A stretch of 63,409 bases of DNA, filler included, from Sphacelaria rigidula (taxonomy: Eukaryota): NCBI GenBank assembly GCA_964200075.2. It is 5 parts of 5 records of this genome, joined end to end, with 100 filler letters (N's around TTAATTAATTAA, not from the genome) between each part and the next. Parts side by side here need not be neighbours in the genome. Positions count along the whole stretch, not along the records: positions 38,109 to 50,709 come from CAXNAA020003581.1; 4 more parts are not named here. One strand, written 5' to 3'. Below are positions 1 through 63,409 of the stretch, piece by piece. Position 1 is the first letter of the stretch. Each line of letters starts with the position of its first letter. The position numbers were made by a program, and so were the translations under genes. Below the pieces are notes generated by a model that saw nothing but the letters and a program-made list of their open reading frames with translations, made no database searches and had not been told where the DNA came from.

Positions 1-309
1 GAGCCTCTTCTCGAAGTTAAACCTCAATTCGCACAATTTGTTGTTTTATGGTGGTGACCTAACTGTTGCTGGCGTGGCGCATGGGCAATGTGCAGCGCAC
101 GCTGGTCACGTGAACAGCTCGGTACAGTACGAGTAGTAGCTTCCTATAAGTAATAATTATTCCGCTGTCAGAAAAACGTGATCACGCTGACCAACTGCAT
201 CGAAGTCGCAAGACCTGTGAAAGCTAGAGGGTTTAATATTTTTTATCTGTATTCACAAAATTGGAACGGTTCTGAAAACCTGAGGGAGGACGGCTTTCCT
301 GTCCCCCAG

Positions 310-3172
310 CTAGGCATCGATGAACGAGGAAAGACTTTTACAGGCGGATACAACGCACATGGGGGCCCGGAGAAGTTTCTTCCCATCAAAATCTGTGTAT
401 TCCAAGCTGCAAAGCGTTCCATGCGCATTGTTTTCTAGTACGAAGGGTAACTTGTCGATTTCTATTCCGTTGTTCGAGCGCTGTCCGATGTCAATCCCGG
501 AAAAGTTTCGTGTTGCTGTTCGATAGTTTCTTCGGATGTTTGACTGGACCCGAAGCGGCCACCTTCCCTTCGGTGATTGGCTGGCAACAGCTGCTTTGGT
601 TAAGCAACCACGCGATCAGTATGATGTTGAGGATCACGGAATACGCAGCAGATGAAACGTGTTTTGCATGTTTTGGGGGTAGATAGTGACCACCACATAA
701 ACACGGAGAGGATCTAGCTATTCCGACAACCTTTGCGTTGGGATTTCCAGTGTTGAAAGCCGGTCGGCGAAACAAGTAAGGAGGTCTGACGCCCAAACGA
801 GGGGGGTTTTGAAGTAAAATATTGAGCACCATGCACGGTGAAAAATATCGGTAATTAACGAAACAAAAAAAGATACTGTATACTGTATAGATGCACAAAC
901 GGCTCGACACCATGACCAACTGAAACGCTGGAAATACTGCTGTGCCGTCCGTGTTGGAGTCAGAAATACCCACCAAGCCCTTTTTCAACATTTCGCGCTT
1001 GGCCCGGGTAGATCGAGCTCGCCGCCGGTCTTTTTCGACCTTCTCCAAGCCCTCGAACCTCGTGCTCAGTGGTCCACGGCGCCCCCCCCCGTCTCCGCCG
1101 TCGGCCCCCTCCCCCGCAGTAGTAGCCTCCCCGTCCTTGATCGACGCCTCTTTGTTCGTACTGCGCCCAGATTTGCGCTACATACATGAAAAGGTAGCAG
1201 CAAGGCAACAAGAAGAGGTGATGTTGCCAACTGAATATGAGGCTGTTGGAGCAGGGCTGGAGACAAGCATGAACACTTTTTTTCAGCTCTGTACGGTGCA
1301 CCTCGGCTTTGTCTACTTACACAGATGGCAGCCACCTCATGATGAGTCACTTGTGTTTGTATAGGCGTACTATTCACCTCGAAAATGAATCCACACCCCA
1401 ACTCAAGGACTTTTTTTTGCAACTGGAGGCAGGAAAGGATGACAGCGTCAAGTTTCGCGTAGTCTGATCCTTGGTGGTACTCATAGACACACGGAACGAA
1501 CGCAATGGGGGGATGAGGGGATGAGGGGATGAGAGGGAAGACCGCTGAGCTTTGAGATGCGGGCAGCCAGCTACTCTGGGCGAAGACTTTCAGCAACATG
1601 GACTCAAAGGAGCTCGTGTTTTGCCTCAGGCACCATTGCCTCCCCCTCCCCCCTTCCCACTCTACAAATCTCGAAGGTTTCGGCGGTATGATGATGTTCC
1701 AACAGTCGTTTTTTGCCGTGTTGTCACCTCCACGAGCAAACGTCTTCTCATATATCAAAACCCATCTACCCAAACACTGCCGCAAGCCTCACGCACAATC
1801 AACGTGATGCAGCAGCGCTACAGCATGTACCGCAGTATCGACAGCATTGGTGCTATAGCGTCTGCATTCCATCGCTGCCATTTATTTTTTCGTGGGCAAC
1901 AGATTGCGTTGTCACCAATTATACTGCGTACAGTATCGACTATCGCGTCTACTGCAAAATCAGCCGATCATCGAAATTGAGGATGGACCTTGTCATTGAG
2001 GATGAGAACTGGGAGGATTGAAATCTTCGTATGCACACCAAATCTTCGAAATGTGGTTTCATTCCTTCATCAACAAGTAGCTATTGACAAGTACTACACG
2101 CCACACAAATTTGGATTTCGACAACCGAAATGTCAGGGTCCTAGGTGCAGAACCAATTCCGGGAAATTCCGGCGATCCGATCGGATTACCCCAAATTCCT
2201 CAAGATTGTTTCTTAATCTAGAATCCCAGCATTTCAGTAATCGAAATTCAAATTTTCAGGGCGTGTAGCAGTTGTTAATAGCTACCAGTAGGTGAAGAAA
2301 TGGAACCATATTTCGAAGATTTGGTGTGGATACGAAGATTTGAATCCTCCAGCTTCTTATCCTCAATGAGAATCTCCATCCTCAATTTCAATGATCGGCT
2401 GTTGAAAGATATTAGGTGAACACACGGAAACATCCGCTCAGGGGATCTCGAGAATAGGCAGAGCAACCTGGACAAAAAAGACAAAGGGAACGAACAAAGA
2501 AATCAGCGAAAACTTGACGCTGAGATCTGTTACCGGCCTCGAGAAATATTGAGCATGCATGCACAATACATGAATACATGAGCACGAAAGCAATCCGCGA
2601 ACAGCTTATGCCTGGCTCGCCGGGTGTCGCGACTTACCTTTCGCAATTTGCTGCTCATCCACGGTCTGAATTTGTCACTTGTTCCGTAGGTCTTCATGCC
2701 AACAGCTTGTGAACTAGAGCTGTGTGTGCAGTGAGCTTTATTCGACTGTTTTTTTTCTCGTTGTCTCAAGATGATATTGCGTACTATTAGTAACACTTAC
2801 CTGCTCTAGTTTGGCCAAAAGTTCGTCGTCATTGTCTTTGGTCATGTACTCCAAGGGTACATCAATCTTTGCGAACTGCATGGCTTTGATCTCGTCGCTG
2901 TTGCTTTCGCCTTCGTCGTCGTCCCCGATGCCATCCTTCATGCACAGAAAAAACAATAATGTGGTACTATTGTTATTGTTATTGTTATTTTTATTGTTAT
3001 TATTATTGTTGCTATTCTTCTTCTTCTTCTTCTTCTTAATATTATTATTTTGATCATCATCATCAGCATTATTATATATTATTGTTGCCGTTGTTGTTAT
3101 TATCACTATTATGGGTTATAATTACTATTATATACATTATCATCATTATTTTTGATGACATAATTCACAACA

Positions 3173-3230
<58 letters not shown>

Positions 3231-6089
3231 GGGTCTTACTATTGTTATCAGTAGGAGTAGCAATGTCATTAATATTGTTATTGTGCTACTGCTACTGCTA
3301 CTATCATTATTACCGTCATCATCATCATCATCATCGTCATCATCGTCATCATCGTCATCTTTTTTGTCGTCGTCGTTGTTATTGGTGGTTGTGGTGAAAA
3401 TAGATGCTCACATCGTGTTGTCAATGGTTGAAGGTGTTTACTGCCTATTTGAGCAGTTTTCAAACATAGAGTATAGCGGTTGAAGACATGAAAAATGTGA
3501 CATATCACACGTTTCAAGGTTGTGTATGCACACGACGACGAGGAGAGCTTGTTGCTCCATTAACAGGAGCGAAAGGGGTAGGACGTAAAACAATGCCTTT
3601 CAGTAAGCTAACCCTTCATAACTGCGAATCTTTCAGAATCTCCATTATAGTGCAGGAGGAGGAGGAGCCTTCCTACTTACAACAGCCGATCATAGAAATC
3701 GAGGATGGAGCTTTTCATTGAAGATGAGAACCCGGAGGATTCAAGTCCTCGTATCCGCACCAAATCTTCGAAATGTGGTTCCATTCCTTCACCTACTGGT
3801 AGCTATCGATACGTACTACACATCACACAAAATTCGGATTTTGATCACCAAAATTTTGAGGTCCTAGTGGAAAACCGTTTTCGGGGAATTCCGGCGATCC
3901 GATCGGATCACCTAAATTCCCCCAAACTGTTTCTTCATCATGTAGGACCCCAATGTGTCGGTTGCCGAAATCCAAATTGGTAGGGTATGTGGTACTTATC
4001 AATAGCTACCAGAAGGTAAAAAAAGGGAACCATATTTCGAAGATTTGGTGTGGATAGGAAGATTTCAATCCTCCGGCTTCTCATCCTCAATGAGAATCTC
4101 CACCCTCAATCTCGATGATCGGCTGTTTTATGAGAAAAACGCTAAATCACAAACGTCGGCACCAGTCCGCACATGAACTCCGTGGCAGATGGCGGAACAC
4201 TCGGCTGTCAAAGAAAACATTCTTAACCCTGTTGGAACCGTCAATGAAAAAATGACGATTTACAAGTGACGTTTTCGTGGGCAAGGTATGCTTGTTTTTC
4301 TGCAACTGTTGATGATACATCCCACTGAAACGGTGCACCACTCTAAGTTCCAGTATACTAATGTGACAGATTCGTGCACCGAACTCGAAGTGACGTTTTT
4401 TCCAGTGACGAAAGCTCGCATATGGGAGTGTGTACTGTTTTTCGCGAGTTTCAAACGGGTCAAGTACCATTCTAACTGACTGCAACAGGTGCTTCGCTCT
4501 TGTCTGCGTGGCTTCACTTGTGAGATACTCTATATTCCAGAATTTTGGCCTCTTCGCAGAAAAGCGTGATGTGGGCCGAGGCGAAACCTACGTGTGAAGT
4601 GTCAACACCTGGTTTCTGGAAAAAGCTATATCTGCCTTCTTCGGAATCGATATCAAGATCTGGTTTCTGAAACCAGCTGTATCTGTCTTTTTCAAAACTG
4701 ACTTTCAAGACCTAGTTGATGAAATCGGCTATCTGCGTTTTTCGTAATGAATTTCAAGACCTGGTTTCTGAAACTACCAATCATCTGGATACGCTTTTTT
4801 GCTATCCCTTCCGTGACAAGCTTTAGGCTCTTTTTTCGGGGGGGGGGGTAGCAGTCGCGGCATCACTCTTCATGATCTGTTCTCGTTAAATACAGCCAAA
4901 ATGCTGGCGAATCCTACTGGCTACTCAAAACTCCCTTTGCCTTCTCCTGTCATGTGGTGGGATAAATAAATAAATTCGCACACGGTGTTCTGTAATGTTT
5001 ACCTTCAGACCATCGGGAGGGGCTGGTACTGAGAGGCCCTGCCCCTCGATAGCCGGCGGTTCCGGAGGAGGCGGAAGATCGCCCCCACCCCCGCTAGTTC
5101 GCTTCACAAACATCACCGTCTGAACCTGTTTTGTGTTGGGATTCGTTTTGAGATTGTTTGTTGCATGATCATTCCGTGACTATCACCGGAACGAATAATT
5201 CAACCTGCATACACTTTCAGTTGCAAAACAAATTGCACAGCATCGTCTGAATTGAGACCTGTTCCGTGTACCTACTCTTTTTCTCTCTTCATATATTTTC
5301 ATTTTTCTACATCCAAGAATATCCAACATGATTCCAGATGCCGATTTGGGTTTGACACAAAACAACTATCGTTTTTCTTGTGGTATCAGCTTACAAGACA
5401 CGTACACGTACACGACAGCGATCATCACCTGAGAACAGAAAAAACGTTCCTAATGCAAACACAGAAGAAACACTTGAGAATGCTGTACGGTCCGGATAGC
5501 ACTGGCTCGAATATTAATAAAAAAATATGAATCATGATGTTCATCTGCAACAACTACAAAAGCTGAAACGACCGCGCAGGCTCCAATAGATCCCATCAAC
5601 ATGAAGAGGGCTAAACGATTATACTCCTCCTATCTACTCAATATGTTTTGTGTATAGGGTCACACCTAACTAAATGCCGCTAGACGTCATCATCCAATTG
5701 GCTCAGTTTTCTACAGGAAAGACACAAACACGATACCTGATACAAACAATCCTCCTGCGAAAATCCAGGCCCCTCCCCATGCCGTTCGCCGATACGAGAA
5801 CCGGAAATGCTTGGCGCGACGTACGAAGTCGCGATAACATCATCGTCTGCGTCAAGGTCCCCGGGGCCGTCCAGAGACCGCGATATCAGAGCAGCCACGG
5901 TGCCTTCCTCTATCCCCAGACCCACATCACGCGTCAGGTTGCCGAGAGCGTCGCTGGCCACCTGATGTTTATTTTCCAATTTTTCACGAAAGCCGGGGAT
6001 TGTTGTGGGGAAAGCTGTCGGGGTGCGGGGTACTAATCATGTTATGCACATACGTAGCCTTCGCTGTGTCATGGAGACCTTTCACCCGT

Positions 6090-6134
<45 letters not shown>

Positions 6135-6510
6135 GGAGAGAGAGAGAGAGAGAATGGAAGAGAGAGGTCGACACTCATTAGTCGTTTTCGAAGATGCAGT
6201 CATCTGGCTTCTATCTTGAAAATATATGATTTTTGCCCATGAAAAACGTGAGAACGTGGGCAGCAAAAACTGTTTGTTTGGGCGAGGGTCGACGTGGTGC
6301 CAGGCAGTGCTGATCCAACCCGGGGCTGAGTTGGAGTAGTCCTTTGCGACCACGGACGGGTCCTGAGGAAGAGGGGCAATCGGAAGTCAGGAGGAAAAAC
6401 AAAATGTTGTGCTTGCTGCTGATGTTGGGCGACGACGCTTTCGGCGAACCGTACTTACTTGATGCTCGTGGTCACAGCAAGGGACGTATCGGGGGGGACA
6501 TGGAAGTTGA
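310..6510 (-). CDS. Multi-exon protein-coding gene of unknown function (3' part; 5' end uncertain)
   Basis: Phase-consistent GT-AG exons read on the minus strand: 5737-5961 (VASDALGNLTRD...EDCLYQ), 5003-5125 (VQTVMFVKRTSGGGGDLPPPPEPP...GLK), probable ~4265-4479, 2801-2935 (DGIGDDDEGES...LLAKLEQ), 2638-2691 (TYGTSDKFRPWMSSKLRK), open frame ~1786-1321 (...GSDYAKLDAVIL...HEVAAIC), 970-1177 (RKSGRSTNKE...KKGLV) and terminal 310-590 (AVASQSPKGRW...SFIDA*). Further candidate exons lie at ~6180-6510. No domain recognised. Confidence 0.65.
1961..2401. mobile_element. ~440-bp fully palindromic foldback/MITE-like element, copy 1 (intronic)
   Basis: Starts CAGCCGATCATCGAAATTGAGGATGGA and ends TCCATCCTCAATTTCAATGATCGGCTG. 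The arms pair imperfectly all the way to a central palindrome ATCCGATCGGAT (2175-2186) at the midpoint. Confidence 0.85.
2955..3390. repeat. Compound trinucleotide microsatellite (ATT/TTG/TTC/TCA/TCG)
   Basis: Runs of (TTA)n, (TTC)n and (TCA)n. They explain the poly-L/N/S/K ORFs in the ORF track. Confidence 0.95.
3683..4125. mobile_element. ~440-bp fully palindromic foldback/MITE-like element, copy 2 (intronic)
   Basis: Same family as 1961-2401: CAGCCGATCATAGAAATCGAGGATGG...CCCTCAATCTCGATGATCGGCTG, with central ATCCGATCGGAT at 3897-3908. Confidence 0.85.
4608..4775. repeat. Degenerate ~50-bp tandem repeat (about 3.3 units)
   Basis: Units begin (C/T)CTGGTTTCTG(G/A)AA, contain TATCTG, and end TCAAGA; the third unit is more diverged. 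Confidence 0.75.
6096..6151. repeat. (TG)n(AG)n microsatellite
   Basis: Directly visible. Confidence 0.95.
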
Positions 6511-6820
6511 GGACAACGAGGTGGCTCGTGGAAAAAACAAGAAGAGAAAGGACAATGATATTTCGCTTTCTCGAGATGGACGATATCAATAGTTATAAGG
6601 TAATACAACTGAAAGAAGGGGTCGATCGTCAAAGCCGAACGCTGCAGCACGACGAGGTATTGTAGGAGTAGTATCCTACTCAAAAAACCCGAAATGAAAT
6701 ATGCGCCCTCAAATAAAGCCGATTGGAGAATCAGCGAAATCCGAAAAAAAGCAAACCTGAAAGGTACTCGATTTCTCTAGTCTTTTGAGGGAAGAAGGCG
6801 GGGGGCGGGGGGCGGGGGGG

Positions 6821-7716
6821 CGTACTCATTTGCTACTTGCCTTAGTCGTTTGACCATTGACCACGCAACCCTTTCGAGACGGAGCACCGTTCCTACTCCT
6901 AAGAGAGACACCTTCAACATTCCGGCGCTCATTACATTCCTTCCATACATCACACAAACACCCTTTACATATCTTATTCCCGTCCTGTTTTGCCGTCTCT
7001 GGCCACCATCTATCTCCTATAGCCATCGTTTTCTCCCTACTGTCTAATGCATCAAACGATTTCATGCCACCTTCGTTCACGNNNNNNNNNNCTCTAGCAC
7101 GTCCCGTTCCTCCTTGTATAGTTCACATTCTGCCACTATATGACTTTTGCTCTCTATTGCTTTGCCACAGGGGCAGTTCTGCCCACCTACTTCCTCCCTC
7201 ACACGCCGACTGGTATATCTCTTTCTTCTTTCTGGCAGGTCTAAGTCCCCCACCCGAAATCGCAAGTTCATATTTTTCGCAGCGTTCATGGGGCCATGCA
7301 AATATGCTTTCATCCCTATCTCCTCTCTCAACCACCCGTATATCTCCAGGTGTTCTTCCTCGTCTACTTTGCGTCTGAGCGCTCCTTTTCCCCTTATTTC
7401 GATCATATCTCTTACTTTCGTCTTGTACCCGCGCCTTCGCGTCTTCATCTATGGACAGCATTTCGTCTTGGTTTCCGCCTATCTCCTTCCACACTTTCTC
7501 GACTTCTCTATCCCACCTTATAGCACGACCTTTCGTACTTCTTCTGTATACAGCCCTATCAACTATAGCTGGCAGCCTCTTTCTTTACATGTTCTTTACG
7601 CTATACTGCCATCGCAATTTCCTCATGTCTCTGTTTTAAGTGAGTACATTCCCAACTCTGCTCTCAAAATTGTATTACTCGTCGTTTTCGAGCATCCGAG
7701 TATTTTCGTAGCTGCT
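6821..7716 (-). mobile_element. 5'-truncated non-LTR retrotransposon (LINE), C-terminal part of ORF2 with CCHC-type knuckle; decayed
   Basis: Minus-strand peptides AATKILGCSKTTSNTILRAELG..., LHGPMNAAKNMNLRFRVGDLDLPERRKRY, CPCGKAIESKSHIVAECELY, ...GAPSRKGCVVNGQTTKASSK*. Contains frameshifts and a 10-N gap at 7082-7091. Confidence 0.85.
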
Positions 7717-8086
7717 GGGGGGGAATGGGATGCTCTGTTGGCAAACTTTGCGCCAGCGAAGCTCAAATCGATGGCTCATTACTCTGCCTCTGCGCCAATC
7801 ACGTGAATTTGTTCAAACATAGCTTTCGACTGTTCCCTCGACGCCTTGAGTCCCAGTATGGTCTTGGAACACCATCACCGGCTGATGGTTCAGGAGTTTC
7901 AATGTTTTTGGTGGGGCAGCGTGCAGGTTCCCCGATCGTCAGCGATTTTTTCTCAGATCAAGCATGTGTCTTTTCAGGAACGTTCTGGGTCCGGCAACAG
8001 GTGTGAAGAGGGGTGGGGTGACCATCTTGATTGTTCTGGTTGGTGTGATGTCCCATTAACCCTTAGACAGCAAGCTGCGGGGGGGG

Positions 8087-10220
8087 CGTACTCATTTGTT
8101 GCTTGCCTTAGTCGTTTGACCATTGACCACCCATCCCTTCCGAGACGGAGCACCGTTCCTACTCTCTTATGAGACACTTCCAACGTTTCGGTGCTCATTA
8201 CATTTCTTACATGTATCACACAAAAACCTTTTACGTACCTTGTCCCCGTCCTGTTTCGCCGTTTGTGGCCGCCATCTATCTCCTAGTATAACCATAGTTT
8301 TTTCGCTACTGTCTGATGCATCAAACGATTTCATGCTATCCCTACGCCAAGGTACGTATAATGGTCTGCAATTGACAATCCCTCTGCTCTCCACTTCCAT
8401 TTGAACTACCGGGGCTTTCTTATCTTCGTTACATACAAGTACCGCGCATTTGTTAACGTTCGCTGTTACCATTTCCTAGTGTATTCTAGCGCCTTCTCTA
8501 TTTGCTTCTGCAAACCTTCTGGTCTTTCGGATATCCCTACAATACCATCCGCGGACTTCAATCTCGATACCGTATCTTCCCCCATCTTCACCCCTTGCTT
8601 TGCTGATTCTATTGTTACCATCAGGTCATTTATGAAAACCTCGAACAAAGTGGGTGAAAGCGTACATCCTTGTGCAACTCCTTGAAAAATATCGAAATAT
8701 TTCGATGTCTCCCCGTCTAGATCATAGCACTTGTGGCACATTCTGTCATCTACCCTCTGATCCCAGTTTCCCTCGTCTGTTTTCACAGCCCATTTCTCCA
8801 TACTTTGTCATAAGCCTCTTGTACGTTCATTAAGAAACAGTACGTTGTCAGCCCGGCGTTTTTCCTACAGCACCTTGAATAAACTTCCCTAATGTGTACG
8901 CGTGGTCTACGCAACTTCGATTTGGTCTAGAACCTGCTTGACCCTCGCTGATTTTCTCTTCCTCTTTAGCATCGTTCCCCCTCTATCATTCAGAATCTTT
9001 TAGAACGCTTACCCTATCGCGCTCAGTAGATTATCCCTCTTTATTCCCCTGGGTCAACCTTGTCTCCTCAGAAAGGTTGACGGCTACTCTCTTCTCTCCA
9101 CCTCTTGGGTGTGTACTCGTTTTACCAGATCCAGCTATCCAGCAGAACCATCATGATAATCATTCCCTCTCCGAGATACTCTGGAAATTCATTCACTAAT
9201 TCGTGTTCCCCTGCTGCCTTTCTGTTCTTGAGCTTTGTTACGCACTCCTCCATTCCATCGCTTGTGGAATCTCTGCATTTTCTTTGGAGCCAACATCCTC
9301 TCGCGTTTACACCTCTACCTCTACATTTGCCTCTGCTCATGGGTTGATTTCTTTCTCGAATTACGTGTCGAACCTCCTGTCAGTTGTTGGTGTTCCTAGT
9401 TTACAGTAGTGTTCTCTCGGAACTTCTCTGTTCCCCTTCGAACTACCAACCATTCTACCGTTCTGTGCCCGTAGTGTGGCTATCCCCCTGTTCTATCTCT
9501 CCTGCCAGGTTTCCCATCAACTCGTTTATCCCTACCCACATTTGTTCCATCCCGCCATCGTAATCTCTAATTGTTTTATTTACTACAGCTTCCCGCGTTC
9601 TCTTTTTTCACCTCTTTCTATGCTCGTCCCATTTTACCTCTTTCTATGCTCGTCCCATTTTACCGTAGGTTTACTGTATATATGCTGTGGTCTTGACCAA
9701 TTGCTCCCCCATCCTTCTATAACCTTCGCTTCTGCCCGATCCTTTCTCTTTCTGTATTAACGGTACCTACGCTTGCCAACAGCTCGGAAATTTTCATGGC
9801 ATTTTTGGTTATCTTCTTGGAACTTCTGCTGTTCTTCTTCTGTTTCTAGTTTATCTGCTCTCCATTTGTACAACTTCCTACCCCGCCTATTCCTTATAGC
9901 TCTCGTCTGTTGGCTGTCTGTCTATTTCAGGCAATGATTCGTAATTCTCACGTCCTCTATGCGTACATGTACTTCCATTCCCTCCCTCTTTTTTTTCCCT
10001 ACCGCTATATAGTCAAGAATCCACTACATAGTCAAGATGGAGTTTGCTTTCTCGCCTGTGTATTTTCTAGTCCATGCCCATTGCGCCTCTGGCTTTTGTG
10101 CTCTATCGTTCAGCGTCTTCATCTCGCTGTTCTCAAGGAACTTTCGCATTTCTACCCCATTCGTGTTCTTCGTATCTTCCCCGTATTGCCCAATGTCATC
10201 ACCCGGTTGACTCACCTTCT
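8087..10220 (-). mobile_element. Decayed LINE: APE endonuclease C-terminus plus reverse transcriptase, joined by an internal deletion to the ORF2 C-terminus
   Basis: EN remnant QPGDDIGQYGEDTKNTNGVEMRKFLENSEMKTLNDR. RT motifs KLKNRKAAG, FQGVAQGCTLSPTLFEVFINDL, a decayed catalytic motif (SADGIVG in place of F/YADD), VTANVNKCAV and YTYLGV. YTYLGV jumps directly to DSMKSFDASDSSEK near 8340, and the element ends at stop 8094-8092 like the copy at 6821. Confidence 0.9.
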
Positions 10221-10990
10221 GAGCCTTTCATAATACTCAACACACATTTCAACCGTCAAACAGAAAAAGTCGTTTCCAGCATAGGCTGTGCGGCAGCTTG
10301 CGGTGGGGGGGGCAAGGGATTCACTGTATGTGCGGATAGGGTGGAGGAGGGGTGGGGGGGAGGGAAGGGGGGGTCGGGTACGGAGCTAGCTGGGGGGAAA
10401 TCATTGCTTGTATATTAATTTATAGTCTTAGCAACATATCTGCATACTGTACAGAACAAGTTTAGGCTATGGTCGGAAGAGAATTATCTCCATACTGAAC
10501 GCAAATATTTGGGCCTATATAAAGGCGAGAGTCAAAAATGGTATATGAAGTAATGACTCAGATTCTCAGCACATGTACTACCGCATAGACAGACAGAGCA
10601 TGCTTGCAGGTTACCGCACTATTTCTGTGGTCGTAGGCACACAGTGGTAGTGGCGTTTTTTTAAAAATGAAACGATGGGAGTACTTTTATTTTGTCCCTT
10701 TAAACCGCAGTCGACATCTTCTACGCGAGTAGTCATTGGCCTAAACCCATGCTGTAGCTCGGTGTGCCTGCTGTGGGTGATAAATATGTGAAGAATTTTC
10801 ATGTAGCTTCCTTCGAAATAGGTGTCGGGTGTTCACCGCTGAGTGGCATGCTTTGTATCGAAGATGCTCTCATTTACTGTTTTTGTGCTGCCGCGAATGA
10901 GCTGCCGCGAATAGGGGGATATAGCCTAGAGTCTTCAACTGACAATTGCTTCCGGAGTGATGTTAGCAGAAGTAGCAGTGGAAGTAGATT

Positions 10991-11061
<71 letters not shown>
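10991..11061. repeat. (TTG)n microsatellite
   Basis: Perfect TTG run. Confidence 0.95.
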
Positions 11062-11160
11062 ATCGCTTGTCGTTGGGTTTTTGATTTTAACGCTATTTTT
11101 TACATACGTGGCGTTTTCAACATTCTCGTTTCGTCTTTCTTGATGCCGTTTGCCCTCCAG

Positions 11161-11944
11161 CGCGTCCGCTGCTAGAGCGAACAAGGGAGCAGCGGAGCTA
11201 ACCTTGAAGTTGAAGGACATGGAGACGTCTCTACGCCAGAAGGTGACTACCTCGCACACGCTCGGTTGTACTTGAAGATATTGAGAAACAAATGCTCGAT
11301 TTAGCGTTTGCTACGGAAAATTCACCGATATGCACCCGCGAGGAGAAACGTTTTGCCTTCTCTCCTTCTGTATAAATAGGTAGGTCTACTGCTGTATAAA
11401 TAGGGTTATCTATCTACTTCTGCACTAGTAGGTTTATCCACCACCTTTTCCCTCTCTCTGTTTGTCCTTTCAAGGGTGTTGTGTCGCCGTGTTCTTTCTC
11501 CGTCTCTCACCCCCTCTCTGTCCATCTGCCCCTCTCTCCACTTCTGGCCATCTCATTCCGGTTCATCGCTTTCCGCCCACTTCTCCGTGTGTGTTTGTGT
11601 GTGTTTGTATGTGTTTGTGCGTGTTTGTGTGGTTTGTGTCTGTCTGTCTGTCTGTCTGTCCGCCTGCCCGTCGGTCTCTGTTTTTCAATCTCTCCCCCTT
11701 CCCCCTCTCCTCCTTCTTGATATAATTTCTCTCACCCCACCCCCCCCACCNNNNNNNNNNTTTTTCTTTCCTTGCCTCCCCCCTCCCCTCCGTCTTCTTT
11801 TTTTCCCCCCCCCCCCCCCCCCCCCCCCCCTTTGTTTTCCCCCCCCCCCCCCCCCCCCCCCATCTCCCTTTATCTGGCCTTAAGGGCGATGCCGAGAACG
11901 AGGCTTCCAGACTAAGGGCCGAAGCCGAGCAGGAGCGAGATGAG
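11161..11944 (+). CDS. Two internal exons of a probable coiled-coil protein (partial gene)
   Basis: ccctccag|11161-11242 (ASAARANKGAAELTLKLKDMETSLRQK)|gtgac and ttaag|11885-11944 (GDAENEASRLRAEAEQERDE)|gtgac join in phase 0. A possible further exon lies at ~12221-12250 (EIVRLKIIN|gtaag). Confidence 0.55.
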
Positions 11945-12605
11945 GTGACACGAATACCAATATGGGGGATTGGGCACTATCACAGCAAAACACTAGTATC
12001 CAGTAGGGTGTCTGACCTACACTCCGGACCGGGTTTCTACTACAGTACAAACACCGGCATGCACTACTCGTAGTACACATCTGATACATGCTCTGTGGTG
12101 GGGTACTTTTAGACTTTTCTACCTCTGCTCTTTCTTTTTCTTCTTCTTCCGTCTAATGTTATTATCCATTCTTTCTTATTGTTGCGTTATTTTGTGATGG
12201 GGGCACCGTCACCATTGTAGAGGAAATAGTGCGCCTGAAGATCATCAACCGTAAGCAGCAGCGGACTCCTTTCGGGCGTTTTCCGTCTTTTACCCGTTGT
12301 GTTGTGTTTTTTTCCCACCCTTGGAAGTAGACTCTCCTTCCCCTCGTGTGTCTATTGTAGTACCGTATACTCCTACAGGGTCGGTATCTTTATGCTCTCG
12401 ACGACCCTGGCTCTGGGAAATCGGATTTATGATTCATGCGCGAAGCACTTGTGGTTTGTGAAAAGCGATATGACACCTTCTACGATAGCTCCCCCCCCCC
12501 CCCAAACAAGCCTGGTCCGGCGAGAACCCGGCGTGCTCCGTCCCGGCTTTGTAGGGGCGGACCCCCGATGGGGTTGGCGTCGCTTGGCGATGACGCTGTA
12601 AAACA

Positions 12606-12705
12606 NNNNNNNNNNNNNNNNNNNNNNNNNNNNNNNNNNNNNNNNNNNNTTAATTAATTAANNNNNNNNNNNNNNNNNNNNNNNNNNNNNNNNNNNNNNN
12701 NNNNN
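12606..12705. other. Artificial contig linker N44-TTAATTAATTAA-N44
   Basis: 100-bp spacer whose core places stop codons in all six frames. Confidence 0.97.
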
Positions 12706-15699
12706 CCCCCCCCGCGCGCCCCTGTCGTAGCATCACTTTTCCGTGGAACCACTCTTCAGAGCTGCGATCATCAGTCTATTGTTGAAACTTTGCTGTGCCA
12801 GTTGGAACGTTCCTCGCACATGTTTCCCGAATATTCCTCCGCGACGCTTTTTCAGCGTACACCTTACGCCGTCGTTGTAAATAGTTGTGGGATCGCTTTT
12901 CCCAGCTGTTTCACCTCAGGTCAAGATGTACACAAGTTGTGAGTATATATGTGCTGCCCACTTGATTAATCGTTGTCTTCAGTGGCCAGGTCAAACGCAC
13001 GCTACGGTGTGGCCACTGTGATGAGGTACCCACGACAAGCAAGCGTGGAGTTCAGAAGAATACTCTACAGGAGAACTGACTACTTTTTCAGAGCATTGCG
13101 AGCATTGAACCTCAGGTCCCTTATAATCGACACAATTTTCAGAGATCTACAAGAGCTCCAAGAGTTTTCGGACTCTGCGTCCAGACTTCTCCGAGGATGA
13201 ATAAGCAATGGTACGTCGTGGGTGCACTTTGTGCGCAAGATCTTGTCTAGTTTAGGGGCTAGCTTCTAAGGATTCCAGATGCACAAGGATATATGTCAGG
13301 GCATGCATTCCCATTTGTGAATTCATTTGGGATATCCCTAGCACATTTGAATGTAAAATAATCCTGGCGTACTCTCACATTTTCCGTAAGTCGTGTTTTG
13401 GATTAGATTAAGGGCTGCCAACAGTTCTACCCTCAGAAAATATTTGTGCACCCCTACCAAAGCATCACTCTGAAGGGCTTGATTTTTTCTCCGGAGCTTC
13501 ATTTTTCAAGAAATCCGAAAAATTCGGATTGCAACGCAGCTCTTCGGAGAGCTGCCCTGTGAAAACGCCGGGGCGCTGGCAAGCACTCGAGAATGATCAG
13601 ATATCTTTACAGTCCCGACAGTTTCGGACGTGTCCGGAATAACAGTGTCGATAGTACTGAGCCTTATTCGGTATCCACGACTTTTTTTTCAGCACTCAAG
13701 ACAACTGCATTATACCTGAAGAGTGGTGTTACCACAGGAGGGGCGCACACATGTTTTCCGAGGTTCGAATTTTAGGAGTCCTCTTTCTGAACCAAAACCA
13801 GCTTATGAATTTTGTGAGAGCACACCACGATTAGCATTCCGATGGGCTACTCGTAGAGAGATCCCGAATCAGTTTGAAAAAAGGGAATTATTCATGTCTT
13901 GAGCCATATTCCTCTTGTTGTGTACTCGTAGTATAGCCTCTAACTTTAGGAGCTCCTGAGGGAGAAATATATTACATGTGGGCCCAAATATGCAACCCCT
14001 GGCGTAGCAGCGTGACTCTGAAGTACCAACTTCCGAAAAAATACTGAGTACCTCGGAGTACCTGGAATATCGACTGCCGAATATTCTTGGTATTTCAGGG
14101 TACCTTACTTGAATAGTATCGACTGCGGGGTGTACTGAATATCATTTCGTCAGGGTACCTGGAGCGTCGCTTGCAGAAAACACGGAGCATTGCATAGTGC
14201 CTGGAGGATCGCGTACCGAAAGTACCGCTTATTCCCGAGTACCTGGAGTATTGGCACTTCCAATTACTCGTACTCGCTCCACCCTATTTGAAGCATCTTT
14301 GAAATAAATACGGTATTTCATGTCCCTGCCTTGATTGTTCAGTCTCATTGGCCGCGGCTCTGAAATTCGGACCAGGTGAAAGTTTAGATTGGCATGGGGC
14401 TGGCACAGGGTCAACAGTACCAAGTATCATCTAGCAACACGAAGAGCTGCGGCGCTGCGGCAAAACAAGACAATCTGTGTCAGTATCGCAATATATAGTA
14501 TGGAAGTTTGGTCAAGGTTCCTATGACTGCGCCCAGTGTTGTCTACTAGTCCGCTCCCAGTACCTGGTCGTGATCCTTCCGGTGGGACTGAGTCTTACTG
14601 TAATTCGAGTCTTCACTGGGACAGCCGTCAGATGTGGCCATCAATTGCGACCGACACCGACCGTAATCGGACGTGCGGGAAAACCCCGCCTATCGTCACA
14701 GCCGGACAACATCAACACTGGTACGTTTTACTGCGCGTGAGTTCTCCTCCTACACGGGCAGTGCCACAGCAAGTACACCGACTTTGCAAGTACGATGGGA
14801 AGATGGTTTATGGTACGATTCGAGGTGACACGAAATATGAATCCCGTTTCGAGCGGATCCAAGATCATGTTTTTACCCCGCTCAAAGCGGTGAAGTGCCA
14901 AGCCACCTGTCGTGTCCCATCGGTCTTATCTGAACTCATACTGTGAGATGGCCATGAATGGGGTCAAGTGCGCTATTATGGCAGTGGTCTTCCGCATATG
15001 CAACCACCACCCGCTTGCAGTACCTGCGCGGTGTCGGTACCGTCATTTTCGGAATAGTTGTTTTAACTCTCAACAGTACGTTTGGTGCCTCGAGATGATG
15101 TAGTACTGTAGCTACTCTGGTCGGTGAGGGAGGAGCTGATCCCACCGTATTGTACTGTTATGGGTGGGACTAGGGCCCGGTTTTGGGTACTATATTTCGG
15201 GAAAATGGATCACGAACGCTATATGCGTAAGAACTGGACTGTAATCAAAAATACATGCGTCACCTAGAAACAACGACCTGGCTCATATAAAATGTACTAT
15301 AAACATGGTGCATAAACATGGTACATATCTTCGAGCCTGTGAGTGCTCGGTGTTGAGATGATATTGTTCCTCCGGATGACTCGCTCCAGATCAGTGGGTG
15401 GAAACTCTTGGTGCACTAGTCTTCAGCTGCTGTACTACTCGGGAAGCGCACGCCCCCGAGCTGCCACCCCAAATTTACCACCATTGCGAAGATGAGAAGA
15501 CAAGAACACGAACAGCAGCAGTTGTGGCCGCCACACACCAACGCATCTGCAGTGAAAGGCGTGCCTGACATCGTGCTAGAACGAGAAGTACGGAAATTTG
15601 GATACCATGAGCAGCAGCGTCGCGCATGCCTTGGGTTCTGTCTCGGAAACGTCTGTCACAAGACGGCCGTGTTTCATCGGTGAACTCGTCCTCTACAAG

Positions 15700-16505
15700 T
15701 CAAGGGGTAAAAGGGCACTCGCTCATGATGAGTGAGGTTGTCCTTTGTACACATCCCCACAGAACAGAGCAGCACATGGCGGATCGCCACAAAAGCAAAT
15801 GTCGTGACGTTGGTGCCAAAAAATAGCATTTGGTCGAAGATGCAAGTTGGTGTCAATCGCATGGTTTACATATTATTTTCAGTATGTACAGGCAATCAAT
15901 TGAAACATCGTGGCTCTGCTGACCTGTTCATACATAGTCAGTGTGTAGTCTAAAGTAAAAGTCGCCCTTGGCGCCCTGGTTTCTCCCCTGGAACCCTCAG
16001 ATCCAACAGCCGAAGTTCATGTGTCACGTCGCCCTGTGCAACTCAACACATGAAGGGTACTCGCTGTTGAAAGACTAATTTGCTCATTGTGCACAGCCGT
16101 ACAGAACGAAGCAGCACCTGGCGGCACGCCACAAAGTGAAACACCCTCACACACTGCTCGCTGCAAGCAAAAAATATGAAACCCAAAACCAAGCTGTCGA
16201 CCGTCGCATAGTTTGCATCTCAGTCTTATATTAGTAGACTATATATAAACAGACAATTACTAAGTACATGATCACAAGAGTCGCCAGAAGATATAAGGCA
16301 GTGCAAGTACTACAATCGCTCTAGACGCCTCGGCTTCTGCACTGGAGCTCTGACACGAAGCAGTCGCTAGCTTTGTCTTTCTTCTGTAAACTTCCCCTCT
16401 GAAATTCGACACTCGAAGGGATACTCGCTGTTGAAAGGCGAAATCGCCTTTTGTGCACAGCCGCACAGAACTAAGCAGCAGCGCCTGCCGACACGCAACC
16501 AAACT
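15700..16505. repeat. Three diverged direct repeats with ~350-bp spacing
   Basis: AGGG(C/T/AT)ACTCGCT...TTGT(A/G)CACA...ACAGAAC...GCAGCA recurs at ~15709, ~16055 and ~16417. Confidence 0.7.
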
Positions 16506-17349
16506 GCATGTCGTGACAACTTGCGGCGAGAAAAAACAACATGCGCACCGAGTTTTTTTAATATGCGATGTTGGACCTCTAATAGCGCTAGATACTAATC
16601 CTCAACCCAAAAGTGCCGATCGCGCAACGCGTAGAAATCGGCGACGAAGCAGAGGATTGGACTGCAGTTTCTTGCGTACGCTTCCCACACACCCAAGCTA
16701 GGTCAACCTATTTCACTTCTTCGTTTGAGCGTGATACTGAGCCGCAACAAACCCAAACGCTCTGGGAGGGGGGTTTCTCGCTGCTGGCGCGACGCCAGGA
16801 AAATGCGAAATAGAATCCCCTGGATCTTGTGTGTATGCGGGGGTGTGTGAAGTGCCGTAGGCTGGCTTGCTTTCTGTGTCGAGAACCGCGCGATCTCCCA
16901 TGCTAGAGCTGTCCCATAGTTAACCAAGTTTATAAGTGCTGAAGCGTGCGCGCTGCTCTAGAGGGCCTCGGCACAGGTGCGACCGCCTACTGACGTGTTC
17001 ATTATTCCTCCGCACTTATGTTTGTTTTTAGTTTGCCGCTGATTTTTGGTCGTTAGGCCCTCCAGTCCCACCCATAACTGTACACATGTTCTTCGCAGGT
17101 ATCGCATGTATTAATCGAACTACCTTCCAAAAAGTATTTCACGTCCAAATGCGCACCTCCGCCTTCCCTCCTTGATCACACAAGCCCTCGAACAGTGTCC
17201 CTAGCGCTCGTTGACCGACATTACCCCCACATGCAGTGGGTTCGACGACACACAGGCCCCGAAAGTGTCCTGTGCACAGCATAATGCACACAGCATGCGA
17301 ACATCTGCCAACGATGTCTGAATTTCCATATCTTCTGCGCTTTGACCGA

Positions 17350-20300
17350 AAGATCGATTGCCGGCGATCGAAGGAGAACCCGCGGGCTGGAATTACTACT
17401 ACAACCGCGCCGACCATTTTTGATCGCATGGTGCAGTGTGTCCGTTGTCGCGGACATCGAACCTGGAGCCAGCAGTACGAGCGGTCGTTGTAGACGTCAC
17501 CGAAAGAGCAAGATCGCAGCCCTGCGTGCTTTGTCGACAGTGGAGGCGGCATCAACAACAGCAGGAGAGGGCGCGAGCGAAGCCAGGGCGGCGTCGTCGT
17601 GAGTGGCCTCAGCAGCAGTCGAGAGTTACCTCTCGAGAAAGCGACAAGTTTGGGCCGTCAACGACGGCAGCGGCAGGAGGGATGTGTGCGCTGGATGCAG
17701 GCGGCCTCGAAACGTGCGAGGTGGATTGGTTGTTTCCTGGTTGTCCGTGCTCGTGTTTTTCCTTCGCTTATTTTGTTAACCCGTGTGGCCTGCCGTTGTA
17801 CCGGCGGTGGACAGTCGTTGGTGCTATTTTTTCCTCTTCTGCACGTGCTGCATGTATTGAAGTCGCGTAAGAATGACACTGTGAGCTAGCTGTGACCGCA
17901 AGACGCTTGCGGCCACCTCGTGTGTGCTCGTGGGACTAACGGTGGGAGTATAGGTTCTTGGCGGTAGAGATTACTGGCGTTATATTGAGACCGAGACATG
18001 TGGGAACGGTAACGCTGTGAACGTTCGCGAACCACGAGCGTATTGCTTTCCAAGCTGGCTTGTCCTATGCCGAACATTGTTGAACATTCGTTTTTCGCCT
18101 TGTTCTGGACGCGGTAACTCAAAATTTCCTGGTCTTGGTCGTCAACAAGTAGTTGACCTCCGGGCTAAGGTGAGGTTACAGTACAGCGTGCAACCAGGGT
18201 TGGCGCAATTTCAATCAGTTTCCTGGATACTCACCCCCATTTTTGCTAACGCTATACGATCGCTGTCGTCCGTTCGCTTTTTCCCGGCAATTCCCATTAT
18301 TCCCGCGCAAGGTGTGCTTGTTGTTCATCGCTGCCCCCCGAGCCACTACCTACGGCTATTACATTCATCATCTTGCAGCACCCGGCGGAACACAAAAGGT
18401 GAGGAAGGCACCTGGGCGTGTTCGTTTTTCTTGAATGCACACTACTGGGCTGATGAGCGTGATTTTAATTTTCAACCGCTTTTTTGACACCGTGAGCTCT
18501 AGACCTTCTTTCGGAAATGATTGTAGCCGGCCAACCTTGAACCCCGGTAGCATCGACACGAAACAGTAGCTGAGCATGCCTTTTCTGTTTGTCAGCACTT
18601 ACCGCAATCAATGTCAGTATGCCGTGTACATCGTGGAACAAAACCCCTGACTCGCGTCTCTCGTTCAATCGTAATGTTTTTTTTCTCACACATTGCCAGT
18701 GGTCGATCTGCGGGTGATCGGTGGAAATTGGCGTCTCGCTGTCAACGAGTGGCCAGCATAATGAAAATCGTGCTGCTCACGAGAATAAGTGTTCGCATGG
18801 TTGCCGCCTATCCCATAACAGCGAAAAAACTGAAGGGCCCGCGATTGTTGTCCGTTTTTGCGTTCCAACTCGGCCACCCAAATGTCCGCTACGTGACCAC
18901 TCTCGCGCAAGACGAATCACAGGGACGATGCCGCTTATTCTTCAATGTCTGAGCAACTGCCGACGCATGGTTATGCACGTAGGCGGTCTTCAGCCGACGG
19001 AAGACGACTTGCGCGACATTCTGGGTCTGGGCTCACGGAAAGATGATGACACTGATTCTGCGTTTTCATCGTCGGGCACGATTCCGCTGTTGTTATTTCC
19101 TTGCGCCGAGGCGGAGTTTATTGAGGTGAATGAAAACGAACACGCAAAGCATTCACATGCACATGAATGTGATGCTGTTTCACTTTTCTATTTAGGGGGC
19201 GAATTTTTTATTCTGCATTCTCCGTAAATGCACCCCTAATCCAAGAAACGTAGCTATTGCACTGCAGGGTGTCTGCAGCACAGTACACTCGCCAGTTACC
19301 TCCAACGATATGTTTTTTAACCATTGCCGTCGTTGGACTATCGTTTTTCACAAGTAAACCCCGATGCCCCCCATGTGTTTGAGCAAACGACAGACTCTGA
19401 CGAAAGTAAAGGGTACCGAGCTAAGGTACTGTAGGAAAGGAGGATGCACGCTCGGCATAGTGCGGGCCATCACGAGCACGGGGGAGGGGAAGCTCGAGGA
19501 GCGGAGAGGAAGAGAGAAGGAGATGAAGATGAAGAGAGGTATCCCCCCTTAAGAATCGGCGTGCATGTCCTCTTCTATCAAACAAGCTCAAGTGTACAAC
19601 ATGATGTGTGTGTGTTCTTTTTTCTCTCAATATTTGCATCCATGCTCGTACCGTCCTTCGAGCAGGACATTGCCTCCGCTCGCCTTGCGGACGCGGCGAC
19701 GACGCAACGGAGTGACTACGATAAACCCCACTTTGAGGACGCCGCACACCCGAAGCTCGGCGGGGGGAAACGAATTCAGCGGTCGCCTCGTCCTCTCCGT
19801 GGCCGTCAACGCCGCTCTCGCGCTCGTCGGCCCCGGATGTGGTAGTTCTGATCGATGGTACTTGGTCGCAGGCCAAACAGATCTTGGGAAGGTATCCATG
19901 CCTCACCGATAGGTTCGTCGTGGGAAAGCCTTAACTGCTGCCCGAGGATGAAAAAAGCAGTCGTGGAAGCAGCTGTGCTGAAGAAACGTCAGAGACCGGC
20001 GCTGATCTGCAAGTTGCCGCAGGGGACGGTTTCTCATCAGGCAAGTTCGCCGAACAGGGTGACACAGAGGTTTTTCGCCGCGCGGTGAAATTTCGTTCCG
20101 CCGGAAGCAGCGACTACGGGTTCCGGAAGGAGCCGTCTGAGGAGTGCATCTCTACGCTGGAAAGCGTTGCGTATACTCTTGAGGTGGGTGGGTGGGTGGG
20201 TGGATAGTGTGGCGACAGGTTCGTATCCAAGAATCAGTTGCACTAGTTGCACGCACAACAACAGGATAGGGGATATATTGATCTTGCGGTAGTAGCGTAG

Positions 20301-20381
20301 GTATAATGTATAATGACCTGTCGGGTATCGTGGAGACAAAGCACTGACATGTTTCGTCGTGTTGTAGGGGATATGTTGTTG

Positions 20382-20413
<32 letters not shown>

Positions 20414-21154
20414 ATTGCTGTTGCTGTTGTTGTTTCGGATATAATAATGCCAGCGATGCCTTTCTCATATTTCCCCTTTCTAGAGCTCCCTGTAGCGAGT
20501 GTCTCCGTGTATGGACTTTGGGTGAGTCGATCATGTGACTACATCTGGCTTGATTCGTGGCGGATGACTCGATATACAAGCTATCAACCACGTCGAATCA
20601 ACACCTCCGCGCTCCGGCGATCATACCAGCATGTATTCGATCAGTTTTCTCGGTGTAATAGTAGCAGCGGGTTTGTGTCTCGACAGTATTGACGCACTTA
20701 ACTGGACTCAGCTCGTGAAACGCGTGGGGTATTAAGTTTCCAACAAGAATAGATGGAGGTTGAGGAGCTGCGATATTGCTGATCGGTTTCTCGATAAGGA
20801 ATTGCAAGGCAGGTACCAGGGAGGAGATGCGTTGATTCCTTCAGACTGCGGGACTTGTGCTGGTAGAAGAGGAAGGGGTAACATGTATGACGAGCAAAAG
20901 AATGAGAGGGGCATAGCCGTGCTGAAAGGTGAGCATCACCGAACACGACCGCAATGCATGCTTGGTCTACCCTGATCTGGCCGTCTCACTGTGCCCACGC
21001 GATGATATTACCTTTTGCGTAGGTATTGAGAAGGACACCCGACGGCCTTGCCGCTAGCAATCACCTTGGGCGCGCGTCTTCCGCGATGGTGGCGCTGCAG
21101 CTGAAGAGCAGAGGCAATTCGGAAAGGCCGCGGTTTGTGGACCAAAAAAATTAA
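17350..21154 (+). pseudogene. Intron-retaining pseudogene of a DTW-domain tRNA-uridine aminocarboxypropyltransferase (DTWD2/TapT-like)
   Basis: Exons: ~17350-17713 (...RRDVCAGCRRPRN), 18312-18415 (VCL[+1]CSSLPPEPLPTAITFIILQHPAEHKR*GRHL), 18923-19125 (GTMPLILQCLSNC...PLLLFPCAEAEFIE), 19666-20183 (...VVVLIDGTWSQAKQILGRYP...KP*...YGFRKEPSEECISTLESVAYTLE), 21023-21154 (VLRRTPDG...AMVALQL...*). Family motifs CxxCxRPxxVCLC, LQHPxE, LLFP, DGTW and RKEP..ECISTLE appear in the expected order. Lesions: TGA 17600, +1 frameshift ~18321, TGA 18400, frameshift at G6 19762-19767, TAA 19932. Start not located. Confidence 0.85.
20374..20432. repeat. (TGC/TGT)n microsatellite in a pseudogene intron
   Basis: Directly visible. 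Confidence 0.9.
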
Positions 21155-21289
21155 ACGGCAAACCATCGGTTGACACGCCCCAAAAAGGACGTTTCTCCTC
21201 GGAAGGTCGGCGGTTCGAAGTACACGAGTATGCGATTTTTGGTACCCTCAAAATTCCACCATTTAGAGATTGGACCAGTGCTGCACCCA

Positions 21290-21575
21290 AGTGTGCGTTG
21301 TGTTGTCATGCCATCTGTTCTGGACGCTAGTGTACACCTTTCGGTATATGTGGGCGCATTAGCCGGGGTCACACCGGAGGAAGGTCAACACAGGAGCTGT
21401 TGGATTTATTTATCTTGCTTTAGTACTCCACCTCCCTTCTGCGGTGCTTGCCTTATTTTTTTAGCGGGAGAGGGTTCAGCAGTCCGTTTTCCTCGTCGAC
21501 CGCGAAGCCGAATTTTTGTATATACGACAAAGTCGTTCTCCACTGTTGGGTATGGTGTGAGAAAATCCTGGATTG
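21290..21575 (-). mobile_element. SINE copy lacking its tRNA-like head
   Basis: Colinear with the body of 51360-51726 (TTCTGGACG...TACACCTTTCGGTATATGTGGGCGCA...GGTCAACACAGGAG...CCACTGTTGGG). Confidence 0.85.
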
Positions 21576-22215
21576 TGCGACTTCACTAAAGTAGTGTCTG
21601 CGTATCCTCGGACTCTCGTGTTGTTGGCGGGCGTTGGTTTTGTTGTACTATCGAGCATGTGTTCTTCTCGCGATGATGGCGGTGTATACTGTCCGCCTCT
21701 CGCGACAGTTCTACATGTCAGTTGTCTAGAGTCCCGGTTTCTGAAGCTAGGTATGCTCTTATTTTTCAAATTATATTTCAAGAAACTGGCTTTTGAAACC
21801 ACCCATCATCTCGATGCGCTGTATGACCATTTCGACGGCGATACTTATTTGGCCTTTTCTGGAGGGGGGCATCGCGGCATCACTCGCTTGTTCCTTGTTT
21901 TGGTCGATGCAACAACTGTGTGCGTGTGTGTGTTTGTGAGCCATTACTTCATCTGCTCGTCATACTGATCAGTCTCGGAAACGCTTGACACAACATTTTC
22001 ACCAGATTGCAAGTCTAAAGCATTCGGCTGAGGATGATGTCTCAAGAGAAACATGTTGTTTTCATGTGTTCAAGTAATGGATGAAACACTTACATGTCTG
22101 AGTGTCAAGAATAGTGATGCGGATTTGTGCAGACCACCTACCCTAGTGGTCCAAGGAGGGTGATTACGAATGGTGGTGCGGAAGACGTTTAGATTTAGCG
22201 TCGTTAGCTGTACGA

Positions 22216-22490
22216 GTGTTCCGATTTTCAAATTGGTTGTTGTCTCAGGCCATTTCAGATTCGGCATTGGATTTCTGTGACAGGAAAGTGTTCCGTTTTT
22301 CTCAGAATATACTTCCAGAACCAAGCAGGCTTTTCAAGAACCTGCCCAACGCGTGACCCCTCCCACATACTCGAATCCCTAGTGTTCCAATTTTCAAATT
22401 GGTTGTTTTCTCAGGCTATTCCAGATTCGGCATTAGATTTCTGTGACAGAAAACACACTTGTTTTTTCGAAATACTTTTAAAGAAACAAG
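22216..22490. repeat. Tandem duplication with ~166-bp period
   Basis: GTGTTCC(G/A)ATTTTCAAATTGGTTGTT...CAGATTCGGCATT(G/A)GATTTCTGTGACAG at 22216 and 22382. Confidence 0.85.
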
Positions 22491-23269
22491 GAGAACTTTT
22501 CAAAATACAAAAAAAACTTTTCGAAAAACTGCTCAGAACATGACCCCATTATATGGAGTACCGGCTACTACACTGAACACAAGAAAATTCTGCAGTGGTA
22601 TATGGAGTGCATAGTACTACACTGAACACAAGACAACACGGCAATTCTGCTAGTGTTTTCCAGTTTTAGAACAACACAACACAGTAGTACAGGGCGCTAC
22701 TACTGTTGTACAGTTTGTACTGTCTGTACTGTACTAAATATGGATAAAGAAGTACGTATGTTGCAGACGACCCTGCCAGATACTACTCTTTCACAGAATT
22801 ACCCATAACCCAAATGGTTCATTCGCAGCTACGTACCCAACCCCGCGGCATAGATCACGAACTCAGCACAGGAATATACACTGCAGTAGTAATAGGAAAC
22901 CGACACCACCACTGTTTTGGTATGATGTGTTCTTGTTTCTGTTAGCGAAAACTTAGGCATCTAATTTTGTGGCAGGGTCCACCGACGGAGTTGCGTGTCG
23001 GGGTGGGCGATCGAATTGCCAACGCGCTCATGGACAGTAGAGGCGGTGAAAAACTGTACATGGTTCAAATCTGCTTCGCATCTTCCTGTATGCAGAGAGT
23101 CAGAAAGCTGTGCTGTCTGTCGAATCTGCTGTGTGTCGCGTTGTCCGCTTCTTCTCCACATCGCGCCCGCATGCTGTGCGAAACACACGCCATCTGGACA
23201 GTACAGGCCGCCACTGTTGTACAACAGTCTGTACTGCACTGTCTAATTTTTGGCCAAGAGCGAAACTTT

Positions 23270-23464
23270 TGTAATGCGTGAGAGGACCGCGTCGGAAGTG
23301 GAGCATCCATATGGTTGGGGTTAGGGTTAGGGTTAGTGTTGGGGTTGGGGTCAGGGGCGTGGTACCGGCAGGGACTGGCCCGATTGGTTTTGGGAAACGT
23401 CGATACTGAAGTGTTTCGAGCTACGGTGCGGTCCTCTGACCACGTGGTCCTCTCACGCATTACA
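23270..23464. mobile_element. 195-bp MITE with TGT...ACA termini and internal telomere-like (TTAGGG/TTGGGG) repeats
   Basis: 23-bp TIR with one mismatch: TGTAATGCGTGAGAGGACCGCGT versus ACGTGGTCCTCTCACGCATTACA. Internal GGTTGGGGTTAGGGTTAGGGTTAGTGTTGGGGTTGGGG at 23313-23350. Confidence 0.85.
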
Positions 23465-24154
23465 CTATGACCTACGGAAAACGCAAAGGTACTCTCGAAT
23501 GGTCTCAAGTGTCAACATCCGCTGAGCCCTCTTTTCAGGGCAAAAACGACGGAGAAAGGTAAAGAAAGCACATTTCAGCAAGTAGTATTTTTCGATACAT
23601 AACAAGTAGACTAACAAAGGAAAAGGAAAAAAGAAAATTAGAAGCGCGATTGCGAAGCAGAGCAATCTATCAAAATACAGAAGTCCTACAGTATATATAG
23701 CAGTACAGAGTACTACACCGAACACAACACAGAAGTCCTACAGAGTTCGTACTTTTTAGAACCTCCTGTACATACAGATACCGCACAGCAGACAGCAGAA
23801 AACTTGTAGTACAATGATGGTATATCATCCAATCCCGCAAGGGAGCTACCGTGCCGCTGATAATCCGATCCCGCAAGGCAGCTATTAAATTGTACATACC
23901 ACCAGGGGGCAGCGAAAAACAAAATCGGGACACGTAGGCCCCAAGATCGAAATTCGATTTTTTGAGGGGGGGGGGGGGGACACTCAGCCGTGTGTCCCCT
24001 GTTTATTCGCCGAAGCGTTGGCGGATGCGGTCAGCTGCCGTAGACAGTAGATATCCTTATACATATATTACACACCATATAGTATATCATACATTATATA
24101 TTATAGTTAATATCATATATTATATTTCATATGTTATATTTTATATACTATATA

Positions 24155-24760
24155 TGTACATGTATCATTTCGCAATTTTCACCACTTTCGCCGAGTTTTC
24201 TCTGGCGGCAAGGCATCTTATACCGCGCTTTGTTTTGCGGTGCACGAAGGAGGTGCAGCGGTACATTTCCTGTGAAGTTTAGGTGTCATGTGATACCGGT
24301 GGCGCATGTTCTGGCCATCGAAAGTCGCTTGCACTGGCTCTATTTCGCGGGGTGTCGATCCCGAACCACAAAAGCCTCCTCAAGATTGTGCGAAACTTAA
24401 GAAAGGAATTGGAACCACAAAAGCCTGTTCATGGCGGGGTATTTCTTTACCGTGTGATTATCTTTGCATTGTCATCGATTTAGTTCATCGTGTGTCGGTT
24501 AGACTGCTCTAAATCGAGAGTAGAGTGCCAGTTGAGAGTAGCTTTGATCATTCGCTTCCACTTGAGCAAATATTCATTCCGTGTGTGCTCTTCTTTGCCT
24601 CTATCACTGGCGTTTGCTTTCAGTGACACGTCGATATCATGCTGAGGGATATCAGTGACAAGCTACTACAGATAGCATGTAGTGCGTCGTGGAAGTGCAT
24701 TTAGGAACTGAAATAAGTCATTTAACTGATTGACCGCCTTACGCTCCCACTGTGTAGTAT
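24155..24760 (+). repeat. Dispersed repeat; internally deleted relative of 58093-59760
   Basis: 24155-24446 matches 58093-58387, and ~24515-24750 matches ~59500-59750. Confidence 0.8.
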
Positions 24761-25307
24761 CTACTCTCAAGCTCACAAAAACACTGTTTTTTACTGGAGA
24801 CTTTCTTGAACTGTCTGTGTACCTTCGTACCCACGGTTTATAGAAGTCCTGCATGCAGAGCTACACCTTTTCTACAGGGATCAGTAATACGAATGCACCC
24901 TCCTGTATTAGGGACATACTGTTAACAGGTGAGGTAGAAATAGTCCCGTACACAAGGCCGCACCACCACTTTCACTTGGAAAATAGTTTTCACCTTTCGA
25001 CCGCGAGCGTAGGTCCAGTAAGTAGAGTTTACCACTTGGGGTAGTGAAAAATTTCTCAGATAGTTCGACTTGATTTTATTTGTTGGGGTTATTATGGCCT
25101 GTCTTAACGAAGGGGGTAATCTCCTTTTTCACAATCCTCTCTTGCACCTACCGTGCTATTAATGTACAGGCCAACGTATCATTTTTACAACATACGTTTA
25201 TTCGGTTGTTGACCTGGTGTTCAACGCATCGCAACAGTTAACAGGGTTGCCAGAAAAATGAGAACGTATTTTGAAATGAGAATCAACCGCTCCCCGGGAT
25301 TGTGTCC

Positions 25308-25407
25308 NNNNNNNNNNNNNNNNNNNNNNNNNNNNNNNNNNNNNNNNNNNNTTAATTAATTAANNNNNNNNNNNNNNNNNNNNNNNNNNNNNNNNNNNNN
25401 NNNNNNN
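25308..25407. other. Artificial contig linker N44-TTAATTAATTAA-N44
   Basis: Identical 100-bp spacer. Confidence 0.97.
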
Positions 25408-25857
25408 CGTGAGCTCTGGTCTCAAAACTTGAACCACAGACCCCCCCTTTTCAAACTAGAAATAAAAAATCATCCCCTCTGACGCACCGTAACCCCCCCC
25501 CCCCCCCCTCGGCAGTACCTCCTCAATTCGTGAAACCTTACATAAAAAACGAATACCGCAGGTTATAGACGAAAGGTCGTGGTAGGCCCTGCCCACAGCG
25601 ATAAATGGTTGGGACAAAACCTAAATCGCGAGCACTTGAGTCGAATAGAACATGAAGTGAGTTCATATGCATGACCACTCTGCAGATGAACAATATCATA
25701 ACCCATCCCCTGCATCAGTGCCAACCAGTGCCTACTTCACCAACCATTCGCATTTGAGTCCATTTCTAACCCCCCCCCCCGCCGTCCCCCCTCACCCGGT
25801 CCATGTTCACCTCTCGCATGCTCTACTCTCACCGTTCCTTTGTGACCACGCTACTAG

Positions 25858-28633
25858 GAATTTGTCCGGGCGATTGTTCACCTGGACCTACTCTCAAAAA
25901 CGGGACTCCATTCACTCAAGACAAAAACACCGCTCGAGGCTAGAACACGCGATCTCTTGCCTGCACGTACCCCCCCGTCTGATCTGGAAATCGACCTGTC
26001 GCCATCTACATATAGCCCTGGAGGAGACTATTTCGACGGCATGCCTGGTCGTGTCCTCGGCGGAGGCATTGACACCCTGGTATCCAATGACACGAAGCCA
26101 CCTCGCTCCCCGATAGCCGTTGGTGATAGTGACAATACCGTTGTTGCTGGAAGTCTTCGACCCTCCACGACTCAACAAGACCTATCTGGGAAACCAACTG
26201 CTACATCTGCGGCAGCCCTCCTGCGTCTCGAGCGAGACAAGCGCGAACGAGCCGCATGGGCACAGCGAATAGGAGCCGGCCGACCGCACCCGCGGAAAAT
26301 AATATCAAGGCAGACTTTATCTACGATGGACAGTCCACCATCTCTCGGTGTAGTGCAGGCAAGCACGCCGGGTGGGGACGACAGCTCTGGCCTTAGAGAG
26401 AATGCAACCGGTGAATACGAAAGGCAGAACACTGATACGAGCCTGACGAAGCAGGGGGGCGAAGTAATCGCCGACGAAAACAGTGGAGGCGCACGGGGGG
26501 ATCACTACGAGGATGATCCCGTTGCACGTGCATTTGAGAGATATGCTCTTCACCGACATCGCGAAGAAGAGAGGCATCGGGCACCACCGCTTGACACCTT
26601 GAAGGCGAGAGTCATTCAGTTCGACCGTGGGGGGAGGAAGAAATTGCTCGAGTAACACCGTGGCTTCATAAACTCCCTCCTCCACGAGACAGTGATTTGG
26701 ACCCTAGTTCGTTTCCACTGCTCTCACACTTGCCCCTTATCCGGTAAACGGAGTGATAGGTTTACAACGCAGTCTCAACTGCCACAACACTGTTGGTCTC
26801 AGTTGCCGCGTATCTGTAGATTCTGTGCCCAAGTAAAATATTGTAACAAGGGCTGAGCATTCCAAGCAATATCGGAGATAATGAATCATCACCCATGGGT
26901 GCATGTTCCCCAAGGAGCTCTATTATATAATGACAAAAATGCTCGTGCTTTACCTTTTATCCTGTTACTGACCTACTCAGTTGTCCACGAAGAGACAATC
27001 TCCCCCGCACGGCTGGGGACATTCGTCTATTCCACCAATAAACATAACATCTTCCCCGCTGCACGAGGCGGAGGGATACGATGCCCCACCCTCGCATTAC
27101 CCTCCGAGACGGCAGCGGCAGCGATCTCCATCTAAGCAGAGACTACGCTGGGTGGATACTGCAGAGGAAGACCGGGAACTCATGGGAACTCGAGAGGACA
27201 AAAATTCCGACTCTGACAGTCTTGACGAGACTCAAGCGCGACCGTTTCGTCGTCAAGTGCGCCCTCACGACGGCCCAAGGGGCCAAGGTCTACACAACCG
27301 AACTTGGCCTAGGGTAAAAGCCAGCGTGGAGAGGGGACGTTCCCCAGAAAAAGAGAGCGAGGGACCGGCTCGACCGCGCTTGACAAGTGGAGGGTACGGT
27401 GCCAAGGACGCAAGGGGGCGAGCGAAACAACATGATTCCAATTTTACCGGGATTGGGGCAAGAGAAGAACAGAGTGATGAGAGAGAGGACGTTGGGCCCG
27501 AAGAACTTAGAGCACTCCGGCGGGCATTTGATATGTATGATGTAAACGGGGATGGCTTCATCACGCTTCTGGAGGTAAGATAAGCTGCGTGCAGCTCTAA
27601 CTGTTTTGTCTATGTCTGGAATTGTTTGTCGTGAGCAATGTCTCAGCACGTACTGTGCCCTGTACCCCATCACCGAGTGTGTTAAATATTTACCAGTGCT
27701 TAGAAAAGAGCCACTCGACACGATCCTCGAGCAACAATGTGCTGCGCGTGTTTGAACTGAGATAAAGCAGTTATTATCAAGTGTCGATGCACCTAGGCGA
27801 ATGAATCCACACTGCCGAAGGAATATCAAGTTGGTGGCAGCCGCAATAGTGGCGACACAGACACCACCCACTAAGCAAGTGATTGCCGCCAGCGACACAG
27901 GCACATTTACTGACAACGACAAGCGGGAAAGGCTAATTTCACTTCCAATTTTTTCGAGTCTTGTTGACAGGCATATTGCTTACAGTTCCCAGGTTCATAA
28001 AGCCGTACGGTGTTCAGCTTCGTGCCACAAACTGATTACGATATACTGATGCCGCGATAGCACCTCCCCCCCCCTCCCTCGCGTCAGGATAGTGGCGGGT
28101 TTGAGGAGGCAAACTCTACACGTGAATCAAAATGGCAAAAGTCGAGCACAGCGGCTGGGAACCCCCACGTCTGGGATCGTTTTCGCCGACGTCGCCCAAA
28201 TGAGGCGCTTTATGCAGTCTGAGGCTAAACATCGTGTGCTGTGTGGCCACTTTATTCGTGACAGTTTGGGGCTAGTTCGGGGAGCGGAGCTATCACGGCA
28301 TCACTCGGCATGTCCAGCTATTCGCTCGCGATGCTCCAATTTCGCCTCAGAAAATGACGAATTTATCAAATAATCCACGTATAAACTGCTTGAGAGTACG
28401 CTTGATGCAGCGCCGTGTCCGCCTGTTGCCTGCGTCGTTGTGCTTGTTTCGCCTGCCTACCCGCAACGGCACGAATGATTCAGCTCAAGGCTGTATTTCA
28501 TCAGCGTGGAATACAGGCTACGGACGAAGATCTGCGCGCCTGGATCCAGCTACGAGATTCTTCCGGGACGGGCGCAGTAGACTTCACTGATTTCTCGAAG
28601 TCGTTCGTTGTGCGTGCTGCACCCGGAACATAG
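25858..28633 (+). CDS. EF-hand calcium-binding protein, 3' exons (5' part outside the contig)
   Basis: Exon from 25858 (tag|EFVRAIVHLDLL...; donor ~26460-26650 uncertain), exon 26981-27574 ending LRRAFDMYDVNGDGFITLLE|gtaag, and terminal exon 28484-28633 LKAVFHQRG...RDSSGTGAVDFTDFSKSF...*. One canonical DxNGDGFIxxxE loop followed by a second, degenerate EF loop, preceded by long low-complexity segments. Confidence 0.8.
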
Positions 28634-29945
28634 TAGTTCTGAATCCCGTGTAGGGAACGGGGTGTTTTTGTTGTCTTTGAGCGTTTGGTGGGCGGATAGA
28701 AAATAGATACCAGGTAACCGTGAAAATTGTACATGTGAGCTCCAGATAGTAGAGGGAAGGTGATGTATTGGCGTTCCCAGTGTTATCGTCAACCTGCAGC
28801 CGAGTGGTGACGTCGTCTGTGTCCTCGTCAATATGCAGCCGAATTGTAGCGCTGTTTGTCTGTGTGTGCAGCGCCAGATCATGGCCTGCTGCTATCGGTA
28901 ATGACTTATCCCATAACAGCGTCGAGACAATACAATACCCTGAGTCCACGAGGGTCCCCGGGAATACTGACCACCAGGTATAGCTCGACTCTAGGAGACG
29001 CGGGCTCCTGCGCACATCTCAAGGCACCACCGGGATTAACGGCGACTGTCACAGATGCTACAACGCAGTTACTGGACACGGCGTCTCATTACAGTAGTCA
29101 GCCGAAAGAGAATACCAAGGTCAAATGTTCTTTGGGAAGCTTCAGAAGCAAACCAACACGACTTTGAAAACCTCTACCTCGTGAACTTCTCGACAAATTT
29201 ACAGCTTCCGATAATGCTATGCAGTGCGGTTGCGAGACGCTGCTCGTCCTAAACGCAACACAATTTTTCTTGACCGCATATAGTGGCACACACGTACGAG
29301 AAAACCTCCAAAAAACTCGACATTGTTTCAAGCACAGAGACAAAAACGTGGAAGTATCAGCATTTGTACTGTTGAGGGAAAATAAAATCGACCGGAAAGC
29401 GGATACCATCGATCACTTGGCCGCACCAACGACAAGTCGCCCGTTCACCGCAGCCCTTCCAGCGTCAATCCTAATCCGTGTGTACAGCAGCACTTCAAGC
29501 CCATGGGTGCTCATGAAAGCTCATGAGTCGACGCCTAACGCGCTCAGCACTTGGTTTCGCAAATACAAACCATGGCAACATGTCTCAGCAGTTGTTGTTT
29601 GGATGTTCATGCGAGAATATGGTGGCGCAATCGGAGCAGACGTTCATTCTTGCCCCGGAATCTCGTACTGGCCTCAGCCACAAACAGCCTCAACGCGGCG
29701 TACATTGCGGTTCACACGGCAGGCGGCAACTGTACCATGCGGCAATTTGGTCTAATCCCCGACCATCCATCGCTCACTCGAGCTCGCCACGGGGTGTCCC
29801 TTCAGGGCAGCCTCTCTGGACATATGTGGGACCAAAAATGTGCAAAAACACATTTCTGGCGGCCAGTTGGCGACAGTTAAACCTCCAGCCAGCGTTACAT
29901 ATCTGACGTACGGAAAGTAGCATATATCGCCGACAACACCACATG

Positions 29946-32900
29946 TCATTTTCCATTCCTCGCTCTCGCCGTCGCCTCCGCCGCCTGTACCCCATCTGCG
30001 AGAAGACACCCACTCTTAGCCTTCTTCCTATTGCAGTAGCAGCACGCCCACGTCGGCTTATGTTTTAACGAAAACGGCCGGACGTCGCGGCAGTTCCTGT
30101 GGCAGTGCGCTGCGCAGGACGAACACACCCAGTTGAGCTGGCACTGCCCACACTTGAAGTAATTCACTAGCTCCTCGGGATCCCTGTCTGGCCGGCCGTA
30201 TTCATGCGCGAAACAAGGTTTGATTTCCTCACTCTTCAGCAACACTGCTCCATCAAGAACCAAGGCCCACCCAGCACCTGGTCATTATTCACGGCCAATG
30301 TGCGAATATGGGAGTGGGGACGGAGGGGCGGCGTCTACAGTACACCCGAGCAATAATACAACCTCAACAATGCACATGGGTACCGTAGGTGCAGCTAAAC
30401 ATGCAACGGTTGTTTGCACATCTATGAATGGGAGATACAGTCACGACACAAGGAAGTAAGGTTTGAGGGTAAAGTCATCTTACAACAAAACGAAGGTCCG
30501 TCAGAACAGTCACTCGACGTTCACGGAACAGTCGCATAGATGATCAAAACATGACTCATCAAACAAAAACACCCGGACCTAGCGAACGGAGACAGCCTTC
30601 ATCACCATGGAAATATGGCCACGACGCCAAGTTTGTGTACAGCGGAAGATTTGGAGAACGTGGCCAATCTATCTGAGAGACTGGACAGGTTGATGAAGGA
30701 AGGTGTTTCAGAAATAATCCAAGAGGGGGCCAGAAAAGGAAGGGGAGCTCTAAGCGTGTAAAGGTTTTCTCAAAAGATCCATGTACGCTTGGACACAAGA
30801 TGATCTCGGATACGCGAGGGAATGATTCCGTGGGGGAAAATTTGCTGGAGTGTACGATATGAAAACATGGCTAGAAATTTGCGTACGAATACAAATGCAT
30901 GGTGTCTGATACGCGTAACACGTGTGCTTCGATTTTTCCGCTTCTGGGTGTTTTCTCTCCATCTATGCTTTCAGTGCATCATCAACTTTTGGCTTCTAGT
31001 GTGACATACACAGAGCTGAAATCCGACCTCGAAAAGTCTATTTATGCACCATCTGCTTTTGATAGAGAGTTTCGGAAACAAAAAACAGCCGGAAAAACTC
31101 AGTGTTGGGGTTTAGAAGTTGGGATTTAAGGCCAGGATACGACGAATTCCCCTAGTTAAACCCCGAAAATTGAACCCTGAGAAGAGACGTGCGCAGCAAC
31201 TCAGGATTAATTTGAAAATTCGAAAATATCCCCTGAGTTGCTGAACAACCTGAAGCGGTGGTGCCCAACTCAGGGTGAGGAAACGGAACTAGACACCCTG
31301 CTCCATAAACGACCAAGGTTACAGAACACAGCCGTAGGACAAATACCATAAGTGGGGCGATGGCGGATGCCGTGAACGCCCGCGACAGCGCTGGTGATGG
31401 CAGCTTGTTTACGAGGGTGACCCAAGGCTACGAGGAAGACTTGGAGGCGAACGGGGGAGCCGAGACACCAGTCGACCTGGCTTATGATGACGCGAAAGGG
31501 CGGGAATCGGCCGCTCAAGCAGCCGCTACGAGGACTTGAAAAGATGGCCACCCGACGTGAGGCATGCGTTAGCTCGCGCAGGTATACCACCTTTGGGTGG
31601 CCATTTTGTCGGAGTCCTCATAGCGGCTGCATAAGTGGCCCACTTCCGCCCTTCTGCGTCATCTCTAGCTAGGTCAACAGTTGCCTCTGTTCCCTCGTTC
31701 TCCTCCACGCAGCTAGGATTACTGCGTGGTGAACCTTTATCGAGACTGACTATACTTCCTCAAAATATGCACACGCACACACACAGGCATGTGCACACTT
31801 GTACTGCAGACAGTAGTACAGTACAGAACACTTACTACAGACAGTATACAGAACTGTCTACAGACTGTGCAACAGTACAACTCTCAATCGTCACAGCTTG
31901 TACTAGTGCTGTACCACACACTGACAGGTGCAGGGCTTGTGAATGACTAGCGGGCGCCGAGGTGCACTGCCTGTGCGCCAAACGCTGTGTACTGTGCCGG
32001 GTTCGTACCCGGAGGCTGTGTTGACGATCCTGCTGTCGCGTATTCAACGGTACGGGGACAGCACAAACAACTCTAATGGTCATGCTACGATAGGACGGGG
32101 GGTATTTGGGGTCATGCTTCCACGACATTCAAATTCGAACCATCGTTGTAAACAGCAACGATCATCCGAACGCGCGTGTTACCGATAAAGAATGCTCATT
32201 CATACTGCTTGACGCCGTTTTACCCAAATACAAGCGCACGGCGAGTGTGTCAGGTTGTCCGAAACACCTATCTTTAAGTCCTTTTTTCCTGGAATCAAAC
32301 ACTCAACCTATTGTAGCACGGCTTTGTAGACTCTCTTCTGCGCTGTACGGGTAGCACCGCATTGGTGGGCGCAGAGTAGCTAGCGCAGAGTACGAACGCA
32401 GAACAGCACGGCGCGACTTTCACCCCTTCAACTCAATGACACCGACCACGTGGCATTCGGAATAGAAAATACCAAACCCTGAAAAGGTGGCCACCGTCTA
32501 CACCTACGTGGTAAAAAAAACTACAATTAACCCTGGGGTTCAAGCGTAAACAATCCATCCGTTTGTCGCTTATCCCTGAGTTTTTTTTTTCCCCCGAAAC
32601 TCTCGAACATCTTAACTGAGACGATGAAGTCGCCTCCCCCGCACCACGCTGTGTGGGATAAAGGGCTAGGTACGGGAATGACATGAAAACGTGACCCAAA
32701 ACGCCATCTCGTGAGAGGAGATTAATGAAGAGGAGTACACGTGTGCGATGATACCGATCTTGCGCTGGAGAGATATTTGGAAATATTAATCACAAGTGCG
32801 AAGAAAATATTATGAACCTCGGGCCGCGCACGCTCAATATCAGAGAAATCTCACCGATCCTTCCGCCGGGACTCTGTGAGAAGATAGTTTCTGTGGCAGA

Positions 32901-35404
32901 GGAAATCGAGTATGTGGGTGGTTGGTCTTGGGCCCAACCGTTATTTGATGGAGTTGCTGCAGTTGTCGATAGTGCTTGCAGGAAGAGTCGAACGTCGGGC
33001 GCAAAACCCTTGACTTCGTCTCCTGCAGCAGCAAAATGCGCTCGGACCTGATGTCATGGCAACAACCGAGCAGGCAGAAGATTTGCATTCAACGGGAGCG
33101 AGAGAGCGTTGTGAAGGGCTGCTGGCAAGGATGAGTACTCGCTGGGAAAAAAGAAGAAGAAGGATGGACGAAGGCGCGGAAGAAACAATTGCTGCGGCTG
33201 CACTGTGTTTCGCCACACAGTGAGTTCGTCGCACACGACGCATGCACTGTACACTCGAAAGAAGTCAATATATACAGTACACGGTGTAGTAAAAAAACAC
33301 GCTTCAGCAGATAGCTCCACGCAAATGTCGAAACGGCGCAGTCTCAGTACGTAAGGTTACGATGAAAATACACAAGATGCATCCTACTAAAAAGGTGACA
33401 GTCGCTGATAAAAACATTTTATCACATGGTACAGACAACGCATCACGGGCTACGGAGAAAATGCTGCAGACCATCAACAGTGCTAGGTGAACCCTAACAC
33501 CTGAGGAGCTGAACCGTTACTACTTGCTTGCACTTTCACGATCGCTCCTCATGCTTTCGGACTCGAACTGGACAGCTCCGTAGTCCAGTTACCCGAGTAA
33601 AACTACTACGCACAAAAGAGGCCGTAGATTGGGTCCTGCAATCCCCCACACCTTACTGTAGACGTTCTCCGGGAAGTGCGTTGGTAACAGCTGCGTGTCG
33701 AACCTCACCCCCCTGGCAGCAACAATCACGGTAACGGTAGACGGGAGCAGACTCGGTGGAGGCGCGGCAGCCGCCACATGTGCATCGAAATCCCCCAACA
33801 GTGCGTCTATGCAAGTCCGAAAGCGGCGCTTGCTATCCTCGATCGCCGTTTGCAATGCCTTTACGTGCTCGGTAGTGCTGCGCGGTCCATTTGTACGCGA
33901 CGCTTCACCTTGGAGTGATCCCTGTTTCGAACGCTCCGCTGTCAACTGCAACGACAGCGATGCCACCTTATTGGGAACGGGGCGGAGGCGTTAAAAGAAA
34001 CGGTGTCCCAGGGATTTCCTAAATTAGAAAAAAACGAACCGACCTGTCTGCGACGGGTGTCCTGTAAACATTCACTAGGTTTGCGGGTACATAATGTAAA
34101 CATCGGGAAGCCCTCATACATAGTGTGTTTGTGTGAAATTGTGCTGCTTTTTTTCACGATTTAATTTCAATGCTGCGTCACATGCCATGCAAACTTCTTG
34201 GATATAGCTCGGGGCGGCCTACACACTGGACTGCATTATGGCACATCATAGCGGAGAACATACGCTATCGCTATGGGAGACATTGTATGGAGCGTCTAGT
34301 CCCCAAGAAGAAGGTCTTGCTCCTCCAGGAAAGCCGAGCGGGGGCAGACATCTTTTCCCACACATCTTACTTACACATCCGGGGGAGTGCATATATTCCG
34401 ATCGAATCTCGCAGCCCGTCATCCGAACAAAAAGGGAAACATTGAAACAGGCGCCAGCCCCACTTCTTGAGCGTGGGGCAGCCGGTCTCACAACTCACTC
34501 AGCAAGTTGTCTAATTATTTTAAACCGCTTCTTGTGAGCTTCCTGTTGAAAAACCATCGCCAAAAAGGTCGCAATAAAGCTGGAAATTCAACGTTGCGGG
34601 CGCCTTATCTCCGTCAAAAGATACCAATACCCTGAGCAACCCCGTACGCCGACAGAAACATGAACTTCGGAAAGCAGTTGTGATCAAACCTTGTGTACTA
34701 ATCGCGATATTATCTGCATTCGCTGAATCTACCAATCATGACACGCCAACGTGGAGATGTCTCGATCCTACAAGAACATCACAGAAGCAGGACGGGTACA
34801 TGCGTAGGGTATGTTCGTTTGTAAACGACGAATAGCGAGGGTACTCGTTGGTTTCTACCGGCAACATGATTATATCAGACACAACAAAATGAACAATGCG
34901 ATATTTCGAAGATCCTACTTCCATCACACACACATGAACTGAAAAGTGCAAGATAGGAATAATAAACATATCTTCAATCACCTCTGCCTCATGAGCTGCC
35001 CGTTCCCGCGCGTAGTAGGCCTGGTACCCTAAAAATGCTTCCCTCATTCGGTTCACGAAAACCGATTCGATGGCAGATAGCAACGTCGGCGCCGCGTTTG
35101 CCTCTGCAGCCAGCGAGGCTCCTTTCCTATCATGTCCAGTATCTGTAGCGTCCATTCGCGGTGCGTCTTGGGGATCAATCTGGCGTAGGTGGGGTGGATT
35201 GGGGAGGATCTGCTCCCCCCAATTCATCACGTCCGAGAACCCCCGTAAAACGTGCGTGGTGGGCGACGAGAAATAGCGATGCGCGAGGGGGGTGTAGTCA
35301 TGGTCATGGATGCCGTAGTCATAAGACCATTGGCGAGGGGGGGTGGGGGGGAGGAGGAGGGGGGGCGTAGGCATACTTGAACACACTCCTCGTTGATAAA
35401 ACTC
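29946..35404 (-). CDS. Uncharacterised protein with a helical/coiled segment and a C-terminal UBR-box-like Cys/His zinc finger
   Basis: Phase-consistent exons 34982-35404 (EFYQRG...VNRMREAFLGYQAYYARERAAHEAE), 33652-33966 (VASLSLQLTAERSK...VTVIVAARGVRFDTQLLPTHFPENVYSK), 32855-33047 (VRAHFAAAGDEVKGF...) and terminal 29946-30277 (AGWALVLDG...YFKCGQCQLNWVCSSCAAHCHRNC...HKPTWACCYC...*). Extra exons are possible (~30580-30690, ~35590-35800). Confidence 0.75.
31443..31707. repeat. Imperfect ~265-bp inverted repeat (hairpin) in an intron
   Basis: Left arm GACCTGGCTTATGATGACGCGAAAGGGCGGGAA...GCAGCCGCTACGAGGACT...ATGGCCACCC pairs with right arm GGGTGGCCAT...AGTCCTCATAGCGGCTGC...TTCCGCCCTTCTGCGTCATCTCTAGCTAGGTC. 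The loop is near 31575. Confidence 0.8.
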
Positions 35405-38008
35405 CTGCCAGTGAGTACCTGCTGTGAGCAGATGCACGGTGACTCACAACCTACCCTCGAAGGGCTGCATGTCATGGCTGGCCTTAGAAAGATTTTGAAT
35501 TGCAGAGGCAAACACTTGCAACTTTTCAGTGCATCAGTGAACAGACTGCAGCCGCACGATGACTTTCTCCGACGGAAACTGGCCATACACTGAACGTGTC
35601 GGTGATCTCAAGCCAAGGCCTCCGCATCGCGCCAATGACAGAATACCGCAGGTTTCGCCATAGGTAATAACAGGTTCACCCGCTGTAACCCCTGATATCA
35701 GATCAGGCGTCCTCTCCCGGACATCAACGATGTGTACCAACTTGAAGGCTTCAGCCCCCTCAGAGCCACTTGGTCCACACCCTGTATTAAGCATGCCTCC
35801 GGCTTCAAGTACGGGGTGGCATTTTTTTCAGGCCGCAACCCTTCCCCCCTTGTTTAGCCTCACAAGTACTCAGCCGTTGGGAGATAATCACCAGAGCTCT
35901 TGGGCCTTTGCAAGCATCTGCATCAGCTATAGCGGTGATGTTCAGTACGTAGACAAGTGATTCGATTAAATGACATTTCTCTATACTCCCCCTATGTAGA
36001 GTGCGGTGCGGTCTCCAGGGAGATTCGCGAACAGCGGCCTCACCGGTATTTTTAATCACTACACCAGTTCGATATTTCTGACCCGCGGTCACTCGCACCA
36101 ATCTCTCGAGAACCGCGCACATCCTTGCTTCGAGTTCAGAAAAGTACTTTCAACACGTAGACCAGCTTCATTTTCACAAGTCTCACTACGTCCCGTAGTC
36201 TAATTACTTGGATGTGGAGTAAATGCGGACAAGAACACCCCTTCGATAAACGGGGATTTGCCGTGTCGTTCCGACAGAACAAGATTTAGAAATGTGCCCT
36301 GAGCACGACCTGCTTTTTTTTTCAACGCCTACCGACTCACAGACTGTCGAGTAAAGATGACAAACCGACTGCGAAGAAATCCCGAATGAGTGCATACCAT
36401 TTGTAAAGTTCGACTGCTGTACCCCCTGTCCCCGGCCTAATTTGGGCTTGTAAAACGCATCGGGGTGGGGTATCCGGACTGAGAGATATGCCACTCCTTG
36501 AGTAGCGATGAATTAATTCACGATTGTTCCTGTCGTGAACGCTTCAACCGAGTAACGCGTCAGGGGTTACTACATGCTGAATGTTTCTTTCAAATGAATG
36601 AATTAGGTGTTGATGAAACAGAAGGCAGCATCTGGGCACTCAAAACGGCTGGCTGCCCTCGCAAGTTGCGCACAACACAGATCATTTTTCGTGCGTCTAT
36701 ATCTATCCGGCGACGGTTGGGGCAGCCACGCTCTTTGTTCATCCTCACTTCCTGCGGCAATCTCTTGTTCTTGCTCATTCCTGTCTCCGAGGGGCCCCGT
36801 AACGGCCGCCTGACCCTAATGCGCCCCGCAGCCTCGTCATCAACTCGCCGTGCCATCGAACTCGACCGTTCCTACCGGACCATAAGCAAGTTATCGCGCC
36901 TGTCCCTGGTATCACCCTTATCCCTCGCGACCCAACTATGGTGCGCGTCATGCGTGACTGCCGCGAGGGTTCCCTGCAGCAGGCTCTGGACGCCGTGTAC
37001 GCCGAGGAAGGTCCAGACTCATCACTAAATGCCAGATAACGAACCCTTCGCCATCTTCCACTTGGCCTACTCGCCTCCCAGCATGTGCACCTGGCGCACG
37101 CTGCGCCCTACGGCCGGAAATGCTCTAGATCGCCTGTGCACAGCATAAACGCGTGGGGACACTGGCTTGACCGGAGGTACTTCGCTGACACCATTTCTAT
37201 CCCTTCCTGGCGGAGGAGAATTCCGGCTTGTCGCCGTCTCCTACAGCCTACCCACTCATACCCCGTTGCACTTCGTCGAAGAATTCGAACGAGAGAGTCA
37301 CTAGCCTGCCGCTATCACCACGGTACAGGAACAGAGGTACAACTAGGTCTGCAGAAGACTTCGACCAAACCCCGTTCGCTGGTTCGGAACACATGCACTG
37401 CAACCTCAAGGGAAGTCTTGCTATTTCCTCGGTCGTGTTGTACAGCCTCATGGGCAAAGATTTGCCTTGTTCGTAGCGCAGGGGTGGTACCTCTCTAGTG
37501 TGCCCATTCCCATATCGCAAGCGACGCAGCACAAGCATCGCACTGCCGTAGTCAACTCAGGCAGTTTGGGATTTTCAGCGCATGCAACAGGATAGTTCTT
37601 CGCCAGGCTAGTGGCGTTATTATTGCACGGAAGACACGGTGAGCGAGGTCGTTTTGTTCCGACCTACGTCGGTAAATAATTTGTGTGAGTGTGTGTGTTT
37701 TTTTCAGTTCCTTTCAGTTAGTAATGCAACCTTTTTTCACCAAGCGACGGTGCGTTCTTCGGGTATGCCCTCGCTCCGTTGGCTGCCCCCTTCTCCCGTC
37801 CTTATCTGCAAACATGAAACGACTAGACGCTACGATTGATTAAACGGTGGGCTACGCGTGCACATGTATGTGCCCGTGGTGAAAAAAAAAAAAACGAAGT
37901 AAATCATTCACACCTTGGACAATATATGCTCAATAGTTCAAATAGACAAGAAACGTACTGCATAAAGTATAGGTCTATTGCGACTATTGTCGACCGGCCA
38001 TAGTTACA

Positions 38009-38108
38009 NNNNNNNNNNNNNNNNNNNNNNNNNNNNNNNNNNNNNNNNNNNNTTAATTAATTAANNNNNNNNNNNNNNNNNNNNNNNNNNNNNNNNNNNN
38101 NNNNNNNN
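38009..38108. other. Artificial contig linker N44-TTAATTAATTAA-N44
   Basis: Identical 100-bp spacer. Confidence 0.97.
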
Positions 38109-38273
38109 TCCCTCGTCGACCGTTGAGTCGCATTTCGCGTACCCACGGCATAGTCGCTCTCCACTGTTGGGCATGGCGTAAGGAAAAATCCCAGATCGCT
38201 CCGGTAGTCGAACTCCACAACTCAACCATCAGAAGGTTACGACGTTACCAACAGAGCCACCGGGGCGACCGGC
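38109..38273 (-). mobile_element. tRNA-derived SINE, 5' part (cut by the contig start)
   Basis: Minus strand GCCGGTCGCCCCGGTGGCTCTGTTGG (A box)...GAGTTCGACTACC (B-box-like). Same family as 51360-51726. Confidence 0.85.
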
Positions 38274-38379
38274 TACATTAGAAATCGAAAACCTTGAGGA
38301 GAACGTCTGATATCTTGCTTGTGGATGAACCGTGGTGCTTCTGTCTGATCGCCTGCATACGTGAATGCTCTTTCGGTAG

Positions 38380-38897
38380 ACGCCGGCGTCGACATGCATG
38401 AAAACGACAGGCTGGGCAAGATGAACGTTTCCGGTGAGCACGAAATTGGATTAGTTTTTAGTCAAGACGATTCAATCTTGTATTCTCCCACGCAGGGGTG
38501 ATCCCGATATTTCGGTTGTTTCCACAGATTCGCGCCTTCTTCGCTTTCGATGACAACCTAGAAAAACGACGCCTGACTGGTGGCATCATCGATACACCAG
38601 TTCGAAACTGTACTGCCGCATTGCTGCGGCAAATTGTAGCCCTTATCGCTGTGCCCTTCAACCTACTGTGCGATGTTGTTTTTGTCGTTTTTCCTCTCCC
38701 TTCCAGACCAAGGGCTTCTAGACCGAGATTTTTTCGTCATTCGAACCTGTCTAGACATGGGGGTGCCCGTGGCTTGCGTGGTCGGTGGGGGCTACGACAC
38801 GAACAAAGAAGTACTAGCCGGCAGACATGCCCTGGTTTTCAGGGCTGCATTTCAGGCCTGGCGAGGCCTAGGAGCACGGCGTTCTCGTTGGCGATAG
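38380..38897 (+). CDS. Histone deacetylase superfamily protein (class IV/AcuC-like), last two exons
   Basis: Exon 38380-38433 (DAGVDMHENDRLGKMNVS) and exon 38707-38897 (DQGLLDRDFFVIRTCLDMGVPVACVVGGGYD...RHALVFRAA...*) join in phase 1. AGxD...DxLG and GGGY are the conserved C-terminal HDAC motifs. Confidence 0.9.
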
Positions 38898-39281
38898 TGC
38901 CAGACCTTTGCTTGGCGTCAAGGGCACTCGGATGCGCTTTGTTGGCGCAGATCTGATGGGCCTTCCCGGGGCTTATGGTTTGATTGGCTTGACGTGGCAT
39001 CGGTTTCCTTCGCACATGCATCTTCCTGTACGAAGGGTGTTCTCACCAAGCTTGGCATTCCATCATGTTATGCTAAACTCACGTACTTGATATCTTCAAG
39101 GAAACGCTGCCCCGTTGGAGTTTTGTTTTCTTCTTCCAAACACGATTGCAGGAATCATATACATCTTGCGTACACCATGTACACCACACCATCTTCTGCA
39201 ACGGCGGCCGCTCCACGACCATGCTTGTCTCGGCCACTTGCTTCATCCTCGCAATCGCTGTTTGACGATTGCTGATGCTCC

Positions 39282-42200
39282 TCAGCTAGAGAAGTACCGT
39301 CCAATCTCAGTGCCTATCGGGAGGTGGGATGATGTCAAGTGTAGTGCGGAAGTAAGCCGGCATGTGGAATCATTACGCAATGTTTCGCGTCCGTCGAAAA
39401 CCATCATACTACCACACCCAATCAGCGGCGAGGATTTACTCTGGTAGCCTTCGACCGACCATAGCAAATCACTCTCGGCACAGATGCCGTAATATACTCA
39501 TTTCGTATCACTGCACTCTGGCGCTTGCTTGTAAAACGTACCTGTTTGCAAACGTGGAAACCTTGGTGTCGAAGCATATCGCACACTTGCACGACTCTGT
39601 CTCCGACAGGGTGAACCTCGACCACCACTTGTCGCAGTTTCGGCCAGTCTTCGTTGTCTATCCCCGACAAGACATCCTGGCAACATAAATTGATGTTTTA
39701 TCGAAAGGGTGTTCAAAATCACCCACAAGGTTCGACCATACTATCCAAGATCACGGTCATCATGACCATTAATGTCAGTATCGAAGAAACAGCACCTGTT
39801 TGCCAACCTTTGAGGATGAGAACCAAGCCCAAAGCGCTGCAGGCGGCAGCATCATAGCTGTGATGGCTAGTGACAACACGTCACACTTCGCTCGGGTCAT
39901 AGCTCTAGGCCTACTAATACTCCGGAATGCCAGAGATGTACATGCGTGTTGCATAGGACGACCATTTGTGTACCATGATCCGCTACACAGCAGGGCACTG
40001 TTGTAGGTGGGATACTATTCAAGAAACAGGCGGAAAATCTACGAATATAGATCTTCACTCACCAATTCTGCGCCTTCCACATCAATCTTGAGCAGATCAA
40101 TCCTCTCTACGCCGAGATTCGACAGAGCCCATGAAACAGTGCGGACATCGCAGAGCACCTTTGGTCAGATATCATCGAGGGAAGATTGAGTCGCTGCTAT
40201 CATGTTGCAGAAACGATTGCAAATCATCACAATCGCGTTGCCGTAATCAACAAGCAGCTTGTGCGAGCACCAGCGGATGCAAGCGATGGCCTGCCCAATT
40301 CAAGCTTTCATAAAGGCATCGATTTGCGTTGAGGCTTTTCTCGGCTTCACGGCAGCATGATAGCACCAGGGCACAAGTACGCGTACCTTCTGCTCCCCGT
40401 GAAAGAAGCTTCCCCTCGAGTCCTCACACGGCATTTCCTTTCCTCGCTTTTCTGAACAAATCGCACACGTATCTTTTGTGCTTCCCATTCGCCCACCTTG
40501 CAGCTCTTCCTGCTTGAGGCACAAAAGCAACACCTCATGTTTGGCACGTGAGCAACACACACGCCTGATGCGTGTATACAGATCCTGAACAAAATGGACG
40601 GTCCTTGCGTAGACACTCGGCTTACAGCATATGGCAGTTCGGAAGGCAGGGGACCGGCTCTTTGCACGACAAGCGCCACCACCCCTTCCCTGAGGCGACG
40701 CGACCGAATACCTCTTGGCGGCGAAATAGACGAACATGTGGTCTTGGTGTGACGAGGGGTGAAGAGTGATGCTACGGTAGGGGTGCACACATATTTTCTG
40801 AGCTTAGAATTGTTAGGAGCCCTTGATCTCATGCAAAACACCACTTATGAAAATATGTAGAAGTACGCCAGGATTACTACTCCAATGTGCTGGGGATATC
40901 CCGAATGAATTTGCAAACGGGGATGTCCTGACCCACATGCTTGTGCATACAGAATCTTCAGGAGCCCCTGAACTAGACAATATCTCGCGAAAAAAGTGTA
41001 CCCCTACCGTAGCATTGCTCTGAACCGAACGTCCTATATATATATAACAGAGTATTGTTAGTCTAGACAATCCGTTCCACATGAGATCTCCATGTATCAC
41101 GACAAGCTCCGCGGATAAACATGACCTTCACCTTCTCGTGAGGCCTCAACGTGCTGTTGCCGGGCATTCGTGGGTAAAACGTCATGCTCGCTCCGTCTTC
41201 GTTCCTGGCACCAAGAGCATACCCCAGGATTTTAGCTCGCGGGCAGTGCCTGTGATTTGGTAGACGACAGTGTGCAAGGTGAATTTTTCAAAGGCTGCTG
41301 CAGGAGGAGGAAGACGTGATTGCTGCTATACATCGGCGCCAAAGCTGGGGGTGGGTGGAAGGGGGGAACATTTTACGTTCTTCAAGCTACAGTGAGGTTG
41401 CCAGCGTGATTTACCAACCCTTATGAGGAGAACAGAAGGTGTCGAGATGGTAGTTTACTACTTGAGCACTTGGCTCAAGGCAATATAATTGCTACGCTCT
41501 TATCTACTCACTGTGAACCCAACCAGAGCAAAATGACGCATGTCAGCGGGACTCCCACCATATCACACATGTTCCGCTCGGTCATTTGTGCAGTTATATG
41601 AGCACCAAGTCAACATGCGGTATAGCATGATGATGGTCAAAAACCAGGGTTTTTGTTCTGCCCACCAGCGCTCATGTTTTACTCACGTCTCAAGATTCCT
41701 TTCAAGTGTCTTCCTGTTCGCCGGGACGGGCTCGAACGCATATATACTGAGGGAGTCAGGTGTGTCAGTGCCTAGCTCGAAGAAAATACTTGTCAGCCCC
41801 ACGTTGGCGCCTGATGTCGAGAGGGGAACGCAGAAATGAAGAAAATAGTGAATTGTTGCAATGCAGTCGAACTGCGACGTTAGTGATACACTACGAGGAT
41901 GTTCTCATCTATGGCGCTCTGAGATAACACCGCAAAATGAAACACGTCGTGAAATTGCAAAAATAGAGGTATACCGTGGTCTCACCTACGTCCCACAATG
42001 TATCGCCGTCGTGGATACCAATGCCCATCCTTGAATACGTTTTGTCCTCGAACACCTCGTTGTAAATGAAGAACCCCTCCTGTTCCGCCCCCCTAGAAAT
42101 CCACAAAGGTATACCGTTTGACATTTCCCGCAGCATCAGTTCTGTGCCGGCTTCACCAGTACGATTTGCATTTACATCAATGCTAGCGGCTGCGCGATTT

Positions 42201-45200
42201 GTCCTGTCAGCAGTTGCCTTCGCTGTATTCGCCTCTAGAAAGTGGTGAATGTTCTTCATGGTATTGCCGAGACCATCCTCCGCTCTGATCTTCACGCCAA
42301 GACAGGCAGCACGAAGTCGTACCTGAGAAAGTTTGAGTTATTAGACGACGTCACACAAAAGACAAACAAGATATATCGTACAAAAGCTAGAGCGCGACGT
42401 CGTGTTCGATACCTCCTGACTTGAAAGATGTGCAAACTGACATACCAGAGTTTGCATCGACAGTTTGTCGCCTTACCTGAGGTGTAAGGGCAGAAAGGAT
42501 GGCCGAGCCAGCTTTGGACACGAGAGCTACAGGCGGTCCATCCTGTCGCTGTTCGCGCCCAGTAAACATAGATCGTTCCAAGACGCTTCCCACGTTGAGG
42601 TATTGGACGCGTTCCGCCCAGAAGAATTGATCTAGATGCTGCGGACAGATCACTACATTCCGGACGACACAGAAAATGACACAACCGGTAGGTCGGTGAC
42701 GCCAGGTGGTGAGACAATGCGCCGAGTGACACAGATCTCTTTCGGGAAGCACGCATCCGGCCAAGTGTAACTAAGCAGGTGGACCGGCGGCGATCATCTC
42801 GCAGGATCATTGGACACTGGATCAGCCATCCTTATTTCGAGGCAAAACTTCTTCACAATGCGCAAGAAGAGTTCTGCTACAGGCACAGCCAGAAAAATAA
42901 CCTGTAACGCACGATCTCACCGTGGGGTATGCCAGCCTTCAGCACAGCAGCCGTTGTTCCACTCCCCCCGTGATGAATAGCGAGCAGACAGCGAGGAAAG
43001 AGTAGGCCCTGCTCCAGAGATCCTCGATGAACCTTCGTGAGGGACGACGGTATTCACGGCGAATAACTCAAATTGAGCTTCAGCAGACAGGTGGAAAATA
43101 ATACAGCAACTATGCACATATATATATATATATATATTCCGGACTATAATTTGGTCAACCATGAACATGTTGTGCATTTGAGCAACCGGAACCTAAGCAG
43201 ACTACGGCGGGACTATTGCACAATTCATTGTCTAGCTTTCTCTCACAAGTAGACTATCTTCGCCTGCAGCAGCCTGCAGCTCGTCCATGAGAAATTCAGT
43301 CGCAATCTCCAACTCGCGTGACGTATCCATCCGCTCCACACAGCTCTGGACCTGGTCGCCTCGGTTGTATTCCATCCGTGGCACGGACACCAAGCACCTC
43401 AAGCCCGCCTGCCTCGCTGCCAACAATACCGATTGTAGGCAGCAAGCCAACCCGTAACCCGGCGCACACATTTCCCACATTGACCCAAAGCCGATGAACA
43501 GAGGTCTGTCCTCGCGGGCCAACAAAAAACACTCCACGTGGCGGGGAAGACATCCGTGCGCCTCATCCTTCGAATAGGTCTTTCTTGAATTCTGAGAAGA
43601 GTGTTCGACGGCCGAAGGTTTGGCGGCATTCCCAGCCTTTCGTTGCCCAGGCGAAATCTCTCCTGTGGCTGCTTTGCTTTCTACCGTTCGTGGGCCAGGA
43701 TTAGAGTGGGGTGCGCTTTGCGGGGTGTACAAATACCCACATACCCGCACGATTGCCGGCCAGAAGGGTGACTCATCCACCACCAATCCCGAAAAAAGAT
43801 AGAGTACCGGCGGCAATCGCGCTGAGTCAATGCCGTTAGGGGTCATATATTTCATGCCGCTGTCATCCCTCTTGTCATCACGTGCTGGAGAATGCATGTG
43901 CTCGTCGTTCGCAAGAGGGCGTGGATGAAGTCCTAGACGAGCTCGGAACGCACTCCACTCATCCGTAAAAAGCGGCCACATCCAATGCTCCACATGGTTC
44001 CACGCCGTTTCGTCCCGCTTACTACAGCGCGCTGTACATCCTTCTTCAGGCTCACCACTTTTTACGAAGGAGTCGGCGATTGCAGTTGCCCCTGAAGGTG
44101 TTGACGCGTGCGGTAGTACTAACTTAGGGGATGACAATTGCACGGGTGGAGAGTCGCTTCGTTTGACCAGTGGGCGTATGAGGCGGCGAAAAAGACGAGG
44201 ATAAGATCTCCTCATCCTGCCCGCAAAGGAGCTCGGCATGGGAGTCGCGATAAGGTACGGCTGACACACCACGCACGGAACCTGAGTACCGGTCAACGCG
44301 AGGGACGAGAACACGAACCGGGCAATGCCGCGCTTGATGGGTCAGGAGATGCAGCAAGCTCAACGACACAACCAACGAACACAGGTTCAAACTGACCGGC
44401 AACATCGTGGCATGTCCGGTTCCGATGATTATGCGTCGTCAACCCAAGCGAGGGAGCGTGGGATATACGACCGGTGTCCGATGCTACCTTATAAAAAAAC
44501 GGCATGCTTTACATACAGCACTATATGCATCGTACACGATGTTTTCGCCGATTTCGCCATAGAGTCATCCCATCGTAGGGGGTTGTGAGTTGCTACCCGG
44601 AGGAATGGTTCATGGTATGACATAGGACATGAGTCTTCACGTGCATTTTCGCGTTGTGACGCGTCGTCAAACTCTCGAGATGTCAGTGAATACCGACGCC
44701 AAAACCACTCCAAGTACTCTTTACGGTTTCGACCAACACCTCGAAAGTGGCATTGTGCGGGAAACAATGTAGTCGTAACACCCGGTCCCCCACCACGGGA
44801 TGGCTGAGCACACCTGTAGCTTCTCGGCGATATGGAACCCTTCCAAGGCGAACATGTTGAACACCACGAGGCCTACTCCTTCGCATGCCACCATGCATGC
44901 GTGTTGCTGTGCTTCCTGCGCATGTTCGATAGCAGAGTCTGCGCCGCCTTCTGGTGGCCTGTCCACGCCTGGAAGTGAGCGATCGGAATGATAACATTGT
45001 AACGCATGCAGCCTTTTTTCACGGAAAAAACAATTCAACAGCAGCCCGAACACAGATGTGTAACTGGTAAACCCAGGCCTAAATCCTTGACCCTAAGGGC
45101 TCTTTCTTGTTGACAGTACAGGATAATTCATTCGAAAAATAATCATTTGGCGACTTTACGCGCTGTGGTCAACACGCTACTTAATAATAGCTACCAAGCA

Positions 45201-48200
45201 CAAGGTATAACCCGATCCATCATATCATCTATTCCAAACGATTTTCAGATCCCGTCAAGACGGGGCCTCAGGCCGTGTCTCATCGAGACAGATCAGCAAC
45301 GACCACTCTATGTCATACAAGTATCGGGAACACATTTTCTTGTCCAGATGCAAGCCAGATCGGCGTACAGGCCTAAAAATGTGGCGGTTCTAGCAGTGGT
45401 CGTTGTACAACATCTCCGTGGTGGTACAGGAATGACGCGACAAGGAAGCACAACACCTACATACCGTGCCCCGAGAAATACGCAGTCACCGACCGCTCAT
45501 GAGAATCAGCTCCACCGCTAGCCCATGCTTCTCTACACACAGCGGTCTTCGTTTGACGGAAATCCGTTTACTATTGGAGGAAGGGCGCCCGCGTATGTAT
45601 CAATTTTAATCGGAAACGTTTTGTTGCTGGCCCTCATGTGTGGGCGTTTTCAGCGCGCATCTGACACAAACTGCTGGTTCTCGTTGAATTCTGAACCGAT
45701 TCGACCCAAGCTGAACACAAAGTGCTCAGCTCTGCAGCTACGACTTGAATGACACGTTTAGTTGGCAAGGGTAGTGAGGAGTGAGGCTCTCACTTTAATG
45801 TGTTGTGTGGGGTTCTGCGTCATACCTTTGATTGTGCCCCTGCGGTCACTGTCTTCATGTCCCTTCATGAGCAAAGATATGTCGGCCGGTTTGGGCAAAC
45901 ATGCTCTTTCCCGGTCTTCTTGGGGGTGGCATTGCACCCGCTAGTCACAGGGGACAAGAAGTGAACACATTTCGAGCAAACATATTTCTATGCCTCGATT
46001 AAGACACGCCCATGGCCGCTTCTTGTGGTCAAAAAAACTCTCTCCAAGAAACGCCCTTTGAGCGATTCAGCGCCAATTTTCGCCGGAAAATGGGCCTTGA
46101 CTGATTGTGCCACCTCGAAAAGATTCGCTATATTTTCCAAGCGGATTCTAGTGCACTTTCCCGATCTTTCGCACCCCCAGTTTCATATTTTTCCGGGTTA
46201 GCAATTTCTCAAACAAGCCCCAAACATCTTCGAGTTCTCCCCCCAAACATGTACAACATTCAAAGAAACACGGTGTTTCTGGGGCTGTTTGAAAATTCGA
46301 CAATCCGACCAAGAGTAAAGTTGGGCAAAAGATCAGAGAAATACGGTAGCATCCTCCTGGAAAGTATGGGAAATTTTTCCGCCGAGGCACAATTCGCCGA
46401 GGCCCATATTCCGGGGAAAATCGGTGCTGAATCATCAAAAGGGCGCTTCTTCAAGACTTTTTTTCGTATCACAAGAAGCGGTCTAACAGTGAGCAGCGAA
46501 CAGCTCAGTTGTGCAACGTGCTACAGCATGTATATAACGTGCGGCCTGGCCGATGAAGCATCCCTTCGTTTTCGCCTGAGAGACTTATTTTAGGAACGGG
46601 TTGCCTGGTACGGTGTTTGTTGCCTGAAATGCCTTATTTGAGCACGGCAAAGTCAAGATGCAACTAACGGCACTATGGTAACCATAAACCATCGCCGTGT
46701 GCCGTGAACTAGACCCTTGCCGATGAGGCACGCCTCAGGCTATGGAGAACTCTCGCCACTAGAGGTTAGGCTATAGAAATTGCCAATAAATATTTGGCTG
46801 CACGATTCTCGCGTTCCACCAACGACCGATGATCCCAGAAAGTTTTCCCTTCAAGTCACCCTCAGCGCGTACATCCACAAACATCTGTCGGGGACGAGGG
46901 AGGAAACGGGGAGGAGCTACAAACGAAGTAGTACTATCGCGCAGCACATGACACCGCTTTTCTCGAGGCATGACGTAGCGGTTGCGGTGGACGGGATGTC
47001 GTGGGCACCAAGCTCTGCTTGTCTGGATTATGCACTTCAGATCGCGCCCTGTGCTCAGTACTCGTTGCCCCTGAACCATAAACCATGGGCAGCAAGTCAA
47101 ACGTGGTAGTTGGAGGTCATCAATTTGCCAGCCCATGCTCTAGATGTCTGATACACCACGCAAGCCCAACGTCTGATATTTCTTGCTCTTTCGTTTTGAT
47201 ATATTTTCTAGGAGGTGTTTTGTTTTTTGTCGCCCGTGGTGCTTATGTGTGCCCTTGCCCGTGGTGTTTGTGTGTGCCCTTTGCGTTCTTTTTAATACGA
47301 ATGCTCCTTCGTGTTGAGCATTGATGGAGTCGGAAGTGGGGGTTCAGGGCTGGATGTGGTGGCGGTGCGGAGTGTGGAGAGAGTGTATAATATTCACGTA
47401 CCAGTACCAGGTGCCCGATAATACTTTGTCCACACCTCCGTACCCCAAGATATACTAAAACCAAGTAAAAAAATTGCCCCATGTTCTTTCACAGAAACCC
47501 GAAGTCATTGCTTTGTTTTTCATTTCGACCGCCCTAGTACGTACGTAGGTGTCGTTTTCACTCTTCGACGTGTACCCGTCGACCAGTCATGTGCAGTGCA
47601 GTGCAGTGCGATACATGATATGCGTTTTTGTTTTCACTCGATCACACCAGGGGGTACTTTTGAACATGCTGCAGTCATCCTCGGTGCACTCATGTTCCAC
47701 ACTTACATATGATTAGTTGTGACGCTTATCAAAAGCATACCAGCGCTAGGAGTAGACAGCGTAAAAGGAACTGAGGTACGCATGGAAGACAAATCAAGGT
47801 CGATTTGTCCTATCCAAGTAAGGCATGTACGGCATGTAGGGCATGAATGAGGTGTGAAAGGCATCGAATTACATGTGGGGCAAATGCCTCGAATTTTGCC
47901 CAAGCCCTTTTTTTCGCCTGCGGCGCGCCTTGCTGCGCATGCCTGACCACTGACCACGCCCACCTGCTACGGCGTGCTTTATCGCTGAGGGCCTGATGTA
48001 ACGGTCAGGCTACCGTAGCACATTCGTGGAAAAACGGCCTGGGTTCAAATAGGCATGATGCGTTCCACAAAGTTCAACTTAAGTTATGTTGAGCCCTCGC
48101 TCATACATGCATCTACAGGAGCACCGCTTGCTTGCTCAATATACCTCTCCAGATGACAGGTGGGGATTCTGCGGGCAGCACAGAATACTTGGTGTTCGCC

Positions 48201-48364
48201 GTCCCCGGAAGTATCTTCTCCACGAAACCGTCGGCACAACAGTGATCTCGATGTGTAACGAAGGCTAGGTGGTCGCACCAAAGCTGTTTTGATATTTCAG
48301 CGGCCAGGATTGCAAGCGGTTGCACATCTCCCCTCGTACCAAACGCACACACCGCAACCTTCAT
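39282..48364 (-). CDS. Fused GT-B glycosyltransferase (Glyco_transf_28-N/GT1 sterol-glucosyltransferase-like) plus FkbM-family SAM methyltransferase; 12 exons, 929 aa as modelled
   Basis: Exons, 5' to 3' on minus: 48145-48364, 44814-44968, 43247-44281, 42921-43032, 42477-42652, 41986-42322, 41687-41810, 41132-41249, 40387-40509, 40063-40158, 39542-39676, 39282-39440. All GT-AG, phases consistent, 2790 bp total, no internal stop seen. GT motifs: AFGTRGDVQP, FIGFGSM, LFPRCLLAIHHGGSGTTAAVLKAGIP, PQHLDQFFWAERV, IRAEDG. FkbM motifs: IYNEVFED, LWDVGANVG, IYAFEPVP, TFYPRMPGNST, IDLLKIDVEGAELDVLSGI...WPKLRQVVVEVH. Confidence 0.9.
46016..46481. mobile_element. ~465-bp fully palindromic foldback/MITE-like element in intron 1 of the GT-FkbM gene
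   Basis: CCGCTTCTTGTG...CGCCCTTT...GATTCAGC...ATGGGCCT...ATTGTGCC mirrors GGCACAAT...AGGCCCAT...GCTGAATC...AAAGGGCG...CACAAGAAGCGG. Pairing continues to a centre at ~46250. Confidence 0.8.
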
Positions 48365-48657
48365 TTCCGACCAATATTACTCTCCCCTATAGCCATGACG
48401 CGGATGTACTCCAAGAGCCCACCGGGACAGGCATGCTCCCGCTTTTTGTTCCGAGATACAAGTATGTGTAGTGCTGAGAGGGTTTAGAACCAGTGGTGGT
48501 ATGAACCAGTTCTACAACGGATCTGTGTAGAACCAGTACTGGAACTCATGAACATCCAGCCAGGTTCATATCGTTTTAAAATCGCGCCGGTGCTCTTCCG
48601 GCCGTTACCGCACGCCCGTGTTGTGCGCGACGCAATCACCATCGCAATCGTGCCGTG
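48365..48657. promoter_or_regulatory. Putative compact bidirectional promoter (293 bp between divergent ATGs)
   Basis: The GT-FkbM ATG (48364, minus) and the GCP4 ATG (48658, plus) are head to head. GAACCAGT occurs three times in 48487-48537. Confidence 0.5.
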
Positions 48658-49074
48658 ATGTTGCATGAGGTAATTCTTGCGCTTCTTGGGCATCCTGGGT
48701 CGATCATACAGGAGACGAAGGAGCCAAATGCAGCGCATGGACTTTCAAATACCACTTTCCGTGTGCAGGATTCCATCACCTTCCTCGCGGCAACCGAGCG
48801 AGATGCCATCAACAGACTCGTAGGCGTGGGAAGCACGTACAGAGACCTACGACGGTTCGTTCGACCACAACCCCTCAACTGGGCAGCCGATGCCAGCTCA
48901 CCACATAAGAAAGATTTATCCGATAGCAATGGAGAGGGACTGTACATTCGAGCGCTGAAGCTGGGGGTGGAGGAGCTGTTGGACGAGTACAGTAGGCGAA
49001 TTGCACAGGTGGAAAGTGATGTAATGAGCGATCCAACGTCCACCCTGGCCCGCGTCCACGCTGCTATTAGGGAG
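48658..49074 (+). CDS. GCP4: Gamma-tubulin complex component 4 (GCP4/TUBGCP4-like), first exon
   Basis: MLHEVILALLGHPGSII...FLAATERDAINRLVGVGSTY...GLYIRALKLGVEELLDEYSRRIAQVESDVMSDP matches the GCP4 N-terminus pattern (MxHExLLALxGxPG; YLRAxxxGL; LEQExLxDP). The exon ends at GAG|gtgagc. No further exons were identified before the contig end. Confidence 0.88.
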
Positions 49075-50174
49075 GTGAGCATGACTGCACGACACTGACG
49101 GACTAAGAAAATTGAACATGTTGTCGTCGGGCAGTGAAATCACAGTGTTGGCAGCTATTGAGCACCACTACGCGCGGCTGTGCTGTCTTGACTGCCGCTA
49201 CACTCTTGCAGCTATACTCTTCGTCTCTCATTTTGTTTTTGAAAAATTCCGTCCTAGCTGACCCTTCGTACCCCCGAAGATTGACAATTTTGATACAAAC
49301 GCTAGCTCTAGGGTGTATATATGATCCCCATTCGACAAATGGACACACGTCGGCGCCTTGAGGGCTACCGTGGTGATATGAATCAGTATAAACCCTGCGG
49401 AGGATAAGGTGTTGGAGGCCCAAACTTGTTACGCGGGAGTTACATGGGGGTGGGTGGTATACAACGTACCTCAGTATCGAGCCAAGAAAAGCCGAAAAAT
49501 TGAAACTCATCATCTGGGAATGAAATTCAGGGAGTGATACTTAGCCTACGGGTAATGTACAGTACGGTCACATTCTGCCAACCACGGTACTAGGGCTGTG
49601 TAGCAGTCCGCTTCTTCAACACAAAATACTATCCCTCCCTCGCTCCGGACCGCCGTCCGGCTAGAGGTGATTGTTTCAAGGAAACCGAAGGCCACCAGCA
49701 AATAAACGACACAACCACACGAGTGAAGGAAAGCAACATAATCTACGAATTAAATTGTGTGCTATTTTAGCGGTGATTCAACACATCGACTAGCCGGTGG
49801 ACTTTGTCGACATTATTGGACTCCTGCAGCTGCGGAGTTTTACACTATGCTGAGAACCAGACTCGATCCCGCAGATGCGGAGCTTTACCCAGAGATGGGA
49901 TGCTCACACGACGAATACGTCAACGGAGATGATGTATGTGTGAGTAAGTACCAGAACGGCGGACCTGAGCTAGTGGCCGACGCGGGCTGGGACGGCTGCA
50001 CCGTCCCCGTGAGACCAAAATGAAAGGCAAGGGCCTAGATAAATGGGTTCAAGAAACAATCGGGATGGAAAAAGTACTCGCAGGGAAGGTTGGTCGAAGG
50101 GCAAGGTCAAAGGAGGGCATGGGAAAGAGTGAAGCGAAGATGTAGGTAAGGCTAGACCTTGACCGCGTATAGGG

Positions 50175-50640
50175 AGGCTCAAAGTGGCGACCTACAGCGT
50201 CTGTACACTGTCTCCCACGGGACGGAAGGGGGGTGGCCATGGTGAGGTGGTTTTGCAATAGAGCAAAGCGGTAGGTTGTGACGTCAACAGATTGCAGGAG
50301 GCACGGCGACCGAGTAGAAATGAGTTCTCTGCGGCGGGATGTCCCGTCTTCTGCTGCGGGGCGGAAAGAGGCAAGGGAAGGACTGGACAACACGGGTTTG
50401 TGTTCGCGATCAAGAAATCGATGATAAAAACGGCTACGTGAGCACAGGCGCTCATCAGCCAACGCTTCATGTCGATGACTTACAGCCAAGCAGGGAAAAT
50501 CGAATGGGGCCACGTTCGTAGTTACCAATTCCATCGCAGACACGTTAAAGTCGGGAAAAGGGAGATATATTCTGGATGGAGTTGAGCATCATTGTGAACC
50601 GAATTCTCACCAATCACCACCTATTTTGACAAATGCTACG
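50175..50640 (+). mobile_element. Decayed LINE (RTE-like) APE endonuclease N-terminus, in the GCP4 intron
   Basis: RLKVATYSVCTLS...VVLQ*SKAVGCDVNRLQEARRP...FSAAGCPVFCCG...GQHGFVFAIKKS...ISQRFM...GATFVV corresponds to APE motifs (ATxNVRTL, LQETR, HGVG), with stops and frameshifts. Confidence 0.7.
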
Positions 50641-50709
50641 AGCTGGGCCAGCCTAGAGGCTGCATGGACGTTTGCAGGCGGATGCGCCGGCCAATATTTG
50701 GAGTTAGAT

Positions 50710-50809
50710 NNNNNNNNNNNNNNNNNNNNNNNNNNNNNNNNNNNNNNNNNNNNTTAATTAATTAANNNNNNNNNNNNNNNNNNNNNNNNNNNNNNNNNNN
50801 NNNNNNNNN
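50710..50809. other. Artificial contig linker N44-TTAATTAATTAA-N44
   Basis: Identical 100-bp spacer. Confidence 0.97.
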
Positions 50810-50890
50810 CACAATAGTTACTCCCCGAAAAATCGTTCGATGTCATCTGTTTTGGGCTTCTTTCACATCAGTATTACACCCCCCCCCCCC

Positions 50891-50953
50891 GTGCTCCGTC
50901 TCGAAAGGGATGCGTGGTCAATGGTCACACAAGGCAAGCAACAAATGAGTACG
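50891..50953 (+). mobile_element. Tiny 3'-end remnant of the contig-1 LINE family, flanked by C-runs
   Basis: GTGCTCCGTCTCGAAAGGGATGCGTGGTCAATGGTCA...GGCAAGCAACAAATGAGTACG matches the reverse complement of the LINE ends at 6821-6890 and 8087-8155. Confidence 0.85.
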
Positions 50954-51359
50954 CCCCCACCCGGTCCCCCCCGTCCCCCTTCCATTCATTCCTGTGGCTT
51001 CTCCTTTTGTCGTGTTCCCTTCAGTGAGAGTTGATGTTTTGTTAACAATGAGACACGGTTGTCTTGTGAACACGGCTGGATTCCTCCGGGATCAGTTGAT
51101 GCGGTACATTCAGTTCATGGATCGATCATTGTATTGAAACAAACGAGAAATATCTCACGTCCTCCTGCCACCCCTGCCACCTCCTTTTGCCCGTCATGGT
51201 ATGGCCGCAGTTGCTGTGGGAAACGAACCCCAGGGGTGAAGGCGACGACGATGCTATTCTAGAAACGGACACCGCGAAGAATACAGTGTGAGTCGAAACA
51301 AATCCGTACTTTCGGTATGCGTTTCTTTTTTTGGTCCGCGGAGAGTGCGAAGAAGTTGG

Positions 51360-51726
51360 GGTGGTTGTGTGTTTGTCGTGTGTTGTCGTCCCGTCTATTC
51401 TGGACGCCAGTCTACACCTTTCGGTATATGTGGGCGCACCAGCCGGGGTCACACAGGAGGAGGGTCAACACAGGAGTTGGGTTTTTCTTGTCTTTGGTAC
51501 TCCACCTTCCTTCTGCGGTGCTTTCCTTTATTTTTTATCGCGAGAGGAATTCAGCAGTTCCCTTCCCTTGTCGACCGTTGAGTCGAATTTCGTGTATCAA
51601 CGACATAGTCGCTGTCCACTGTTGGGCATGGTGTGAGCAAAGTCCCAGATCGCTCCGAGATTTGAACCCACGACCCAACCGGCAGAAGGTTTCGAGATTA
51701 CTAACTGAGCCACCGGGGCGACCGGC
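51360..51726 (-). mobile_element. Full-length tRNA-derived SINE (~370 bp)
   Basis: The minus strand starts GCCGGTCGCCCCGGTGGCTCAGTTAG (Pol III A box)...GGGTTCAAATCTC (B box), then a body shared with the copies at 21290, 38109 and 63360, and ends in an AC-rich tail. Confidence 0.9.
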
Positions 51727-52439
51727 CCGCGGTGGTTGGGTTCAACTTTGTGATTTTGAAACAAATACACAGTTACGCAGTGTGTTGAGGCCTCTGCTGA
51801 TGGTGCAGTATGGACCTTCTGAGATGCCGACGACCACGTCTTATGGGTACAGAAAGGCACCGCGAATGCATTTTCGGTGGCATTCGTTCATTTTCTTCTC
51901 CACGCTACGCTGTGGATCACATGATGAGAATCAAAGTGACAACCCCGCACTTACGGTGGGAAAGTGGTCGACGTTTCCACATACAAAAGGCACTTTCGAT
52001 CAGTATACCGAGGTAATCAAGTCCCCCCCCCCTTGTACTTTGATGAAGCCTCTGCGAAATCGTACCCCGATCGCCCCTGTCTCCGTCGACGGTAAACTAC
52101 ATGAAACACATGGCACAGAATACCCCGCCCGCACTGGTCGGCGTAGAGACAAGGCATACGACAGCAACGGCGAATGTTGCACTGTTATCTAGGCAGTAGA
52201 CGCGTTGTTTCGTGCCCTCGAAGAAGCTGTGCCTCTCCACGCCTACAACGTGAACCCAAGCCTACACCTCAGCATTAGCACCTAAAACCCGCGGTTGTGC
52301 CGCGGTTGCGGGGTATATCACTCCGGGAAAAGAGAAATCTGGCCTCCTATTTTCTTGAAGAATGGTCCCACACTACCTCAAGATCTCGTTTACCGAAAGA
52401 GAATTTGACGAGAAATCTCCGCCGTCCGGACGACTAAAT

Positions 52440-55230
52440 CTTGATTCGACTCGTATTCACCATTTGTACGAATCAATCATACGAATCGTAAGCAACTTGT
52501 GATTCGTACATGTTTTGGGTTCGCAATTCGTGCGGTACACCGCCTGAGGTACGCGTTTCCTACTTTTCGGTTGTATGGTATAAAGCATAGGTACATATTT
52601 CTCAATTTCATTTAATACAGCATGAGTCTTGGGCCCACGTTCCCCGCCTTTCATTTCTAAGATATGAATCCCACTTTTCATTCACGCGGCATGAGTTATA
52701 CGTACACGTCCCCAACCTTCTCCTCACATAACATGAACAATCAGGACATGTTGTGTCCAACCTGTCATTTTATGGGGCGCGACTCTTGGGTAGCGCGGCC
52801 TTCGGGTCGCGAACTCCTTTGGAGCCAAATCCACAATGAACTCACTTTCAAGTATTGTACTCACGTGGCACATCAAGTATGGTACAGCACGCGTCTGCGC
52901 GCCCAGAGCGGTTCATTTAGCTATTTATTTTACCCGAGATATGCTGTTGACAGCTTTCGATGTTTCATGTGTTCTGAGGTACAGTTGGCCGGAATGTACT
53001 GTATACAATACCACGGACACCTGCGTAGACAGTACCTGCACGAGTCGTCGCCGCATGTTCGGGGGCGTAGACTGCAGTCCACAGACAGTACGGTACAGCG
53101 TATCGCCGCACGCATCTGCGTGCCAAGAGGAATTCTTCTAGCTGTATATTTTCCTGAGCTAAGCTGTTGACGGCCTTTTCTGCGGTTTCATGTCACGTTC
53201 TGCGATACACTTGGCCTGAAGATATAAGACAGTACGAATACTGCTTCACTGCAGGAGTCATCCCCGTATGTTCGCGTGAGTTTTCGCAAACACTCCGGCA
53301 GTGCCCACTGCAGTCAGCGGACAGTACAGCATAACACGGTATAGTACTGTACAATCTGTGCAGCCGACAACAGACAGCAGTAGCACGAAATCTTCCGTTC
53401 ATACGGCATGAATCATTGGTACATACTGTATTCCTCCCCCTTTCATCTATGCAGCATGAATGACGTGTGCATGTTTTCCAATTTCCATTCATGCAACATG
53501 AATCACATGTACATGTTTTCACCTCCGATTCATACGAGGTGAATCAAGCGTACTTGTCTACCTATTATTATTTATGCAACATGAATCATACGTGCATGTT
53601 TCCCAGTTTCCGTTCATGTAACATGAATCATACGTACATGCTCTTCATCTCCCCTTCATACGAGGTGAATCAAGCGTACATGTTTCCCACCTTCGGGGTA
53701 ATGCAAGACGACGAGTCGGCACATGGTTGAATCCTGTCATTTCATGGGCCCTGAATCACGCGTACTTTTCTCCCATCTGTAATGCGCGCGAGATGCCTGC
53801 ACTGCATATGTTATCCACCCTCGGGTTCATGCGGGACCAACAGTCGGCGTATGGTTAAATCCTGTCGTCTCATGGGGAGTCAACTCGTATGAACTCTGAT
53901 TCGTCCTTACCGTGAAATAGAAGAACATAAAACCACCCTAGGGAGCTACGGGAGCAACAAGGCATGCGCAGGGGGGCACTGCAGGTCGCCGCGGCGTCAA
54001 GTGCCGTGCACGAGCGATACCTCTGCGTAGTGGCCGTAGGATGCGTTCCTCCAATCAAGAACCATCGACGGCGTGGTGCTATTTTGTTGTGTTGGGACAT
54101 CACACCAAGGAAAACACGCAATAATATACCGAAAGCATCTTTACGGCAGATTGGTCCGCCGTGCCGGGAGTACAACACGGAGAACTTTTCTGTTCTACAT
54201 CCAGGAGACATCAAAGCATTTGCAGACTAGCCGGCAACAAAGGGGATGTGGCCGGTACTAAAGCATGGGGAACAAACGTCGAGGCTATGATTGACTGCAC
54301 ATCGTGAAAACGTTGCGCAGTGGTGTACGGCAGTTCACCTCAATTGGCAATTGCTGTGTAAAAACAGACCTCCACGCAACCCGCTCAAGGTTTCCTTGTC
54401 CGGACTGAACAACATTGCACGGTTAATTCGAGTACAATCGTGATTCAACTCGTATTCATCATTCCAACGAATAACTCATACGATTTGTACATTATTTGCA
54501 ATTGTACAGATTTTGAGCTCGTGACTCGCGCAGTATATGTCAAAGGTACCTGTTTCTTACCTTCCGTCTACACGGGGTACGTCATGGGCACATGTTCATT
54601 CCCTGTACTGCATGTGGAATGAATCGATTGTACATATTCCACCCACTCTTAATTTCATTAGGCGTGAATTGCATGTACAACTTGCCATGTGTGATTCTTC
54701 GAGATGAGCGCCCGTGTACGTTTCGCGCCTTCGGGTCAATGCGGGACGCCGAGTCGGTACATGGTTGAATCCTGTCATTTCATGGGCCCCGAATCACGCG
54801 TTCTTTTTTCCCATCGGTAATACGCGCAAGATGCCTGCACTGCATATGTTATCCACTCTCGGGTTCATGCGGGACCAACAGTCGGCATATGGTTGAATCC
54901 TGTCATTCCATGAGGAGTCAACTCGTATGAACTCTGATTCGTCCAAACCGTGTAAGTTTCCATTCATTCAGCATGAATCATATGTACGCGTTCCCCGTCT
55001 TCCTCTAACATGGGGTAAATCAAGTGTAAATGTTCTACCCGTATGATTCATGCGAAATCAATCAAGTGTCAATCTTTCCCAATAGTGGTTCATGGAGGAA
55101 ATATGATTTATGATTCATACATATTTTGCAATCTTGATTCGTGACACTTTTTGGAGTGCACACATTCCCAGTGTGTAATTTTGCGGTGCGACCTTGAACG
55201 AACAACGTTACCATCCGTGATTCATACCGG
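52440..55230. repeat. Complex repeat rich in CATGAATCA/GATTCATAC motifs, with a ~33-bp minisatellite and a ~225-bp direct duplication
   Basis: Minisatellite at 53395-53690. 53691-53914 closely matches 54729-54952, and 52441-52580 resembles 54440-54580. Confidence 0.75.
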
Positions 55231-57301
55231 ATGACTCTTCAACCATTTTGGGCCAGGGCCTTCAGAACGACCAATGAGGCTGGTCAGGAATGGCGTGTCT
55301 GGCGTCTGCACGAAACAGTGGCGTGTTGCTGATAATCCGCGTATGTAACCGCAGGGTTATGACGAAGAACGAAAGTTTCATCCAATCTGTGTTCAGGTGC
55401 AGGGTGTGCATTAGGTAGTGCACATCTGTTGGAGTAAGCAGTATGGGTCGCGGTAGATAGCTTCCAACAGGATGCGGCGACCGGCGGGGCCGCCCGCCAT
55501 TTGTGGCTTTGGATGATACTTTTTTCCCCATCACCTTGCCACACAGCCCTTTGCCGCGGTTACCCTTTGTTGCATGCGGCGAATTCTCTTCGAAGGGTAT
55601 CGGCGTTGCGGCGCGCATACATAAAGTATAGTACAGTACAACAGTGCAGTACGTCTCCCCGACTGCAGCAGCTCCTGCCGCTGCATACTCCCTTGCACGT
55701 TCTGGGCAATTTTCCATACCCTAGACAATAGAATACACGGTCAAAAATGTACCGCGTACAGTATGGGGTCTATTGTCTATTGCAATAGACAATATATTCC
55801 ATACTGTACGCAGTGAATTTTTTGACCGTGTATTTTATTGTCCAGGGTATGCAATTTTCAGCCACCGAGATCAACTGCCTATATGCCGCTCCTTCATCCT
55901 CGCCCACTTCATGCACGTTAACTGCAAACTGCAAGTCATCGGCAGAGGGATATGCAGAATTCATGACGGTAGCTCCTTTTGTCTTTCCCCAGCCCACCTA
56001 GGTTTAGTGCCTCGTGAAAATGACCACATGGTAGCATGTACACTCCTTCCCGTTTTTTCCGGTTCACCCTGTGTTGGTATAAATTACTACGTTTCAGTAC
56101 AGAATTGGGACCAAAAAAGCACTCCAGAAAACCTAGGGAACGCTGTACTGAGTGAAGGTAATACCATAAAACCAAGCTGCGAACGCCCTGCACTCGGAAA
56201 CCTGGGGAGGCTTATCTGGGCCGGGGATAGGGCCCCCACACGATCTTTGCAGTGGCATCACACTCGGCAACAATCCCCGCGCAGGTCGTTCGGGTCTGGT
56301 CGATAAATTTCGCCTCGCCGTGATTGGGCAGGTCGCTTGAAGACGCTTTTTTTTTCATTCCACGAACACAGGGTCAACCCTATGTTAGTGGAGGTCCGGC
56401 CCCAAAAGGGTTGATGTATTATTCGTATTCAGCATTCGTGGGGAGCCAACCCGAACCATCTGTGATTTTTCCCGACCGTGGAAACTCCCAGCGACACGAG
56501 CTTCCGCGGTGTGGCCACCGCACTTTACGGCGAAATCAAGGCAAGCTTTCTTGTTGCGCCGGAGTATTCTATTTTATAAGCTATGGCACTACACGTGGAA
56601 TGTGTACACCGCAGGTGCCTTCCACTCCCAGCTTCAACGGCCAACCCATATGCCCCATGAGCGATCCTGAAGACATGTATATATATATATATTGTGTCGA
56701 CTGCGACGTTGCGGGGAGCCCTGCACTATCGCTCAAATCTAATCTGGAATTTGGATATCCATCTGAACGATGTACCTCCGTCTGTAACACTTCCGTCAAG
56801 CCTGGTAACTCTCAGGTGCTGTCTGGGATATCCACCTGGGATGTCGATCTGGACCTGGAGTTTCCTAGTCCCGGATGAGGCGTGAACGTCCACCTGAAGG
56901 GTTAAGGATTTCACCGACTTGGATCGGTTTGCCGTTGTCGTAGATTTTTCCTGTTTGCAGATTCCTCACCTATCGCCCAGTCCGAAGGTCTAGTCGTGGC
57001 GCAATGCCCCACTCAGTACCACCTGCCTCAACACCATGATCCCCACACACGCGGCCGTTACTCCCTTTCCGTTCGCAGGGAGAGCGTTTACATGTTCTTG
57101 ACGGATCCGTACGTCCCCCGCCCTCTGGAGAGGGATAACTCGTCCACTTTTATCGGCGACTTGCCTTTCGACATCATTCCAGTCGGACAGCTGGGCACGG
57201 ATATTACATACTGTACTCTGGTGGGTTGGGGTTGACGTTGATGTTTTGTGTCCTTTTGTTGTGTATTTATGTTGTGTGCGCTTTTGTTGTTGTTTTTCTG
57301 T

Positions 57302-58108
57302 TCATTTTTTTCTGGTTGTGTGTGTTTGCGTAGTCGTTGTTGTTTTTGATCGCATGACGACTAATGCGGAGATAGCCCTCCCCACAAAAAGTGCGATCCC
57401 ACTGTTGGGCTTGTTTGCAGCACTTTCGCCCACATGAGGGGCGTGTAGCAGTCCAAAATAAACTATAACGCCCAAGTAAGTCGCGTCGTGCAGCACGAAA
57501 GCAGCTCTAGCGGCATTTATGATCATCGCCTCCGTGTACTTTTTTGGCCGTTTTTTTTGGGGGGGGAGGCTACCTCTGCAGCAGTCTGACGTTTTCGGTG
57601 TTTTTGTTGGCGCTGTTGGTGGTGTTGATAGTGCTGTTCCTATTGTTGCCGCTGCTGTTGCTGTTGCCGTACGCGTTGTCATCCTCGTAGTTGTTGTAGT
57701 ATTACCACCTACCACACGCTGCTGCTGCTGCTGCTGCTGACTGTCGCCTTTCGCTGTTGGTGTTGGTGTTGGTGCCCGTCGTGCTGCATCTCGAAGCTCC
57801 TCTTGCCCCACTTTCGTATTTTGTACGTTCGTGTCCTGTACGGTGATAACAGGAAAATACTTGTCACTCGCCATCTCACCTGAGATGCCTACCGTCGCAC
57901 GTATCGTGCCCTCCCTTGGTGTTTTTGTGATCTTCGCTCCCCGTTTCTGTGTCTTACAGACCATGGGAATGATTGAGAACATGAACCTCAAGGGGACATC
58001 CGAAAGGACGTACTTGGCGGGATCGAAAACAGTCAAGAAGTTTCGGGTATGCACACGAATTTGATGGTACACGCTCGCTTTCCCCTCATGTATGTGTACG
58101 TGTATCAT
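57302..58108 (-). CDS. Possible coding fragment (268-codon ORF with poly-Q/T tract and hydrophobic segments)
   Basis: Long ORF, but partly low-complexity, and its 5' end runs into a repeat. No family recognised. Confidence 0.2.
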   Translation of the reverse strand: MIHVHIHEGKASVYHQIRVHTRNFLTVFDPAKYVLSDVPLRFMFSIIPMVCKTQKRGAKITKTPREGTIRATVGISGEMASDKYFPVITVQDTNVQNTKVGQEELRDAARRAPTPTPTAKGDSQQQQQQQRVVGGNTTTTTRMTTRTATATAAATIGTALSTPPTAPTKTPKTSDCCRGSLPPQKKRPKKYTEAMIINAARAAFVLHDATYLGVIVYFGLLHAPHVGESAANKPNSGIALFVGRAISALVVMRSKTTTTTQTHTTRKK

Positions 58109-60040
58109 TTCGCATTTTTCACCACTTTTGCCGAGTTTTCTCTAGCGGCAGGTCATCTTATCACGCGCTTCCTTTTGCAGTGCATGAAGAAGGCGCAGCG
58201 GTACATTACCCTTGAGGTTTAGGTGTCATCTGATACCTGTGGCGCGTGTTCTGGGCATCGAAAGTCGCCCACACTGGCTCTTTTTCGCGGGGTGTCGATC
58301 CCGAACCACAAAAGCCTCTCCAAGATGATGGAAAATTTCAAACAGGAACCAGAACAACATAAGCCTGTTCGTGGCGGGGTATTTCTCTGCGTTCTCGTTG
58401 ATGCGGGGGCACGAAGACAGCGGTTATGCAGCGAATGTTACGAGAACATGAGAACAAAGCACTCGAAGACAATTGAACGTTGCCTTCGTCTTGGTCAGCA
58501 GCGAAAACAAGACCGCGCAATGAGCCGTTGTCGAGTTGAACAAGGCACAAACGTGGGCAAAACGCCCTCACTGTTGGTCAGCTGTGGAGGATAAGTGCAG
58601 GGGGTGACGAAATCCCTGTGATCATGCAACCCGTAAGAGAGGGTTCCCTCAAAGGATGCACCTGCACGGGGATGTTTTTGTGACAGGGATGAGAGATATG
58701 TCCTTGTGACAAGGATGCGTCCCTACACAAGTACTTCACGGAGGGGACCTAAAGATATGTACTTAAACAATGGTTGGTACTATGTAGATGCCACGAACCC
58801 TAACGCTACTACATCGTCTGAGAAGTGTATAGCTGGTGATTTTGTTTGGTGTACCTGCGCATACAACTCACAGAAAGCACGAATGCTGCAATCTATGCAC
58901 GGGGCTTTCTACAGTCGGTATTCTTACTCATGTGTGCTCCTGCAGCATCCCGAGAGAGCCGGTCGATGACGCCCTAGCCTGTCCGACTGCCCCTCCCCCC
59001 CGTGTCACAGAGAGGTTGTGCAAAATACCTTCGCCACAGTTATGAACGCCATACATGGCAGGGAGCATAACCCTGTCCTTTTTTTTTGCCGGTGAAAGCA
59101 GGCAAACGACGAGACCAGCACCATCTGCAATGAGATATCTAACAGCATCAGTAGATTGAGATAATAACGAGCCCTAGGCGATTGCCGGAAATTCAGACCT
59201 TCTACCATTTTTTTCATTTGACTATAATGAAGACCCTGAGAAAAGCGTGCGTTGCGAGAGCTCAAATCGACGCCCTTGAGCCGATTTTGGACCAAAACAC
59301 GTTCTGCACGACCTGAGTCTACTGCTCATCACTGCTAACCTGCCCCAAATCATGGATGTTCTCAGAACTTTCTTCAGTCTGAAACCAAATACAATCGAGT
59401 ACCAATCATCACATTGGAAAATGCGGGTATATGATATGATGGGTGAATTGTGACCGAAGGTGTGCATTCGAAGTCGCACGTGACATGTGACAACGTGAGA
59501 TTGAGAGTAAAGCGCTGATTGAGAGTGGCTTTGGTCATTCGATCTAACTTGTTCGTTTTTTTATTCCGTGCGTGCTTTTTTTTGCCTCCATCACTAGCTT
59601 GTTCTCATAGTTAACCATCGATATCCTACTCAGGGATATCAAGGGCGTCAGTGGCATGCTACTACACAAAGCATATCGGGCCTCGCGGAGGTGTTTTTCG
59701 GAACGGAACTGAAACGATTCATTCACTCATTGACCGCTCCTCACTCTCAATCTCACGAAAACATTGCTCTATGTAATTGGAGGCTCCCTCATCAGTTGTG
59801 TTTGTTTGTCCACGTCTCTTTATTTTTCGCGGAGGGCAATAAATACCTGCTCGATCGTCGCGGACAAAGCGATCACTCGCGCGCTTTTTCTCTGTTTATT
59901 CAACCCATGTACATATCGTCCATGTATCATTTCGCATTTTTCACCACTTTTGCCGAGTTTTCTTTGCCACCAAGGCATTTTTTTTCCACACTTTCTTTTG
60001 CAGCGCACTGAGAAGGCATACGAAGTATATTTTATACTCT
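58093..60040 (+). repeat. ~1.7-kb dispersed repeat (probable non-autonomous TE) followed by a second partial start of the same unit at ~59908
   Basis: TGTATCATTTCGCATTTTTCACCACTTTTGCCGAGTTTTCT occurs at 58101 and 59923, and in near-identical form at 24161. The ends are shared with 24155-24760. Confidence 0.75.
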
Positions 60041-60599
60041 CGACTCGCGTCACCCCCGGGAGGCCCGTCCCAACCTCCCGAAGGGGAACCTTGAATATAT
60101 ATATATATATATTCTACAAGCCGCACAGGACCCGGGGCTATCCCGTCCGTCTTTTTTGAGGGTCTTGGTATTCTCACCTTGACAAGCCCTCGTGAGAACG
60201 CACCATCTCTTGAAATGTTCATCTTGTATATAAAACATAAACACGCGTAAACTTTTCCAGGATTGCGGGTATGAACGATGAGCAAAAGTGGGTATCGAAG
60301 ACAGTAGAGCGCCCCGGTCCCGCCCGTCTTGCCTTACCAAGCTCTCGTGAGAAATTATTTTCGGTTACAATTCCATGGTGTATAGGTTGATTATGTCCTT
60401 TGTCGGTGGCTTTGCGGTGCCCACCCGTGTATGTCTGTATATAGTCTGCTGCCCCGAATCGCTTTGGTTCTTTCGTTCTTACTACGAGTATATATATATA
60501 TATTTTCACTTTTTCCAATGCTCCTCTTTTTTTTTTTTCAGGTCGGCCATCTCTTTCTGTGCTTTGCTTTTGTTTTTTCTTTCTCTATTGATATAATTA

Positions 60600-60800
60600 T
60601 CATTATTATTCTTACGTATCAGTCTACTACTGTATGTCGTTCTGTTGGACTTTTTTCTGCTCCTTCGTTTTCTTCAAAAACAGCCTTTCAGTTCTAGTTT
60701 TGTTGGGTACGTCTGTCATGCGACCACGGCTGGTCCCATGGATGGTGAGTTGAAGTGCGGCAATCAATCAATCAATCAATCCATCCATCCATCCATCCAT
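60600..60800 (+). mobile_element. Probable 3' end of a retroposon with a (CAAT)n(CCAT)n tail
   Basis: GACCACGGCTGG...GTGCGG followed by CAATCAATCAATCAATCAATCCATCCATCC. Microsatellite tails are typical of RTE-type LINE/SINE 3' ends (inference). Confidence 0.45.
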
Positions 60801-61105
60801 CATACGGAAGAAATAAGACGAGGAAGAGTACTGGATTGCGCGTGGAACGGTGAGGAAAAGTGCATAGGAAAAAGATTGCAGCGCGACCGAGAAAGAAGGC
60901 GATGGTCGATATGTCGTAGCATTCCCTCTGCTCGCACCGATGCACTCGAGGCTATTGTGTTCGTTTACAGAAAAGACGATGTTGGTTCATGGAAGTGGAA
61001 AGGGATAATATGATGATGGGAACGAAAATTGCGAGATGACGAGGAATAGGACCGCGGGTATGAATGATGAGAGAAAGTGCGAAGATTGCAATGGAAGGCA
61101 AAATC

Positions 61106-61485
61106 GACTCCCGGTGTAGCACAACTGTGTTCTTATACGGCATCACCAGCGGGAAAAAAATACCCCACCCAGGACTCAAACGCGACTCCCGGTGTGAAGA
61201 AACAGTCTTCTACTCACGCACTACGAGCGAAAAACAAGTAGCCGACACAGGGTGCGAACCCATATTGACGTCTTGCACATCTATAATGTCAGATTTCACG
61301 TACAGAATACCACAACATACTGAGGACTCTAGGTGTGAAGAAACAGTGTTCTTTCCCTCAAGCCCTACACGAGGAAAAGAAAGGAGCCGACACGGGATTC
61401 GAACCCATGCCGACCTCTTGCAAAAGAGCGACTTGCCTATCCAGCTACAGGGTAGCCGCACATCTTGCAACCGCACCGCCAACTT
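61106..61485 (-). repeat. Degenerate tandem units containing tRNA-like B-box sequences
   Basis: GACTC(C/T)(C/A)GGTGT recurs at ~61107, ~61184 and ~61325. Minus strand GGCATGGGTTCGAATCCCGTGTCGGCTCC at 61383-61411, with a decayed copy at ~61240-61262. No complete cloverleaf is evident. Confidence 0.5.
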
Positions 61486-61489
61486 GTAG

Positions 61490-61974
61490 AAGGTTGTGTT
61501 CTGTAAGGTACGGGTACGTTCTGTAGGGTATGAGATTCCGTACAGAGTTTACAGAACTGTCGGGTACCGGTATGGAAGTCTTAGAGACTTTGCAGAACTG
61601 TCGGGTACGGTACGGAAGGCTTGCGGAGAACCGGTACCAGCAGTTGGGTAACTCTTTTCGGGTATGCCCGCCCCTCGGGTTCGGGTAAAGGTCATGTACA
61701 GAGCTTACAGAACTGTCGGGTACCGGTATGAAAGTCTTACAGACTTTACAGAGCTTGTTGGGTACGGTATGGGAGGCTTACATAAAACCGGCACCGGCAA
61801 TCGGGTAACTCTTTCCGGGTAAACCCGCCCTTCGGGTTCGGGTAAATGTACTGTACAGAACTATCGGGTAAGGGTATGAAAGTCTTCCAGAGATTACAGA
61901 ACTGTCGGGTACGGTACATACCGGGAAAAATACCCCGGGTATACAGAAAACCGTACCTTACACAACACAACCTT
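61490..61974. mobile_element. MITE with ~24-bp TIRs and internal ~32-bp subrepeats
   Basis: AAGGTTGTGTTCTGTAAGGTACGG versus CCGTACCTTACACAACACAACCTT (one mismatch). The interior is built of ACAGAACTGTCGGGTACCGGTATG(G/A)AAGTCTT units. Confidence 0.88.
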
Positions 61975-62149
61975 GGATTTTTTGGTTGGGGTGCTGAAAT
62001 GAATCAGAGGGCAGGGTGTGGTAGTGGGAGCTGAGAGGTACATGTTCGGGCCATTAGGTTATGTTTTTGACTGAACCTATATCCATACTTCCAGGGGATA
62101 CATACGTGTGCTCGTACCTGCGACGGGGTATATCTGCAAGGGTATACCG

Positions 62150-62536
62150 CAACCCTGGGTAAGGGTATAGGAAGCTCACAAAACTTACAGAACTGTCGGG
62201 TACCGGTATGGAAGTCTCATAGAGTTTACCGAACTGTCGGGTACCAGTATGAAAGTCTTACAGACTTTGCAGAACTTGTCGGGTACGGTACGGGAGGCGT
62301 GCAGAGAACCGGTATCGGCAATCGGGTAACTCTTTCCGGGTGAACCCACCCTTCGGGTTCGGGTAAATGTATTGTACAGAACTATCGGGTAAGGGTATGA
62401 AAGTCTTCCAGAGATTACAGAACTGTCGGGTACCGGTATGAACGTCTTACAGAAAGTCACAGAACTGTCGGGTACGGTACATACCGGGAAAAATACCCCG
62501 GGTATACAGAAAACCGCACCTTACAGAACACAACCT
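62150..62536. mobile_element. Second copy of the same MITE, lacking the left TIR
   Basis: Same subrepeats, and right end CCGCACCTTACAGAACACAACCT. Confidence 0.85.
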
Positions 62537-63359
62537 CAAAATTTTACGCTCGATAGATTCTAAACTTTAGATATGCTATTATAATAATTCCAATAATATA
62601 AACATTATGGGGAGCTCGTGTGCGGGCGGGTGCGGACATGACACACTCATTCCAGTATAATTCACCGGAAACATTGCAGGACCACCGCGATCATGCGTCT
62701 ATTCAAACGGTCGCGAACGCCTGTGTACCCCCGAACAAATTATAGCACGAATCCACGAACCGGACCCCTAGCATTGGCATTGGCCCGAACAGCCATCTCC
62801 CGGGGCGGGTGCGGAGGAACTTGCACACTAAAATCATCATTACATCTCATGGACGCCTCGTTACAAACTATGCTTCATGCTCGTGACTTCGAAATATTCT
62901 ATATATTTACTATATACACAGTTGAGTCGATGCTTTGCAAAATGTTGCGTTGTGATCCCTATCGGTGATCCCTATCGGAACCGCGCCACGTCTTTTGAGC
63001 GAAGAATGAGGTTAAACGTTGTTATTTTTCTTGATTTCAAAATATTTAATGTTGTCTTTGTTTTCTCCGCGGTGACACGCCAAGTACATACACTATCCCA
63101 AGTAATTCGTATGGCCGGCGCTACCCGTACCATTTTTACACGCGTTCTTGTTCCTGAGCTGCTTCAAAGATGAACGTTAAAGGTATTCACTTTCGTCTTC
63201 AGCGCTCGGTCGACAGATGATGTGAGAGTTGTGCCCTGTTCGAAGATGGTTGTTGAAGAGCATACCTTGCACATGAGAATCCTTGGTTATATCATGATTG
63301 CCTCCGTTTTTTTTTTGCAAGTATTTTGGACGATTTGCGTCAAATCTCTCTTGTGCAGT

Positions 63360-63409
63360 TGTGTGTGTGTTGTGTGTTGTCGTCCCATTTATTCTGGGCA
63401 CCAGTCTAC
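63360..63409 (-). mobile_element. 3' tail of the SINE family, cut by the contig end
   Basis: GTGTTGTCGTCCCATTTATTCTGGGCACCAGTCTAC matches 51379-51415. Confidence 0.8.

Follow-up and report, generated by a model that had tools for sequence, protein, structure and literature searches.

A glycosyltransferase and an FkbM-family methyltransferase joined in one spliced gene of the brown alga Sphacelaria rigidula, with a candidate role in making O-methylated glycosides

The window analysed here is a 63,409-nucleotide stretch of DNA from a genome assembly of Sphacelaria rigidula. On its minus strand lies a gene of 12 exons and 11 GT-AG introns which, when the exons are joined as the joints in RNA contigs dictate, gives 929 codons and a stop. 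The protein begins with a glycosyltransferase (GT) domain and ends, after a linker, with a domain identified by sequence comparison as a methyltransferase (MT). The features of the locus, in gene order with the repeat element last, are these:

48145..48364, minus strand: exon 1, residues 1-73; opens at the ATG at 48364, downstream of an in-frame stop, and goes straight into the N-terminal strand of the GT and its GTRGDVQP loop; joint 44967/48144
44814..44968, minus strand: exon 2, residues 74-125; clade motif FNMFALEGFHIAE, from motif alignment; joints 44967/48144 and 44279/44812
43247..44281, minus strand: exon 3, residues 126-470; remaining GT N-lobe including HWMWPLFTDEW, an insert of low complexity and the first part of the C-lobe (FIGFGSMW); RNA joints, alignment blocks, tblastn match to homologue P0002 (40% identity, 1.6e-67)
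42921..43032, minus strand: exon 4, residues 471-507; nucleotide-sugar motif HHGGSGTT; RNA joints; PF06722 match of a 58-aa piece (8e-06, 26.3 bits)
42477..42652, minus strand: exon 5, residues 508-566; CPQHLDQFFWAERV (DQ) motif; RNA joints; D and Q, both invariant in alignment A1, kept
41986..42322, minus strand: exon 6, the junction exon, residues 567-678; last GT helix to about 42236, linker about 42235-42143, MT domain from about 42142 up to the DVG of motif I; joints 42319/42474 and 41809/41985, found in runs X1-X3 and not in X5
41687..41810, minus strand: exon 7, residues 679-719; ANVG, completing SAM motif I, and AFEP; RNA joints; tblastn match to P0002 (70% identity)
41132..41249, minus strand: exon 8, residues 720-759; YPRMPGNST; joints 41248/41686 and 40508/41131
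40387..40509, minus strand: exon 9, residues 760-800; variable insert in the MT domain, weakly conserved in P0002; joints 40508/41131 and 40156/40385
40063..40158, minus strand: exon 10, residues 801-832; LLKIDVEGAEL; RNA joints; a 41-aa piece that by itself exceeds the PF05050 cut-off (23.8 against 22.7 bits)
39542..39676, minus strand: exon 11, residues 833-877; QVVVEVH, end of the MT fold; RNA joints; tblastn match to P0002 (65% identity)
39155..39313, minus strand: coding part of exon 12, residues 878-929 and stop; joint 39312/39541; tblastn match at 39202-39158; C-terminal GVVYMVYARCI conserved with P0002
38800..39154, minus strand: 355 nt or more of 3'UTR; contig records 1, 5 and 9 run unbroken over 38800-39312
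40763..41021, no strand assigned: non-coding high-copy element of about 260 bp inside intron 8, recognised by DNA-run depth, loose ends and terminal inverted repeats

One transcript across both domains

All 11 joints are present in contigs of runs X1, X2 and X3, where they have CT..AC ends on the plus strand, that is, GT..AG on the gene strand; each is carried by one contig in each of these runs and by no contig of the DNA run X5. (The 11 are among the joints listed for the contigs, which have 12 more.) X1-X3 all come from one study and were labelled RNA by guess; they are treated as RNA because their contigs carry GT-AG joints that X5 is without. Record 2 of X1 (2423 nt) covers exons 1-9 and crosses the junction exon, while record 7 of X2 (2358 nt) covers exons 1-10 and overlaps record 5, which comprises exons 10-12 and the 3'UTR. 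The locus is thus a genuine expressed gene, transcribed and spliced as a single unit; the contigs leave room for minor isoforms that separate the GT and MT domains.

The coding sequence is bounded at its 5' end by an in-frame stop that lies within exon 1, five codons upstream of the ATG at 48364, and at its 3' end by the stop codon ending at 39155. The first-pass annotation had proposed 12 exons and an in-phase reading frame of 929 residues, both of which the RNA joints and the joining of the exons bear out; its lower limit of 39282 omits the last 127 nt of the coding sequence and is corrected here. Of 10 junctions whose splice sites were picked from P0002 homology alone, 8 coincide with the RNA joints, the two misses being the acceptor of exon 2, which ranked fourth, and the poorly conserved exon 9, which homology left unanchored. 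The translation contains GTRGDVQP, FNMFALEGFHIAE, WMWPLFTDEW, HHGGSGTT, DVGANVG (interrupted by intron 6 between DVG and ANVG), AFEP and KIDVEGAE.

The two domains meet inside exon 6, as had been claimed. One frame of this exon, bounded by AG and GT, is open for 112 codons, and it reads VRLRAACLGVKIRAEDGLGNTMKNIHHFL ... NGIPLWISRGAEQEGFFIYNEVFEDKTY ... LWDV(G), passing from the GT into the MT without a stop. That a gene model or the assembly has merged two neighbouring genes is scarcely credible: the junction falls within a single exon, three runs have spliced contigs that cross it and none of the joints is in the DNA run, the whole exon is 84% identical to that of P0001, a protein of a relative, and independent gene models from several named algae agree. 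Nothing was found in favour of such an artefact beyond the guessed RNA label and the origin of the runs in one study. Single contigs also cross exons 5-7, with joints in each of X1-X3, and the claim of one gene rather than a mis-merge is strengthened by the recurrence of GT followed by MT in 32 of 170 collected proteins.

In X5 the summed depth over the element in intron 8 climbs as high as 455,677, where its flanks have about 71. Many loose ends lie at 40763 and 41021, and 20-nt terminal inverted repeats lie at 40769-40788 (plus) and 40996-41015 (minus). An Rfam scan of the window gave 0 matches. The divergent gene upstream encodes a gamma-tubulin complex component, five other neighbouring ORFs have no Pfam match, and the neighbours give no functional link.

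The glycosyltransferase and methyltransferase domains

The N-terminal domain is a GT-B glycosyltransferase of the inverting family GT1. On the donor side HHGGSGTT is followed by LDQFFWAERV, and the 929-aa model keeps all 8 invariant and all 11 near-invariant columns of alignment A1, including HHGGxG and DQ. Domain calls for the spliced protein are those of exon pieces and homologues rather than of a Pfam scan of all 929 residues: the exon-4 piece scores 26.3 bits on the EryCIII-like_C profile PF06722 of the PF00201 clan, below the cut-off of 31.7, P0002 scores 49.6 bits, and every one of the 29 members of A1 matches. PF03033, the Glyco_transf_28 N-terminal profile, is weak, at 15.6 bits for the exon-1 piece and 13.9 for P0002, both under the cut-off of 26.2, and is matched by 6 of the 29 members of A1.

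The nearest solved sequences and folds are GT1 enzymes of the UGT51, GtfB/A/D and OleD types. Yeast UGT51 (5xvm/5gl5) is closest in sequence at 2.1e-19, followed by GtfA at 3e-14; an AlphaFold model of the homologue P0045 has 1iir and 5gl5 as its top fold matches (E about 1e-21) and aligns over about 450 columns to GtfB and UGT51 with TMt of 0.71-0.76. The domain has the same GT-B fold and the same donor motifs, HHGGxGT(T/S) and DQ, as UGT51, UGT80A2/B1, GtfA/B/D and OleD. These enzymes differ in forming a separate clade, in lacking the acceptor-side motifs of the N-lobe and in having no MT.

A true sterol 3-beta-glucosyltransferase, whose steryl glycoside would then be methylated, could be proposed from the match to UGT51 and its place among the top folds, and from sources that name relatives 'sterol 3-beta-glucosyltransferase'. 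We regard this as improbable. In the GT tree a starred branch with a value of 100 parts the clade of fused and motif-bearing proteins from the UGT51/UGT80-type and bacterial GT1 proteins that form the outgroup, and the sterol-GT-type members P0019 and P0020 of that outgroup are both without FALEG.H.AE and HWMWPLFT. By alignment and tree the domain belongs to a eukaryotic clade marked by these two motifs, apart from the true sterol glucosyltransferases. The earlier description 'sterol-glucosyltransferase-like' thus stands at the level of fold and superfamily, and fails, on the same branch, for the UGT51/UGT80 group. UGT713B1, the probable plant member of the clade, is described in PMC4265157 as a protein of 520 aa that formed no steryl glucoside either in vitro or in the plant.

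The clade also holds unfused proteins of about 500-540 aa (P0074, P0104 and P0126), which carry the motifs in the alignment and fall inside it in the tree. The nearest Atlas clusters of P0104 are of Streptophyta, with members of about 491-501 aa that have PF06722 only; these unfused clusters fit UGT713B1 as PMC4265157 describes it. The members of about 500 aa are therefore probably of the land-plant UGT713/At5g24750 type, a link that runs through the Atlas clusters of P0104 and not through any compared sequence labelled At5g24750 or UGT713. The shared clade motifs of that type are likewise deduced through P0104-like proteins, and the type lacks the MT domain. A likeness to At5g24750-type UGTs, put forward in the first reading, accordingly gains ground as a lead from motifs, tree and clusters. 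A profile search with A1 gave no plant-named protein among the 84 at E<=1e-10 (8000 scored candidates); its matches are mostly bacterial-type GT1 proteins of about 400 aa, and two, P0045 and P0171, are fused. A quick tree of the GT clade intermixes fused and unfused members, with 5 changes, at least 3 of them forced by starred branches. Since plant-type members have no MT and the two forms are intermixed, there are lineages in which the GT works with no MT attached.

The C-terminal domain is, by its sequence, a SAM methyltransferase of the FkbM family (PF05050 Methyltransf_21/TIGR01444). P0002, whose MT region is 60% identical to that of the 929-aa model, scores 59.4 bits on PF05050 over profile positions 1-172 of 173, and on TIGR01444 P0005 reaches 79.1 bits, above the cut-off of 37.7. 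The signature blocks are present, namely DVGANVG (SAM motif I), AFEP (acidic post-I) and LLKIDVEGAEL (K.DVEG.E). Of the columns of 16 standalone FkbM proteins, the model keeps all 21 that are invariant and 9 of the 14 that are nearly so. The signature motifs reported earlier for both domains are all there, the family-invariant columns are retained, and no loss of catalytic or SAM-binding residues is seen (8/8 invariant columns in the GT, 21/21 in the MT).

A PDB profile search with the MT and a fold search with a standalone homologue returned generic class-I methyltransferases (CbiT and MnmM) and the FkbM entry 2py6, and neither gave a close structure with a substrate or a clue to the substrate. 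2py6, the only solved member of the FkbM family matched, is distant (E 0.16 by profile, TMq 0.57). Outside the fusions, the closest relatives of the MT are FkbM proteins that stand alone and FkbM domains set inside the adenylation domains of NRPS proteins (Pfam order A, FkbM, A_C, PCP). Standalone and NRPS MTs are 36-45% identical to the MT domain of P0002; they differ in that the fused ones group apart from them, 27 of the 28 fused MTs lying outside the NRPS-plus-standalone cluster in the MT tree (support 94).

Distribution of the fusion and the linker

The order GT then MT is common to all the fused proteins. PF05050 and PF06722 occur together in 9 of the 22 proteins found with P0002, including those of Ectocarpus, Scytosiphon, Discosporangium and Micractinium, and all 22 fused members of A1 score both. 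The Atlas cluster nearest P0045 has 64 eukaryotic members, most commonly Chlorophyta, with PF05050 in 98% and PF06722 in 94%. The architecture, which the first reading could not confirm as undescribed, is not new: these proteins and this cluster already represent it in databases, from brown as well as green algae. The locus is an ordinary orthologue, a lead rather than a discovery. A published account of a GT1-FkbM fusion was not found in the searchable literature, a scope that excludes subscription journals and supplements.

The brown-algal fused proteins are those of Ectocarpus siliculosus (1016 aa), Ectocarpus sp. CCAP 1310/34 (1002 aa), Scytosiphon promiscuus (1041 aa) and, in part, Discosporangium mesarthrocarpum. 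They have the same domains in the same order as the Sphacelaria protein and about 46% full-length identity to it (end to end with Ectocarpus), and in separate trees of the two domains, as the first reading had called for, they group with it at starred values of 100 (GT) and 95 (MT). On these sequence grounds they are orthologues of the window protein, differing in their longer linkers of about 70-86 aa. The green-algal fusions (Micractinium tetrahymenae, 827 aa, and the 64-member cluster) have the same architecture and the same clade and catalytic motifs; they differ in being 27-32% identical to the window protein and in having short linkers.

A scan of prokaryote genomes with P0045 gave no fused form, its 40 loci matching only about residues 440-703, the MT part. 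The scan patterns reach only fairly close relatives, so this absence is weakly supported. In viral contigs a scan with A1 likewise gave no fused form, and its six loci match the C-terminal motif region of the GT only. The clustering of the fused MTs with one another suggests one old fusion kept under selection.

The linker is about 20-30 aa long in the Sphacelaria protein and varies among homologues between about 20 and 90 aa. Its counterpart in P0045 is modelled by AlphaFold at low confidence (pTM 0.74; residues 442-454 below a pLDDT of 50), and the model shows no fixed interface between GT and MT; the linker is probably flexible. The protein begins at the first strand of the GT, and its hydropathy maxima coincide with Rossmann strands, with no membrane helices, which suggests a soluble, cytosolic protein of 929 aa.

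A candidate function and its alternatives

We give roughly even credence to the reading that one soluble GT1-linker-FkbM enzyme of 929 aa glycosylates a substrate and then O-methylates the same product. The GT domain would act on the cytosolic side and move a sugar from a nucleotide-sugar onto a lipid or small-molecule acceptor; such acceptors are suggested by the nearest solved relatives, of the UGT51, GtfB/A/D and OleD types, and the acceptor is probably not a sterol. The tethered MT would then O-methylate a hydroxyl of the GT product, most simply on the newly added sugar, and so yield an O-methyl glycoside or glycolipid. The candidate function draws on the single transcript, the conserved fusion and the family-invariant residues kept in both domains.

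A precedent, by analogy, for a GT fused to an MT that methylates the sugar just added is A064R of PBCV-1. As described in PMC9614988, it is a soluble cytoplasmic protein with two rhamnosyltransferase domains and an MT, which adds a sugar and then O-methylates it. It differs in having no GT1 domain, its GTs being GT-A-like or members of a new family, and in that its substrate is a capsid N-glycan (PMC9614988). The likeness is one of logic only, drawn from that description, and the available text of the review does not use the word FkbM (PMC9614988).

The same active fusion might instead place its methyl group on the aglycone, or methylate first and so create or mask the glycosyl acceptor, an option we rate as unlikely without dismissing it. 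None of the nearest non-fused MT relatives is a known sugar O-methyltransferase, which makes the aglycone a candidate methyl acceptor; the NRPS-interrupting and standalone FkbM proteins act, in their contexts, on non-sugar substrates. FkbM enzymes are described as O-methyltransferases, and FkbM itself methylates a polyketide hydroxyl, according to PMC12085832. Yet with 27 of 28 fused MTs apart from the NRPS and standalone ones (94), specificity need not follow the NRPS domains, and the GT-then-MT order and the A064R precedent, as far as PMC9614988 describes it, fit methylation of the sugar equally well.

Alternatively, the two domains could have separate substrates and be fused for co-expression, co-localisation or stability, or one could be a non-catalytic binding module. 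The long, variable, low-confidence linker and the existence of unfused GT relatives, plant-type ones included, would be in keeping with this. It appears unlikely to us given that the order is constant across brown and green algae, that both sets of catalytic motifs are retained and that the fused MTs cluster together, suggesting one old, selected fusion.

Two pathway enzymes in one protein are a classic clue to function. More tentatively, and with doubt prevailing, the glycosylate-then-methylate enzyme may serve as a Rosetta stone for the whole orphan FALEG/HWMWPLFT clade of GT1, from brown and green algae to the UGT713 of land plants: the clade would make a conserved cytosolic glycoside or glycolipid, methylated by FkbM in algae, and in plants left unmethylated or methylated by a separate enzyme. 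If so, the algal enzyme would be a handle on both the metabolite and the function of UGT713. UGT713B1/At5g24750 was assumed to be a sterol glucosyltransferase and shown otherwise (PMC4265157), and mentions of UGT713 in the searchable literature are few. Should the fusion make a methylated glycoside, it would offer a testable hypothesis, a single-protein reagent and a metabolite class common to brown and green algae.

The Ectocarpus siliculosus orthologue is named 'amino acid adenylation domain protein', a misnomer arising because its MT resembles the FkbM domains embedded in NRPS proteins; this misleading database name is corrected here.

Gene model and transcripts

The fusion gene lies on the minus strand and joins, over 12 exons, an N-terminal GT1 (GT-B) glycosyltransferase (GT) to a C-terminal FkbM methyltransferase (MT). 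Eight sequencing runs from two studies were listed for this DNA, none of them recorded as RNA. Runs X1–X3, all from one study, were marked as possible RNA by guess only; the DNA run X5 (∼71×) covers everything in the region compared (38800–48800). In each of X1–X3 the contigs show 11 joints whose skipped parts read CT..AC on the plus strand, that is GT..AG on the gene strand, and none of these 11 occurs in X5 over the same region. Depth in X1–X3 is 15–80 across exons and 0–5 across intron 2 and most of the 3.2-kb intron 1. Because such joints and such a depth pattern are what spliced RNA gives, we treat X1–X3 as transcript data; their contigs are blind to minor isoforms and hold 12 further joints beyond those counted here.

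Record 2 of X1 (2423 nt) begins ∼25 nt before the ATG and takes in exons 1–9. Record 7 of X2 (2358 nt) contains exons 1–10 and overlaps by ∼30 nt with record 5 of the same run, which contains exons 10–12 and at least 355 nt of 3′UTR. These records together span the exons, and GT and MT therefore lie on one spliced transcript. The first-pass annotation had proposed looking for transcripts across exons 5–7, and single contigs of X1 and X2 do cross the exon in which the domains meet:

42322–41986, minus strand: junction exon (exon 6), a single open frame of 112 codons, flanked by AG on the acceptor side and GT on the donor side

As that annotation had claimed, the exon stays open from the end of the GT into the start of the MT: its translation leads from the last GT helix (VRLRAACLGVKIRAEDGLGNTMKNIHHFL) across a linker to NGIPLWISRGAEQEGFFIYNEVFEDKTY...LWDV(G). 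That the fusion is an artefact is effectively excluded, since the spliced X1 and X2 contigs carry both domains.

When the 12 exons fixed by the RNA joints are put together, the reading frame is exactly 929 codons long plus a stop, reproducing the exon number and protein length first proposed, and every motif then quoted is found in the translation. The low coordinate had been placed at 39282, which is wrong by 127 nt; the stop codon ends at 39155. The ATG is at 48364 with an in-frame stop five codons upstream, all 11 introns of this model are GT-AG, and splice sites picked independently from homology to the fused protein P0002 match the RNA joints at 8 of 10 junctions. Pfam searches of individual open pieces gave weak matches in exon 1 (PF03033, 15.6 bits) and exon 4 (PF06722, 26.3 bits) and one above its cut-off of 22.7 bits in exon 10 (PF05050, 23.8 bits); five of the ten translated open pieces of the gene had no Pfam match. 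Matches to BUD31 and CAA_C on two open pieces are weak and probably due to chance.

Two minor features of the contigs may be recorded. Within intron 1, at 45112–46310, the RNA-like runs have low-depth contigs (∼3–5), which may stem from pre-mRNA, from a nested transcript or from a repeat; translated, this part of the intron contains internally repeated peptide-like segments. At 43921, in exon 3, contigs of X2 and X3 have A where the window, X1 and X5 have G, changing CGC to TGC on the coding strand (R246C), a difference most likely allelic, between individuals or strains.

Relatives and spread of the fusion

The junction exon alone, used as query against longer proteins, found two matches. P0001, an ORF of a relative, is 84% identical across the whole exon including the linker; P0002, a 1092-aa EukProt protein with PF05050 and PF06722, is colinear with the window between 48364 and 39158. 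A search with P0002 returned 22 proteins, nine with both Pfam domains. These include proteins from Ectocarpus sp. CCAP 1310/34 (1002 aa), E. siliculosus (1016 aa), E. fasciculatus, Scytosiphon promiscuus, Discosporangium mesarthrocarpum and the green alga Micractinium tetrahymenae; the Ectocarpus and Scytosiphon fused proteins are ∼46% identical to the window protein from end to end. Three partial brown-algal proteins have the GT only, four bacterial NRPS proteins are similar through the MT only, and the remainder are sterol-GT-like.

P0002 as query in an exhaustive HMMER search gave 14,437 matches at E ≤ 0.001, and among the 170 proteins collected, which include the best 150 of these 14,437, 32 have both domains, 39 the GT only and 99 the MT only. 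The order is GT then MT in all 32. PF06722 and PF05050 both score in every one of the 22 fused members of A1, an alignment of 29 GT-bearing homologues. The nearest Atlas cluster to fused P0045 comprises 64 proteins, every one of them eukaryotic and Chlorophyta the most frequent group; PF05050 occurs in 98% of them and PF06722 in 94%. Prokaryote genomes, one per species, were scanned by pattern without the fused form appearing (40/40 loci matched the MT part only), and a viral contig scan did not find it either, its matches being to the GT motif only. These results make the fusion, within the reach of these tools, a family of algae (eukaryotes).

The window gene encodes a single, spliced, conserved polypeptide. 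As its orthologues already stand in databases, it does not found a new sequence family: the GT1-FkbM fusion is already in public databases, under automatic names only, and glycosyltransferases fused to methyltransferases are a known general kind. No paper or characterised member for a UGT713-like GT1 with FkbM was found in the open-access main texts searched. The E. siliculosus orthologue, P0005, is publicly named ‘amino acid adenylation domain protein’. This is a misnomer, because the NRPS likeness runs only through the FkbM-type MT embedded in adenylation domains; precomputed Pfam for P0005 lists PF05050 and PF06722 only, with no AMP-binding domain.

The two domains and their putative joint action

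Among solved structures, the GT domain is closest in sequence to the sterol glucosyltransferase UGT51 of yeast (2e-19) and to GtfA, GtfB and GtfD of the vancomycin group. An AlphaFold model of P0045 (pLDDT 84.9, pTM 0.74) matches GtfB, UGT51, GtfA/D and OleD in fold over ∼450 columns (TMt ∼0.7–0.8); no PDB entry spanning both domains appeared in this search. HHGGSGTT and DQ, the motifs of the donor side, are present, and the window protein keeps 8/8 invariant and 11/11 near-invariant columns of A1. In the acceptor-side lobe, FN.FALEG.H.AE and HWMWPLFT are common to all fused proteins and occur also in unfused P0074, P0104, P0126, P0088, P0153, P0136 and P0092. P0014 has them too and is probably a truncated fused protein, since it stops inside MT motif I. 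A true sterol GT coupled with methylation is improbable: UGT51 is among the closest solved relatives, but sterol-GT-type and bacterial GT1 proteins are without the two motifs, and in the GT tree (quick ML, 40 rows, 434 columns) a branch at 100* parts the motif clade from this outgroup. The window protein falls with those of brown algae at 100*. Fused members do not form a block of their own; they alternate with unfused ones, at five changes, at least three of them forced, in an inner order that should not be leaned on because the search was quick and several branches are long.

The first-pass annotation had likened the GT to plant At5g24750. The nearest Atlas clusters to unfused P0104 (523 aa) are Streptophyta proteins of ∼491–501 aa that carry PF06722 alone (scores 0.99 and 0.98). 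PMC4265157 gives the Arabidopsis proteins of this kind as UGT80A2 (637 aa), UGT80B1 (615 aa) and, as the only other, the 520-aa UGT713B1/At5g24750, for which it reports no steryl glucoside made in vitro or in mutants, and no assigned function. Together the clusters and the 520-aa UGT713B1 support the plant link as a lead, though not as proof, and the fusion would offer a practical way into the orphan UGT713 clade.

For the MT, P0002 matches the whole PF05050 profile (59.4 bits), and P0005 (79.1 bits) and P0045 (71.7 bits) pass TIGR01444 (cut-off 37.7). Compared with 16 standalone FkbM proteins, the window protein keeps 21/21 invariant and 9/14 near-invariant columns. The closest non-fused relatives are standalone ∼250-aa proteins and FkbM domains interrupting NRPS adenylation (A, FkbM, A_C, PCP). 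The MT tree, a quick one of 52 rows and 237 columns, sets 27 of 28 fused MTs apart from this NRPS-plus-standalone cluster (94 support), and, on such sequence comparisons, the fusion may still have had one origin. Neither profile nor fold searches gave an informative solved structure: the PDB profile search found only generic methyltransferases, with the FkbM protein 2py6 at E 0.16, and the model of standalone P0072 (pLDDT 95.1) matched CbiT, MnmM and 2py6 (TMq 0.57). P0027, P0033, P0038, P0042, P0058 and others are proteins of 3,000–7,000 aa matched by the MT at 36–41% identity; those scanned are NRPS modules with an FkbM-type domain interrupting the adenylation domain, and P0033 also has a luciferase-like monooxygenase domain.

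Both catalytic domains are apparently competent. The GT1 domain would take a sugar from a nucleotide-sugar donor and pass it to an acceptor, either a small molecule or a lipid, as all its structural neighbours do, and the FkbM domain would O-methylate, the activity ascribed to its family in PMC12085832. Gene-fusion logic suggests that the two act in sequence on one molecule, as does chlorovirus A064R, which PMC9614988 describes as adding rhamnoses and then methylating O-2 of the last one. We give sequential glycosyl transfer and O-methylation by the fusion protein an even chance. Chief among the rivals is methylation of the aglycone, or the two steps reversed, which we think rather unlikely; unrelated substrates for GT and MT are a slightly weaker prospect.

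Location and genomic surroundings

The protein starts at the first GT strand, and its strongest windows in a simple hydropathy scan are Rossmann-fold strands; on this evidence neither a signal peptide nor a membrane span seems likely. Two nearby features were mapped:

48583–49098, plus strand: gamma-tubulin complex component, N-terminal domain (PF17681, 2.8e-15), the divergent upstream neighbour
40763–41021, in intron 8: ∼260-bp element with 20-nt terminal inverted repeats (ATGCTACGGTAGGGGT[G/A]CAC)

No functional or pathway link to the fusion gene is evident among nearby genes, the gamma-tubulin neighbour included. The intron 8 element resembles a miniature inverted-repeat transposable element and is present in very many copies. 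Its summed contig depth in X5 reaches ∼455,677 against ∼71 in the flanks and is high in the RNA-like runs as well, and a copy of the terminal repeat with 2 mismatches lies at 13446–13465. Runs of N in the window (7082–7091, 11751–11760, 12606–12705, 25308–25407, 38009–38108 and 50710–50809; 372 bases in total) are assembly gaps or masked stretches; several are paired 44-N blocks, and none falls inside the fusion gene.
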